Origin: Verrucomicrobiia bacterium
GTDB lineage: Bacteria; Verrucomicrobiota; Verrucomicrobiia; Limisphaerales; UBA1319
DNA: 64,000 nt
Reading direction: 5' to 3'
Assembly: GCA_963664225.1 (NCBI GenBank)
Contig: OY760937.1
Coordinates: forward strand, 160,001 to 224,000
Shown here: positions 1 to 64,000 of the stretch, one piece after another
Layout: every line of letters starts with the position of its first letter
Numbering within the stretch: position 1 is the stretch's first letter
The notes under the pieces: generated by a model
What the model saw: only the letters and a program-made list of their open reading frames with translations
Told to the model about the DNA's origin: nothing
The model's database searches: none
Made by a program: the position numbers and the translations under genes

Positions 1-1
1 C

Positions 2-3000
2 TTTGCCGTTTTTCTCTATTCCAAACAACAACAGGCCCTGATGGATGGCGTGGATGCCAAATTGGAGACTGCGGCACGGATGGCCCAGGCCAATTTGCCT
101 GCCAACTACCACGACCGCATCGCCGGGCCGGGCTCGATTTCGGATCAGGAATACCAGGGCATCGTGGATCGCTTCAACCGTTTGTGCAAGAGCTTGGGAT
201 TGGAATACCTGTGGAGTGTGATGCCATTGGATGGCAGGATTGTATTCACCAGCGCCACATCCCCCGACAAGGAGGTCGGAAACAGAAAGCACGCGGCCTT
301 TCTGGAGGTGCATTCCAATCCAGGGCTTTACACGGACGCGCTCAGAAGCAAAACCAAGACGGTTCAGATCAATGAGGACCGATGGGGGAGTTTGAGGGTC
401 GTGCTGATTCCCTATCAGGATCAAAGAGGCCGGCCCTATTTGATGGGGGCGGGAATGCGGCTGTCCGAGGTGGACCGCGCGTTGAACGATCTGGTCCTCG
501 AGTGCGCGGTTGGAGGGGTGTTTCTGTTTCTCGTTAGCGTGGCCGGCATCTACCTGCTGGCAGGCCTCCTGTCGCGGCCGGTGGAGAGGCTGACCGAAAC
601 GATCAAGGCCATTGCAGCGGGAGATTTCACCCGGCAGGCGCCCGAGGATGGCGCGCGCGAGCATGTCCAGTTGGCGCGATGTTTTAACCAGCTAAACCAG
701 GCGGATCGGTGCCATATCCAGGAATTGACGCTGGAACGGGAGAACCTGCGCATTACGCTCCAGTCGATTGGGGACGGGGTGATCGTGACCGATGCCGCCG
801 GGCGCGTGGCGCGGATGAACCCGGTGGCGGAGCGGCTGACAGGCTGGCCTTTTGCGGATGCCGCGGGCAGGCCGTTGCTCGAAGTGTTTCGCATCGTCAA
901 TGCCCAAAGCCGCCAACTCGCGGACGATCCGGTCGCGCGCGTGTTGAAAACCGGCCTGGTGGTGGGTTTGGCCAACCACACCGCTCTGATCGCCCGGGAC
1001 GGCACGGAGCGTCAGATTGCCGACAGCGCGGCGCCCATCCGCGACGCGAATGCCCGGATATTGGGCGCGGTCATGGTCTTTTCAGATGTCACGGAGGCAT
1101 ACGCGATGCAGAAGGCCGTCCGCGAGGCTGAAGAACGATTCCACCTGCTTTTCGAGCGCATGATCGGCGGGGCCGCGCTGCATGAAATCATTTGCGACAC
1201 CTCGGGAAAACCCGTGGACTACCGGTTTCTGGAAGTCAATCCCGCATTCGAGCAACTCACCGGTTTTAAAGCGGCGGACGTCCTTGGGCGCACGGTGCGG
1301 GAGGTCATGCCGAAGGTGGAGCCGGACTGGATCGAGCGCTACGGACGCGTGGCCCTGACCGGCGCCTCGGACCGTTTCGATCACTATGCCGCGGAGCTGG
1401 ACAGGCATTTCTCAGTGGCGGCGTATTCGCCCAAACCGGGGCAGTTCGCCGTGGTGTTTCAAGACATCACCAGCGCCAAACGGGCGGAAGCCGCGCTGAT
1501 GGAGAGCGAGGCCCGCTACAAGAGCTATTTTGAAGAGAGCCAGGCCATCATGTTGTTGATCGATCCGGATACCGGCGCCATCGAAGAGGCCAACGCCGCC
1601 GCCGTTGATTTCTACGGATGGACCAAAGCGGAGTTGTGCGCGAAAAACATCGCCGATATCAACACCCTCCCCTGGGGGGACATTAAGGCGCAACTGGCCT
1701 TGGGGAATTCGGAAAAACGCAAACATCACTTCTTCAAGCACCGGCGCGCCTGCGGGGACATTCGCGATGTGGAGGTTTACAACGGACCCATCAAGGTGGA
1801 AGGCAAAACACTTTTTAAATCGATTGTCCAGGACATCACCGAGCGGAAGCAGGCGGAATTGAAATTGGAGCGCAGTCGCGCTGAGCTGAAGGCGGTGTAC
1901 GACCAGGCGCCGCTGTTGATGTGCGTGGTTGGCCGGAGCTGCGAGGTTCTGTATGGCAACCGCGCATTCACCGAGTTTGCAGGGCAATCCGGGGAGACAA
2001 TGCGCCCGGAAACCCCCGGCGCCGTGTTGCGGTGCATTCATGCGATCGAGGATCCCCGCGGATGCGGCTATGGCCACAATTGCGAATCCTGCGCCCTGCG
2101 GCTGGCCATGAAGGAAACCTTCGAGACGGGTTGCAGCCAGGAGGCCATCGAATACCGGACCACGTACCAGCGGGCGGGCATTATGCAGGAGATGGTCATG
2201 CTCGCATCGACATCCCTCATCGAAACCGGGGAGCAACCGGTGCTCCTGCTCTGTCTGGAAGATGTGACCGATCGCAGCCGGGCGGACCAGGCGCTCCGGG
2301 AGAGCGAGGCCCGCTTCCGCAGCTTTTATGAGCTGGGTTTGATCGGCATGTGGATTTCCACACTGGACAAGGGTTTTTCCCAATTCAACGACAGGCTTTG
2401 TGAAATCCTGGGATGGTCCCGCCAGGAACTGCCGGTCAAGAGCTGGTCGGAAATGACCCATCCGGAGGATCTGCCCGCCGACGTGGCGCTGTTCGAGCAG
2501 GTTCTTTCGGGGGTCAGGGAGGGATATTCGATGGACAAGCGGTTCATTCGCAAAAATGGGGAGGTTGTTTATACCTCCATGTCCGTGCGGTGCGTGCGCA
2601 ATCCGGACGGCTCGCCAAATCATTTTGTGGGCATGATGCAGGATATTTCGGATCGGAAGCGGAGCGAAGAGGTGATGAGCGGTTCCCTGCGGGAGAAAGA
2701 GGCACTGCTCAAGGAGGTGCATCACCGCGTCAAGAACAACCTTCAGATCGTCAGCAGCCTGTTGCGTTTGCAGGCGGCTCAAATCGATCATCCCATGGTC
2801 GCCGCCGCGCTGCGGGACATGCGCAACCGGATTCGTACCATGGCCCTGCTGCATGAGAACCTGTACCGCTCGGAAAACCTGGCTCAAGTAAACCTGGCCG
2901 AGTATTTGCAGGGTGTCTGCGCGCAGTTGCTTCGGTCGATGGTGTCGCAGCCGGGGCTGGTGAGATTGGAGATGAATATAGCCGCCGTGAGCCTGGATGT

Positions 3001-3331
3001 GGGGCAGGCGGTTCCTTGCGGTCTGCTGATCAATGAATTAGTTTCTAATTCTCTTAAACACGCTTTTCCCCAGGGCCGCTCTGGAGTGGTTCGCGTGGAG
3101 TTGCAGCCGGTGCCTGAAGAACGCTCGCTGCGATTACGCGTGTCCGATGACGGCGCGGGGCTGCCACCGGGATTCGATCTTCATGCCGTGCACAGCCTGG
3201 GGCTGCAACTGGTGGCCGATCTGGCCCGTCAGCTTCATGGCATCCTGGTGGCCTGGTCAGATAACGGGGCCGTTTTCGAGGTGGTTTTTGAGCCGATAAG
3301 CAATTATACCATGGCAACTGCGAATGAATAA
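2..3331 (+). CDS. HAMP/multi-PAS sensor histidine kinase (HisKA_2 type), 5'-truncated by window
   Basis: Frame is open back to the window start; TM + HAMP, several PAS/PAC repeats, EVHHRVKNNLQ H-box, NELVSNSLKHAF, DDGAG. Confidence 0.9.
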   Translation, partial: FAVFLYSKQQQALMDGVDAKLETAARMAQANLPANYHDRIAGPGSISDQEYQGIVDRFNRLCKSLGLEYLWSVMPLDGRIVFTSATSPDKEVGNRKHAAFLEVHSNPGLYTDALRSKTKTVQINEDRWGSLRVVLIPYQDQRGRPYLMGAGMRLSEVDRALNDLVLECAVGGVFLFLVSVAGIYLLAGLLSRPVERLTETIKAIAAGDFTRQAPEDGAREHVQLARCFNQLNQADRCHIQELTLERENLRITLQSIGDGVIVTDAAGRVARMNPVAERLTGWPFADAAGRPLLEVFRIVNAQSRQLADDPVARVLKTGLVVGLANHTALIARDGTERQIADSAAPIRDANARILGAVMVFSDVTEAYAMQKAVREAEERFHLLFERMIGGAALHEIICDTSGKPVDYRFLEVNPAFEQLTGFKAADVLGRTVREVMPKVEPDWIERYGRVALTGASDRFDHYAAELDRHFSVAAYSPKPGQFAVVFQDITSAKRAEAALMESEARYKSYFEESQAIMLLIDPDTGAIEEANAAAVDFYGWTKAELCAKNIADINTLPWGDIKAQLALGNSEKRKHHFFKHRRACGDIRDVEVYNGPIKVEGKTLFKSIVQDITERKQAELKLERSRAELKAVYDQAPLLMCVVGRSCEVLYGNRAFTEFAGQSGETMRPETPGAVLRCIHAIEDPRGCGYGHNCESCALRLAMKETFETGCSQEAIEYRTTYQRAGIMQEMVMLASTSLIETGEQPVLLLCLEDVTDRSRADQALRESEARFRSFYELGLIGMWISTLDKGFSQFNDRLCEILGWSRQELPVKSWSEMTHPEDLPADVALFEQVLSGVREGYSMDKRFIRKNGEVVYTSMSVRCVRNPDGSPNHFVGMMQDISDRKRSEEVMSGSLREKEALLKEVHHRVKNNLQIVSSLLRLQAAQIDHPMVAAALRDMRNRIRTMALLHENLYRSENLAQVNLAEYLQGVCAQLLRSMVSQPGLVRLEMNIAAVSLDVGQAVPCGLLINELVSNSLKHAFPQGRSGVVRVELQPVPEERSLRLRVSDDGAGLPPGFDLHAVHSLGLQLVADLARQLHGILVAWSDNGAVFEVVFEPISNYTMATANE

Positions 3332-6300
3332 GACGCGCATCCTAATTGTGGAAGACGAGGCCATTGTGGCTTTGGACATCCGTCGTCAACTAGCCGATCT
3401 GGGTTACGAACCGGTGGCGCACACGATGCAAGGTGAGGATGCCGTGACGCTTGCGGGGAACTTGCGCCCCGATCTGGTCCTCATGGATATCCAACTGGCG
3501 GGAGAAACGGACGGCATCGCCACCGCACAGGAGATTCGTCAGCGGTTTTCCATTCCTGTCGTCTTTCTGACCGCTTTCGCGGGGGAAGAGACCCTGAAGC
3601 GGGCCAAACTGGCCGAACCTTACGGCTATATCATCAAGCCGTTCGAGGATCGCGATCTGCGCACGGTGATTGAGATGGCCATTTACAAGCACCAGGCGGA
3701 AAGAGATTTGAAGGAGGGCCACGCGGCGCTGACGGCCATTGTTCAGGGGGCCATGGATGGGTTTTATTTCATCGATGGCCAGGGCCGTTTTCTGGATGTC
3801 AACGAGGCGTATTGCCAGATGACCGGCTATTCCCGGGAGGAGCTGCTGCGAATGTCGATCAGCGATCTGGCTGTGGACGAGACGCAGGAGCAAATCCTTG
3901 CCGATATCGCCAATCGGTTGCAGAACGGATTCAAGCGCTTTGAGAGGCGGCAACGCTGCAAGGATGGGCGCCTGGCGGACATCGAGGTCAGCCCCGGTTT
4001 TATTCCAGGAGACAAGCCCCGGTTGTTTGGTTTCGCCCGTGACATCACCGATCGCAAGCGTGCCGAGGAGGAGCGAGAGGCCACGCTGAAGCTGCTCAAT
4101 CTGGTGAATAGTGAGAACGACCTCCACGGTTTAATGGAGGCGGCGACCATTTTATTGCGGGATTGGTCCGGCTGCACCGCGGTGGGCATACGATTAAAGG
4201 AGGACAAGGATTATCCCTATTTTGAAACGCGTGGATTTCCTCCCGAATTTGTCGCTGCTGAAAACAAGTTATGCCGGTATGATGCGAGCGGCAATCCGGT
4301 TTGCGACGATCTGGGAAATCCCGCGTTGGACTGCATGTGCGGCAATGTCCTCTGCGGAAGGTTTGACTCCGCGCTGCCATTTTTCACGGAACACGGCAGT
4401 TTCTGGACCAATTCGACGACGGCGCTGCTTGCCACCACCCCGCAGGAAGACCTGCAGTCGAGCACCCGGAACCGTTGCAATGGGGAAGGTTATGAATCGG
4501 TGGCCTTGATTCCATTGCGAGTGGGGGCTGTCACCCTCGGACTGCTCCAGATGAACGACAGTCGAAAGGACCGTTTCACACCGTACACCATTGGATTACT
4601 GGAGCGAATGTCGAACAGCCTGGCCGTTGCCGTGGCGCATCGCCAGGCTCAGGAAAAAGTCCTCGAAAGCGCGACCAAATTCCGCTCCTACATCCAGAAC
4701 GCTCCCATCGGCATCGCCGTGGCTGACCGTGAGGGCCGCTATGTGGAGGTGAATCCGGCCGTGGCGGACATGCTGGGGTATTCCGAGGAGGAATTTCTCA
4801 AGTTGCGTGTTCACGATGTTCTGGCCCCCTCCAAAGTGGCGGAGGGATTGAGCCTCTTCCGAAAACTTGTCGAGGAGAATGCCGCTTCCGGCGAGAAGCT
4901 GCTCCTCAGAAAGGACGGGACCGAATTTTGGGCGATGGTTTCTTCAGTAAGGTTGAATGACAATCGCTTCATGGCCTTCCATCAGGACATTTCCGCGCGC
5001 AAGAACGCCGAACAGGAAGCCCTGAGCGCCGCATCCTTGCTGGAGGCCGCTTTCGAATCCACGGCCGATGCCCTGCTCATGTCCAACCGTGACGGGCTCA
5101 TGACGCATTATAATCATAATTTTGTCGAGTTATGGAATCTTCCCAAAGAAGTGCTTGCCAGCGGAGATGAAAAGTTGGCCATCGAAGCAGTGCTCGAAAA
5201 AGTCAGGGAGCCGATTGGCTTTAAGAAACGCATTCTGTATCTCTACGAACATCCCGAGGAGGATGCATTCGATATGGTGGAGTTAAAGAACGGGCGCATT
5301 CTGGAGAGGTATTCCAAATCGTATCGTGTCGGAGGCAGGGTGGTGGGCCGTGTGTGGAGCTTTCGTGACGTCACCAATCGCAAGCGCCTTGAGGACCAAT
5401 TGCGCCAGGCCCAGAAAATGGAGGCCGTGGGGCAGTTGGCCGGTGGGGTGGCCCACGATTTCAATAACATCCTCGCAGTGATTCTCATGCACCTGGGCTT
5501 GCTCCAGGAAGAGTCCGCGTTGAGCGAGGCTGTTCGCGGTTCCCTCAGGGATCTCACGACGGAGGCCCAGCGCGCCGCCGCGCTCACCCGTCAACTGCTC
5601 GCGTTCAGCCGCCGACAGATCATCCAGATCAAGCCGGTGGACCTGGATGTGCTGGTGGAGAATTTGCTCAAAATGCTCCGGCGGTTGCTCGGCGAGCACA
5701 TTACATTGGATTGGCAATGCGAATCCGGCCTGCCCCTGCTCAATGCCGATCCGGGCATGGTCGAGCAGATCGTTATGAACCTGTCCGTCAACGCACGGGA
5801 TGCCATGCCCGGCGGCGGAAGCATCACCATTAGGGCAAAGCCCGTACGCATCGAGGAAAACGGGGCCGGTAATCATCCGGAGAGCCGTGCTGGTAATTTT
5901 GTGCGGTTGGATGTCATGGACACCGGCTGCGGTATGGATGAAGGGGTCCTCAAACACATTTTCGAGCCATTCTTCACCACCAAGGAAGTGGGCCGCGGGA
6001 CTGGTTTGGGGCTTTCGACCGTGTATGGCATTGTCAAACAACATGGTGGATGGATGGAAGTCGAAAGTGTGGTTGGCAAGGGGAGCTCCTTCCATGTCTT
6101 TCTGCCCGTGTGCGCCTCCGTCAGGCCCGGTGAAAACAACAACAAATCCACGCCTGTGGTCGGAGGCAGGGGCGAAACCATTCTCGTGGTCGAAGACGAA
6201 ACCGCGGTGCAGCAGCTTGTCCGCCGCACCCTGGAGCGCAACGGATACCGCGTTCTCCAGGCCTCCAGCGGACCTGAGGCCCTGGGTCTGTGGAGGCAAT

Positions 6301-6560
6301 ACCGCGCGGACATCGACCTGCTCTTTAGCGATGTCGTCATGCCCCACGGGATGACGGGCTACCAGCTCGCCGATTCCTTGCGCAAGGACAAGCCCGGTCT
6401 CAAGGTCATTCTTTCGACCGGCTATAGCGATAAACTCATTGAGTTTGGCAGGCAGGGCATACAAACCTTTTTCGTTCTCGCAAAGCCCTACACTTCCTCC
6501 GCGTTGCTGGCCGCCATACGCAATACCCTTGATAAGGGCAGCGCCATTGACAAGACCTGA
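3324..6560 (+). CDS. Hybrid REC-PAS-GAF-PAS histidine kinase/response regulator
   Basis: N- and C-terminal receiver domains, AHDFNNIL H-box, FEPFFTTK/GTGLGL; overlaps upstream kinase. Confidence 0.92.
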   Translation: MNKTRILIVEDEAIVALDIRRQLADLGYEPVAHTMQGEDAVTLAGNLRPDLVLMDIQLAGETDGIATAQEIRQRFSIPVVFLTAFAGEETLKRAKLAEPYGYIIKPFEDRDLRTVIEMAIYKHQAERDLKEGHAALTAIVQGAMDGFYFIDGQGRFLDVNEAYCQMTGYSREELLRMSISDLAVDETQEQILADIANRLQNGFKRFERRQRCKDGRLADIEVSPGFIPGDKPRLFGFARDITDRKRAEEEREATLKLLNLVNSENDLHGLMEAATILLRDWSGCTAVGIRLKEDKDYPYFETRGFPPEFVAAENKLCRYDASGNPVCDDLGNPALDCMCGNVLCGRFDSALPFFTEHGSFWTNSTTALLATTPQEDLQSSTRNRCNGEGYESVALIPLRVGAVTLGLLQMNDSRKDRFTPYTIGLLERMSNSLAVAVAHRQAQEKVLESATKFRSYIQNAPIGIAVADREGRYVEVNPAVADMLGYSEEEFLKLRVHDVLAPSKVAEGLSLFRKLVEENAASGEKLLLRKDGTEFWAMVSSVRLNDNRFMAFHQDISARKNAEQEALSAASLLEAAFESTADALLMSNRDGLMTHYNHNFVELWNLPKEVLASGDEKLAIEAVLEKVREPIGFKKRILYLYEHPEEDAFDMVELKNGRILERYSKSYRVGGRVVGRVWSFRDVTNRKRLEDQLRQAQKMEAVGQLAGGVAHDFNNILAVILMHLGLLQEESALSEAVRGSLRDLTTEAQRAAALTRQLLAFSRRQIIQIKPVDLDVLVENLLKMLRRLLGEHITLDWQCESGLPLLNADPGMVEQIVMNLSVNARDAMPGGGSITIRAKPVRIEENGAGNHPESRAGNFVRLDVMDTGCGMDEGVLKHIFEPFFTTKEVGRGTGLGLSTVYGIVKQHGGWMEVESVVGKGSSFHVFLPVCASVRPGENNNKSTPVVGGRGETILVVEDETAVQQLVRRTLERNGYRVLQASSGPEALGLWRQYRADIDLLFSDVVMPHGMTGYQLADSLRKDKPGLKVILSTGYSDKLIEFGRQGIQTFFVLAKPYTSSALLAAIRNTLDKGSAIDKT

Positions 6561-6633
6561 CCGGCGGCCTTTTCGATTTCGACCGCGATTCCGGTGCGCC
6601 CTTTGGCACACGTCACACGCGCGTCCCCGCTTT

Positions 6634-7182
6634 CTATTGGCCGCCCGGATGAAGATCGTCGCCGGGGTAGAAGGCACCGCGCAAAAGCAGGTTTAGTTCG
6701 TGAACCGCCAGACTCAGATCCGCAAAAGTGTCCGCAGTGGCTTCATCAGTTGTTTCGATGTTCAGCCGTTTCTTGACGTGTTGAAAACGAAGGCTCAACG
6801 CCAGGGATTCTTCCTCGTTGCCAAGTTGCTGAAGCAACTGCCGCACCCGCTCCGCGAGCCGCAGAGTTTTGCGAATGGCCCGTATGGCGAAGACAGGCGT
6901 CACCCGGCCATCGTGAACCGCCTTGTATAGGCCGCACTCGAAATCGCGGCAATGGGCTGGGCGGTCGGCATAGACACGGCAGTGACATCCATTCAAGGCG
7001 GCGCAGGGTTGGGGGAGGCGGAGTTTGCCACGGCCGGATAGAAGTTTGAGCCCATGACCGCGAAGCGTGTCGGCACCCGGGCCGGGTGGGAGTTCAACAT
7101 CACGAAAAAGCACTCCGTTACAGCAAATGCCGCATTGGAGACACAGCTTTTCCATGCTGTATGGAGGGGGTTCCATGTTCAA
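6634..7182 (-). CDS. YkgJ-family (CxxCxxCC) cysteine cluster protein
   Basis: CLQCGICC, QPCAAL..CRVYADRPAHCRDFEC motifs. Confidence 0.8.
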   Translation of the reverse strand: MNMEPPPYSMEKLCLQCGICCNGVLFRDVELPPGPGADTLRGHGLKLLSGRGKLRLPQPCAALNGCHCRVYADRPAHCRDFECGLYKAVHDGRVTPVFAIRAIRKTLRLAERVRQLLQQLGNEEESLALSLRFQHVKKRLNIETTDEATADTFADLSLAVHELNLLLRGAFYPGDDLHPGGQ

Positions 7183-7247
7183 ACGGGACCGGTCGAATCC
7201 CCGAATTGAGGGAATTCGACCGGTTGGCTCCGAATATAACGACGATA

Positions 7248-7691
7248 TTAGAATTTCTTGTTCGCCCGGGCTTTGGCCGCGTGCTTGGCCCTCATGGCGG
7301 CGGCGATTTTCGCCTTTGTCTCAGGGCTCATGACTTTCTTGCCTGGCGCGGTCTTTTTGGCCAGAGGCTGAAACATCGGTTTGACGGTGCTGACGGTGCT
7401 GAGTTTTGCCGCCTTTTCGGCGCGAACTTTCGCCCAGCGGCGCGCCTGGGCGGCGGCGATTTTCGCCTTCCACTCCGGGGTCATGATGCGCTTGCCCTTG
7501 GTGGTCCTGGTGGCCCTTGCCGCCGGGGCTGTGGCGAACGATTTCACGGACGTCAATGTTGTGACCGGCGTTACGGGTGTGTCGCTCAGAATCGAAGACA
7601 ACTCCTGTTCGAGTTTCTCGATCTGCTCGCGGACATCCAATGCCCGTTTCAATTGTTCCACCGACAAACTGGCTGATATGTTAGATTTCAT
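7248..7691 (-). CDS. Basic histone-like hypothetical protein
   Basis: N-terminal coiled coil, K/A-rich, two M(T/S)PExKAKIAAA repeats. Confidence 0.7.
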   Translation of the reverse strand: MKSNISASLSVEQLKRALDVREQIEKLEQELSSILSDTPVTPVTTLTSVKSFATAPAARATRTTKGKRIMTPEWKAKIAAAQARRWAKVRAEKAAKLSTVSTVKPMFQPLAKKTAPGKKVMSPETKAKIAAAMRAKHAAKARANKKF

Positions 7692-7775
7692 CTTTGTATC
7701 CTTAATCTACACGAATAGTATTGGTTATAAACAAAAAAACAACTTCATTTGCTGTTGCGGGCATTTTTTGGGCGT

Positions 7776-8645
7776 TTATGCGGGGAATATCCCCCGCAAA
7801 TAGTTCAAGTCGGCGCGGTAATCTTCCACAATGGAATGGGGCGCGGCGGCCTCGATTTGTATCCAGCCCCGGTAGTCAATGTCGTCCATGGCCGCGCGAA
7901 CCTGTTTAAAATCGATGCGTCCCTTGCCGAGCATGTTGCCGGCGTCCTTGGCGTGGAATTCGCAGATGCGTTTGCCGAGGAGGCGGATTTCCTTGAGGAT
8001 ATCGTAGCCTTTGTCGGTGGAGTTGCCGACGTCATAATAGACCTGCACCGCGGGGGAACCGACGCGGTCCATGATGCCGATGTTGGCTTCCGCGCTCATA
8101 TAGTTTTCGAGCCCAAGCAGGACGCCGGCTTTTTCCGCCCGGGGCGCGATTTCCTTGAGCAAATCGACCACCCGGTCGATGGATGGCTTGTCGTCGGCGC
8201 GCAATTCGCCTTTGGCAAAGCACGCTATGAGAACTACTTTGACATTCAGGGCCTTGCAGACTTCGATACTATCCAGAAGCCAGATGGCGGCCCGGGGTTC
8301 GGAGAATAAAGGCACGTTGTTGGTCTCTGAAAGGGCCAGGGAAGCCACTTCCACTTTGTTCTCGCGGGCGGCCTTGAGATACTGTTGTTGAACTTCCCGT
8401 TGGCGCATTCTCATCCGATCGCCCACGGAGCCCATGGACACTTGCACGCCGTCCAGGCCGATTTCACGGGCGATTTGCATGCAGGACGGATCGTTGCGTC
8501 CGAGGGACCAATCGCACGCGCCGATTTTAAATCCGCGACTTCCCGGCGCCGCAAACAACGGGCCGAAGGATTGGGCGAGGGTGATGGCGGCGGCGGCCTG
8601 GGCCGTGCGCGAAACCATCTGGCGGCGGGTCAACACGTTATTCAT
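7776..8645 (-). CDS. Tat-exported sugar phosphate isomerase/epimerase (TIM barrel)
   Basis: TRRQM Tat signal; GLEN, YYDVGN, EFHAKD, IQIE metal-binding motifs. Confidence 0.85.
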   Translation of the reverse strand: MNNVLTRRQMVSRTAQAAAAITLAQSFGPLFAAPGSRGFKIGACDWSLGRNDPSCMQIAREIGLDGVQVSMGSVGDRMRMRQREVQQQYLKAARENKVEVASLALSETNNVPLFSEPRAAIWLLDSIEVCKALNVKVVLIACFAKGELRADDKPSIDRVVDLLKEIAPRAEKAGVLLGLENYMSAEANIGIMDRVGSPAVQVYYDVGNSTDKGYDILKEIRLLGKRICEFHAKDAGNMLGKGRIDFKQVRAAMDDIDYRGWIQIEAAAPHSIVEDYRADLNYLRGIFPA

Positions 8646-8807
8646 GGGTAAAAATCTTCAACAATAATCCGGTTCGCATGCATTCGACATGGAATGCCAA
8701 TGCCATATGTCCCATCGGTGAGCTGCAAGCGTATCGGTTGATGGGAATATATTATAGGAATCCAATGGTTACGCAAGGTGAAATTGCGTCAGGCGATTGC
8801 GCATTGA

Positions 8808-12059
<3,252 letters not shown>

Positions 12060-12106
12060 AACGGACAAGGTTGAAGCCGGTATAGACAGGAGTTGGTCCC
12101 ATGCAA

Positions 12107-12189
12107 GGAGGGCGTGCAGTCCTCTGCGCGCCGCAGTTCCGCCAGCTCCTGTCTATTCGTTCGGCGTGCAGAGGACTGCCCGCCCTACC
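12107..12189. repeat. Inverted pair of GTAG-type REP sequences (REPIN-like) downstream of RAYT
   Basis: ggagggcgtgcagtcctctgcgcgccg (12107) and inverted cggcgtgcagaggactgcccgccctacc (12162). Confidence 0.85.
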
Positions 12190-12225
12190 ATTGCGCGAGA
12201 GGGTCGAGGCGCTTGAAATGTTTTG

Positions 12226-12693
12226 TTAGCCTGGAAGCGGGAGCGGCCGGTCTTTGGGACGAAAAACCCAAACCCATTCTTCGGCGCGTTCGCATAAGCC
12301 GCTCCTCACAGGATTCATCAGAATGTAATTTGTCTTTTCTTGCATTTCCCAATGGTTCCGCAGCCGATGGTCGAAGAAGTCACGTTGCCATTTCACGCCG
12401 CATTTAAGAGCTGCGAACTTCTTCCAGTTCTTGAGAGCTGTTTCCATGCCTGGTTCCTGGGGAAACATCAGAATCGCATGCAAATGGTCGGGCATGAGCA
12501 GACAAAGGCGGCAGTGCCAGACGAATTGGTAGTGATTGTGCGTTATCGAGGCCAGGACGGTGTCACCGATACCAGCGCGGCAAAGTTGATTTTTCCCTGG
12601 CGGCGCACAGTTGATGGTGACGAAAAAGTGACTGCCTTCAGCGACCCATTGTGGGATCTTATGCGGAAGCCGTTTACGAACTGGCAGATCCAT
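12226..12693 (-). mobile_element. REP-associated tyrosine transposase (RAYT, Y1 HUH)
   Basis: RKRLPH, FFVTIN, MPDHLH (HUH), WQRDFFDHRLR, YILMNPV; flanked by REPs. Confidence 0.88.
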
Positions 12694-12773
12694 GGGGTGA
12701 TAATAAACAGACCGGTTTGTGAAGCAAGGTTTGCGTTGAAACCATAGCCGTCGGAACGAGACGAAATTCCAAG

Positions 12774-12944
12774 GTAGGGCGTGCAGTCCTCTGCGCGCCG
12801 CTGTTTCTGCAACACCTGTCTATTCGTTCGATTGCAGAAGACTGCGTCCGCTTGGTCGCACGTCACAGAGCAAAACAAAGTGGAAGCTGAAATCGAAAGG
12901 ACTTGGTCGAATCGAAGGTAGGGCGTGCAGTCCTCTGCGCGCCG
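12774..12944 (+). repeat. Two direct REP copies upstream of RAYT
   Basis: GTAGGGCGTGCAGTCCTCTGCGCGCCG at 12774 and 12918. Confidence 0.88.
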
Positions 12945-13106
12945 CTGGACAAGGCGAGAGGCCAGTCAAAGCAAGGCCCGCACCGGGCGACAAGCGAATC
13001 ATACTTTGCACATCCCTTTCATCGCAATGAAACGCCGCTCCGTTCCGTCAGCCGCAAAAATGTTGGTGAAGCGTCTTGAATTCGATTAATGTGATATAAA
13101 TCGATT

Positions 13107-13607
13107 ATGGGTCTTATCTGGAATCTGGCGTCGTTGGCAAAGAATGCGAAGCAGGCGGTTGGCTCTTTGGAACAGGTGAAAGGGCAAACCGCGCGATGCT
13201 ATGGCGCATTGAAACAAGTTCAGGATAACCTGATACAGAAGACTTACGACAAGGCGCAGGCTGGCAACAACGAGGCCCAGTTCGACATGGGGGAACGCTT
13301 TTTTCAGGGACTCGGCGTGCCCAAGGATTATGCGGAGTCTGCCGCATGGTTCCTGCGGGCGGCACGGCAGGGGCATGCCAGGGCTCAAAACTACCTGGCG
13401 ATGATGTGTTTCCTGGGGCGCGGAGTGAATGTCGATCCGGCCGAGGCTTACAAATGGAGCTGTCTGGCTGCGGCCAGCGGTGAGGAAGAAGTGTTGAACA
13501 CCAAACGGAAGATCGCCTCCAAAATATCCCCTGAAGCATTGGCCGAAGGAGAGAAGCGGGTGGCTGAGTTTAAAATCGTGATGGAGACACCTCCCCCGCA
13601 AGGTTGA
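13107..13607 (+). CDS. Sel1-repeat protein
   Basis: AQFDMG..GLGVPKDY..WFLRAARQGHARAQ. Confidence 0.85.
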   Translation: MGLIWNLASLAKNAKQAVGSLEQVKGQTARCYGALKQVQDNLIQKTYDKAQAGNNEAQFDMGERFFQGLGVPKDYAESAAWFLRAARQGHARAQNYLAMMCFLGRGVNVDPAEAYKWSCLAAASGEEEVLNTKRKIASKISPEALAEGEKRVAEFKIVMETPPPQG

Positions 13608-13643
13608 ATCCGACCCAATTCTGCATGACCCAGGATTGCTTTT

Positions 13644-14168
13644 TCAGGGCACATCCTCCTGCCACGACCAGTAAAGGCCACGCAACACGGGATGAAATCC
13701 GTGCGTTTTCATTTCTTCATAGGCGGCAGTCTTCGACCAATGCTCGACCTTGACGCGGTATGCTCCGACGACGAGTCCTGTGCGGTCCTCGCCATGTTGG
13801 CAGTGGACAAAAGTGCCTTCGCGTTCGAGGGCGGATACCGCAGCATTGAGCGTTCTGACGCGTGGTTTTCCGATGGTTTGCCGTGCTTTCGTTATGGGGA
13901 GGTAGAGGACCTGCATGCCATTGGCCTTTGCCAAATCGTCCGATGCCTCATGTTTCGTGTTGAGCTTCACGACCCATTTTACGCCCAGAGATTTGAGATG
14001 CTTCCAACCGGCAGCCGTTGGCTGGCCGCCGCGCCAGACACCAGTTTTGACTTGAGAGAAGTTTGGAATGCCCTGCGGAGCAGCCATTGAAACGTTTCCG
14101 CAAAGGAACAACAATGCAGTGAGAACAACCGCAGCTAGCGCCGTATTTAACGGTCTGGTCTTTTGCAT
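13644..14168 (-). CDS. Secreted dual-specificity/tyrosine phosphatase family protein
   Basis: HCQHGEDRTG CX5R motif, RGGQP, signal peptide. Confidence 0.85.
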   Translation of the reverse strand: MQKTRPLNTALAAVVLTALLFLCGNVSMAAPQGIPNFSQVKTGVWRGGQPTAAGWKHLKSLGVKWVVKLNTKHEASDDLAKANGMQVLYLPITKARQTIGKPRVRTLNAAVSALEREGTFVHCQHGEDRTGLVVGAYRVKVEHWSKTAAYEEMKTHGFHPVLRGLYWSWQEDVP

Positions 14169-14177
14169 GTGATTTAT

Positions 14178-14339
14178 CCCGAAATCCGAAATAGGAACGG
14201 CCCATCTGACGCAATCATTTGGCCATCCATGGTTTGAAACCGGCTGTGGAGTATTGATTTAATACACCCTCGCCGATTGCAAATCATGGCTGCCTCAAAG
14301 CATTGCATCATCTTGACCATTCGTATTTCGGATTTCGGG
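14178..14339. repeat. 162-bp imperfect palindrome
   Basis: Perfect 16-bp terminal IR cccgaaatccgaaata / tatttcggatttcggg; pairing continues imperfectly to the centre. Confidence 0.75.
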
Positions 14340-14477
14340 TTTATTGGAGTAATACTCGTGCGCTAATCCAATCGACTACGCCCCATCTTCGTAATGTTTT
14401 TGGCCAGGAGCAAAAGCACAGCGCCCGCTCCTGGCGGCGGGCGCATCAACGACCTTTTGCTCGATGGGATTCAAAGT

Positions 14478-16274
14478 TTACCTTGGCTGCTGAAGGCGTG
14501 CGCGCACCAGTTCCGGCAGATACTTGACCGGCACCGGACCGGGAGCCAGGACGGCTTCGTGATAGCGGCCCAAATCGAAGTTCGCGCCCATCTCGCTTTG
14601 GATGGCCTGGTGCAGGCGGTAGTGTGCCATTCGCCCCACAAAATAAGTGGAAAGCTGGACGGAGCTTTGTTTGGCACGAATGATCTTAAGGCGCGCCTCG
14701 CCCTCGGATTGATAGGCCTGTTCGGTCAGGAATTTGAGGGCATCGTCATCGGTCAAGCCGCCACAGTGCATCTGGTGATCGAGAATGGCGTTCGCCACCG
14801 CGCGAAGGTAAAACTTCAACTGCGTTAATCTCAAGGGCAGATCGCCTTTTCCATATCCCTCATCGAGCATGGTTTGTTCGGTGTAAACGGCCCAGCCCTC
14901 GATATAGACACCCGATTGGAGCACGCGCCGAATGGTGGAGGGATTGCGGTTGGCGAATTCAAACTGAACATAGTGTCCCGGATAAGCCTCGTGGATGGTC
15001 AGAATCTGCAGCATGTAGCTATTGTACTCCGCGAGGTAGCTCTCCACCCGTTTGGCGTCCCAATCTTTGGGCGGAGGGCTCACGGCAAAAAAGCCCAGGG
15101 CCTTCGGATCGAGCGGCGGCGCTGAATTCATGTAGGCGGTGGAATTGCCGCGCTGGAACTCCGGCATCTCCACGATCCGGCATGTATCTGGAACGGGCAG
15201 GCGCAGGAAATCGCGTTTGGTAATGAAACTTTTGACTGCAGCCACGTCCTTGCGGACATCGCGTGTCAGGTTTTCAGGTTTGCCGTGCTCTCTGCCGATG
15301 CGGTCGAGCACCTTCTGAATGGTCTCGCGTCTTCCATTGGCATCGTCTGTCGGAAGCACCTTCCCCGGATAAAAGCCGCTCCAGAGCTGGCGTGCGATGA
15401 CATACATGTCCCGTTGAACCCGCTCGAATTCGGCGTGCGCATCCGCCAGCACCTGGTCGGCGGTGAGGCTGGCGTTGAGTTCCAGTTCGAGCTTCCGATA
15501 AAACTTCTCGCGTCCCAGCCGCCATTCGCCCGAGGCGCGCGGGAGCAGATCTTTTTCCAGAAAGGTCTGGTAGTCCTTCAGGCAGGCCACGACTCGCTGT
15601 GCCGATGCCTTGAGCGCCGGGAGTTGGGGCGTTTTACCCGCGAACTCGAAGAGGTCCTTTTCATAGAAACCGATGGAGCCCTGATTCTGGCGAATCGCTG
15701 TTTCGAGCAGCGGACGGGCAGGGTGCTGGAGATTCTCCTTGGCGGCGGCGATCACCCGGGGAATTTGATCCATCCGCGACCGGCAATTGGCGATGTTGGT
15801 TTCCTTGGGCAATGTCGATTGGGCGAGCAACAGATAGACGCTGTCGCTGATGTAAGCGTTATAGACGCGGGGATCCTCCTCGAAAGGATGCAGATTTTCA
15901 GACATCCAAATCGAGCTGAACAGATCCTGGCGAAGGATTTCGTAATCGATCTGGCGGTCGCGCGAAAGCTGCGCGTAATCGATTTTTTTGGGCAGGGCCT
16001 CCAGGGCGGCCTGGGCCCGCGCCCGCCCGGCCTCGATGGCCGGGCGCGAGAGATCATCCATCCGGGAGTCGAACCGGTGATCGCCCAGTTGGGTGGCGTC
16101 CAGTGGATGGTGGCGGAAGTGGGTTTCGAGGTATTCCTGATAAAAGGCGTCGAGCTTCTTATCCATCTCCTGCCCGAAGGCGGAAATGGCGCCCGCGCCA
16201 AATGCACCAATGGCTAGGACGGCTGTTAACAGGAACACCGGACGGAAAGTTCTCAAGCATGGGGCACGCAACAT
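14478..16274 (-). CDS. DUF885 family protein
   Basis: ATQLGDHRFD, HEAYPGHYVQ, EGWAVYTE motifs. Confidence 0.88.
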   Translation of the reverse strand: MLRAPCLRTFRPVFLLTAVLAIGAFGAGAISAFGQEMDKKLDAFYQEYLETHFRHHPLDATQLGDHRFDSRMDDLSRPAIEAGRARAQAALEALPKKIDYAQLSRDRQIDYEILRQDLFSSIWMSENLHPFEEDPRVYNAYISDSVYLLLAQSTLPKETNIANCRSRMDQIPRVIAAAKENLQHPARPLLETAIRQNQGSIGFYEKDLFEFAGKTPQLPALKASAQRVVACLKDYQTFLEKDLLPRASGEWRLGREKFYRKLELELNASLTADQVLADAHAEFERVQRDMYVIARQLWSGFYPGKVLPTDDANGRRETIQKVLDRIGREHGKPENLTRDVRKDVAAVKSFITKRDFLRLPVPDTCRIVEMPEFQRGNSTAYMNSAPPLDPKALGFFAVSPPPKDWDAKRVESYLAEYNSYMLQILTIHEAYPGHYVQFEFANRNPSTIRRVLQSGVYIEGWAVYTEQTMLDEGYGKGDLPLRLTQLKFYLRAVANAILDHQMHCGGLTDDDALKFLTEQAYQSEGEARLKIIRAKQSSVQLSTYFVGRMAHYRLHQAIQSEMGANFDLGRYHEAVLAPGPVPVKYLPELVRARLQQPR

Positions 16275-16421
16275 GTGCGCAGTGTGCCCTATTCGGCGAC
16301 GGAATCAATCTTCAAACCGTCCCAACCACAGGCACAGAGACAAGGGAACAAGTGGAAATACGACTTTAAGTTTGATTTCCTGCCCTGTGCCTGCGGGCTG
16401 TTTCCGGTGGTTGAAACAATC

Positions 16422-18680
16422 TCAAATGTGCGTGGCGATGTTACCCTGCAGGCAATCTTTGACGGCTTGGGCAAGCGCGGCCGGCTGGAACGGCTTCTGG
16501 ATAAAGGCGACCCCGTTGCGCTCGGGAATTTCCTTTATTTGACCTGGGAATATATAACCGGTGGCGAAAAGGACTTTGAGGTTCGGCTGTTTTTTCCAGA
16601 GGCGGTCGGCCAGTTGACGGCCGGAAATGCCCTCTGGCATCACCATGTCCGTCAGTAGCATCTCGATATGATCCGAATGGGTATTCCACAATTCCAACGC
16701 GGCGTGGCCATTCTTTGCCGCAAGCACCTTGTAGCCCTGGCGGGTGAGAATTTCCAGCTCCAGGTCGCGCAGCGCGTCGTCATCCTCGACGATGAGGAGG
16801 GTTTCATTGCCGCGCAGTGCGGTGATGGTGGAGGATGGGGCTGGCTGGCTGGCTGGGCTTTCCACATTTTCCGGCCAATAAACCCGGAACGTGGTGCCGA
16901 CGCCAAGGCGGCTTTCCACCTCGATCCAGCCGCCGTGCTGTTTGACAATGCCATAGACTGTGGCCAGTCCCAGACCAGTGCCTTTGCCAACATCCTTCGT
17001 GGTGAAAAACGGATCGAAAATGCGGTTAACGATTGAGGGGGCAATGCCGCAACCCGTGTCGGAAATGGTCAGGCAGACGTGGCGCCCCAGGCGCGCCTCG
17101 GGTTGCTGGCGCACAAAGGCCTCGTCCGCGATGAACAGCGACGTGACCAGGCGTAACACTCCTCCCTCCGGCATGGCGTCCCGTGCGTTGACCGCCAGGT
17201 TGATGACGACTTGTTCCACCATCCCAGCGTCCGCGCGAATCCCAGGCAGCGAGGGGCTGCAGGACACTTGCAGCGAAATGTGCTCGCCAATAACCCGCCG
17301 GAGCATATCCAGGATTTGATCGAGGACCTCGTTGACGGCGATGACGCGCAATTGCATGAGCTGCTTGCGGCTGAAGGCCAGGAGCTGATGGGTCAGATTG
17401 GCGGCCCGTTGAGCGGCGCCTGTGATGTGGTTGACGGAGTCGAGCGATTCGGCGCTCAGCTCAGGGTCGCTGCTCAGCAGGTCGGCGTGGCCCTGGATGA
17501 CGGTGAGCAGATTGTTAAAATCGTGGGCCACACCGGCCGCGAGCTGGCCGATGGACTCCATTTTTTGCGACTGGCGCAACTGTTCCTCGAGATTGAGTTT
17601 TTCAGTAATCTCGCCGGCGTAGCAATGGGCCACATGAATTTGCGGAATCGGAAAAAACGACCAGGATATCGTGCGGTCATTGCGCTGGGTTTCCAGACGC
17701 AGCTTGTTCGTGCCGGTGCGCAGGCATTCAGTCACGATCCTGGACGAATCAGGCGGGAGCATTTCCTCCGGCGAGGCGTAACCCAGCGAACGGGCCAATT
17801 CGTGGGTGGCCTCGTTGCAATAGACCATCCGGCCGTCCTCGGCGAATTCGAGCACCGGGTTGGGATTCCACCGGGGGAAAGCTGCCAGCTTGCGCACCTC
17901 CTCCTCCGTCCGCTTGCGCTGTGTGATGTCCCGGATTGCGGCGATGCGTCCCGTGCGCCCGTGGTAACGCGTTTCCCGACCGCGAATCTCCATGACAAAG
18001 CGCGAACCGTCCTTGCGCAAGCCGATCGATTCGAAAGGGGTGTCCCGACCGTCCTTGATATGCTGGAGGGATATTTCATGGGTTTCCGGTGCGGTCCAAT
18101 CCAGCACCGGGCGCCCGATCATTTCCTCCAATTCGTAACCGAACATCCGCGCGTAATTCGGGCTGGCATCCAGCAAAATGCCGTCGGCATGAATGCAGAC
18201 TCCCTCGAAGGAGGCCTCCGTGAATCGCCGGAAACGCTCCTCGCTTTCCCGCAAGGCCTCCAGCGCCTGTGCCTTGTCCAACCGATCCTTCCATTTCACA
18301 CGGGCCGACAGAATGGCGGGCGCCAGCCGGGTCAGATGCTCCTTGATGACATAGTCCCAGGCTCCAGCCTTGATGCAATCCACCGCTGTGGACTCATTAA
18401 TCGAACTGGTCACCATGATGAACGGGGTCAAAGGCGCCACTTCCAGGGCGATGGCCAGCGCATCGGCTCCCGTAAAATGCGGCAGGGCGTAATCGGAAAG
18501 AATGATATCCGGCTTGAATTCCGCCAGCCCCTTGCGAAAACCGGCCTGATCGTCCACATGCAACAGCTCGAACTGCAATCCGGCATGCTTCAGCTCCCGG
18601 TGCGTTAACTCGGCATCGGCGGGCACATCCTCCAAATGGAGAATGCGCAATCGTGAATCGGCTATGTAATCTTGCTGCAT
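16422..18680 (-). CDS. Hybrid REC-PAS histidine kinase/response regulator
   Basis: Receiver, [19 protein letters not shown]-terminal receiver. Confidence 0.92.
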
Positions 18681-18873
18681 GTCTTACCGTCATTATGATC
18701 ATGCCCCTTGAGAATGGGCAAGTCGCAATGTGCTCCAAAATGATACACTTAAGAGTGTTTCTTGGACTCTTGGCCCCGCAAAAGCCGATTTTACTTTCGA
18801 CCATTGCCTGCAAAGGTTCCTTGAACTGAATGATTTGTGCGGTCAAAGGCGGATGGGGGAATGTGAAAAAAAA

Positions 18874-18947
18874 TGGCTGTCCGACCTGGATTCGAACCAG
18901 GACAATAGCCTCCAAAGGGCTGTGTGCTACCGTTACACCATCGGACA
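18874..18947 (-). tRNA. tRNA-Gln(TTG)
   Basis: Acceptor stem TGTCCGA/TCGGACA, anticodon loop CTTTGGA, T-arm CCTGG TTCGAAT CCAGG, encoded CCA. Confidence 0.95.
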
Positions 18948-19016
18948 GTCCGATGAGAAGACTAGACCAAAAGAGCCTCCCATTGCCAAGAGAAAACGCC
19001 GACGATGGCTATTTTG

Positions 19017-19045
19017 TTGTCATGCAATGCGCCCGGCATTAGATT
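19017..19045 (+). promoter_or_regulatory. sigma70-like promoter, probably leaderless
   Basis: TTGTCA-17-TAGATT, 7 nt before ATG 19053. Confidence 0.6.
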
Positions 19046-19052
19046 TTACCCC

Positions 19053-19625
19053 ATGATAAGGGTTTTCCAGCTTTTCTTTTTGCCAGGCACCGCATGGGAA
19101 AAAATCGCGCTCGGTCGGCAGAAAATGCTGATGACGGCATTGTTGTATTTTGTGCCCTTGTTGGTCTTGGCCGTTTTGATCGATGGTTATGCGCTGCAGC
19201 TTTGGGGAATGCGTGGGATGTCCGGCGGAGCGGCCACACACTATGATCCGGCCACAATCATGCGATTCGAGGCAATCCACGCGGGCCTCCTCGCCGGAAT
19301 GGTCCTGGCCGGGACCCTGGTTGTCCAATGGCTTGCGGACGGCTTCCAGGTGCGAACCGATTTTGCCACCTGTTTCAATCTGGCCGTCTTCGGTTTCACC
19401 CCGGTGTTCATCGCTCACATGCTGGGTATCATTCCGTTCTTGAATGCCTGGATTACCGCAGGCCTGGGCATGATCGGTTGCGCCTATGTCCTCTACCAGG
19501 GAGTGGGAGCCGTGCTGCAACCCGATCAAACCAAGGGTTTTGGCATCTATATTCTATGCGTGGTCACTTTTTCCCTCCTGATCGCCATGGAACTGATGCT
19601 CGGATTGATGGCGTTGCGCGCATAA
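19053..19625 (+). CDS. Yip1-family membrane protein
   Basis: About 5 TM helices, P..AWEKI N-terminal motif. Confidence 0.7.
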   Translation: MIRVFQLFFLPGTAWEKIALGRQKMLMTALLYFVPLLVLAVLIDGYALQLWGMRGMSGGAATHYDPATIMRFEAIHAGLLAGMVLAGTLVVQWLADGFQVRTDFATCFNLAVFGFTPVFIAHMLGIIPFLNAWITAGLGMIGCAYVLYQGVGAVLQPDQTKGFGIYILCVVTFSLLIAMELMLGLMALRA

Positions 19626-20516
19626 TTGGGCGTGACCATACTCGAGACCATTCAGCGCGGCGCGCAATTCCTTCAAAATAAAGGAATTGATTCCCCCCGC
19701 CTGCAGGCCGAATTGCTCATGGCCCATGCCTTGGGCCTGCCCCGGCTCCGCCTGTATCTCGATTTTGAACGCCAACTCACCGGGGAGGAACTCGGCCGGG
19801 TGCGCGACCTGGTCACCCGCCGGGCCCGCCGCGAACCGCTCCAACACATCGTGGGCACGGTTTCCTTCTGCGGTCTGGAACTGGCCGTCTCCCCGGCCGT
19901 TCTTATCCCCAGACCCGAGACCGAGCTTCTCGCCGAGCATGCCTGGCAATACCTCAATCAGCGTTCCAGGGAAGGCACAGCGCCACTGACCGCCCTCGAT
20001 TTTGGAACCGGCAGCGGTTGTCTGGCCATAGCCATCGCGTCACATTGTCCCACAGTGGAAGTTCTTGCACTGGACCTGTCGGCGCCCGCTCTCGAGGTGG
20101 CGCGAGCCAATGCCGCCCGGCACGGAAAGCACGCCGTTCGTTTTATTCTGGGGAATGGCTTTGCAGCCCTGCCAAGGTCGGATCCGGCGGGAGTCGAGGA
20201 AAGCCGGTTCGACCTCATTGTCTCCAATCCCCCCTATATTCCAGCGGCGGAAATCGAGCGCCTGGAACCCGAGGTGCGGGACTTCGATCCCCGTGGCGCT
20301 CTGGATGGCGGCGTGGATGGTCTGGATTTCATGCGGCGGCTGGCCGGTGAAGCCGGGACGCACCTGAGAAATCCGGGGCGCTTGATGGTCGAATTCGGGG
20401 ACGGCCAGGAAACGGCCGTGCGCGGGATATTTGAGCAATCAGGCTGGCGAATCGAAGCCGTGGTCAAAGACCTGAACGGCACCCCCCGGTTCGTGGTCTG
20501 TGACCGCGCAAAGTAA
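19626..20516 (+). CDS. prmC: Release factor glutamine methyltransferase
   Basis: EPLQHI, VLIPRPETE, DFGTGSG, SNPPYI. Confidence 0.95.
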   Translation: MGVTILETIQRGAQFLQNKGIDSPRLQAELLMAHALGLPRLRLYLDFERQLTGEELGRVRDLVTRRARREPLQHIVGTVSFCGLELAVSPAVLIPRPETELLAEHAWQYLNQRSREGTAPLTALDFGTGSGCLAIAIASHCPTVEVLALDLSAPALEVARANAARHGKHAVRFILGNGFAALPRSDPAGVEESRFDLIVSNPPYIPAAEIERLEPEVRDFDPRGALDGGVDGLDFMRRLAGEAGTHLRNPGRLMVEFGDGQETAVRGIFEQSGWRIEAVVKDLNGTPRFVVCDRAK

Positions 20517-20696
20517 GCCGACGCATCCCTTTGCCCTTTGCCCTCATTGTCCATTTTCCATTGTCAATTAACCATTACCTTTTCCCCTCCGTGTCATCCG
20601 TCATATCCGTGGTTAAAAATCCTGTCCATCCTGACTATCCATGTTAATTCTTTCCCCCTTCCCATCCCTGTCTTTTCCGCCGCCCTCCCGCCCTCT

Positions 20697-20730
20697 GCTC
20701 TCGGCTCTCGGCTCTCGGCTCTCGGCTCTC
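20697..20730. repeat. Heptamer tandem repeat (gctctcg)n
   Basis: About 5 consecutive copies. Confidence 0.8.
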
Positions 20731-20779
20731 CGCCCTTTTACAGGTTGCATTACACGCCCAAACCGGCCTATTTTCCCGC

Positions 20780-21190
20780 ATGCGACAAATGCGCCAATTC
20801 CTTGGCATTGTCTTGATTTGCATCGCGTTCCTCGCCGGTCGCGCCTGTTACCGGCATTTCACGCATTTCATGGGCGAACAGCTTCCGCCCGCTCAAAGCC
20901 AGACGACCAACAACGCCACGCCCAATCTGCCAGGCATGCCTGAGTCCCTGGAGTCCTCCCTGGCGGCCGCGCAAGCCCGGGGACCCAAAACATTCCGGCG
21001 CTGGATCGATTATTACGGCCCGAACATCGCCGATCCCCGTCTGGCCTCCATCGAACTCGATTACGTGGTCATGGTCAGCCGCGAGGACATGGCCGAGGCG
21101 CGCCGCGTCTTTGCCGCCGTCAAAGCCAGAACCCCCGCCAATTCCCCCGTCCATCCCCGGATCGCACGCCTTCAGGAGGCGTATGAATAG
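20780..21190 (+). CDS. Hypothetical membrane-anchored protein
   Basis: N-terminal hydrophobic helix, plausible ORF between prmC and pilins. Confidence 0.6.
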   Translation: MRQMRQFLGIVLICIAFLAGRACYRHFTHFMGEQLPPAQSQTTNNATPNLPGMPESLESSLAAAQARGPKTFRRWIDYYGPNIADPRLASIELDYVVMVSREDMAEARRVFAAVKARTPANSPVHPRIARLQEAYE

Positions 21191-21392
21191 CAATTCCCTG
21201 ATCCTGTTCATCCTATCTATCCATGTTAAGAATCCCATTGCCGCATCCTGTTGGAATAACCGTGTCTTCCGGCTCTTCCGCGTGTCCTAATACGAGACAT
21301 TCAAACCGCGCTTCATGACATTCCCTTTACAGAAAGGCCTGAATACGCGGTATTTTCATCGTGATTATGGGGAGTTTACTGGGAGTTGACAT

Positions 21393-21408
21393 TGGCACGG
21401 GGCTTGCT
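21393..21408 (+). promoter_or_regulatory. sigma54 (-24/-12) promoter of pilin 1
   Basis: TGGCACG-gggc-TTGCT, consensus match. Confidence 0.85.
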
Positions 21409-21421
21409 AACGTTACCCCAA

Positions 21422-21493
21422 GCGGTTGGTATGAGGCGATCTGTGGACCGAACATGTTATCATATAAAATACCTCATACCGGGTTCACGCCGC
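21422..21493 (+). ncRNA. Candidate structured 5' leader RNA (copy 1)
   Basis: ggtatgagg/cctcatacc stem, gtggacc/ggttcac pseudoknot pairing, conserved in copy 2. Confidence 0.45.
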
Positions 21494-21524
21494 GTTAAGT
21501 AAAACAACAAAAAAAGTAAAACGT

Positions 21525-21887
21525 ATGCGTACGCAAACCTCGCGGAAATCCGCCTTCACCCTGGTTGAAATCATGATCGTCGTGGCCATCATCGGCTTGC
21601 TGGCCGCGATCGCCATTCCTAACTTCGTCAAGGCCCGCCAGACCGCTCAGAAAAATGCTTGCATCGCGAATTTGAAGCAGATTGACGGTGCCATTGAACA
21701 ATATGCGTTGGAAAATAAGATAGCCACAGGAACGGCGGTTGCCATGACCGCCATTACCGGTGCGACAAACTACATCAAAGTTGCACCCAGTTGCCCTGCC
21801 ACAGGAACGGCTTATACCGGGGCTAACGTTGGTACACAACCTGTTTGCCCTTCCGCTGCGACGTATCCTGATCACAAGCTTCCGTAA
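21525..21887 (+). CDS. Type IV pilin-like protein 1
   Basis: AFTLVEIMIVVAIIGLLAAIAIP N-methylation motif. Confidence 0.92.
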   Translation: MRTQTSRKSAFTLVEIMIVVAIIGLLAAIAIPNFVKARQTAQKNACIANLKQIDGAIEQYALENKIATGTAVAMTAITGATNYIKVAPSCPATGTAYTGANVGTQPVCPSAATYPDHKLP

Positions 21888-21936
21888 TGCGGAAAGTGGC
21901 AACATAAGATTTGTTGCTCAGGCATTTTATTAAGCG

Positions 21937-21979
21937 AAAGGCTTGGAGGACGAAAATCCTCCAAGCCTTTTTTATTTTT
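21937..21979 (+). terminator. Intrinsic terminator after pilin 1
   Basis: aaaggcttggagga/tcctccaagccttt stem followed by T-run. Confidence 0.85.
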
Positions 21980-22174
21980 GAAGCCAGGTGTTGAATTGCA
22001 GTCCATTGTGGGTTAAATGAGCGGAATAGTTGGCAACGCGCTTCATGCGTTTATTGTCTCGATCCAAGGCATGTAAATTTAATAATGGACGTGTTCATTC
22101 CGCTGCAGTGTTTCCTGCTTTCATTTCAGGTTTAAACTCATACTTTTGTATTCAGTTCGCCTCCTGTTTGATAT

Positions 22175-22190
22175 TGGCACGAGACTTGCT
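22175..22190 (+). promoter_or_regulatory. sigma54 promoter of pilin 2
   Basis: TGGCACG-agac-TTGCT. Confidence 0.85.
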
Positions 22191-22204
22191 TTCGTTATTC
22201 TCGT

Positions 22205-22276
22205 GCGGTCGGTGTGAGGTTATCAGTGGACCGAACATGTTATCATATAAAACACCTCATACCGGGTTCACGCCGC
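22205..22276 (+). ncRNA. Candidate structured 5' leader RNA (copy 2)
   Basis: ggtgtgaggt/acctcatacc stem, same pseudoknot pairing. Confidence 0.45.
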
Positions 22277-22306
22277 GTTAAAAAGCACAACAAAAAAGTT
22301 AAACGT

Positions 22307-22669
22307 ATGCGTACTCAAACCTCGCGGAAATCCGCCTTCACCCTGGTTGAAATCATGATCGTCGTGGCCATCATCGGCTTGCTCGCCGCGATCGCCATCC
22401 CCAACTTCGTCAAGGCCCGCCAAACCGCTCAGAAAAATGCTTGCATCGCGAATTTGAAGCAAATTGACGGAGCCATTGAACAATATGCGTTGGAAAATAA
22501 GATAGCCAGCGGCACGGCGGTTGCCATGACGGCCATTACCGGTGCGACAAACTATATCAAAGTTGCACCCAGCTGCCCTGCCACTGGTGTGGATTATACC
22601 GGTGCTAGCGTCGGTACACAGCCTGTGTGCCCTTCTGCTGCGACTTATCCTGATCACAAGCTGCCTTAA
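22307..22669 (+). CDS. Type IV pilin-like protein 2 (near-identical paralog)
   Basis: Same prepilin motif; 4 aa differences from copy 1. Confidence 0.92.
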   Translation: MRTQTSRKSAFTLVEIMIVVAIIGLLAAIAIPNFVKARQTAQKNACIANLKQIDGAIEQYALENKIASGTAVAMTAITGATNYIKVAPSCPATGVDYTGASVGTQPVCPSAATYPDHKLP

Positions 22670-22722
22670 GGTCGGCAGTGACAACATAAGTTTGATTGCT
22701 TTGATTTGTCTTTTAATGAATC

Positions 22723-22755
22723 GCTTGGAGGGGGGAACTCCTCCAGGCTTTTTTA
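22723..22755 (+). terminator. Intrinsic terminator after pilin 2
   Basis: gcttggagg/cctccaggc stem + T-run. Confidence 0.7.
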
Positions 22756-22815
22756 TGTTGGACTATCAGTTCTCAAATTTGAGTGGGTATTTTCTAACAA
22801 TGAACATCTCTAAAC

Positions 22816-23169
22816 ATGCATATCCGGCATCGGCAAAGGCGCCAGGCATTTACATTAGTGGAGATAATGGTGGTGATTGCGATCATTGGGCTGATAATGG
22901 CCATCGTAATTCCCAATTTCATCAAGACCCGGCAAATGGCTCAAGCACGAGTGTGCCTTGAAAATATCACACAAATAGAATCCGCAAAAACGCAATGGGG
23001 TTTGGACGCACTAAAAGGAAACGCCGATACTCCCACTGTTGCGAATCTGTTTGGATCGACAGGATATATTCGGGTTGAACCCAAATGCCCAGCCAACAAT
23101 GGAAGTTACGATCTGAAAACTTTGGGTGAAAGAGCAGTCTGTGCCATTCATGGGGATGGATTGCACTAA
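22816..23169 (+). CDS. Type IV pilin-like protein 3
   Basis: AFTLVEIMVVIAIIGL motif, divergent paralog. Confidence 0.88.
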   Translation: MHIRHRQRRQAFTLVEIMVVIAIIGLIMAIVIPNFIKTRQMAQARVCLENITQIESAKTQWGLDALKGNADTPTVANLFGSTGYIRVEPKCPANNGSYDLKTLGERAVCAIHGDGLH

Positions 23170-23301
23170 GTCGCTATCGAGAAACCCGAGCACAAAAGTA
23201 ACCCATTAAAATCTCCTTCACAGCGCCAAATCCGAGTCAATCGGTTTTGGCGCTTTTTTTGCCGGGTTGCGGGAAACGGGGCGCATGCTAGAATTGTGGC
23301 G

Positions 23302-24267
23302 ATGATTTCCGAAACGGAAAATGTGGTTGGTTCGAAGGCGCCAGGGCAGGGGATGAATCCTCGTCCGCGGCTGCCCGCATGGTTGCGCATGCCGCTGCCC
23401 ACGACCGACACCTACAGTCACACCCGCGCCATGCTCGGCGAACTGCACCTGCACACCGTCTGCGAAAGCGCGAAGTGCCCGAACCACTGGGAATGCTGGA
23501 GCCGTGGCACCGCCACATTCATGATCGGCGGGGACCGCTGCACGCGCGCCTGCGGTTTTTGCGCCATAGCAACGGCCAGGCCCCTGCCGCTCGATCCCGA
23601 CGAACCCGCCCGCGTGGCCGAGGCCGCCCGTCGCATGGGCTTGCGCCATGTGGTGATTACCGCGGTGGCGCGGGACGACATGCCGGATGGCGGCGCCGAT
23701 CATTTCCGGCGGACCATTCTCGCGGTCAAAGCCGCCGTTCCGAACCTGGTGGTGGAGGTATTGACGCCCGATTTCAACGACCGTGACGCGGCCATCGAAT
23801 GCGTGCTCGAAGCGCGGCCCGAGGTGTTCAATCACAACCTGGAAACCGTGCGGCGCTTGACGCCCTCGGTCCGTTCCCGGGCCACCTATGATCGTTCGTT
23901 GAGTGTCCTGCGAAAGGTCCGGGCCAAAGTGGGGCACAACCTTTACACCAAATCCGGCCTGATGCTCGGATTGGGCGAGACCCGGGAGGAAGTGCTGACC
24001 GCCATGGCCGACCTGCGAGAGGTCGATTGCGACATTTTGACGCTCGGCCAGTATTTGCAGCCCACGCGAGAGCATCTGCCCGTTCAGGACTTTATCGCTC
24101 CCGAACAATTTCTCGATTATGCGCGCCTGGCCCGTCAAATGGGGTTCGTGCATGCGGCCTGCGGACCTCTGGTGCGCAGCTCCTATCACGCGGAGGATTT
24201 TTCCCAAAACCAAACGCAACAGGCGGCGGAATCAGCGGGGCGGGATGCCGGCATTGCGGCGCATTAA
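23302..24267 (+). CDS. lipA: Lipoyl synthase
   Basis: CESAKCPNHWEC, CTRACGFC, VRSSYHA. Confidence 0.96.
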   Translation: MISETENVVGSKAPGQGMNPRPRLPAWLRMPLPTTDTYSHTRAMLGELHLHTVCESAKCPNHWECWSRGTATFMIGGDRCTRACGFCAIATARPLPLDPDEPARVAEAARRMGLRHVVITAVARDDMPDGGADHFRRTILAVKAAVPNLVVEVLTPDFNDRDAAIECVLEARPEVFNHNLETVRRLTPSVRSRATYDRSLSVLRKVRAKVGHNLYTKSGLMLGLGETREEVLTAMADLREVDCDILTLGQYLQPTREHLPVQDFIAPEQFLDYARLARQMGFVHAACGPLVRSSYHAEDFSQNQTQQAAESAGRDAGIAAH

Positions 24268-24867
24268 CATCACAGTGCCCCACACAATCAGCCCCAGCAA
24301 CACCAGCACGACCATCGTGGCCAGGATTTTCAACTGCCTGGCGCGCCGATGCATTCCCTGGATCTCCGCCTCCTGGTTCTGACGAAACATTTCCAGATGC
24401 TCCTCCATCGTGAGTCCCTGGGAGCTGAGGATCGTTTCGTCGGCAAACTTAAGCGTGATCCAGCGCCCGCGGACATCTCCAAAACCGGCGGGCATCCGTT
24501 CCAATTCCTCCGGCGTCGGCTCTTTGAACCCGATGAAGTGCTTCCAAAATGGGGCTTCTTCCAGCGTCCAAAACCGGACCAGTCCATGATTTCGGGCCAG
24601 CATCGTCACACGCTCCCAAAGCATGGGGCGCAAAGTTTCCTCCATCTCCGGGTGTAAAAAAGCCTCGCTATGCAAATGACCGTGGCGGACCATCATCGTC
24701 AAACCCACGGCGCCGAGCAACTCGCCTTTATCATCGAACACCACCTGAAACTCGATGAAGCGTTTCTCCAGTTCATCCGCAGGCAATTGCGCTTCCTTCC
24801 ATAAGGCGCGCAGCCACGGCACATCCTCAAACGTCGCCCGTCGGATAGAATAACTGGGTTGCTGCAT
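24232..24867 (-). CDS. Hypothetical GNAT-like protein with C-terminal TM helix
   Basis: IRRATFED start, GNAT-like pattern, hydrophobic C-terminus. Confidence 0.6.
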   Translation of the reverse strand: MQQPSYSIRRATFEDVPWLRALWKEAQLPADELEKRFIEFQVVFDDKGELLGAVGLTMMVRHGHLHSEAFLHPEMEETLRPMLWERVTMLARNHGLVRFWTLEEAPFWKHFIGFKEPTPEELERMPAGFGDVRGRWITLKFADETILSSQGLTMEEHLEMFRQNQEAEIQGMHRRARQLKILATMVVLVLLGLIVWGTVMLMRRNAGIPPR

Positions 24868-24956
24868 GTCTCCGACTCTATCGAATGCTCTGCGTCCCGT
24901 AAAGACTGGAGAAAAGGCGCGGATTTGGAGATTTGGGAGGATGCGCGGGGCGGGCT

Positions 24957-25811
24957 CTAAGATTCCTTATCCGTGGAGGACCGGATCTTAGCCTGGTGGA
25001 GTTTGTTGAGGATGTTCTGCAATTCCGAGTTATCGGGTGTCTCCACCTTTTTCGGCGGAGCCGGGGCAGGGGCCGGGGTCGGGGTCTCGGCCGTCTCAGG
25101 GGCGGATTGCTCCTCCACCGCACTGGGGTTTTCGGCTTCGGTTTCCAGCCGTTTGCGTGCTTTTTCGGCTGCGGCCGTGTCTGGATATTCCTCGACAATT
25201 CGCGTCAGCAATTCGCTCGCCTTTTTGGGCTTATTGAGTTTGCTGATGTAAAGATTGCACAAATGAATGGCCGTCCACCCCCATTGTTCCGCCGACAATT
25301 TTTGCTTGAGCACTTCCTCATACTCGAGCGCCGAGGCCAATGGATTGTGCAGATCTTTCTCGTAAATCTCGGCTATGCGGATGGCCACATGTTGTTCGTT
25401 GGGATTCTTCAGCAGGTAGCCCCGCATCAATTCAATCGCCTCCAGATGATTTCCATCCACCCACTTTTGCTCGGCGATCTCGTAATCCGTATCCTTGAAG
25501 CCTTCCCCTTCCTCGTTGAACAGGAATTTTCCAAAGCGATGCCCCACGTAATTGGACACTTCGTGACCCGCCATCAGGCCCAGTATGAGCACGGTGCCAA
25601 AGAATGCGCCGCCATATATGATGATATTTGAGAACTTGGCGCTGGAGGGCAGTTGATGCGCGACCACGTTATCCTTGTTGGCAGCCTCCTCGAGGTCCGC
25701 CGTCGTGCTCATCAATCGGTTGTAATTCTTGTGGAAACCGTGGAAAAAAAGACACGAAAGGACCAACAGCACCGTATAGACGGCGATCTTGATTATGTTG
25801 TTCACGGCCAT
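24957..25811 (-). CDS. Membrane-anchored TPR-like protein
   Basis: Two TM segments, helical repeats, EEYPDTAAA. Confidence 0.7.
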   Translation of the reverse strand: MAVNNIIKIAVYTVLLVLSCLFFHGFHKNYNRLMSTTADLEEAANKDNVVAHQLPSSAKFSNIIIYGGAFFGTVLILGLMAGHEVSNYVGHRFGKFLFNEEGEGFKDTDYEIAEQKWVDGNHLEAIELMRGYLLKNPNEQHVAIRIAEIYEKDLHNPLASALEYEEVLKQKLSAEQWGWTAIHLCNLYISKLNKPKKASELLTRIVEEYPDTAAAEKARKRLETEAENPSAVEEQSAPETAETPTPAPAPAPPKKVETPDNSELQNILNKLHQAKIRSSTDKES

Positions 25812-25883
25812 TCCGGGGGATTAAAAGCAATAACCGGACCAATTTAAAGGGAATAATTGTGGCTATTTAACAGGAACCCATCA

Positions 25884-26819
25884 TCAAAAAATTGCCGGAA
25901 CCCCCTCTTCCAGCATGCGCACATGCCGGATGATTCCGTTCTTATGGGCCAGTTCATTGAGCCAGCGGGGCGGTTCATCCATGTTCTCGAACGAGAGTCG
26001 GAAGCTTCCATAGTGCATCGGGACCAACCATTTGGAACCCAGGTCCTTAAAGACCTTGATGGCTTCGTCCGGTCCCATGTGTACCCGGCGTAATTCATCC
26101 GGCAGATACGCGCCAATGGGCAAGAGCGCAACCTCGGGTTTGCATCGTTTGCCAATCTCCTTGAATCCGTCCGAGTAGGCGGTGTCCCCCGCGTGATAAA
26201 CACTCCGGCCTTGATGCTCGACCACAAACCCGCCAAATCCGCGATGGGCATCGCGCAGCGTGCGGGCACCCCAGTGTTTGGATGGCGTTAACGTTACCTT
26301 CAGGTCGCCCTGCGTAAAGGTTTCCCACCACTTAAGCTCTATGATGCGCTCGAAACCCAGGCCTCGGGCCAAATCTCCCATTCCCCAGGGCATGATGGCC
26401 AGTTTGGGGGCGGGCAGTTTCCGCAGGGTGGGCTTATGAAAATGGTCGAAATGCGCATGCGTCAGAAGTACCAGGTCGATGGGTGGAAGGTCTTCGATCT
26501 TCATTCCGGCGCGTTTCACTCGCTTGAGCAAAAACAGCCAGTTCGCGAAATTGGGATCGAACAGGGCGTTTAAATCGTTGAATTGTAATAAGAAAGAAGC
26601 GTGACCGATCCACGTCAAGGCAAGCTGGCTCTCCTTCAAATTCGGAAACACCGGTCTCTTATGCTGACCGGTGCGCCGCATTAAGAGCGTTTTCCAGATC
26701 ATCTCCCGGAAAAACGTGCGCGGGTTGAAGGCGCGGGACGGCGTTAAATCCTTGAAGGATCGCGGTATCTGCCGCCTCGTTCGCCCTTTTACTGCCACTG
26801 CATCGGGATCCCAATTCAT
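25884..26819 (-). CDS. MBL-fold metallo-hydrolase (NAPE-PLD/RomA-like)
   Basis: WIGHAS, THAHFDH, YHAGDT, LLPIGAY, PMHYG. Confidence 0.88.
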   Translation of the reverse strand: MNWDPDAVAVKGRTRRQIPRSFKDLTPSRAFNPRTFFREMIWKTLLMRRTGQHKRPVFPNLKESQLALTWIGHASFLLQFNDLNALFDPNFANWLFLLKRVKRAGMKIEDLPPIDLVLLTHAHFDHFHKPTLRKLPAPKLAIMPWGMGDLARGLGFERIIELKWWETFTQGDLKVTLTPSKHWGARTLRDAHRGFGGFVVEHQGRSVYHAGDTAYSDGFKEIGKRCKPEVALLPIGAYLPDELRRVHMGPDEAIKVFKDLGSKWLVPMHYGSFRLSFENMDEPPRWLNELAHKNGIIRHVRMLEEGVPAIF

Positions 26820-26906
26820 ATCCGTGATAATGGGCAGATTACGCCCCTTTGAATAAATTACAAGGGGTGGCGTCGAACGCAATGAAGGTATAAAATAAAG
26901 GTTTAT

Positions 26907-27446
26907 ATGAAACCGATGATGAAAGTTACGATTTTAGCGCTCACACTCGCGGCCGTCGCGAGCTCTGGTTTTCAGAACGCTTATGCGGGAGACCGGGAGT
27001 GGGCCACCGCAGGCAAGGTTTTGACGGGCGTGGCTGTCGGGAGTCTGCTGGTGCGGGCCTTGGAACCCTGTCCGCCGCCGGTCTGTGCCCCCTTGGTTTG
27101 TGAGTCGCCACGCACGGTCTATATGGTTCCTCAGCAGACTACCGTGGTATATCAGCAACCGGTCGTTCAACAGGCCATGGTTCAAACCACGACCACCACG
27201 ACGGCGCCCAATGGTCAGCAAACGACGACCGTTGTCACTCAACCGACACAAACGATTGTCCAGTCCGCGCCCGTTTATGTGCAGCCCGCCCCGGTGGTAT
27301 ATGCCCCGGCGCCCGTTGTTTACGTGGCCCCCAGACCGGTGGTTACGGTGGGTTTTTGGGGTGGACCCTATTACGGCCCGCGCCCTTATTACGGTTACGG
27401 TCATGGTTATGGTCATGGATACAGCCGTGGGCACGGCCGCTGGTAA
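26907..27446 (+). CDS. Secreted Pro/Val/Gln-rich hypothetical protein
   Basis: Signal peptide, low-complexity PVVY and GYGH repeats. Confidence 0.7.
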   Translation: MKPMMKVTILALTLAAVASSGFQNAYAGDREWATAGKVLTGVAVGSLLVRALEPCPPPVCAPLVCESPRTVYMVPQQTTVVYQQPVVQQAMVQTTTTTTAPNGQQTTTVVTQPTQTIVQSAPVYVQPAPVVYAPAPVVYVAPRPVVTVGFWGGPYYGPRPYYGYGHGYGHGYSRGHGRW

Positions 27447-27759
27447 TATAAATAGCGCCACACGAAACATTTAAAACGAACCGGCCGCTTGGGGCATGGA
27501 ACAGGTCAAAAGAGCCTGTCCGATCCCAGGCGGCCTTTCTCTTTCCCGGGCAGTTGTTCTTTTGTCTCATTGGGTCAGGCGCGCCTGTCAATTTTAGCCG
27601 GTCACAAACCTTTTGCGGGGACTCATCTGATGTGTAAATAATTACTACACAATCACATGCAACCAAGAACAACCAGGTTGCTCAAAAGGTTGGAATTTTA
27701 TTGTCATGTCGCCCGGTGATGTTACATTGTTGTGAAGCATTAGGTTTTAGTTTGCAGTT

Positions 27760-27993
27760 ATGTCGTGTGACACAAACAACGCCGTTGACGGTAATAGTCT
27801 GTTAAGAAGCTCGTCCCTTTATCGGGAGTTTCAAGCTGAGCGGGAGGAAATCCTGCGTCATAAATGGCTTGAGTCCGAAAAAGCAGGCTACGATATCGGG
27901 TTCGAATGGGCCTTGACCGATTGGATCATCAAGCACCGATCCAAATGGAAAAAGAACCGCCAACTGGAAACCCACACCGCAGTCGCTGGCTGA
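27760..27993 (+). CDS. Small DUF4032-like protein
   Basis: EILRHKWLESEKAGYDIGFEWALTDW. Confidence 0.75.
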   Translation: MSCDTNNAVDGNSLLRSSSLYREFQAEREEILRHKWLESEKAGYDIGFEWALTDWIIKHRSKWKKNRQLETHTAVAG

Positions 27994-28091
27994 AATAACC
28001 CTTCCACGTAATTTTGGGAGGGCGGCGCTGAGAAGGTGGATGTGGGATTTTTGTTTTAATTTTTAACCGATGCCATATTCGATATTGCACT

Positions 28092-28637
28092 GTGTCCACC
28101 TTGACTTCAAAAAATAACCCCGTTTTAAACGCTCAGGAAATCCAGGAGGCCCTTCAGCGCCTGGCCGGGGAAATCATCCACAACAAGAATAATTCCGACG
28201 ACATGGTGTTGGTCGGAATACAACGCGGCGGGGTTCATCTTGCGGAACGTCTGAGCCTGATTTTCAAGGATAAATTCTCACGCCAGATTCCCGTGGGCAC
28301 TCTGGATGTGAACATGTACCGCGACGATTTGAACCAGCGCGCCGCGCCTCCCGTGCATCCGACCCTGATTCCCTTCGATATCACCGGCAAGGCTGTGGTT
28401 TTGGTGGATGACGTGTTATTCAAGGGGCGGACAGTGCGGGCGGCGATGGATGCGTTGAATGATTTTGGGCGGCCCCGTTGCATCGAGCTGGCGGTTTTGA
28501 TCGATCGCGGGCATCGGGAATTGCCCATTCGAGCGGATTTTGTGGGCCGGGCGGTTTCTACCGGGCCATTGGACAAAGTGGATGTCAGGTTGCGCGAGGA
28601 CGGCGATGCCGAGGGGGTCTTTCTTGTTTGTGCATGA
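28092..28637 (+). CDS. pyrR: Pyrimidine regulator / uracil phosphoribosyltransferase
   Basis: [32 protein letters not shown]. Confidence 0.95.
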
Positions 28638-29578
28638 TCTGGAATCGTAAACACTTGCTGGATATCGAATCGCTCTCGCCCGAGGAAATCAACCTCGTGC
28701 TGGACACCGCCCGGGCGTTCAAAGCCGTGGGAGAGCGGGCGATTAAAAAAGTGCCGGCTCTGCGGGGCAAAACCGTCATCAACCTGTTCGTCGAACCCTC
28801 CACGCGCACGCGCATCAGTTTTGAGCTGGCTGCCACGCGTTTAACTGCGGATATCGTTAATTTCTCGGCTGAAATTTCCTCCCTGCGCAAAGGGGAAACC
28901 CTCAAGGACACGGCGCGCAATCTCGAGGCGTTGAATGCGGATATCATCATCATCCGGCACAGCGCCGCCGGGGCGCCTCAATTCTTGTCCCGGGTGCTCA
29001 ATTCATGCGTGGTCAACGCCGGGGATGGCGCCCACGAACATCCCACACAGGCCTTGCTCGACGCCTTCACCATTCGCGAAAAGCGGGGCAAGCTGGCCGG
29101 ATTGAACGTCACCATCCTGGGCGATATTCTCTACAGCCGGGTGGCCCGTTCCAATATCTGGGCGCTCACGAAATTGGGGGCCAAAGTGACATTGTGCGGC
29201 CCTCCGACGCTGGTGCCCAAGGTGTTCGAGCAAATGGGTTGCCGGGTGGTTTATGATGTGAACGAGGCCATTGAAGGGGCGGACATCATTAATTTGCTGC
29301 GCATTCAGCACGAACGCCAGCGCAAGAGCATGTTCCCGAGTCTGGGTGAATACACCTCGCTTTTCGGTCTGAACAAGGAGCGCATGGCACGAACCAAACC
29401 CGACGTGATCATTATGCATCCCGGCCCGATCAACCGCGGCGTGGAGATCGACAGCGATGTGGCCGATTGCAGCCGCTCGGTGATTCTTGAGCAGGTGACC
29501 AACGGGCTGGCGGTGCGCATGGCCGTATTGTTTCTGGTCAATGGCGGCAAGGGCCCGCAAGAAGTCAGTGGGAATTGA
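28634..29578 (+). CDS. pyrB: Aspartate carbamoyltransferase catalytic subunit
   Basis: [36 protein letters not shown] overlap with pyrR. Confidence 0.96.
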
Positions 29579-29690
29579 CCGGGTCCAGTCACGAACCATC
29601 CTTCCCATCCATGTACGCGGTTGGCTGTTCGTTTTTTCTTCTCCATTATCCATTTTCCACCGCCCTCCGCCCTCCGCCCTCCGCTCTCTT

Positions 29691-30590
29691 TTAAAACACC
29701 TCAGCTTCGATCCCGGCGTCCGTCTTGATCTTCCGGGAGATTTGGGCCAGGGCTTGGAGTGGCAGATGATTGCAGCCCTCCACGGCGGTCGGTTGGTGGG
29801 CGGAGCAAACCAAAACACGTTGGATGATCGCCCCCGCGTCTCGCAATTCCGCCAGACGCCGCACATATTGGTCGATCTGCGCGGGTGGCGGTTCCTGGCC
29901 GTGCAGACAGGGGAACAGACTTTGAATCACCACCGGGCGCTGCCGCCCCAGAAGCAGCAAATTCTCCAATATCCGGCTTAAAGGGACCGAGGCGCGGTTG
30001 ATGGCATCCATGTATTCCTGGGTGCCCGCGTCCAATTTCACCCAAACCTCATCGGTCATGCTCAGCCTTTTAAATCCATCCTGTATGTGCGCCAGGTGCA
30101 GACCCGAGCCGTTGGTCATGACCACAATCCTAAAATACGGGTTCACGGAGCGCTGGTGAGCCAGGGTTTCCAGGGCTGCCGCAAAGTTGGGGCACAAGGT
30201 CGGTTCCCCGTCCCCGCTCACCGCCACGCCTTGAAAACGCAGCAGATCCCGGGGGACTTTTTGAAAAGCGGGCACACAAGTCAGATCGCCCTGCATCGCC
30301 TGTTCCAGCGCGCTGCGCAAGGCCGTCTCCAGCATCTTGAGATTCACCCCTTCGCCCGGGCTTATCCGGTTGCGGCGGACCTCGCAGTAAACGCAATTAA
30401 AATTGCATTCCCGGCCCGGATTGAGATTCACCCCCACCGTCAAACCGTGTGCGCGCTGGGAAATGGCCAGATAGACAAGCCGCTGCCCCAGAAAACAGCG
30501 CGGTTCTCCAAAGGTGGATTCGACACACCTACGGGTTGGTCGTGGTGGATGCCCGCTGTTTCCTCCGCTATCGTTGATTCTGGTGCCCAT
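29691..30590 (-). CDS. Radical SAM protein
   Basis: CNFNCVYC, SGDGEPT, KLDAG. Confidence 0.85.
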   Translation of the reverse strand: MGTRINDSGGNSGHPPRPTRRCVESTFGEPRCFLGQRLVYLAISQRAHGLTVGVNLNPGRECNFNCVYCEVRRNRISPGEGVNLKMLETALRSALEQAMQGDLTCVPAFQKVPRDLLRFQGVAVSGDGEPTLCPNFAAALETLAHQRSVNPYFRIVVMTNGSGLHLAHIQDGFKRLSMTDEVWVKLDAGTQEYMDAINRASVPLSRILENLLLLGRQRPVVIQSLFPCLHGQEPPPAQIDQYVRRLAELRDAGAIIQRVLVCSAHQPTAVEGCNHLPLQALAQISRKIKTDAGIEAEVF

Positions 30591-30934
30591 TCCCGAAACG
30601 AAGCCGCGCGGCAATACTGCCTCAGCCTCGATTGAAAATTACACCTTCTCCGCAAACCTGGCTTGTCAACGGTTGGCATTCCCTTGGCAATTATTGCTTT
30701 TCACGCACGCCTTGCACCGCACCAAAATTACTTTCCCCATCCGTGTCATCCGTCCTATCCGTGGTTGCCACGAGCGTGACCGTGCCGCATGTCTTCTCTC
30801 CCGCCCAGCGAGGCACGAGCGGGGAGGGAGCTGGAGGGAGGGGTCGCCAGAAGGTTCCTCCCATTCATCGATGCATTAAACCTCTTCTCCACTCTCTTTC
30901 TATAAAATCTATGTGCCTTTCGCAGTCCAAGTCT

Positions 30935-31930
30935 TTATGCCCGCGCGGAAATCTCCAGCATCCGCTCAATCGGCAGGCGGGCCTTTTGGATGATTTCATC
31001 GCTCAGTTCCACCTGTGGGCGCAGATCCACCATGCAATCGTAAAGCTTCTCGAGCGTATTCATCTTCATGAACTTGCATTCGTTGCAATGGCAGCTCTCG
31101 GTGGGCGCGGCAATGAACTTTTTGCCAGGGCACGTTTTTTCCAGCCGGTGAATCATCCCCGCTTCCGTGGCGATCAGAAACGTCGGGGCAGGGGATTGCT
31201 GGCAATAGGTGACCATGCGCTCCGTGGAGCAGACCTCATCGGCCAGTATCCGCACGGCCTTGGTGCATTCGGGGTGCGCCACCAGCGGTGCGCCGGGGTG
31301 CTCCCGACGCAGTCGGGAAATCGCCGCATGCGTGAACTCCACATGCACGTAGCAATTGCCTTTCCACAAGGTCATCGGACGCCCCGTCTGTTCCATCACC
31401 CAGGAACCCAGGTTCTCATCCGGCACGAACAGCAAATCCCGATCCTTGGGCGCGGCCTTGACGATCTTCACCGCATTGCCGCTGGTACAGATGACATCGC
31501 TCAGGGCTTTGACCGCCGCGCTGCAATTGATGTAGGCAATCGTGTAAAAATTGGGATTGGTCGCCTGAAACGCCTTCAATTTATCCGCCGGACAGCTTTC
31601 CTCCAGCGAACAACCCGCATCGCGATCCGGGAGAACCACGATTTTGCCCGGATTAAGAATCTTGGCCGTTTCAGCCATGAAATGGACGCCGCAAAAGACA
31701 ATGACCTGCGCGGGAGTCTTCGCCGCTTGTTGGGCCAGGCCCAGCGAGTCGCCCACATAATCCGCCACGTCCTGAATCTCGGGCACCTGATAGTTGTGCG
31801 CGAGAATGACCGCGTTAAGCTTGCGCTTCAACTCGAGTATCTCACGCGCCAACGTATCCAGTTTCTCTGGCGGAAGAGTTTTCCGCTCAATGGCTTTCAC
31901 TGCCTCTGTTATCTGCACTTCCATACTCAT
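30935..31930 (-). CDS. nadA: Quinolinate synthase
   Basis: ILAHNYQ, FCGVHFMAE, GCSL, CYVH, AHPEC, CKFMK. Confidence 0.96.
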   Translation of the reverse strand: MSMEVQITEAVKAIERKTLPPEKLDTLAREILELKRKLNAVILAHNYQVPEIQDVADYVGDSLGLAQQAAKTPAQVIVFCGVHFMAETAKILNPGKIVVLPDRDAGCSLEESCPADKLKAFQATNPNFYTIAYINCSAAVKALSDVICTSGNAVKIVKAAPKDRDLLFVPDENLGSWVMEQTGRPMTLWKGNCYVHVEFTHAAISRLRREHPGAPLVAHPECTKAVRILADEVCSTERMVTYCQQSPAPTFLIATEAGMIHRLEKTCPGKKFIAAPTESCHCNECKFMKMNTLEKLYDCMVDLRPQVELSDEIIQKARLPIERMLEISARA

Positions 31931-32124
31931 TGCCAAAACCTAATTCCCAGTGCCCCAGTCGTCAATTAGAAGCAACGACACCCGCACCGCCCGTCCTTAG
32001 TCCCGCAGGGACGCCCGAAAATAGCCCACCGTTTCAACGGTGGGTCTGGAGTTTGGCCCCGGACTAGACAAACCGCTGGTGGGATTATTATTTTGTTGCG
32101 CGTGGTCTAGTTATGTGACTAGAT

Positions 32125-32358
32125 ATGGCCACTATGGGTTATCCAACTAAAGTCCAGCTCATCCAACGCAAGCAAAGCCAGCAATGGTACATCAACTTCC
32201 CCTCCGCCATCGCCCAGGCCATGGATTTCGACAAGGGAGAGGATGTCCGGTGGACCATTGCCGACAAAGGTCACCTCATTCTCTCGCGCGACCAGGTCCC
32301 CCCCAACCCGGTCGCTTTAAAAAAAACGCCTCCCTCCTCGACCAAATCGAGGAGCTGA
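32125..32358 (+). CDS. IS OrfA, AbrB/MazE-like small DNA-binding protein
   Basis: INFPSAIAQAMDFDKGEDVRW swapped-hairpin pattern; ends after TTTAAAAAAAA run. Confidence 0.65.
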   Translation: MATMGYPTKVQLIQRKQSQQWYINFPSAIAQAMDFDKGEDVRWTIADKGHLILSRDQVPPNPVALKKTPPSSTKSRS

Positions 32359-33761
32359 TCGATCTATGTGCTCCCGGCTTCTCTTCCCCGCAGGCCTGGG
32401 CTCGGGGCCGCCGCCATCTGCTTTCCCAGTTGGTGTGCTTCGGCCGCCACACCATTACAGGGCTCTTGCGCAATCAAAACCGCACCCAACAGGATTGGAC
32501 GGCCGATTACCGCTTCTATTCCGAGGATCATTTCGACGAGGACTGGGTTTTCGACCGGATCCGCGCCCAAATCGAGCAGGACTTCCCGTCCAAGGATCCT
32601 CTGGTCGTGGCCATGGACGACTCGCTCTTGCGCAAAACCGGTCCGCGCATCTTTGGCTCCCGTTTTCAGCGTGATCCCTTGAGCCCCCCATTCCAGGTCA
32701 ACTTTGTCCGGGGTCTGCGGGTCCTGCAGATTTCTGCGGCCGTGCCGCTGGGCTCACAAGGGGCGGCACGGATGATTCCGGTGGACTTCCAGCATGCGGC
32801 CCTGCCCGCCAAGCCGCGCAAGGATGCCGCGCCAGAGCGCTGGGCCGCCTACCGGGAGCAACGGGCCAAAATGAATATCAATGTGGCGGGCCGCAATCGC
32901 CTGACCCACATGCGCCGGCAAATGGATCAAAGCGGTTCGAGCCAGCGGCCGCTGATTGCCACCCTCGATGGCCGCTTCACCAATGGCACCGTTCTGGGGC
33001 AGATTCCGGAGCGGACCACCCTCATTGGCCGCGTGCGCAAGGACTCGGCCTTTTACTTTCCCCCGACAGGGCAGGCCGCGCACGGCCGCAAACGCAAGTA
33101 TGGGGCCCACTGCCCCACGCCGGAACAACTGCTCAAGGACCCGGCCCAACCCTGGCAAACCGTGGAGGCCTTTGCGGCAGGCAAACGCTACCAGTTCCGG
33201 GTCAAAACCCTGGCGCCCGTCTACTCGCAGATGGACAAGGCCGGCCACTCCCTGCGTCTGGTCGTCATCGAGCCGGTGGCTTACCGCCGTACCAGGTCCA
33301 GCAAGCTGGAACGGCGCGAACCGGCTTTTCTCATCTGCACTGATCTGAATCTGCCCCTGGAAAAGGTGGTGCAGTTTTATCTCTGGCGATGGGATATCGA
33401 AGTCAACTTCCGGGATGAGAAAACTCTTCTGGGGGTCGGACAGGCCCAGGTTCGGTCCGAGGCTTCCAATCAGAATGCCCCGGCGCTGGCCGTGGCAGCC
33501 TACGCGCTACTGCTCCTGGGCGCCGTCAAAACCTACGGTGCCGACGGCCAGCCGGAGACCTTCAAACGCCCGTGCTGGTACAAACGTAAGCCCGGCCAGA
33601 GAGCCACAACCAACGAATTAATCACGCAATTGCGTTATGAACTTTGGGCTACAGCCCTAACCACCCATTTTCTGCCGCTCTCATCAAATACCATTCCCAC
33701 CCAGAACGGCAGAAAATGCGATCCACCACTAGAAGCCGCCATCTTTCTAAGTCTTAACTGA
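32316..33761 (+). CDS. DDE transposase (OrfB, -1 frame to OrfA)
   Basis: AMDDS, LDGRF, YLWRWDIEVNFRDEK (Y-2-R-3-E-6-K); start set at the slippery site. Confidence 0.88.
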   Translation, partial: FKKNASLLDQIEELIDLCAPGFSSPQAWARGRRHLLSQLVCFGRHTITGLLRNQNRTQQDWTADYRFYSEDHFDEDWVFDRIRAQIEQDFPSKDPLVVAMDDSLLRKTGPRIFGSRFQRDPLSPPFQVNFVRGLRVLQISAAVPLGSQGAARMIPVDFQHAALPAKPRKDAAPERWAAYREQRAKMNINVAGRNRLTHMRRQMDQSGSSQRPLIATLDGRFTNGTVLGQIPERTTLIGRVRKDSAFYFPPTGQAAHGRKRKYGAHCPTPEQLLKDPAQPWQTVEAFAAGKRYQFRVKTLAPVYSQMDKAGHSLRLVVIEPVAYRRTRSSKLERREPAFLICTDLNLPLEKVVQFYLWRWDIEVNFRDEKTLLGVGQAQVRSEASNQNAPALAVAAYALLLLGAVKTYGADGQPETFKRPCWYKRKPGQRATTNELITQLRYELWATALTTHFLPLSSNTIPTQNGRKCDPPLEAAIFLSLN

Positions 33762-33876
33762 TCGTAAGGGGGCCAAACTCCAGGCCCACCGTTTCAACGG
33801 TGGGTTCATCGGCAAACGCGTCCACCCAAGTCCCGCCAGGGACGAAAGAAAATCTCTTCCCCAATTCATCGCCCAT

Positions 33877-34323
33877 TCATTCCAAATCCTGCGCCACATA
33901 CACCATCCCGTGCTTTTTCAAGAACGCTTCGACTTCCTCCTTAAACGTCATCCTGTGATGATGCCCGGCCTGGCCTTGAATGTATTGGGTCGTATCCTCG
34001 ACGCCGGAGATGCCGATGCTGAAAGCTCCATAACCCTCCTGCCATTCGAAATCCCGATGTTCCTTGAACGTGTCATGAACCCATTTCGATGAATTTCCTT
34101 TGAGAAGCTGGACGGTCTTCGCCACCGAAAGCGTCGAAGGAATCGACATGAGCACATGCACATGATCCTCCACACCGCCGATCACGAGCGTCTTTATTTT
34201 GTTTTCGCGGGCAATGCCGCCGAGGTAGGGCCAGAGGCGTTGTTGCATCTCGGATTTAATGACCGGGCGGCGTTCCTTGGTCGCCCACACACAATGCATC
34301 AGACAACTGGCGAATGAATGCAT
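33877..34323 (-). mobile_element. tnpA: IS200/IS605-type Y1 transposase (tnpA only) flanked by REP-like hairpins
   Basis: HCVWATKER, EDHVH, WQEGYGAFS, YIQGQ. Confidence 0.88.
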
Positions 34324-34339
34324 GATGAATCTTTCGTTA

Positions 34340-34521
34340 TCTTTCGTCCCTGACGGGACTCATTTTGTTTCTTACTTTAACCCAGCGATAAATCGCTGGG
34401 CTATTATCGAGCGTCCCTACGGGACTTGAATTCAGACACCGTGCGCATTCGTGCCATTCCAGCAATAAATCGCCGGGATACCGTTAACCGCCTCCACCTA
34501 AGTCCCGTCAGGGACGAAAGA
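34340..34521. repeat. REP-like hairpin cluster, inverse of the 31999-33849 flank
   Basis: gtccctgacgggact, cccagcgataaatcgctggg, gtccctacgggact, agtcccgtcagggacgaaaga. Confidence 0.8.
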
Positions 34522-34582
34522 TATTATTCCAAACCTCGTTCGACTTATTTATCCCCATTTCCATCATGCCAAACCGCACGGC

Positions 34583-35788
34583 TCAACCCTCCGCTTCGCC
34601 AACCGCTTCCACCAATTTGCGGACGGCCAGCTTGAATTCCTTGACGCCTTGATCGAACGCCGCCGACATTTCCAGCAATGGCGTTTTCGTGATCTTGCGC
34701 TTGAATTTCTTCAGTTTTTCAACAGCGACAGGCTCATCCATTTTATTGGCAATCACCAGGCGCGGACGTTCCAGCAGGGTAGGGTCGAACAATTCGAGCT
34801 CCTTGAGCAGATTGCGATAATCGTCCCACGGCTCACGCGCATCGGTTCCCGCCATATCGACCAAAACTACCAGCACCTTGCAGCGTTGGATATGCCGCAA
34901 AAAGGAATGTCCAAGGCCCAGATTCAGGTGCGCCCCTTCGATCAAACCCGGCACGTCACAGACTGTCAGACGCTTGAAATCCTCATATTCCATGATTCCC
35001 ACCTGCGGATGGAGCGTGGTGAACGGGTAGGAGGCAATTTTCGGCCGCGCCGCAGATACCGCCGTCAAAAGGGTCGATTTGCCCGCGTTGGGATAACCCA
35101 CCAGGCCGATCTCCGCCATGAGACGCAGTTCGAACAGGTAATTTCCTTCCTCGCCCGGTTCGCCCGGTTGCGCAAAACGCGGCGTTTGATAGCGCGCCGT
35201 CGCAAAATTCCGGTTTCCCAAACCGCCCCGGCCTCCCTTGCACAGCACAAACCGCTGACCATTTGTGGTCATGTCCACGACCAATTCCGCGCCTTCCTTG
35301 GAAATCGGTTGCTTGATCTTTTCCAAATCCGGTTCGTCTTCCAGGTTGATTTCGAGAGCCTGGCCCTGGTCCGCAACGGAACGATAAACGGCTTTCTTGG
35401 CACCGCTGCCCATGAAAGGCTTGGGCGGGTTCTCGCTGTCTTCGGATTCCTCCGATGCTGCGGATGCTTCGGCGGCTTCAGCCGGGTTGTCCGGCAGACG
35501 CCAGACAAGGGTCCCACACGGGACTTTCACGATAACGTCCTTCGCGGCCTTCCCATCCATGCCCTTTCCATGGCCGTTATCGCCGTTTTTCGCAATCAAT
35601 CGCGGCACATAGAATTGCGCGATGAGGTTGTTTAAATCGTGGCTGGCCTCCAAAATAACGTCGCCCCCCCGCGCGCCGTTTCCACCGCTGGGCCCCCCCT
35701 TGGGCCGGTAAGCTTCACGCAAAAAGGCAATGGCGCCGGCTCCGCCGTGGCCGGCGTGAGCAAAAATCTTGATTTCGTCAATAAACAC
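34583..35788 (-). CDS. obgE: GTPase Obg/CgtA
   Basis: FIDE start, GGPSGGNG, GYPNAGKST, YPFTTL, DVPGLIEG, NKMD. Confidence 0.95.
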   Translation of the reverse strand: MFIDEIKIFAHAGHGGAGAIAFLREAYRPKGGPSGGNGARGGDVILEASHDLNNLIAQFYVPRLIAKNGDNGHGKGMDGKAAKDVIVKVPCGTLVWRLPDNPAEAAEASAASEESEDSENPPKPFMGSGAKKAVYRSVADQGQALEINLEDEPDLEKIKQPISKEGAELVVDMTTNGQRFVLCKGGRGGLGNRNFATARYQTPRFAQPGEPGEEGNYLFELRLMAEIGLVGYPNAGKSTLLTAVSAARPKIASYPFTTLHPQVGIMEYEDFKRLTVCDVPGLIEGAHLNLGLGHSFLRHIQRCKVLVVLVDMAGTDAREPWDDYRNLLKELELFDPTLLERPRLVIANKMDEPVAVEKLKKFKRKITKTPLLEMSAAFDQGVKEFKLAVRKLVEAVGEAEG

Positions 35789-35806
35789 AGAGCAATCTCC
35801 AGAAAC

Positions 35807-35834
35807 AAAAAAGGCGAGGCCTGCGCCTCGCCTT
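35807..35834 (-). terminator. Intrinsic terminator between rpmA and obgE
   Basis: aaggcgaggc/gcctcgcctt stem + U-run on minus strand. Confidence 0.7.
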
Positions 35835-35852
35835 GAATGAAACCCACTTAAA

Positions 35853-36122
35853 TTAGTTTTGGGCGACGGCGACAGGAGGCGCCACCACAATATTGATCCG
35901 CTTGCTGTTCTTGTCGAAGAACACTTTGCCGTCCGCCAATGCGAACAGGGACCAGTCGCGGGCTGTGCCCACGTTTTTGCCGGCCACGAATTTGGTGCCG
36001 TGCTGGCGCACAATGATGCTACCCGCAGTGACAAATTCCCCGCCGAATGCTTTCACGCCCAAGCGCTGGCTATTACTGTCGCGCCCGTTGCGGCTACTAC
36101 CTTGACCTTTCTTATGTGCCAT
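35853..36122 (-). CDS. rpmA: 50S ribosomal protein L27
   Basis: [16 protein letters not shown]. Confidence 0.98.
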
Positions 36123-36126
36123 ACTC

Positions 36127-36438
36127 TTAAGCCTTTATCTCTCTGATTTTGACCACTGTCAATTCCTGACGATGACCCACGGTGTGATGATAGCCTTTGC
36201 GCTTCTTCATCTTGAAGGCTTTCGTCTTGATGCCGCGCTTGTGTTCGATTACGTCGGCCACGACCACTGCGTTAAGCAATGTCGGTTTGCCAAAGGCAAC
36301 CTTGCCTTCGTCGTTCACCATGAGAACGCGGTCGAAATTCACCGGTTTCCCGGCTTCGATTTCAAGACGTTCCACTTCCAACGTGTCGCCTGCGACGACC
36401 CGATACTGTTTTGACCCGGTTTCTAAAACGGCGTACAT
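36127..36438 (-). CDS. rplU: 50S ribosomal protein L21
   Basis: [18 protein letters not shown]. Confidence 0.97.
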
Positions 36439-36568
36439 ACAAATCCTAGTAAAAAGGAGAGATATAAGACCACGCCAATGGCCTTGTGTCAACGGCGCAA
36501 TTATTTATTTTTTCATCAGACTCTCCACGATGCCCTAAAGCACCTTGCGCGTGACACTTGCAAAAATC

Positions 36569-36661
36569 TGGCGGAGAGGGGGGGATTCGAACCCCCGATA
36601 GGGATTTAGGCCCTATAACGGTTTAGCAAACCGTCGCCTTCAGCCACTCGGCCACCTCTCC
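36569..36661 (-). tRNA. tRNA-Ser(GCT)
   Basis: GGAGAGG/CCTCTCC acceptor, ACGGT TTGCTAA ACCGT anticodon arm, long variable arm, CCA. Confidence 0.96.
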
Positions 36662-36928
36662 AACCGCGACTTAAAATCATTCAGCCGGTCTTTTAAAACC
36701 CATTGCACAGCTTTTCTGCCACGTCGTTTGTTGGACAAGGATTGTAAGAATCCAAGGCCTTAACGGGCACAAGAGTCCGCAATGTTGCCGAACCTATTTA
36801 TTCTGACCGCGCCATAATATGTGACGGCCCACGGGAAAGGCAAGCGCGTTCGTAAAACTTTACATGGAGAAATCAACTAATGAGAAAATCCGTGCCATCC
36901 ACTCCAATCATCCGGCCCCAATTTCGAC

Positions 36929-36967
36929 AAAAAAAAGAGAGCCCGGCTTCGCAACCAGGCTCTCTTT
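36929..36967 (-). terminator. Intrinsic terminator after GH92
   Basis: aaagagagcc/ggctctcttt stem with A-run on + strand. Confidence 0.7.
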
Positions 36968-37002
36968 GCTTCCATATTATTGCAGGCAACGCCCGCCGTC
37001 CG

Positions 37003-39264
37003 TTATTTCACCATCACCGGACGGTCGGCCGGAGCGGATCCCCAATTCTTGTTGGGGGTCGGTCCCATGTTGAGGACGAGTTTGCCACCCGCCGTGATTT
37101 CATCCTGGGAAATCCAGCTATGGGTGAATGTCTTGCCATTCAACGTGGCGCTCTGAATATAAACGTTCGTCGGCGAGTTGTTTTTCGCCACGACGGTGAA
37201 GGAGCGGCCTTTGAAGAATTTGGGATCCAGCTTCAGCGTCACTTTGTCCACGAGCGGGCTGCTGATGATATAGACGTTGCTGGCGGGATCGACCGGGTAA
37301 AAGCCCAGCGTGGTGAAGGCATACCAGGCCGATGTCTGGCCGCAATCGTCATTGCCGCAAAGTCCCGCAGGGGTGTTGTCGTAGAGCGTTGAGGCCACCT
37401 GACGGGCGCGGGCCTGTGTCTTCCAGGGCTGTCCGGCATAATTATAGAGGTAGGAGACATGATGGCATGGCTCGTTGCCGTGGGCATACATGCCGATCAA
37501 CCCGGTGACGTCCGGCAGGAAGTTCGGAATCTTTTCCTTGGTTTCGAACAATTCATCGAGCTTGGCCACGAATTTCTCGTCGCCGCCCATTTTCTCGGCA
37601 AGACCCCAGACATCGTGCGGCACGAAGAAGGTGTATTGCCAGGCATTGGCTTCGGTGTATTCAGAGACAGAGATGCGGTTGGGATCAAACGGAGTCACCC
37701 ATTTGCGATCCGCATCGCGTCCGCGCATGAAGCCCGTCGAGGTGTCGAAAACGTTCTTCCAGTTGCTGGAACGCTTCGCATATTTTTCGGCCACATCGTT
37801 TTTGCCGAGCGCCCTGGCGAACCGCGCGATGCAGGCATCGTCATAGGCGTATTCGAGCACTTTGGCCACGGCCTGCACATCCTTTGCGGACGGGATATAG
37901 CCCAGCGTCCGGTAGGCATCCAGTTGTTCACGATCCTTTTCCACACTGGAGATCATGTCCGCGAGCGCTTCGTTCGCATCCCAGTCGCGGAAACCTTTGT
38001 TATAGGCGTCCACAATCACGGGAATGGCGTGGTTGCCGATCATGCACCAGGTTTCCTTGCCGCCTTCGGGCCAGACGGGCAGCGTCCCCTGGCCGAAATC
38101 CTTGAAGTGCGCGAGCATGGTTTTCACCAGGTCGTTCACCCGCTGCGGCTGCGTGAAGGTCATCAGAGGCTGCTCGGCGCGGAAGGTGTCCCACAGCGAG
38201 ATTTCCGTGTAGTAATTGAAACCGTTGGCCACATGAACCTTCTCATCCGCCCCACGGTATTGGCCGTCCACATCGTTCAACGTCGTCGGCGCCACATGGG
38301 AATGATACACCGCCGTGTAGAACGCCTCTTTCACCGCTTTGTCTTTGGTCTCTACCTGGGCGACCTCCAGCAGCTTGCTCCACTGGGTGCGCGCCGCTTT
38401 GGCCACGGCGTCGAAATTCCAATTCGGGACCTCTGCGGCCAGATTCTTGCGCGCGCCATCCACACTCACGGTGGACAGGGCCACGCGGCCCAGGACTCTC
38501 TCGCCCGCTTTCGTGGTGAAATCGAAGTGAACCTTCAGGTCACGCCCGCTGGCCTCTTTTTCCGCAATGTCCTTCTTGTCCTTTTGGATCACCGCCGCAT
38601 CGAAGGAGCGGGAAAATTCCGCAACAAAATAGAACACCTTGTTGCCGCCCCAGGCCGCGCTGCGACGAAATCCGCTGACGGTGTGGTCGTTTTCAACCGT
38701 CACCATCGCTTCGGTGGGCTGATTATCGATGCCGTGCCAGAGATCCAGAATGATGTGGGAGGCCGCGCTTTCCGGGAAAGTGTATCGGTGCATGCCCACG
38801 CGGGTCGTGGCGGTCAATTCCACGTTCACCTTGTAATCGGGCAGAAACACCTGGTAATACCCCGGCCGCGCCGATTCCTGCTCATGGGAGAACGAGGTGC
38901 GATAACCTTCGCCGGGTTTGTCGCCGGGGGACATTTTTAATTCACCCACCGTCGGCAGAAGAAGAATGTTTCCCAGGTCCGGGCAGCCGGTGCCGGTCAG
39001 GTGATTGTGGGAGAACCCATGCAAACTGGTGTCGGAATAGTGATAACCCGAACAGCCATCCCAGGTCGTGACACGGGTATCGGGTGAAAGCTGGACCATT
39101 CCGAACGGGACCGTGGCCCCCGGAAAAACGTGGCCATGTCCATCCGTTCCCAGCAACGGTTTTACATAGTCAACAGGTGCAGCGTTTAATGGGCTCATGC
39201 CGGCGCAACAAAGCCAGGCACTGAGCGCGCTCAGCAACATAACAGAATGTTTCTTGTGGTGCAT
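37003..39264 (-). CDS. GH92 alpha-1,2-mannosidase
   Basis: PGATVPFGMVQLSPDT, SLWDTFRA, HGNEP, GNDDCGQ. Confidence 0.93.
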   Translation of the reverse strand: MHHKKHSVMLLSALSAWLCCAGMSPLNAAPVDYVKPLLGTDGHGHVFPGATVPFGMVQLSPDTRVTTWDGCSGYHYSDTSLHGFSHNHLTGTGCPDLGNILLLPTVGELKMSPGDKPGEGYRTSFSHEQESARPGYYQVFLPDYKVNVELTATTRVGMHRYTFPESAASHIILDLWHGIDNQPTEAMVTVENDHTVSGFRRSAAWGGNKVFYFVAEFSRSFDAAVIQKDKKDIAEKEASGRDLKVHFDFTTKAGERVLGRVALSTVSVDGARKNLAAEVPNWNFDAVAKAARTQWSKLLEVAQVETKDKAVKEAFYTAVYHSHVAPTTLNDVDGQYRGADEKVHVANGFNYYTEISLWDTFRAEQPLMTFTQPQRVNDLVKTMLAHFKDFGQGTLPVWPEGGKETWCMIGNHAIPVIVDAYNKGFRDWDANEALADMISSVEKDREQLDAYRTLGYIPSAKDVQAVAKVLEYAYDDACIARFARALGKNDVAEKYAKRSSNWKNVFDTSTGFMRGRDADRKWVTPFDPNRISVSEYTEANAWQYTFFVPHDVWGLAEKMGGDEKFVAKLDELFETKEKIPNFLPDVTGLIGMYAHGNEPCHHVSYLYNYAGQPWKTQARARQVASTLYDNTPAGLCGNDDCGQTSAWYAFTTLGFYPVDPASNVYIISSPLVDKVTLKLDPKFFKGRSFTVVAKNNSPTNVYIQSATLNGKTFTHSWISQDEITAGGKLVLNMGPTPNKNWGSAPADRPVMVK

Positions 39265-39455
39265 GGTGCTGAGGATAGGGGCAAATGGGGGTTTTTCGCA
39301 AGTGCGGCATTTACCCGAAATCGGGGAGGCAGCCTGGTTTAAATTATGTAGCGTCGCGGCGGTTATTTTGGCCTCAAACGTTCATCCAATGCCGCGCCAT
39401 TGGCGCTTAAAAAATCAAAAGTCCCGGGATGGACCGGGAAATCTCGGTTCGGGAT

Positions 39456-39941
39456 TCAATTTTCGTGGGATGGCTTGGTCTTGGCGCAGTCAGGCGCGTC
39501 CAAGTCTCTTTTGTGAAAAATGGTAATTTGATAATCGACCATTTCCTCACAAAAATCCTCGTCAAAGCTTACAACAATCTTTCTGCCAGGAAAGTCTCGT
39601 GCGAGCTTGCTTGACCACATGTCCCGCAAAAGTCGTCCGAGATGCAGCACAACCTCTCTGGTTGGCTTGAACTCATTGCTCTGGAACAAGTCGAGAATGT
39701 GTCGATGATTCAGGACACCCTCCACCGCCGTGAGGTCGCCGCCGGTCTCCTTCATCCATTGGTCGATAGACTCGGTTCGGCAGTCAGCAAATAACACGCA
39801 CTCTTGATGAATCTTGAATTCAGGCCAGAAAATATGACCATAGGCAATCGCATGGTCGAACCGTCCCACTACTTCAATCCATGAATCAATGTCTGTATGC
39901 CACTGGCCCAACTCGGGAATCAAATGTTCGAAATTATTCAT
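39456..39941 (-). CDS. Hypothetical protein (possible cassette remnant)
   Basis: Lower-GC 161-aa ORF directly after an attC-like sequence. Confidence 0.6.
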   Translation of the reverse strand: MNNFEHLIPELGQWHTDIDSWIEVVGRFDHAIAYGHIFWPEFKIHQECVLFADCRTESIDQWMKETGGDLTAVEGVLNHRHILDLFQSNEFKPTREVVLHLGRLLRDMWSSKLARDFPGRKIVVSFDEDFCEEMVDYQITIFHKRDLDAPDCAKTKPSHEN

Positions 39942-39946
39942 AAGCT

Positions 39947-40414
39947 TCAGTGTGGTTTAATGACCAAGTCAGGGTTTGGGGTCGATGGCGTTTGATTCGT
40001 CTCCTTGCCAACCGGCCAACTCCTGTTCGTCGAACCGCTGGATTTGGACCCATAGCGATCTTTAAGATCATCGATGACCTCTTGTCCAACCACTTGGACG
40101 GTAAGATACACCGGGCGCGGCGGCAGCGTGCTCTCCATAAACGCCTTGAGTCTTTGTCGGTGTTCCTCTGACGGAACCATCCCAAAAGCTCCGAACAGGC
40201 CGTCACGTCCGGTCCAGGCGCCCAGGGTGACCATCTCGAAACCGGAATTCTGCCTCCTGAATGTATCCCACTGTGGAGTTATTTGTGCAATGTGAGATTG
40301 CACCTGCCGCATGTGGCGCAACTGGGAGCTAATAAAGGGTCTGAACGGAATCAAGGCTGCCAGGACCAATGCGATCAGCAGCAATATCTTTTCTCGTTGC
40401 GAGTATTTGCGCAT
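39947..40414 (-). CDS. Hypothetical membrane-anchored protein (possible cassette remnant)
   Basis: N-terminal TM; C-terminus runs into attC-like sequence. Confidence 0.55.
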   Translation of the reverse strand: MRKYSQREKILLLIALVLAALIPFRPFISSQLRHMRQVQSHIAQITPQWDTFRRQNSGFEMVTLGAWTGRDGLFGAFGMVPSEEHRQRLKAFMESTLPPRPVYLTVQVVGQEVIDDLKDRYGSKSSGSTNRSWPVGKETNQTPSTPNPDLVIKPH

Positions 40415-40640
40415 GTCAGCGAATTATAAGGAAATTACACCAATGCCCATCTGCCGATATGATATAAAACATCGTAAAGCATTTCAAGGAGTAATCCCAA
40501 TATCCTGCATCCATAAAACCAGTTTCGGAACCACGAGCCTCACGGTGCCAAATCGCCACCGCATACCAAAAACGGGCGGATGGTATGGCCCCTTTTTCCC
40601 GCTCTGGACGTTTCCAAAGAAACGCGGCAGACTGGGCTTC

Positions 40641-42170
40641 ATGAAAACCATTCTCCATCACGCGCTGGGTGCGTTGTTTCTTGCAGGCGCATTGACAACC
40701 GTTGCTGCGGTGGCGGCGGACCAGCCGCAGTTCGGCCAGCGCTACACGCGCAACATGGTGTCGGAGGAGACCGGCCTGCCTGATACTTTCGATCCCGCGT
40801 CCGGCAAAAATCTCAAATGGCAGGTTCCGCTGGGCACGGAATCCTATTCCACGCCGGTGATAGCCGGGGGACGCGTCTTCATTGGCACGAATAACGAATT
40901 GCCGCGCAATCCCAATCACAAAGGGGATCTGGGCGTTCTGCTGTGCCTGGACGAAAAGGATGGCCAGATGAAGTGGCAATCCCTGATTCCCAAGCGGGAA
41001 GGGGACATGTTCCTCGATTGGCCCCGTAGTGGCATGCCGTCCCCCGCCACGGTCGAGGGCAACCGCGTTTACATCAATAATAATCGCGGTGTGGTGATGT
41101 GCCTGGATATCGATGGCATGGCCAATGGCAACGACGGGCCTTTCAAGGACGAGGCTAAAATCATGGTGCATCCCGGCGAGGCCCCAACCACCGTGGACCC
41201 CACGGATGCCGATGTGCTCTGGACCTTCGATCTGACCGCGGAGGCGGGGATTCATTCCCATGACGGCGCGCATTCCTCGATCCTCGTTCACGGCGATTTT
41301 CTGTATCTGAACACCGGCAACGGCGTGGATAACACGCACCGGAAGATTCGCTCTCCTGAAGCGCCCAGCCTGGTGGTGCTGGACAAAAAGACGGGTCGCT
41401 GGCTGGCGCGCGACAACGAGCACATCGGCCCCACTATTTTCCATTCCACCTGGTCCTCCCCGGCCTTGGGCGAGGTCAATGGCAGGACGCTGATCTTTTT
41501 CTGCGGTGGAAATGGCGTCGTGTATGCGTTTGAACCGCTGAAGGAGGCCCCGCTCGAGGGCAAGGTCCTCAATCTGACCAAAGTCTGGCAGTTCGATTTC
41601 GATCCCACAGCGCCCAAGGAGGACGTTCACCGCTTTACAGGGAATCGCAAGGAAAGCCCCAGCAACATCAAGAGCATGCCCGTTTTCGATAAAAACCGCC
41701 TGTATGTCACCGGGGGCGGCGACGTGTGGTGGGGCAAGAACGAGGCCTGGCTGAAGTGCATCGATGCCACGGGTTCCGGCAACATCACGACCAACGGTCT
41801 GAAATGGTCGTATCCGCTGGAGCGCCACTGCATGGCCACGCCGACTGTTTACAATGGCATGGTGTTCGTCGGCGATTGCGCCGGCAAGATTCATTGCGTG
41901 GATGCGAACTCGGGCCGTCCCATTTGGGTGCATGACGGAGAGGGGGAGATCTGGAGTTCCGCGCTGGTGGCCGATGGCAAGGTCTATGTCGGCACGCGTG
42001 AGGGCACGCTGTGGACCTTGACCGCGTCCAGGGACAAGCAGGTTCTGGCCAAAGTGCAATTGGACGGCCCGATTAACGCAACACCCGTCGCCGCCAACGG
42101 CGTTCTTTACATCGCCACCATGAAACACCTTTACGCCGCCCGCAAAGACTCGGGAACTGTCCAACCGTAA
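40641..42170 (+). CDS. PQQ-like beta-propeller (BamB-type repeat) protein
   Basis: Signal peptide, NLKW, STPVIAGGRV, repeated SSP/ATP-V blades. Confidence 0.85.
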   Translation: MKTILHHALGALFLAGALTTVAAVAADQPQFGQRYTRNMVSEETGLPDTFDPASGKNLKWQVPLGTESYSTPVIAGGRVFIGTNNELPRNPNHKGDLGVLLCLDEKDGQMKWQSLIPKREGDMFLDWPRSGMPSPATVEGNRVYINNNRGVVMCLDIDGMANGNDGPFKDEAKIMVHPGEAPTTVDPTDADVLWTFDLTAEAGIHSHDGAHSSILVHGDFLYLNTGNGVDNTHRKIRSPEAPSLVVLDKKTGRWLARDNEHIGPTIFHSTWSSPALGEVNGRTLIFFCGGNGVVYAFEPLKEAPLEGKVLNLTKVWQFDFDPTAPKEDVHRFTGNRKESPSNIKSMPVFDKNRLYVTGGGDVWWGKNEAWLKCIDATGSGNITTNGLKWSYPLERHCMATPTVYNGMVFVGDCAGKIHCVDANSGRPIWVHDGEGEIWSSALVADGKVYVGTREGTLWTLTASRDKQVLAKVQLDGPINATPVAANGVLYIATMKHLYAARKDSGTVQP

Positions 42171-42245
42171 TCGACTTGCAGTCGCGAGCATTTTCCTTCC
42201 AAAAAAGCGTCGTTTCGCGCAAGGTCCAGCCCGCTGGAAACGATT

Positions 42246-43187
42246 ATGGAAATGAACGCAAATTCACGGGTGTTTGTGGCGGGGCATCGCGGCCTGGTGG
42301 GCGGCGCCATCTGGCGGGCGTTGCAAGGTCGGGGTTTCAAGAACTTGATGGGCCGGACGCGCGCGGAATTGGACCTCATGGACACCGTGGCGGTGCGCCA
42401 TTTCTATGCGACCGAGAAACCCGAATACGTCTTTGTGGCCGCCGCGAAGGTGGGGGGCATTCACGCCAATTCCACGCAACCGGCTTCGTTTCTCTTCGAG
42501 AATCTCCAGATCCAGAACAACCTGATTCACGAGGCCTGGAAGGCGGGCGTGAAAAAACTCCTTTTCCTGGGCAGTTCCTGCATTTACCCCAAGCTGGCCC
42601 CGCAGCCCCTTCATGAAGACGCGTTGCTGAGCGGACCCCTCGAGCCGACCAATGAATGGTATGCCATCGCCAAGATTGCGGGCATTAAAATGTGCCAGGC
42701 CTATCGCCGTCAGTATCAGGCCGATTTCATCAGCGCCATGCCCACAAACATGTATGGGCCCGGTGATAATTACGACCTGAACACCTCGCATGTGCTCCCG
42801 GCCCTGATTCACAAATTTCATGCTGCGAAAGCCTCCAAGGCGCCCCATGTGGTTTGCTGGGGTTCCGGGACTCCCCTGCGGGAATTTCTCCACTCTGACG
42901 ATCTGGCCCGGGCCTGCGTGTTTCTAATGGAACACTACAGCGAGGAAAACTTCATCAACGTCGGTTCCGGCGTGGAAATCACCATTCGCGGCCTGGCCGA
43001 ATTGGTCCGCGATGTGGTGGGGTATCAGGGCGACATTGTCTGGGACGCCTCCAAACCGGACGGCACGCCCCGCAAATTGATGGACAGTTCCCGTCTGTTC
43101 GCCCTCGGATGGAAGCCGCAGATCGACCTGCCAACGGGCATTCGCATGGCCTACGCCGACTTCCTGAAAAACGACGGCCGCCGATAA
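42246..43187 (+). CDS. fcl: GDP-L-fucose synthase
   Basis: AGHRGLVG, AAAKVGGI, GSSCIYP, YAIAK, KPDGTPRK. Confidence 0.95.
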   Translation: MEMNANSRVFVAGHRGLVGGAIWRALQGRGFKNLMGRTRAELDLMDTVAVRHFYATEKPEYVFVAAAKVGGIHANSTQPASFLFENLQIQNNLIHEAWKAGVKKLLFLGSSCIYPKLAPQPLHEDALLSGPLEPTNEWYAIAKIAGIKMCQAYRRQYQADFISAMPTNMYGPGDNYDLNTSHVLPALIHKFHAAKASKAPHVVCWGSGTPLREFLHSDDLARACVFLMEHYSEENFINVGSGVEITIRGLAELVRDVVGYQGDIVWDASKPDGTPRKLMDSSRLFALGWKPQIDLPTGIRMAYADFLKNDGRR

Positions 43188-43229
43188 AAATCGCTGCCTC
43201 ACGGTTTGGCATCCCATCGTGACTCCAGC

Positions 43230-43735
43230 AAGGTAGGGCGATCAGTCCCCTGAGCGCCTCCCGCTCTTTTCCATGTGATCCTTGATTTCCATGCGGTTTA
43301 ATATTCTTTTCCGCTCTCCCGCCCTAAACTTGAATTGCCACAATCTAGGCGAATAATCCGAGCGCGCATGTCTTCCCTCCCGCCCTGCGAGTGGCTTAAG
43401 AAAGGTAGGGCGATCAGTCCCCTGAGCGCCGCCCGTTCCTTTCCATGTGATCTTTGATTTCCATGCGGTTAAATATTCTTTTCCGCTCTCCCGCCCTAAA
43501 CTTGAATTGCCACGAACCAGGCGAATAACCTGAGCGCATATGTCTTCTCTCCCGCCCTGCGAGTGGCTTAAGAAAGGTAGGGCGATCAGTCCCCTGAGCG
43601 CCGCCCGTTCCTTTCCATGTGATCTTTGATTTCCATGCGGTTAAAAATTCTTTTCCCGCGCTCCCGCCTTAAACCTGAATTGCCACGAACCAGGCGAATA
43701 ACCTGAGCGCGCATGTCTTCCCTCCCGCCCCGCGA
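43230..43735 (+). repeat. Three tandem 172-bp units, each headed by a GTAG REP variant
   Basis: aaggtagggcgatcagtcccctgagcgcc at 43230, 43402, 43574. Confidence 0.9.
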
Positions 43736-43796
43736 GGCACGAGCGGGGAGTTGGAGGGAGGGGTTTCCAGAAGATTTCTACCATTCATCGATGCAT

Positions 43797-43924
43797 CGGA
43801 CGCCTTTCCCGTGCGCGGTTTGAGCATTGCAGCGCCGCGACCGGACCGTTTGGACAAGTTCATCAAGTTCGTCGATGAAGAACTCGCGCCTCGAGGTGTG
43901 AACACCCTGATTCTCCGGGTGGAT
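43797..43924 (+). pseudogene. 128-bp fragment duplicating 46171-46298 of the GH20-like gene
   Basis: 121/128 identical by manual alignment; encoded peptide identical. Confidence 0.85.
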
Positions 43925-44045
43925 CGAAATCGAGCTGAGTAGTTGCCTCCCAGTTGGGATTCTGCCGGCGGCTGGCTGGTCCCGGTTATTTTCAGGTAGC
44001 GTGCGGCGGTCAGGGTGAAGGAGAAGCTTTTCGCCCCGGCGCCGG

Positions 44046-45557
44046 TCAGTTACCACCGATGGTATACGTGCCGCTGGCAATGACGCTATTTGACATGCCT
44101 GCTTTGGTCGCCAGGGCCTTTACCGTGGTCGTGGTGGATATGGTCAAGGGGCCGCCGTACGCCGGTGAGGACGCCGTGGGAGCGTTGCCATTGGTGGTAT
44201 AGTGGATCATCGCCCCGGACGTGGCGCAATTGAGCGTCACCGATACGGCGGAGGAATAATTCCCCCTCGACGGATTGAGGGTGGGCGCGGCCACAGTGCC
44301 GGGCAGCGGAGTGCTGTAGGTTATCGACAACTGCGCATAACAGAGGTCGCTTCGGTTGGTCATAAGGTGATGTCCGTCCACGAGGGGGCCGTCGTTGCTC
44401 CAGAACAGGTATGGGCTGCCGCTGCCCGTCGACCCAAAATTGTATCCGGTACAGGTCGGATCCATGATTGTTGCATAAGGCCAGAACGCAATCGGATCCA
44501 CTTGTGGCACACCCGCGATGGCGGCGTAGTCGCTCCAAACGGGACTGGCAAGGGTCTTACTCGTCATATAGCAAAGACGGTTCAAACTCTTATTGAAGAA
44601 AACGCAAATCCAACATTGGGCATTTGTGTCGTATATTAAAGACTGGTTCCAACTGGCGTAGCTTACACCGCCTTGTTTTGGGTAAAAAGTGCCCCAATTA
44701 AGAACGGGCGTGGTGGAGATGGGTGAATAGTTGCCGCCCCCGATCCAGACCGTCCACCCATCCGGCTTGGTGAAGTCGGTCGTGCGAATAATTACCACGC
44801 CTTCCTTGTCCATGGCCGGCTCGCCGGTGCCGGGGTCGATCCGTGTGAAGTCACGATGATACAGATTGCCCAAGGCATAATAGTAGGCTCCTTCTTTGAA
44901 TATACCGGTAATCTGCTGCAAACCGCTGAAAGTATTCCAAGTACGCTTCCAAACCCCGTCCGCAAATGCCTGTGACCCCGTCCAATAGAATCCGGGACTG
45001 GTCACCAAATGATTGCCATTGTGCGTGTTGAGCGCAAATGAAGCTCCTCCATTGTGAGAAACGTAAGCATTTACCGAGGTCACCCACCCTCGGGATCCGG
45101 GTCCGCCGGCCAGCCGTTCCGCATACCATTCGGTGTGCGCCAATCCATAAAAGTTCACGCCATCCTCACTATAGGCCCCCAAAATAAATGGATAGTAGTT
45201 GTACAGGTTCTCTTGGATCTGCGTCCCGGACACCTTCGCGCTGTAAATCTTCTGGGGATCAAATGTCAGATGCAGCAAGTCCGGCCCCCGCAAACGGTAC
45301 ATTTCAGGACTGGGCATAAGCAAGTTCACTGTGCCGTCCGCTTCCCGCCAGGCGCTCATCGTCCCGTCAGCGAAACACCAGTCTTCTGTTTTTTGCGTAT
45401 GGTCGAAGAACTTCACCGCCGGGCCCACGACCTTGATGCCCGTGATTGTGTTTTCCGCCAGCACAGTGTTTATACCGAACCATGACATCTGCAAAAACAC
45501 CAAACCCGCGGTCAATGTTAAAACGCAACCGGCGCTTCGCCGTGATTTTCCTGTCAT
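44046..45557 (-). CDS. Secreted hypothetical protein with C-terminal chitobiase/FN3-associated domain
   Basis: Signal peptide; VAAPTLNP..IHYTTNG..P..S..Y..P..I..TTTVKA. Confidence 0.7.
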   Translation of the reverse strand: MTGKSRRSAGCVLTLTAGLVFLQMSWFGINTVLAENTITGIKVVGPAVKFFDHTQKTEDWCFADGTMSAWREADGTVNLLMPSPEMYRLRGPDLLHLTFDPQKIYSAKVSGTQIQENLYNYYPFILGAYSEDGVNFYGLAHTEWYAERLAGGPGSRGWVTSVNAYVSHNGGASFALNTHNGNHLVTSPGFYWTGSQAFADGVWKRTWNTFSGLQQITGIFKEGAYYYALGNLYHRDFTRIDPGTGEPAMDKEGVVIIRTTDFTKPDGWTVWIGGGNYSPISTTPVLNWGTFYPKQGGVSYASWNQSLIYDTNAQCWICVFFNKSLNRLCYMTSKTLASPVWSDYAAIAGVPQVDPIAFWPYATIMDPTCTGYNFGSTGSGSPYLFWSNDGPLVDGHHLMTNRSDLCYAQLSITYSTPLPGTVAAPTLNPSRGNYSSAVSVTLNCATSGAMIHYTTNGNAPTASSPAYGGPLTISTTTTVKALATKAGMSNSVIASGTYTIGGN

Positions 45558-46088
45558 AGCGCACCTCCTCTGTAGTGCATAACTAATTCTGAGAGAGAAA
45601 AGGCTCGGAATCGGTTGACACTTTGGGTTCTTGTTTTTCCTTCACGGTGATCCATCCCTGGCGGCGTAGCCAGGTTTCCACGACCAGGCAGCAAGCGGCG
45701 GCGGCGGTGGTGTGGCGGGACCGTTCCAGCATAATTTCCGTAAATTGCAAGAAGAGCTGGAATACTTCAAGGAGAATTCTCCGGCGGGAATCTCCGTGGG
45801 CGCAGGACAAAATTCTTCAGGAAATCCAAAAAGCCCTTAAAACGCCATAAAAGTATATAGGGAGAATTGCCTCGCTCAACCGTATGAAACGGACGCGCGA
45901 TCTTCCCTCCCGCCCTGCGAGGCACGAGCGGGGAGGGAGTTGGAGGGAGGGGTCGCCAGAAGATTCCTCCCAGGCATCCGATTTTTTCTTTTCGATTGTC
46001 CATTTTCCATAGTCAATTGTCCATTTCCTCCGCTCTTGCCTATTCTCCAATTTCATGCCATTGAAAAGCCAATCCGTTGAATCCCTGC

Positions 46089-47954
46089 ATGAAAATGAAT
46101 CGCATGAAACTGCCCTGGGTGTTTTGTTTGCTGGCCTCGTTGTGTTGTCTTCGCGCGCAGGACAAGCCTGCGGACGCCTTTCCCGTCCGCGGTTTGAGCA
46201 TTGCAGCGCCGCGACCCGACCGTCTGGACAAATTCATCAAGTTCGTCGATGAAGAACTCGCCCCTCGCGGTGTGAACACCCTGATACTCCGGGTGGATTA
46301 TGGTTTTCAGTTTGCTTCGCATCCCGAGCTGAGCGATGGCAATGGATTGTCGCGGGCGGATGCGGGTCGTCTGGTGGAGGTCTGCAAAAAGAATCACATC
46401 AAAATCATTCCGCTCATCGACCTGCTGGGGCATCAATCCTGGGACACGCATCCGGGCAATCTGCTCAAGACGCACCCTGAGTTCGATGAAACGCCCTGGG
46501 TGAAGTTCCCGGAGAAGTATAAATGGCCCAATGAAGACAGGCTCTATTGCAAGAGCTATTGTCCGCTGCATCCCGGGGTTCACGATGTGGTTTTTCCGCT
46601 GGTGGACGAGGTGTGCGACGCCTTTGAAGCGGAGGCTTTTCATGCGGGAATGGACGAGGTGTTTTACATCGGCGAGGACAAGTGCCCGCGCTGTGGCGGC
46701 AAGGACAAGTCCGAATTATTCGCCGGGGAGCTGAAAAAAATCAGGGATCATCTGGCCTTGAAAAATCGCAAACTGTGGATTTGGGGGGATCGCCTGTTGG
46801 ATGGAAAAACGACCGGTCTGGGTGAATGGGAAGCCAGCGAGAATGACACCTTCCGCGCGATCGACATGATCCCCAGGGACATCACGATCTGCGACTGGCA
46901 CTATGTCAAACCCGAGCCCACGGCGGCCTATTTCGCGATGAAGGGTTTTTCCGTGGTCACCTGTCCATGGAACAATCCCAAAAGCGGCGTGCTTCAGGTG
47001 CGCGACATGGCAAAAACCAGGGACAACGCAAACGCCAAAATTCGTGGCAATTTACAGGGCATTGTCGAAACCGTCTGGTCCGGTGCGGATTCGTTCATCG
47101 ATGAATATTACGGTCTGATGAAAGGCGCGGCGCCGAAGAAGGAAAGTCAGGCGCAATGTTTCATTCAGGTGTTTGAGGAGATGTCCGGCCACCTCCAAAA
47201 GCAGGCGACTCCGGACCGCAAGCGCAACCTGCTCATCATCGGCCAGAGCATCGGCTACCAGCATGATTCCGTGTCCAGCGCCATGGCCACGCTTTACCGC
47301 CTGGGCCGCGAAACCGGTCTCTGGGACACCTGCTTTAAAACGGACTGCACCGCCATCACCAAAAAACCGCTCAAGTGGGGTGCGAAGAACCTCGATGCCT
47401 TTGATGCCGTCATGTTCTTTACCGATGGCGATTTGAGCATGGATGATTCCCAGAAGGCCGACCTCCTGAATTTTGTGCGCGAAGAGGGCAAGGGCTTCAT
47501 TGGCGTGCATAGTGCCACGATCACGTTTACCACATGGCCGGAATACGGCGAAATGATTGGCGGCTATTTTGACGGCCATCCATGGGGCGAATTCAACGCA
47601 CCGCTCATTGTCGAGGACCCGGCATTTCCGGGGTTGGCGCATTTCCCGCGCACGTTCACGCTCAAGGACGAAATCTACCAGATTCGGAATTACTCGCGTG
47701 ATAACGTTCGCGTGCTTCTCCGTCTCGATCCCAATGGTGTGGATCTCACGAAAAAGGATGTTCACCGCACGGATGGCGATTTCGCGGTCGCCTGGGCGCG
47801 CAACTATGGCAAGGGCCGTGTTCTCTATAACGGTCTGGGCCATGGGCAGGATGTCTGGGACCGTCCGGACATTCAGAAGATGTGGGTCGAAATGATCCAA
47901 TGGGCCATGGGTCTCAAGCCAGGGGATGCCACGCCCCGGCCCCTGCCCAAATAG
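46089..47954 (+). CDS. GH20-like glycoside hydrolase fused to ThuA domain
   Basis: FHAGMDEV, WIWGD, CDWHY; C-terminal GYQHDS, GFIGVHSA, DEIY, GRVLYNGLGH. Confidence 0.82.
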   Translation: MKMNRMKLPWVFCLLASLCCLRAQDKPADAFPVRGLSIAAPRPDRLDKFIKFVDEELAPRGVNTLILRVDYGFQFASHPELSDGNGLSRADAGRLVEVCKKNHIKIIPLIDLLGHQSWDTHPGNLLKTHPEFDETPWVKFPEKYKWPNEDRLYCKSYCPLHPGVHDVVFPLVDEVCDAFEAEAFHAGMDEVFYIGEDKCPRCGGKDKSELFAGELKKIRDHLALKNRKLWIWGDRLLDGKTTGLGEWEASENDTFRAIDMIPRDITICDWHYVKPEPTAAYFAMKGFSVVTCPWNNPKSGVLQVRDMAKTRDNANAKIRGNLQGIVETVWSGADSFIDEYYGLMKGAAPKKESQAQCFIQVFEEMSGHLQKQATPDRKRNLLIIGQSIGYQHDSVSSAMATLYRLGRETGLWDTCFKTDCTAITKKPLKWGAKNLDAFDAVMFFTDGDLSMDDSQKADLLNFVREEGKGFIGVHSATITFTTWPEYGEMIGGYFDGHPWGEFNAPLIVEDPAFPGLAHFPRTFTLKDEIYQIRNYSRDNVRVLLRLDPNGVDLTKKDVHRTDGDFAVAWARNYGKGRVLYNGLGHGQDVWDRPDIQKMWVEMIQWAMGLKPGDATPRPLPK

Positions 47955-48333
47955 CGTACAGGACAAAATTCAGGAAGCTGGTAAAAGCCTAAACCGCACG
48001 AACCCGGCCAGGACGCCAATCGGCGGTGTGGGGCATTAAGTCCGGCGCGGTGGCAGCTCCTAAACCGTGCAATAAACCCAAGACTCGCAATACTCCTCCT
48101 CCTCCTGGGGGGAAGGCCGGGTTGAGGGCGGTCGTCCTTTTAGATCTGACTTTTCCGGACCCTCAATCGGCGCCCGGCCATTCCCGAAACCCATGCTATA
48201 TTTGTTTCTTATATACTCACATGCCCTTTTCATGGCTTTTTTCGCTTGCCGAAGAATTTTGTCATGCCCCTGCCCAAATAATGGCTGTGCTGCAATGCTT
48301 GCGCGCAGTGCGGCGGGAATCTATTGTGGCGTC

Positions 48334-51174
48334 ATGAACTTCTGGTTTTTGCTGGCGTTCGTGTTTTGCGCCGTCGAAGGATGGGCCGACAGCGGAGCCT
48401 TGGTGCGCTCGGGGGATTGGTGGAAGTATCTGCCCGGCACGAATTATCCCTCCGAAATCATTGGCGCATGGAAGGAGCCGGTCTTTAACGATTCGAACTG
48501 GCTCTCGGGACCGTGCCGCATCGGCTTTCTGGGCGGGGCTTTCGAGAATGCCAGTTTAATACCGCAAAATGCTCCCTCGGTTTATCTGCGAAAACAATTC
48601 ATCGTTCAGGACACAAATACCATCACCTGGCTCGTGTTGCGCCTGGATTACCAGGATGGCTATGTGGCGTATCTCAACGGGCAGGAAATCTCGCGCAAGG
48701 GCTTGGGTGGCTTAAGCGGAGATCCGGTGCCTTTCGATGCCAAAGCGGATCTGCATCCGGGGGGCGTGGCCGAGGAATTGGACATCACGGCATTCAAGAG
48801 TCTGTTGCATGACGGCGAAAACACGATTGCCATCGAGTGTCATCAGGCCGCCGCCGATCGCGTCACTATGTTTGCGGAACTGGTGGCCAATTTCACACGC
48901 GGCCCCTATGTGCAGGGAACCTCCTCGAATAGCACGCGCATTGTCTGGAAGACTCCCCTCGCATCAGATTCCACCGTCGAATATTCGGAAGTGGGCGCGG
49001 GGGAAACTCCCACGCTGACTGCGCACAGCGATACGTTGACGAATCTGCACCTGGTCACCCTCGAGAACCTGCGCCCCGACACGCGTTACAGTTATCGCGT
49101 CATCAGTGTCGCGGACACCAACGGCGCCAATCGTGCCGCCAGCAGTCCCTTTGAATTTCACACCTTCAAGGCCGGCGGCGGGGTGCGGTTTGCGGTCATT
49201 GCCGACTGTGGATCGGGCGGCGTGGACCAGTATCGAATGGCCGGAGTCCTGCGTTCATTAAATGTGGATCTGGTCGTCGTGGCCGGAGATGTCATTTATC
49301 CGCAATACACCTCGGGCCGCGCCGATGCGCGCTGCTTCAGCGTTTACCAACCTCAAATGTCCGGCGTTCCCTTTTTCGTGCTCCCGGGCAATCATGATCG
49401 CTATGCCAGCCCCGTGGATCTCTTTCAGGACTTCTACCCTGAAACCCCGGCCGGCTTTCCAGACGGTCTGTTCTATTCCTTTGACGCGGGCGACGCCCAC
49501 TTTGTGATTCTGGATACGGATTTGGGCGTGGGGATCGGAATCTGGCCGGGCAGCCCTCAAAACCAATGGTTGGAAAACGATCTGCGAACCACCACGAAAC
49601 CCTGGAAATTCATCTTTGCCCATAATCCCTGGTGGTCTTCGGGACCCCATGAATGGGACGATTACAACGTGAACCACTATCTGGACGAGATTGAATTGCG
49701 GGATAGCCTGGGTGTCGTGGCATTGCGTTACGGAGCGCAGGTCGGGTTTTATGGACATGAACACACCTATGAGCGCCTCGGTCCCGTTCAAGGGTTCCAC
49801 ACCATTATCACCGGTGGTGGCGGCGCGTATCTCTACTTCGAGTCCACCCCCAGTCCCTTTAGCGTTCAATATAACATGCAGCACGAAGTGGTGCTGGCCT
49901 CGCTCGAAGGCGACACACTCCAGACCTATGCCATCAACATTGACGGCCAACTCATTGATGCCATGAGCATCGGTCGTTCCGCCCCCGCCCGCCAGCCGAT
50001 CCAGGCCGCGTGGCAATCCCCTGCCTTGGACCTGCCGCTCACCGATGACGGCGATGGCAACCGCAGCAATCAGGTCTTTCGCGCCATCGGCTCCGGCATT
50101 ACCTCGGTGGCCGGCCAATCCGCAAACCTCGGTCGTCTCTTTGTGAATAACGACGAGGCCATGCTTTATCTTGGCATTGACCGCGCGATGATCCGCGACA
50201 ATCAAAACATCTACCTCTTCATTGAGTCGCCGGGATTGGAAGGCGTTACCAACATGGCCGGTCTCGGCAATGGCCTGCTCGATCCGCTGGGGCAGGGGGC
50301 GGATGGGCTGGACGCTTTGAAGAATCTTTCGTTCACCAATTTCCATCCTGCGGTGGCATGCATTTTGGGCGACGAATTTGCCGATGCCCAGGCCCGCGAT
50401 TTTAAGCGGCCCGGCGCCAAGTTCAGTACGGGCCAGGGCGTCTTTTATCTGAACCAGTCTCTCGATGACGCGCCGGTATTTCAATTGCAGCAATTCAACC
50501 GCAGCCCCCAGCTCGTGCCGGTGCCCGTTGAGCAAAACGCGGATTACATGGAAATCGTTCTGCCATTGGAATCTCTGGGCACACTCAAACCGGGGGATCT
50601 CATCAAGATCGGCGCCGTCGTGGCTCAAGCCTCGCTGATCACGAATAGTGAAAGCCTGATGCAAAACATCGATGCAGGTTACATTGGATATTCATTGACA
50701 AACATCGATAAAAACAACTTTGTACTCGAAGGTTTGCAGGTGCAACTTGCCGTTGCCACCGATGCGGACATGGATGGCCTCCTTGACGAATGGGAGGCGC
50801 GTTACGGTTTGGATCCGCAAAGCGCCATCGGTGAGGATGGTCCTGACGGCGATCCCGACGGGGACGGCATGACAAACCTCCAGGAGCAATTGGCGGGAAC
50901 CGATCCAATGGATGGGGCAAGTGCGCTGCGGTTGGTTTGCACTCGTCTGGACAATGGCGCCGTGCGGTTGACATGGCCAACGGTGACCGGGCGTCAATAT
51001 CTGCTGGAATACTCGGACTCGCTCAAGGCGGATTTTGCGCCAGTTGAATCAGTCGCGCCCGCGGAATTCCCGCAGCGCGCCCAGACCTCCGGGGAAATGA
51101 GCTACTTGGACGCGCCTCCCGGTGACGGCACACGACTCCCCGCGCGTTACTATCGCGTGCAAGTCATGAGATAG
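48334..51174 (+). CDS. Secreted purple-acid-phosphatase-like metallophosphoesterase with FN3 domain
   Basis: ADCG, GDVIY, GNHD, GHEHTYER; DxDxDG repeats and C-terminal tail. Confidence 0.85.
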   Translation: MNFWFLLAFVFCAVEGWADSGALVRSGDWWKYLPGTNYPSEIIGAWKEPVFNDSNWLSGPCRIGFLGGAFENASLIPQNAPSVYLRKQFIVQDTNTITWLVLRLDYQDGYVAYLNGQEISRKGLGGLSGDPVPFDAKADLHPGGVAEELDITAFKSLLHDGENTIAIECHQAAADRVTMFAELVANFTRGPYVQGTSSNSTRIVWKTPLASDSTVEYSEVGAGETPTLTAHSDTLTNLHLVTLENLRPDTRYSYRVISVADTNGANRAASSPFEFHTFKAGGGVRFAVIADCGSGGVDQYRMAGVLRSLNVDLVVVAGDVIYPQYTSGRADARCFSVYQPQMSGVPFFVLPGNHDRYASPVDLFQDFYPETPAGFPDGLFYSFDAGDAHFVILDTDLGVGIGIWPGSPQNQWLENDLRTTTKPWKFIFAHNPWWSSGPHEWDDYNVNHYLDEIELRDSLGVVALRYGAQVGFYGHEHTYERLGPVQGFHTIITGGGGAYLYFESTPSPFSVQYNMQHEVVLASLEGDTLQTYAINIDGQLIDAMSIGRSAPARQPIQAAWQSPALDLPLTDDGDGNRSNQVFRAIGSGITSVAGQSANLGRLFVNNDEAMLYLGIDRAMIRDNQNIYLFIESPGLEGVTNMAGLGNGLLDPLGQGADGLDALKNLSFTNFHPAVACILGDEFADAQARDFKRPGAKFSTGQGVFYLNQSLDDAPVFQLQQFNRSPQLVPVPVEQNADYMEIVLPLESLGTLKPGDLIKIGAVVAQASLITNSESLMQNIDAGYIGYSLTNIDKNNFVLEGLQVQLAVATDADMDGLLDEWEARYGLDPQSAIGEDGPDGDPDGDGMTNLQEQLAGTDPMDGASALRLVCTRLDNGAVRLTWPTVTGRQYLLEYSDSLKADFAPVESVAPAEFPQRAQTSGEMSYLDAPPGDGTRLPARYYRVQVMR

Positions 51175-51189
51175 GCCCGCCTGGCTCGA

Positions 51190-51915
51190 TTACGCGGTGG
51201 CTTTCTCGAACTTGTCGGCAATAGCGTCCCAATTGATGATCTTGAAAAATGCCGCGATGTATTCGGGCCGTCGATTCTGATACTTCAGATAATAGGCGTG
51301 CTCCCAGACATCCAGCGCCAGCAGCGGCGTGCGTCCCGCGCTCAACGGGGTGTCCTGGTTGGCGGTGATCTCCACCAGCAGACTCTTGTTTGGACCCACC
51401 GTCAGCCAGGCCCACCCGCTGCCAAACACCCCACCGGCCGCCTTGCTGAAATGGTCTCTGAACTCGCCATAGCTCTTGAACCTTTTTTCAATGGCTTCCA
51501 ATAGCGCTCCCTTGGGTGCCTCGGGTTTGTCTTTCGCCAGAAGTTCCCAGAACATCGAGTGATTGGCATGTCCGCCTCCCTGGTTTCGCACCGCAGTGCG
51601 AATACTTTCGGGGATGGCGTCCAAGTCCTTGAGCAGTTCCTCGACCGATTTCTTCCCCAGATCTTCGTGCCCTGCCAGCGCCTTGTTCAAATTCGCCACA
51701 TAAGCGGCATGGTGCTTGTCGTGATGGACTTTCATGGTTTCCGCGTCGATGAAAGGCTCCAGCGCGTCATAGGCATACGGCAGTGGCGGCAGCGTGAAAG
51801 GTCCCGCTGGCGGCGTCGCCTGGGCCAGCAGGGACGGCGTGGATGTGGTGGCGGCAATTGCCGCTGTGGTCACGGCGGCCAACTTGATTGCGTGACGTCG
51901 GGTTATCATGTTCAT
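51190..51915 (-). CDS. sodA: Fe/Mn superoxide dismutase with Tat signal (Mn-type motifs)
   Basis: [28 protein letters not shown]. Confidence 0.9.
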
Positions 51916-52134
51916 ATCCTTTTTCTATTAACTTCGAGGGCGGCGCGTTCTCGTTATCGGCGCACGCGCCTTGACCAATTATAATGGCACACCAGGGTGG
52001 TTTCCGCCAGTGGATGTTGCAAGACGCTTATGCAATCCATTAGAAACAGAAATGCAATAACTTCCGTGTTGCGATGAACTCGAACAGCCACCCCGCGCTT
52101 GCCAAAATGCATTGGCCTTTCTATTGTTAACCCC

Positions 52135-53064
52135 ATGGAAAAAGTCATCATTATCGGCTCGGGCTGCGCGGGTTTGACAGCGGCCATTTACACGGCCCGT
52201 GCCAATCTGGAGCCCCTGGTGCTCACCGGGGTCGTGCCGGGCGGACTCCTCACCACAACCAGCATTGTCGAGAATTATCCCGGATTCCCCGATGGAATCG
52301 ATGGTTATGAATTGATGACGCGCATGCAAAAGCAGGCCGAGAAATTCGGGGCGCGCGTCAAATTCGCCACCGTGGACTCCGTCGATTTCACCAAAAGCCC
52401 ATTCTGGGTCACGGTGGACGGCGAACTGGTCGTGGCGCAATCGGTGATCATCGCCGCCGGCGCCGGTCATCGCCATCTGGACTTGGACAGCGAGGGCAAG
52501 CTTGAGCGCAAGGGCGTGACCTATTGCGCCACGTGCGATGGCGCTTTGCCCGTCTTTCGCAATAAGCCGGTCGTCGTGGTTGGCGGGGGCGACTCCGCCT
52601 GCGAGGAAGCTCTTTATCTGACACGCTTTGCCTCTTCGGTTCAGCTCATTCATCGCCGCGACACTTTGCGCGCCTCGCGGATCATGGCCGAACGGGTCCT
52701 GTCCAATCCCAAGATCAAACCGGTGTGGGACTCTGTCGTCACGGAAGTCATGGACGTCCAGGCGGACAAGGTGACCGGAGTGCGGATCAAGAATGTGAAG
52801 ACCAACGCGGAATCGGTCATCGATTGCGCCGGAGTCTTCGTGGCGATTGGTCATGTGCCATCCACTGCGATTTACAAGGGCCAGATCGAGCTGGACGAAA
52901 ACGGCTACGTGATCCAAAAGCAAGGCACACAGACCAGCGTTCCCGGAGTCTTTGTTGCGGGGGATTGCGCGGACCATGTTTATCGCCAGGCCGTCACCGC
53001 CGCGGGTCTGGGTTGTGCCGCAGCCATTGACGCCGAACGTTATCTCGCGGGCCTGAGCCAATAG
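52135..53064 (+). CDS. trxB: Thioredoxin reductase
   Basis: GSGCAG, ENYPGF, CATCDG, GGGDSA, YRQAVTAAG. Confidence 0.96.
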   Translation: MEKVIIIGSGCAGLTAAIYTARANLEPLVLTGVVPGGLLTTTSIVENYPGFPDGIDGYELMTRMQKQAEKFGARVKFATVDSVDFTKSPFWVTVDGELVVAQSVIIAAGAGHRHLDLDSEGKLERKGVTYCATCDGALPVFRNKPVVVVGGGDSACEEALYLTRFASSVQLIHRRDTLRASRIMAERVLSNPKIKPVWDSVVTEVMDVQADKVTGVRIKNVKTNAESVIDCAGVFVAIGHVPSTAIYKGQIELDENGYVIQKQGTQTSVPGVFVAGDCADHVYRQAVTAAGLGCAAAIDAERYLAGLSQ

Positions 53065-53093
53065 CCCAAACCGCCGCCCCAATAACTCAAGAC

Positions 53094-56003
53094 ATGCAAA
53101 AAACTTCGCCTTCCATCCAGCATCTGTTGTCCTTGCCCGCGCGGATGGCGGAGAATTTCGAGCGGTTGGAGAAACACTCCCGGCCGGACTGGATCGCGGC
53201 GAGCGATCCCCCCGGCGTGAAATTGGGTTCCGGCGGTGGCACGGCCCATCTGCTGTTGCATTCCTGGAAGAATGCGGGCGATGGCCAATCCTTTCACACC
53301 TGGCTGCGCTCCAGTCGCAAACTAATCATTCATGGTGGCGGTCAGGGACGGAAGCTACCTGCCTACGCGCCCGTCGGCCGCATGCTGATGCCCATTCCCG
53401 TCGTGCGCTGGTCTCGCGGACAACGGTTGACCCAGACCCTTCTGGACGTCCAGTTGCCCGATTACGAGCGGGTTCTGGCCCATGCGCCCGAGGGCACGGC
53501 GGCCATGGTCGCCAGCGGCGATGTGATTTTGCGGTTTGCGCGCGAGTTGCCCCGGTTTCCGCAGGTCGATGTATTGGGCTTGGGAATGTGGGTGACCCCT
53601 GAGGTCGCGCGCGATTTTGGAGTCTTCTTTTGCCCACGTCAGAAACCGGCGGAGCTGGCCTTCTTTCTGCAAAAGCCGCAGCCCGGCAAAATTCGGGAAC
53701 TCGCCCTCGAACATCTCTACCTGGTCGATACCGGGATGTGGCTCTTGAGCGAACGCGCGGTGGACGTTCTCTTGCGAAAATGCGGATGCGATCCGTCCCA
53801 TCCGAACGGCGCGCCGCTGAATCCCTACGAGCTTTACCATCAATTCGGGCTGGCTCTGGGCCAATCCCCCACGGTGAACGATCCCGAAATCCGCGCCCTG
53901 ACCACGGCCGTCGTGCCTTTGCCCGGGGCGGAGTTTTATCATTTCGGCGCGACCCGCCAGATGATCGAATCCATTTCCGCCCTGCAAAACCTGGAATTGG
54001 ACGAAACGAAACTGGGAATGATGGGCGCCAAACGCCACCCGGATCAATATTTGCAGAACAGCCGCTTCGAGTATCCGTTGCGTCTCGATGAAAACCACAC
54101 CCTCTGGATTGAGAACAGCGCCGTGCCCGCCTCATGGACGTTGAGTTCGGACCATGTGCTCACCGGGATCCCCGACAATCACTGGGATTTGAAACTCGAA
54201 TCGGGCGCATGCCTCGATTTCGCGCCAGTCGGCCACTCGGCATTTGCCATCCGTTTTTACCATATTGACGATTTTTTCAGTGGCGCCCTCGGAGATACAG
54301 CAACCCGCTGGATGGGCACTTCGCCTCTGCAATGGCTGCAGGCGCGGGGCATCAGCCCGGAGCAAGTGGGCATTGGACTGGACGCCGATATTTTTGAAGC
54401 GCCCCTGTTTCCCGTTGTCGCCGCCGCCGATTTGGATCCCCGGTTCATCGAATGGCTGGTTTGCGGCGCGCCTGTCCCATCGGAGGCCCACCGGCGGCGC
54501 TGGTTAAATCAGGAAAGGCTCAGCGCCAGTCAGATCGTCGAGCGCATCGACCTCGACCGCCTGTATCATCAGCGCGGCCAGCGGCGGGAGCTTTGTCTGC
54601 AGCCGATGTTGCGCAATCACCGGTGGAGCGTTTTCTACAAGCTCGACCTGGAATCCACCGCCCGCCTCTATGCCCAGACGGAAATGCCCTTGCCCCCATC
54701 TGCCGGGGCATCCGAAGCGGGCATGGAACCCATGCAGCGGGTCCGTGAAAAAATGTTTCGCGCCTCGGTCATGCGCCACCGCCAGGAGGAAGGCTGGCCT
54801 CAGTATGAAGAGGAGGCCTTCGCGCATCTGCGAAGCATGATCGTTCGGGACGCCCAATTGGCGCCCGTCACTCCGCGTTGTTGCGTGCTTGAGGATCAGA
54901 TCGTCTGGGGCCGCAGCCCGATCCGGCTGGACCTCGCGGGCGGCTGGTCCGATACACCTCCCTATTGCCTTGAGAATGGTGGGCGTGTCGTGAACCTGGC
55001 GGTGGACCTAAACGGCCAGCCACCGATTCAAGTCTTCGCCAAACTCTGCGACCGCCCGCATCTGGTCATGCGCTCCATTGACCTTGGCGTCGAGCGCACC
55101 GTCACCACTTACGAGGAGCTGGATACCTTTGCCGAACCCGGCAATGCCTTTGCCCTGGCGAAAGCGGCGTTTGCGCTCGCCGGTTTTCTGCCCAAATTCA
55201 ACGCTTCCAATGGCCAGACCACTCTCGAGGCGCAGCTCAAGGCCTTTGGCGGCGGCATCGAGGTCTCCTTGCTTTCAGCCGTGCCCAAAGGTTCCGGTCT
55301 GGGCACCAGCAGCATCCTGGCGGCAACGCTATTGGCCACCTTGAGCGATGTCTGCGGCTTGAATTGGGATCGCAACGTGCTCTTCACACGGACACTGGCC
55401 CTGGAACAGATGCTGACCACCGGTGGCGGCTGGCAGGATCAGGTCGGCGGCATATTCCGCGGCTTCAAGATGATCGAAACCGCGCCCGGCCTGGCGCAGA
55501 AGATGACCCTGCGGTGGCTGCCGGAACATTTATTTGCCAGCGATTACGCCAACCGCTCCATCTTGCTCTACTACACCGGATTGACCCGGCTGGCCAAAAA
55601 CATCCTGCGGGAAATCGTGCGCGGAATTTTCCTTAACTCGCCCGGCCATATCCGCCTGGTCGAGGAGATTGGCGCCAACGCCCTGGTCGCCTTCAACGCG
55701 GCGCAACGGGACGATTATGCGGGCCTGGCCGGCGCGGTGCGCCAAAGCTGGCATTTGAACCAGCGGTTGGATTCCGGCACCAATCCTGAACCCGTACGGG
55801 ATATTTTGGCGCCCATCTCGGACTACCTCGATGCCACGAAATTGCTGGGAGCGGGAGGGGGCGGCTACTTGTTGATGATGGCCAAGGACCAGCAGGCTGC
55901 GGAGAAAATCCGTCAAATTCTCACCGCCAATCCACCCAATCCGCGCGCGCGCTTTGTCAACTTCAGCGTCTCCGAAACCGGCCTTCAATTAACCCGAAGC
56001 TGA
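53094..56003 (+). CDS. fkp: Bifunctional L-fucokinase / fucose-1-phosphate guanylyltransferase
   Basis: DPPGVKLGSGGGT, RLDLAGGWSDTPP, PKGSGLGTSS, GGGWQDQ, GAGGGG. Confidence 0.92.
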   Translation: MQKTSPSIQHLLSLPARMAENFERLEKHSRPDWIAASDPPGVKLGSGGGTAHLLLHSWKNAGDGQSFHTWLRSSRKLIIHGGGQGRKLPAYAPVGRMLMPIPVVRWSRGQRLTQTLLDVQLPDYERVLAHAPEGTAAMVASGDVILRFARELPRFPQVDVLGLGMWVTPEVARDFGVFFCPRQKPAELAFFLQKPQPGKIRELALEHLYLVDTGMWLLSERAVDVLLRKCGCDPSHPNGAPLNPYELYHQFGLALGQSPTVNDPEIRALTTAVVPLPGAEFYHFGATRQMIESISALQNLELDETKLGMMGAKRHPDQYLQNSRFEYPLRLDENHTLWIENSAVPASWTLSSDHVLTGIPDNHWDLKLESGACLDFAPVGHSAFAIRFYHIDDFFSGALGDTATRWMGTSPLQWLQARGISPEQVGIGLDADIFEAPLFPVVAAADLDPRFIEWLVCGAPVPSEAHRRRWLNQERLSASQIVERIDLDRLYHQRGQRRELCLQPMLRNHRWSVFYKLDLESTARLYAQTEMPLPPSAGASEAGMEPMQRVREKMFRASVMRHRQEEGWPQYEEEAFAHLRSMIVRDAQLAPVTPRCCVLEDQIVWGRSPIRLDLAGGWSDTPPYCLENGGRVVNLAVDLNGQPPIQVFAKLCDRPHLVMRSIDLGVERTVTTYEELDTFAEPGNAFALAKAAFALAGFLPKFNASNGQTTLEAQLKAFGGGIEVSLLSAVPKGSGLGTSSILAATLLATLSDVCGLNWDRNVLFTRTLALEQMLTTGGGWQDQVGGIFRGFKMIETAPGLAQKMTLRWLPEHLFASDYANRSILLYYTGLTRLAKNILREIVRGIFLNSPGHIRLVEEIGANALVAFNAAQRDDYAGLAGAVRQSWHLNQRLDSGTNPEPVRDILAPISDYLDATKLLGAGGGGYLLMMAKDQQAAEKIRQILTANPPNPRARFVNFSVSETGLQLTRS

Positions 56004-56276
56004 GTCCCACCCTCGCCCGCGCGTCCATACCACAACTCGTAGCGCAGGTTTCCAACCGTGTCGCGGATTTCCAATCCGCAGGCGCTGGACTCGCCATATC
56101 TTTACATTTTTGCAGGCGGGGGTAACTCTCAAGTATCAGAAGCTCCATAGGACCGCCATGTTTATAGAAAACCAATAACAACGAAACTCAAGCTCCAGTG
56201 GGGGCGGCATATGCATCCACATTGCAAACCACAAAATTCACACCGCGACCCCGGCCCTTTTCATTTTTATATATTC

Positions 56277-56552
56277 TCAGATCTTCCACGGACCCATAAG
56301 GCCAGCCATATACCCGAGCATCATTATCAGGAAAACAGTCCAAAACCGTAAAGGTTCTTTTGATTTACAAATACACCCTTCCTGTTTCGTAATGATTCGC
56401 CCAGAGAAAATCGCATACCATAACATTATTGCAAAGACGGCGTTTATTAGCCCCCCCAGAAGAATGGGAAGGATTGATCGATTGCAACTATATGCAATTC
56501 CCATATTGCCAAGATCCGCCATTGAGACAGCGATGATGAATAATATTTTCAT
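56277..56552 (-). CDS. Small low-GC membrane protein
   Basis: Hydrophobic 91-aa ORF, AT-rich. Confidence 0.45.
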   Translation of the reverse strand: MKILFIIAVSMADLGNMGIAYSCNRSILPILLGGLINAVFAIMLWYAIFSGRIITKQEGCICKSKEPLRFWTVFLIMMLGYMAGLMGPWKI

Positions 56553-56666
56553 CAGTTCAAAAGTGGCGTTTTCCAGTTAAATCTTCTTTTCCCGCTCCCC
56601 CCAGCGGTGACACCCTCAGCCCTCAGCTCTCCGCCCTTTGCTCCCCGCTCCCCGCCCTTTTAAAAT

Positions 56667-58082
56667 TCACCCCAGCAGCCGTTTGATCACATCCGCAGCC
56701 GTGTAAGTCTCCTGACCGTCCGGGACGTACTCGGCGATCCGCGTGGCATTGTTCCCCGCAGTCAGAATGGCCAGCTCATGGTCCGACTCCGAGCGGGTTT
56801 GCCCCAGGTTCACCGCAGCCGAAAGACTGTTGCAAATGCACTTGCGTCCATGGGTGTCTTCGATCTTGCCCCCTTTGGCGATATAATCGTCAATCGGCTC
56901 GGCAGCGCATCGATAGCCCAGACCGCCATCGGGTTTGACATAAGGCTTGCGCAGATACCCCAAATCGCAAATACGGGTGCGTGCGGCATAGAGCTCGTCC
57001 TGCGACAGCGTGCCCGGCATCATCACCACCTTGAACGGAAAACCAGTGGGCGAAGCCAGCGGATCCGTGTAAACACGTGACATTCCCTCGCGGCTCAGTT
57101 GAATCGCCTTCTGTTTAAAATCCGGACGAATCCCCGACTCCTCGCAAAACGCAAACGCCGTCCCGACCTGCACGCCCGCAGCGCCGCATTCGAGCGCCTC
57201 GGCCAGTTTGCCGGGTTGCCCATAGGAACCCGCCAGCCAGAAGGGCAGGCCCAGCTCCCGAATCTTCTCCAGATCCACCACATCGCGGGGACCGTAGAGC
57301 GGTTCCCCCAGCTCATTGAGTTGCAGCGGGCCGCGCGGTGGGGCGTTGTGGCCGCCTGCCGTTTCACCCTCCACAATAAATCCATCCACCTTGCCGTTGG
57401 ACTTCTTCGCCAGCGTCATCGCCAGTGTCGCGGACGCAACAATACCCAGAAAATACGGACGCTTGAGCGTTGGAAAAGCATCCGGGAAATAGGTCTTGGG
57501 ATCGAAAGTCGAATTGACCTCCTGACCCGGTGCGGCTCCATCCACATCCAGCCTCAAAGTCGCGGTTTTACCGGCCACCAGCGCATCGATGGCCCCCGGT
57601 ATATGCCGGGGAATGCCTGCGCCCATCAGCACATAATCCACACCCGCCAGAATCGCCCCAAAAAGCGAGGGCAGGGTGGGTAATTGAATCTTCTCCAGAA
57701 AATTAATCCCAACCAAACCATCGTGACCTTCCTTGGCCAGATACACCTCCGCGAAATTGGAAACAACGGTTAGATCGTTAAACGCCGATGACGCTTCAAT
57801 CGTGGGCATCGTCGTGAGCTTGAAGGGCTTATCCGCACCCTTTCCGCCCGCAACGTAGTACTTCGAGGCCACACGTTCCGCCACGGCGGGAACCGGAAAA
57901 TGCTCCAGCGCACGACGCATCTCGCCACCGGGATCGCCCTGTTGAAGCCTTCGGGCGAGGATGACACTCAGAGCCGTGCCGGATACAACACCCAGTTGGC
58001 CGAGTTTGGAAACGGTACGTGCCAGCAGCCAGCCGGATACGGCCACTCCCATTCCGCCCTGTATTATCTTAGGATGCGTCAT
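56667..58082 (-). CDS. Nitronate monooxygenase family protein
   Basis: IIQGGMG, EGETAGGHN, GVQVGTAF. Confidence 0.88.
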   Translation of the reverse strand: MTHPKIIQGGMGVAVSGWLLARTVSKLGQLGVVSGTALSVILARRLQQGDPGGEMRRALEHFPVPAVAERVASKYYVAGGKGADKPFKLTTMPTIEASSAFNDLTVVSNFAEVYLAKEGHDGLVGINFLEKIQLPTLPSLFGAILAGVDYVLMGAGIPRHIPGAIDALVAGKTATLRLDVDGAAPGQEVNSTFDPKTYFPDAFPTLKRPYFLGIVASATLAMTLAKKSNGKVDGFIVEGETAGGHNAPPRGPLQLNELGEPLYGPRDVVDLEKIRELGLPFWLAGSYGQPGKLAEALECGAAGVQVGTAFAFCEESGIRPDFKQKAIQLSREGMSRVYTDPLASPTGFPFKVVMMPGTLSQDELYAARTRICDLGYLRKPYVKPDGGLGYRCAAEPIDDYIAKGGKIEDTHGRKCICNSLSAAVNLGQTRSESDHELAILTAGNNATRIAEYVPDGQETYTAADVIKRLLG

Positions 58083-58446
58083 TATAATCGTCTAAACGCC
58101 TCTCTCTCAAGGAGGGAAGCCTGCGGCAGTTCCACCGAAGCCTGCCAAAAAGGTGCCATCGCACCCGACGGAAGCTCGTAAAAAACCAACGCTCTGCCCT
58201 CCAATATAAGCGGTGATGAGTGTAAAGGGAAGCGCGATTACCCTTAAAAGCTCATTCAAGTCGAAAAAAAATGCTCCGAATGAAGAACATTCGAATAAAT
58301 AACCCTGTTTGCCCGGTTAGAACCCATTTTCCCGCCCATTTTGAGTCCCAAATCGTAAGCCGCCTGGAATACTGCATCAGCGCTCGGGTGCATGACAGAA
58401 TTCCTCTCCATCGCCAGATCGTGAGTGTGTCCGGGGCTTTTTCATT

Positions 58447-59236
58447 GTAGGCCGGGTGCCCCCCACCCGGATTCGGGGGAACATCATCATTGTAGGCCGG
58501 GTCCCTTAACCCGGCGTCCGGCTGCCTAAGAAAATGCCCGGTAGGGCGAGGCTCCTGCCAAGCCATCCTGCCTGCTTGCGCCCCGTCACCACAACTCGTA
58601 GCGCAGACATCTTGTCTGCCGTATTGCGGATTTCCAATCCGCCAGCCTTCTCAAAAATCCAGGGCACCAAACAAACTTCTCCGATTCGCGACCGCCATTC
58701 CCTTTCCGTGGGCGTGCAGTCCTCTGCGCGCCGCCGACAATCCCGCGCGCCGTCACCGCGGATTTCCAATCCGCCAGCCTTCTCAAAAATCCAGGGCACC
58801 AAACAAACTTCTCCGGTTCGCGACCGCCATTCCCTTTCCGTGGTAGGGCGTGCAGTCCTCTGCGCGCCGCCGACAATCCCGCGCGCCGTCACCGCGGATT
58901 TCCAATCCGCCAGCCTTCTCAAATATCCACGGCACCAAACAAACTTCTCCGGTTCGCGACCGCCATTCCCTTTCCGTGGTAGGGCGTGCAGTCCTCTGCG
59001 CGCCGCCGACAATCCCGCGCGCCGTCACCGCAGCTTGCCAATCTGCGAAACGTTTCAAACTCACAGTCCCGGCAGGAATCGCAAAACCTTTTCCATGTAG
59101 CGCAGACATCTTGTCTGCCGTATCGCGGATTTCCAATCCGCCAGCCTTCTCAAAAATCCAGGGCACCAAGCAAACTTCTCCGATTCGCGACCGGCATTCC
59201 CTTTCCGCGGCAGGGCGTGCAGTCCTCTGCGCGCCG
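58447..59236 (+). repeat. Composite GTAG-REP array (BIME-like), four 132-136-bp-type units plus other REP types
   Basis: gcggatttccaatccgc at 58626, 58758, 58894, 59125; GTAG hairpins at 58447, 58492, 58541, 58598, 58843, 58979, 59097. Confidence 0.88.
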
Positions 59237-59647
59237 TCCGTCCATTCCACGCGGCGGCACCTCTCAAACCACCCTTCACCCCGCGACTTTCGAAACTTCA
59301 AATTCTTCCATTGTCCATTCTGTCCTCAACCAGCCCCACGCGGTGGCATCCTAAAAACCGTTCAATAAATCAAGGCGCGCAATACTCCTCCCTCTCCGCT
59401 CTGGGGAGAGGGTACGGGGTGAGGTGTTCATTTCCTGACCTCTGATTTCTGAACTCTGATCTCTGTTTTTACCAGGGATCGTCCGACGAACATCCTATCA
59501 CGGCTTTTTTGACGTTCTGATGATCTGGCTGAATCGCGATTGCTCCGCGCTGCACTCCTGCGCTTAATCCTGCACCGTTCCGCCATTTTCCTCCTCCAAT
59601 CCCGCTTGACACAATTCTTTACCATTCACCATGCCGTTTGGGAGTCT
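59212..59647 (+). repeat. ~435-bp direct repeat, copy A
   Basis: Closely similar to 61526-61966. Confidence 0.9.
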
Positions 59648-59754
59648 TTCTTAATGCCCTGAAGGGGCAAAATATATCAGCGCTAACCGCACGTTTGTTG
59701 TGTAGCCACTGACTCGTGTCGAACCTTGGAGAGCCCTGGGCTGGGGGTGATGTT

Positions 59755-60381
59755 TTACTGCAAGGGCCAGAGTCTTTCTCTGATTAGTCGGCGTTCGATC
59801 ACGCTGCTGGACACCTCAAATATCCGCGAAATGGGGTTTGCGAGATATTGCAGGAGAGCGTCGTCCTGGAGTTGGTCTTTCGATGTTCCGTTCTGGCCGG
59901 CCAGACTCAGGGCTTTCTCAAATTCAAGCCGAAGCTCCTCTCCTGGAACCAGGAATCGCCCGGCAAATTCAGACGCATGGTACTCGAAAAAACTGTACTC
60001 CTTATCAGACCTATCAAGCATGAATTCAATCCACTCCTGCACTGAGTTCCGGGGGATCATCTGACAGACCGACCGATGCAGGACATAGTGACCAATCTCG
60101 TGCGCCATACTGAACCGCAATCTATTGGCGTAACGCTCATCCATGTATTGAGCCTGATCCACCGCAATGGTTTTCCAATCCGCCAAAAGCAGCGCATCAA
60201 TGTCGCTGTCTTCTCTCAGCCTGGAAATCGGCCTGATATCGAGTTCCAGTTCGAATTCGATTATTTGCAGAACGTCTATTGGAATTTACCTGGAGGGCCA
60301 GACACGATTGCGAAGCTCATCTGCCTGGCGCCAGGTCTCTAGCTGCTCGATAAATGGCGCCTTGAATTTTGCCGGTTCCAT
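59755..60381 (-). pseudogene. ImmA/IrrE-family metallopeptidase with in-frame TAA at codon 32
   Basis: ATG 60381 in frame with ORF 59755-60186; TAA at 60286-60288; RFSMAHEIGH, EYHASEFAGRFLVP. Confidence 0.8.
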
Positions 60382-60390
60382 TTTCGTTTT

Positions 60391-60768
60391 TCAGCCTTCC
60401 TTGATTTTGCGGACGATTTTCTGAAATTCCTCCTCTGTCGGCTTCTGACCGCGAAGGGTTCGGAAAAATGCCGGCAATTGCCTCACCAAAGCCTCATCCT
60501 CCATCAGGTCTTGTGGAATCATCCCATGGTCCGCAGCTGCAAGATCGAAAAAGTAATACCATTTGTCACTGGCCTCTTTCAATCCGAGTGCGCGGGCGTA
60601 TCTCGACAGAATGTCCCTGTCTTTAGGAGGGATCATCCCGCCCCGCTCCATCCGGCTGATGTTTCCAGGGTCCGCTCCGGCTTTCTCGCAAAAATCCCGA
60701 AGAGTGATTCTTTTCTCTTTTCTAAGCGCCTTGAAATAAGCAGCAAAGGTTGATTTTGTCGTATCCAT
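60391..60768 (-). CDS. XRE-family HTH regulator
   Basis: LRKEKRITLRDFC..DPGNISRMERG. Confidence 0.88.
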   Translation of the reverse strand: MDTTKSTFAAYFKALRKEKRITLRDFCEKAGADPGNISRMERGGMIPPKDRDILSRYARALGLKEASDKWYYFFDLAAADHGMIPQDLMEDEALVRQLPAFFRTLRGQKPTEEEFQKIVRKIKEG

Positions 60769-60778
60769 ACACTGCGCT

Positions 60779-60808
60779 TGTTGTAAATGTTGTAAAAACA
60801 CTACAACA
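60779..60808. promoter_or_regulatory. Putative XRE operator
   Basis: TGTTGTA-7-TACAACA inverted repeat plus extra TGTTGTA just upstream of the XRE start. Confidence 0.55.
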
Positions 60809-60954
60809 ATATGCCACCGTCTTTCAATTGGGATTGCTTTGTCCGAGCCTAAAACACTTTCGCCTGCGTCCGATGGCAAGGAAGGGGGCCATCCACATCC
60901 ACCTTCAACACGTCTTCGGGCCGATTCGGATCGTGCTGCACTGCCGGATGTGAA

Positions 60955-61271
60955 TTTGATTCAACGCCTACAGCGTTGGGAAAATTATGGCGGTGGACGA
61001 TGACCCCGGGCGGCTCTTGCCTCGTGACCCGGGGCTGAGTGATTGCAATCCCTACAGGATTGCGCGGATGGGACGATTGCGGAATCGTGGCGCGACCCGT
61101 TCCAGTCTGGCAGATGTGGTGGCGTTTAAACTCCAATCAACCACTGCGGCACGGGATTTGCATCTCATTATCCCGAAGGGATTAAATCATTCAGGCCCGG
61201 GTTGCCCGCCGAGGGCTACCCGGGATCGCCGTCCCCATCGGAAACCCCAACGCTGTAGGCGTTGAATCAAA
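60955..61271. mobile_element. Non-coding MITE/REPIN-like element
   Basis: Perfect 26-bp IR tttgattcaacgcctacagcgttggg / cccaacgctgtaggcgttgaatcaaa; internal hairpins mirrored. Confidence 0.7.
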
Positions 61272-61525
61272 CTCACTCCCGCACCTCTCCAAATCGGTTC
61301 GCGACCACCGCGACCTTCGTGGTAGGGCGTGCAGTCCTCTGCGCGCCGTCACGCAGATCGTAGCGCAGCTTGCCTAAGCTGCCGTATCGCGGATTTCCAA
61401 ACTGCAGCCGCTGGATTGCACGTGCGCAGGCCAATCTTCACAGAAATGGCACAACCACGAAAATCAATCCCCATCTTGAAACCCGCTCCGGCTCATCTCT
61501 TCGCGACCACCGCGACCTTCGTGGT

Positions 61526-61966
61526 AGGGCGTGCAGTCCTCTGCGCGCCGCCGACAACCCCACGCGGCGGCACCTCTCAAACCATCCTTCACCCGGCGAC
61601 TTTCGAAACTTCAATTTCTTCCATTGTCCATTATCCATTCTGTCCTCAACCAGTCCCACGCGGCGGCATCCTTCAAACCGTTCAATAAATCAAGGCGCGC
61701 AATATTCCTCCCTCTCCGCTCTGGGGAGAGGGTACGGGGTGAGGTGTTCATTCCTGACCTCTGATTTCTGAACTCTGATCTCTGTTTTTACCAGGGATCG
61801 TCCAACGAACATCCTATCACGGCTTTTTTGACGTTCTGATGATCTGGCTGAATCGCGTTTGCACGGCACTGCGCGCCTGCGCTTAATCCTGCACCGTTCC
61901 GCCTTTTTCCACCTCCAATCCCGCTTGACACAATCCTATCCCATTCGCCTTGCCGTTTGAGAGTCT
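61526..61966 (+). repeat. ~435-bp direct repeat, copy B
   Basis: Closely similar to 59212-59647. Confidence 0.9.
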
Positions 61967-62096
61967 GATGTTGACCAACAATGGAAAAGGGTTTAAATCC
62001 CGTACATGCGACGAATTAAGAATGAATTCTGCCCGGTCCAATATACGAATCGCTCGTCGCATAATCAAAGTTGGCAGGAACAAGCCTATTGAGCAT

Positions 62097-62687
62097 ATGC
62101 CTGGTTGTTCGTCCTGCATTTTATACGCGAGAGGTCGGGAGTTCGACGTCGACCGGTTCCTGGAGCGGAGTTCTCTGCAACCTGATCAGGTGTCACGACG
62201 GGATGACCCGGGGCTTCTTGGAAAGCGCCGACTGTTCTCCGGCCTTTCCTTTTTTCTTGGAAACGCCGACCGGAGAGTGTCGTGGCACGTGGCGCGGGCT
62301 CTGAAATTCATGCGCGAAAAGAGTCCTGAGCTTCGGAGGCTGCGGAGGGCTTCAGGGGTGGCTCAACTGAGGCTTGAGTTCTGCAGCTATAGGCGCACAG
62401 AGGGCATTCAGAGCGATCTTCTGCCTTCTGAACTGCTGACCACCGCCGGATCGTTGGGTATTGATATCGAGTGGTCAGTCTATCCAACTAAAACAGAATA
62501 TGAGAAAATCCTTGGAGAGAAGATTCCACGCCGCGCTCCGGCTTGGGCAAGAAGGTTCCTGAAACAGAGCGGGAAAGGCACTAAAACATCGGCCAACCAT
62601 GCGGCCCAGCGAACGGGAGCCAGCGGATTCGCTCAGAGACAAATACGATGTCACCCGCGGCGCCGGGTCGCTGATTTGTGTCGTTAG
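62097..62687 (+). CDS. Gene-cassette hypothetical protein (DUF4279-like)
   Basis: LPSELL..AGSLGIDIEWSVY pattern; reads through attC. Confidence 0.55.
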   Translation: MPGCSSCILYARGREFDVDRFLERSSLQPDQVSRRDDPGLLGKRRLFSGLSFFLGNADRRVSWHVARALKFMREKSPELRRLRRASGVAQLRLEFCSYRRTEGIQSDLLPSELLTTAGSLGIDIEWSVYPTKTEYEKILGEKIPRRAPAWARRFLKQSGKGTKTSANHAAQRTGASGFAQRQIRCHPRRRVADLCR

Positions 62688-62689
62688 GC
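62591..62689 (+). other. Integron attC site
   Basis: GGCCAAC ... GTTAGGC with inner cagcgaac/gtcgctg pairing. Confidence 0.72.
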
Positions 62690-62702
62690 CGTTTCACACG
62701 CC

Positions 62703-63170
62703 ATGCACACATTCGGCAAGTCTCAGTTCACCGGCTTTCTGCAGGAGGCATGCCGAAATGCGCGTGCCGTCCCCGGCGCAGAGATTTGCGGAATGATTGT
62801 CGATACTGGATTCCACCTTTCGCTGGTGCAGGTTCGCAATGTCTCTCGGCGAGTTGGGAGCTTCATTCTTTCTCGACCTGACGTTCGCCGCATTGTCGCC
62901 GCCACGCGGATTCTGGAGCAGGAGGTTGTCGGCACATTTCATTCACACCCTGCCGCCCCCGCCGTGCCCGGTAAGTCGGACATCACGAATGCCGTCGATG
63001 ACTCGCTCATGCTCATATTCGAATGCACGGCGCGTTGTGGACGCCTTTGGAGGATCAGGGGCGGTAGAGCGCGTGAGTTGGATTTCACAACGCGGCCTAA
63101 CATGCGCTTCAGCGAACCCGGCGGGAGCGTCGTGGTTGCCGCCGTTGCGTCCCGTGCGCCGGGTCCCTGA
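62703..63170 (+). CDS. JAB/MPN (M67) metallopeptidase gene cassette
   Basis: EICG, VVGTFHSHP..PGKSD. Confidence 0.82.
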   Translation: MHTFGKSQFTGFLQEACRNARAVPGAEICGMIVDTGFHLSLVQVRNVSRRVGSFILSRPDVRRIVAATRILEQEVVGTFHSHPAAPAVPGKSDITNAVDDSLMLIFECTARCGRLWRIRGGRARELDFTTRPNMRFSEPGGSVVVAAVASRAPGP

Positions 63171-63184
63171 ACTTTGCGTTAGGC
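63095..63184 (+). other. Integron attC site
   Basis: GCCTAAC ... GTTAGGC perfect R''/R'; ttcag..acccggcg / cgccgggt..ctgaa stem. Confidence 0.82.
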
Positions 63185-63201
63185 GGCTTGTGCCATGATA
63201 C

Positions 63202-63495
63202 TTGTTTCAATATTATTTTGCGCATATGGGATATCCTGATGCCCCAGATTGGTTCGTTGTGATTTTTGGGATTGTCCCATTTCACATTGGCTGCGCATTG
63301 GGGGGACTAGATAAATTGGTTGGCTATAGCACCGCTGCTGTCATCTGCCAGAGTGTGATGCTCGTGTTGTTATTGGCGGGAGCTTTTTTTGTTTTCCGAT
63401 CACCCAAGTATTCGGTTTTGTTTAAAATATTTTACCTGCCAGTTGGTTATCCGCTCGTCACGGCAACCACTAACATTATACCTTGTTTATTGTGA
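63202..63495 (+). CDS. Low-GC membrane protein following attC (start uncertain)
   Basis: Hydrophobic AT-rich ORF immediately after GTTAGGC. Confidence 0.45.
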   Translation: MFQYYFAHMGYPDAPDWFVVIFGIVPFHIGCALGGLDKLVGYSTAAVICQSVMLVLLLAGAFFVFRSPKYSVLFKIFYLPVGYPLVTATTNIIPCLL

Positions 63496-63835
63496 GTGGT
63501 ACAGCTTTCTACGTTGATCACACACCTGGCAACCGCTCCTCCTGCTTCCTTCGCTCCGTTTAGGTCTCGACAGTTCGGCGTAGCGCAGCTTGCCTAAGCT
63601 GCTGTATCGCCGGTTGCCAACCGGTCCGGCGGCAGTTAATCCAACCCGCGCCTCCGAGCTTTCCCCTCTGCCCTCCGCCCTCATTGCCTTTTTCCCGACC
63701 AATGACTACGGACCAAGGACCAAGGACGTTTTTCCCAGCGGCCCTTCGCCCTCCGCCCTCCGCCCTCTGACCTCCGCCCGTTGCCGCCATTGTGCCGCTT
63801 TGACTTTCGGGGTGGGTTCCGGTAGCGTTCGCGCC

Positions 63836-64000
63836 ATGAACGTGATACGCGTGGGTCAGAGGGATTACGAAGCCAGCCTGGAAAAGTTGCTGGCGCCGTC
63901 GAGTTTGTTCGATCCTCAAATCGAACAACGCGCGCGGGAGATTGTCCATGCCGTGGAAAAGGGCGGCGATGCGGCGCTTGCGGAATTAACAGCCAAATAC
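63836..64000 (+). CDS. hisD: Histidinol dehydrogenase, N-terminus (runs off window)
   Basis: Manual translation MNVIRVGQRDYEASLEKLL..REIVHAVEKGGDAALAELTAKY; TTGACT-17-TAGCGT promoter. Confidence 0.8.
   Translation, partial: MNVIRVGQRDYEASLEKLLAPSSLFDPQIEQRAREIVHAVEKGGDAALAELTAKY

Follow-up and report, generated by a model that had tools for sequence, protein, structure and literature searches.

What occupies the space between two closely similar pilin genes and the sigma54-type promoters upstream of them is the question raised by this locus, for which the first-pass annotation had proposed a pseudoknotted leader RNA. Here the window denotes the whole 64,000-nucleotide stretch of DNA that was analysed, and the features of the pilin locus all lie on its + strand. 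The locus consists of two tandem units with the same layout: a TGGCAC-N5-TTGCT element, a spacer of ∼13–14 nt, a 72-nt leader, an A-rich linker of 30–31 nt, a gene for a 120-aa prepilin-type protein and an intrinsic terminator. The first gene (21525..21887; its product contains ...SAFTLVEIMIVVAIIGLLAAIAIPNF...) is followed by a terminator at 21936..21981, the 15-bp stem of which extends to 21971 before the T tract. The second gene (22307..22669), whose 120-aa product is 97% identical to the first, is followed by a terminator at 22723..22757 (stem 22723–22748, then a T tract). The range 21393–22306, to which attention was originally drawn, spans both leaders, the first pilin gene and its terminator.

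The pilin proteins score above the cut-offs of Pfam N_methyl (29.4 bits; cut-off 21.2) and NCBIfam TIGR02532 (IV_pilin_GFxxxE; 27.3 bits; cut-off 16.3), and they have the N-terminal cleavage/methylation motif G-FTLxE and the hydrophobic helix of prepilin-type proteins; with the equivalog models for ComGC, PilA and GspG, they fall below the cut-offs. Immediately downstream of the second unit comes a third prepilin-type gene (22816–23169), which encodes 117 aa, shows 44% identity to the first two and has neither the pseudoknot leader nor a sigma54-type element. The neighbours of the pilin genes are prmC and lipA, neither pilus machinery nor regulators, and four PilT-family ATPases are encoded elsewhere in the genome. 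Three large histidine kinases with PAS domains, of the sensor or hybrid type, are encoded at 41–6560 and 16422–18680, at most 20 kb upstream of the pilin genes.

In copy 1 of the leader (21422..21493; 93.4 bits with model R1, described below, and with covariation in homologues), three helices can be read from the sequence: an outer helix P1 (GCGG, 21422–21425, with CCGC, 21490–21493), a longer helix P2 (GGTATGAGG, 21428–21436, with CCTCATACC, 21472–21480) and a pseudoknot between the loop of P2 and the strand joining P2 to P1 (GTGGACC, 21443–21449, with GGTTCAC, 21482–21488, including one G-U pair). A conserved loop with an AAU-type and an A-rich segment lies between these paired parts. Copy 2 (22205..22276; 92.8 bits with R1) reads likewise, with P1 at 22205–22208 and 22273–22276, P2 at 22211–22220 (GGTGTGAGGT) and 22254–22263 (ACCTCATACC) and the pseudoknot at 22226–22232 and 22265–22271. 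P1 comprises 4 bp, P2 9–10 bp and the pseudoknot 6–7 bp. The differences between the copies preserve pairing, an A>G change giving a G-U pair and a C>T change an extra U-A pair, and a 27-nt run (GTGGACC...ATAAAA) is identical in both. The first-pass annotation had described all of this accurately: the stems in both copies, the pairing of the loop with the segment after the stem, the outer gcgg/ccgc, the 27-nt core and the pairing-preserving changes. Its caution about paralogs was also justified: two paralogs prove little on their own and cannot show covariation. The source genome holds these two copies only. Minimum-free-energy z-scores of single leader copies were weak (−0.45 to −1.40) and uninformative. 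A leader peptide starting at an ATG within the loop (MLSYKIPHTGFTPR) was considered and rejected, the ATG not being conserved among homologues.

Because a blastn search with the leader reached only 3 of 61 related genomes, one of them the window's own, a covariance model was needed. For model R1, six copies were used, and P1 and P2 were the only helices included. At E ≤ 0.01 the model had hits in 108 of the 151 genomes from the order to which the window belongs (80 of the 110 high-quality genomes; 82 of 108 genera). Positive genomes carry 1–7 copies, often spaced 600–750 nt apart, and the leaders often form tandem arrays, the longest with six or seven copies. This order is Limisphaerales, also named 'subdivision 3', and five genomes within it that lack the motif have only more distant pilins (31–50% identical). 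With model R2, 150 genomes from elsewhere in the phylum yielded no match when only 30 first-look candidates per genome were scored with strict filters. Pilin relatives with 49–64% identity do occur outside the order (61 of 101 genomes at E ≤ 1e-10), and with the filters off, R2 gave a best hit of 15 bits, and none before the gene, at 11 loci with pilin relatives of other classes. Judged by these searches, the leader family is apparently confined to a single order of Verrucomicrobia.

An exact-pattern scan of 185,579 species genomes returned at least 130 matching stretches; among the 80 matches listed, 71 have Verrucomicrobia-type titles (Verrucomicrobiota, Verrucomicrobiia, Limisphaerales or 'subdivision 3'), 7 have other titles and 2 are unspecific. 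The seven oddly titled matches among those listed (L114, L128, L129, L155, L164, L167 and L188) are assigned to Acidoferrum, Bifidobacteriaceae, Bifidobacterium, Actinomycetes, Pseudomonadales and Binatia, and two of them, L128 and L167, hold two leader copies each, spaced as in pilin arrays. Mislabelled or mis-binned contigs seem likelier for these titles than real spread of the leader.

The pilin relatives of other classes have upstream regions of their own kind. Several are preceded by a sigma54-like promoter element, and in some of them, for example at L099, L101, L102 and two of the three leaders in L104, a lineage-specific stem starts 0–4 nt from the predicted transcript start; in some of these outgroup leaders (for example L100 and L104) an A-rich linker follows the structure. 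At L104 (G237:C3), which has three tandem pilin genes, the first and third share a similar 75-nt leader behind a sigma54-like promoter, with a 5′ stem, then an A-rich linker, and with GUGAAU/GUUGAAU-like words. The L104 leader may represent a separate leader family.

The fold was evaluated on 109 leader copies, which form the second alignment, made after 60 further regions had been added (the first alignment comprised 48 hits from 30 loci). Standard pairs form in 93.8% of the cells, compared with 82.2% in column shuffles, 0 of 500 of which reached the observed value; because the copies share ancestry and the alignments were fitted to P1 and P2, these shuffle figures overstate significance and are not probabilities. 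The more honest comparison is the control in which the partners were slid, where only 31–44% of cells paired. Both sides of the pair have changed in 4 of 4 pairs in P1, 10 of 10 in P2 and 6 of 8 in the pseudoknot. The covariation on which the leader proposal had been made to depend beforehand is therefore present in the homologues, with double changes in 20 of 22 pairs. In the first homologous copies, the P2 sequences were wholly different and the pairing was kept.

P2 (columns 12–22/100–109) interleaves with the pseudoknot (columns 36–43/112–119), and both covary, as in a pseudoknotted RNA. Because the pseudoknot is absent from either search model, its covariation is independent of the alignment method. 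Its GTGAAC/GTTCAC pairing is replaced by GTGGAC/GTCCAC, GTGAGC/GCTCAC or GTGAAT/ATTCAC; at two positions, A-U has become G-C, in 10 copies at one and in 3 at the other; C-G has become U-A once, and position 7 shows at least four pair types. The eighth pair forms in 42% of copies and is probably not general. Several further pairings were considered and rejected. A fifth pair of P1 (4/126) was paired in 69% of copies versus 65% after shuffling (236 of 2000 shuffles reach the observed value), with pairs beyond it no better. An extra pseudoknot pair (28/98) was paired in only 37.5% of the 48-copy set. An extra helix in the loop, including an 'AC..GT' mini-hairpin noticed by eye, was unsupported in a mutual-information scan of all column pairs, which was topped only by pairs of P1, P2 and the pseudoknot. 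Across the alignment, G-U and U-G cells (110) exceed A-C and C-A cells (31), which fits an RNA that folds from the sense strand of the pilin genes. Overall, the alignments indicate that the leader pairings go far beyond chance once homologues are added, and the pilin leader is a genuine uncatalogued structured RNA of ∼72 nt, a three-helix pseudoknot.

In the homologues, the parts of the leader follow one another in a fixed order. The 5′ strand of P1 (GCGG) is followed by UU, the 5′ strand of P2, AAU-NN and the 5′ strand of the pseudoknot (GUGAAC plus 1–2 nt); then come a loop of ∼22–26 nt, the 3′ strand of P2, 0–2 nt, the 3′ strand of the pseudoknot (GUUCAC), a G and the 3′ strand of P1 (CCGC). 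The 5′ strand of P2 has 10 nt and is hypervariable except for a conserved GGC at its top, and the length of P2 is constant. The GUG/CAC core of the pseudoknot is nearly invariant. The loop has one G conserved at 99%, frequent AAU/AAC triplets and an A-rich tail, and the unpaired U10, A26, A27, U29, G53, U57 and U62 (numbering of alignment A5) are each 87–99% conserved. Almost no nucleotides separate the 3′ strand of P2 from the pseudoknot strand, or the latter from P1. From these segment lengths we infer that a classical coaxial H-type geometry is impossible and that the helices pack compactly side by side, with the pseudoknot stacked on P1.

The sigma54-type −24/−12 elements (TGGCAC-N5-TTGCT) lie at 21393..21408 for copy 1, with a predicted +1 at about 21419–21421, and at 22175..22190 for copy 2, with a predicted +1 at about 22201; the predicted +1 falls 3 and 4 nt before P1. 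This places the leader downstream of a sigma54-type promoter and ahead of the pilin start codon, with its beginning near the predicted +1, as had been proposed. With rpoN encoded elsewhere in the genome, consensus and sigma factor are both in place for sigma54-dependent promoters, and a sigma70 consensus scan of the window gave nothing convincing at either leader. The arrangement recurs among the homologues. A GG-N10-GC element with at least 8 of 10 matches to TGGCAC/TTGC lies upstream of 80 of the 109 leaders, its first T being 27–30 nt before P1 in 66 of these 80 (mode 28, in 37 copies). From this spacing, with GC at −13/−12, the +1 is predicted to lie ∼2 nt before P1, leaving 1–4 unpaired nt in 66 of 80. 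Ten further leaders have an element with 6–7 matches, and ∼19 of 109 have no recognisable sigma54 element; several of the latter have, as judged by eye only, TTGACA-like and TAnnnT boxes with a spacing that would give the same start. The promoter geometry thus predicts that the leader RNA forms the first nucleotides of monocistronic prepilin-type mRNAs. In three public metatranscriptomes, 5–6% of the sampled words were found, and contigs at 80% likeness cover only the conserved N-terminal part of the pilin coding sequences (21545–21690 and 22329–22475), not the leaders or the start sites.

At its other end the leader is closely tied to pilin genes. Among the 102 copies with at least 150 nt of downstream sequence, 98 are followed by an FTLVEI-type coding sequence within 150 nt; three of the remaining four have an FTLVEI-type gene at 210–461 nt, and one has an FTLVEV prepilin. 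In L037 and L048 (G157 and G022, of one genus), the leader lies ∼460 nt before the pilin gene instead of 20–50 nt, and the insert of ∼370 nt contains no convincing ORF. The linkers between P1 and the start codon in the window (21494..21524, 31 nt; 22277..22306, 30 nt) are A-rich; that of copy 1 is unstructured and, in this genome, has no strong Shine-Dalgarno sequence. Linkers of homologues (15–47 nt from P1 to ATG, typically 20–25) are also A-rich, usually with GAAAGG 8–12 nt before the ATG, and contain no terminator and no hairpin. No clear helix that would sequester the Shine-Dalgarno sequence was found in the leader. Pairing of the 3′ strand of P2 with its own ribosome site gave a weak signal (own-pair mean −5.97 kcal/mol, permutation p = 0.009, relatedness uncontrolled), so sequestration by this strand was rejected and kept as a hint only; with its 10 bp, P2 would probably outcompete an alternative pairing of about −6 kcal/mol.

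The fold matches no catalogued family. Searched over the whole window at gathering score, Rfam 15 gave only two tRNAs and two Acido-Lenti-1 hits, all outside the leaders; at E ≤ 10, the region 21200–22900 gave five weak hits, none overlapping either leader, and the c-di-GMP-I and c-di-GMP-II models had no hit in either. The earlier view that this is not a known riboswitch is thus borne out. No such motif turned up in full-text literature searches. Neither PMC5737381 nor PMC11109978 mentions Verrucomicrobia, prepilin, pilus, pili or secretion in its main text; the 224 motifs of PMC5737381 are listed in its supplement. Judged by Rfam 15 and these main texts, the pilin leader RNA apparently constitutes an undescribed RNA family.

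The two Acido-Lenti-1 matches, at 31999–32045 (−) and 34380–34426 (+), score 55.3 and 52.6 bits and are the two arms of a 47-nt inverted repeat, between which lie an IS701-family transposase (32184–33761) and an IS200/IS605-family transposase (33877–34323). Related AGTCCC..GGGAC hairpin repeats recur nearby. The Acido-Lenti-1 'sRNA' may itself belong to mobile DNA, as a terminal or REP-like repeat. Elsewhere in the window, a REP-associated tyrosine transposase gene (12226–12693, −) scores 75.7 bits, just under the cut-off of 80.

Known systems resemble the leader in part. The class II c-di-GMP element of Clostridioides difficile acts via a terminator-type platform. According to the available text of PMC11477304, such riboswitches control the type IV pilus cluster of that organism and, like the leader described here, are structured, pseudoknot-containing leaders directly before a type IV pilin gene cluster; in the searches made here, no other documented form of control of pilin genes by an RNA leader was found, and this one is the nearest in function. 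The window leader differs in having no sequence or structure match to it and no platform that we could find. The aptamers of SAM-II, preQ1-II, fluoride and guanidine-III riboswitches are similar in size, in pairing a hairpin loop with a 3′ strand and in having conserved bases near the junctions. However, no Rfam model of these matches, and the leader has a link of 0–2 nt from P2 to the pseudoknot, a loop of ∼22–26 nt on the other side, closure by P1 and segment lengths that would exclude the coaxial H-type geometry.

Two further comparisons concern the 5′ end itself. The 5′ untranslated region of E. coli ompA carries a 5′-terminal stabilising stem-loop, and such elements are simple hairpins with little sequence conservation. 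The leader shares with them pairing that starts a few nucleotides from the (here predicted) 5′ end, a highly expressed envelope-protein mRNA, a single-stranded ribosome-loading region after the fold and a genome with 5′-end-dependent RNases, but it differs in being a three-helix pseudoknot whose conserved loop bases are kept order-wide. The phage T4 gene 32 operator, which is bound by its own gene product, a single-strand-binding protein, combines a 5′ pseudoknot with an unstructured A/U-rich tract extending from it to the ribosome site. The leader and its A-rich stretch up to the ribosome site resemble this arrangement, except that a pilin is not expected to bind RNA.

The reading that we tentatively prefer, and hold with slightly less than even confidence, is that the leader is a cis-acting module that sequesters the 5′ end, constitutively or conditionally, and thereby sets the stability of the pilin mRNA. 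Transcription from the sigma54-type promoter, or in a minority of copies from the sigma70-like boxes seen by eye, would begin ∼1–4 nt before P1. Strands of the 3′ part of the leader would pair in turn with the 5′ strand of P2, with the loop segment to form the pseudoknot and with the 5′-terminal GCGG to form P1, the marginal 4-bp P1 forming only once the pseudoknot is locked. The compact fold would then act post-transcriptionally in cis, burying the 5′ end of a highly expressed pilin mRNA and shielding it from 5′-end-dependent decay, and the unstructured A-rich linker would leave the ribosome site open. RNase E/G and RNase Y are both encoded in the genome, above their family cut-offs; RNase J has no match above cut-off in the genome, so an exonuclease-blocking role like that of viral xrRNA is unlikely. 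If the fold were also recognised by a ligand or a protein, protection would be conditional.

This 5′-terminal fold is favoured because, irrespective of the type of promoter, pairing in most copies begins at the first nucleotides predicted for the transcript; because nothing like an expression platform lies downstream and the ribosome site is single-stranded; because pilin is a structural protein needed in bulk and 5′-end-dependent RNases are encoded; and because other lineages place different structures at the same position. Against it are the 4 bp of P1 and the ∼19 of 109 copies without a recognisable sigma54 element. The overhang predicted in the window, 3–4 nt, is also near the upper limit for 5′-end protection in E. 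coli. Because a plain hairpin would suffice to protect a 5′ end, a plain stabiliser fails to explain why the pseudoknot, the loop bases and the GUG/CAC core are conserved across the order. The seven conserved unpaired bases together with the nearly invariant core suggest recognition, and a ligand or protein therefore likely reads the fold. Constitutive protection of the 5′ end is no less likely than ligand sensing.

The 5′-terminal fold has two close rivals, a classical riboswitch and a protein operator. A new riboswitch class, in which the pseudoknot would be the aptamer for a small molecule such as a second messenger of surface behaviour, and binding would alter translation initiation, Rho access or decay, is possible, if on the unlikely side. 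The compact multi-helix fold with covarying helices of fixed length and seven conserved unpaired bases is aptamer-like, it is strictly tied to one gene class, and the available text of PMC11477304 offers a precedent in the class II c-di-GMP riboswitches at the C. difficile pilus cluster. A riboswitch would, however, be expected to act through a platform, and none was found: there is no terminator, linker length varies from 15 to 47 nt, and the weak pairing between P2 and the ribosome site (p = 0.009, relatedness uncontrolled), which hints at one, is unlikely at about −6 kcal/mol to beat the 10-bp P2. Nor does an enzyme or transporter gene behind the leader hint at a ligand, and no known riboswitch model matches at E ≤ 10. 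A riboswitch-like class that dispenses with a conventional platform, which we regard as rather unlikely, would combine sensing with the 5′ end: a signal, either a second messenger or a pilus or envelope cue, would lock the pseudoknot onto the 4-bp P1, and locking would hide or expose the mRNA 5′ end, setting pilin output via 5′-end-dependent decay.

A lineage-specific protein partner would be consistent with the confinement of the leader to one order, and a dedicated RNA-binding protein, or a global one (for example Hfq or a CsrA-like factor), might dock on the pseudoknot or the A-rich loop and repress or activate translation via the adjacent single-stranded linker, in the manner of T4 gene 32. 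The 5′ pseudoknot with its A-rich stretch, the nearly invariant core and the AAU/AAC triplets of the loop are in keeping with such an operator. No candidate protein was found, and the neighbouring prmC and lipA are not regulators; we consider an operator quite unlikely. That the repeats act at the DNA level, as transcription-factor sites downstream of the promoter, or reflect mere recent duplication, is highly improbable. At the DNA level GTGAAC...GTTCAC is indeed an inverted repeat, and the copies in the window are paralogs of recent origin, but in 82 of 108 genera the three interleaved helices stay complementary through compensatory changes, P2 keeps its length with a hypervariable sequence, and the 110 to 31 excess of G-U over A-C cells points to the transcribed sense strand.

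Soil, peat and fresh water hold Verrucomicrobia of the order Limisphaerales in abundance, and these bacteria have received little study. The leader heads what look like the main pilin genes of this order and, being absent from Rfam, adds a new family to the catalogue and offers a concrete way into the control of pilus production in this order. Binding of a ligand or a protein would make it a new class of sensor; a leader that does no more than protect the 5′ end would be a stabiliser of unusual elaboration and conservation.
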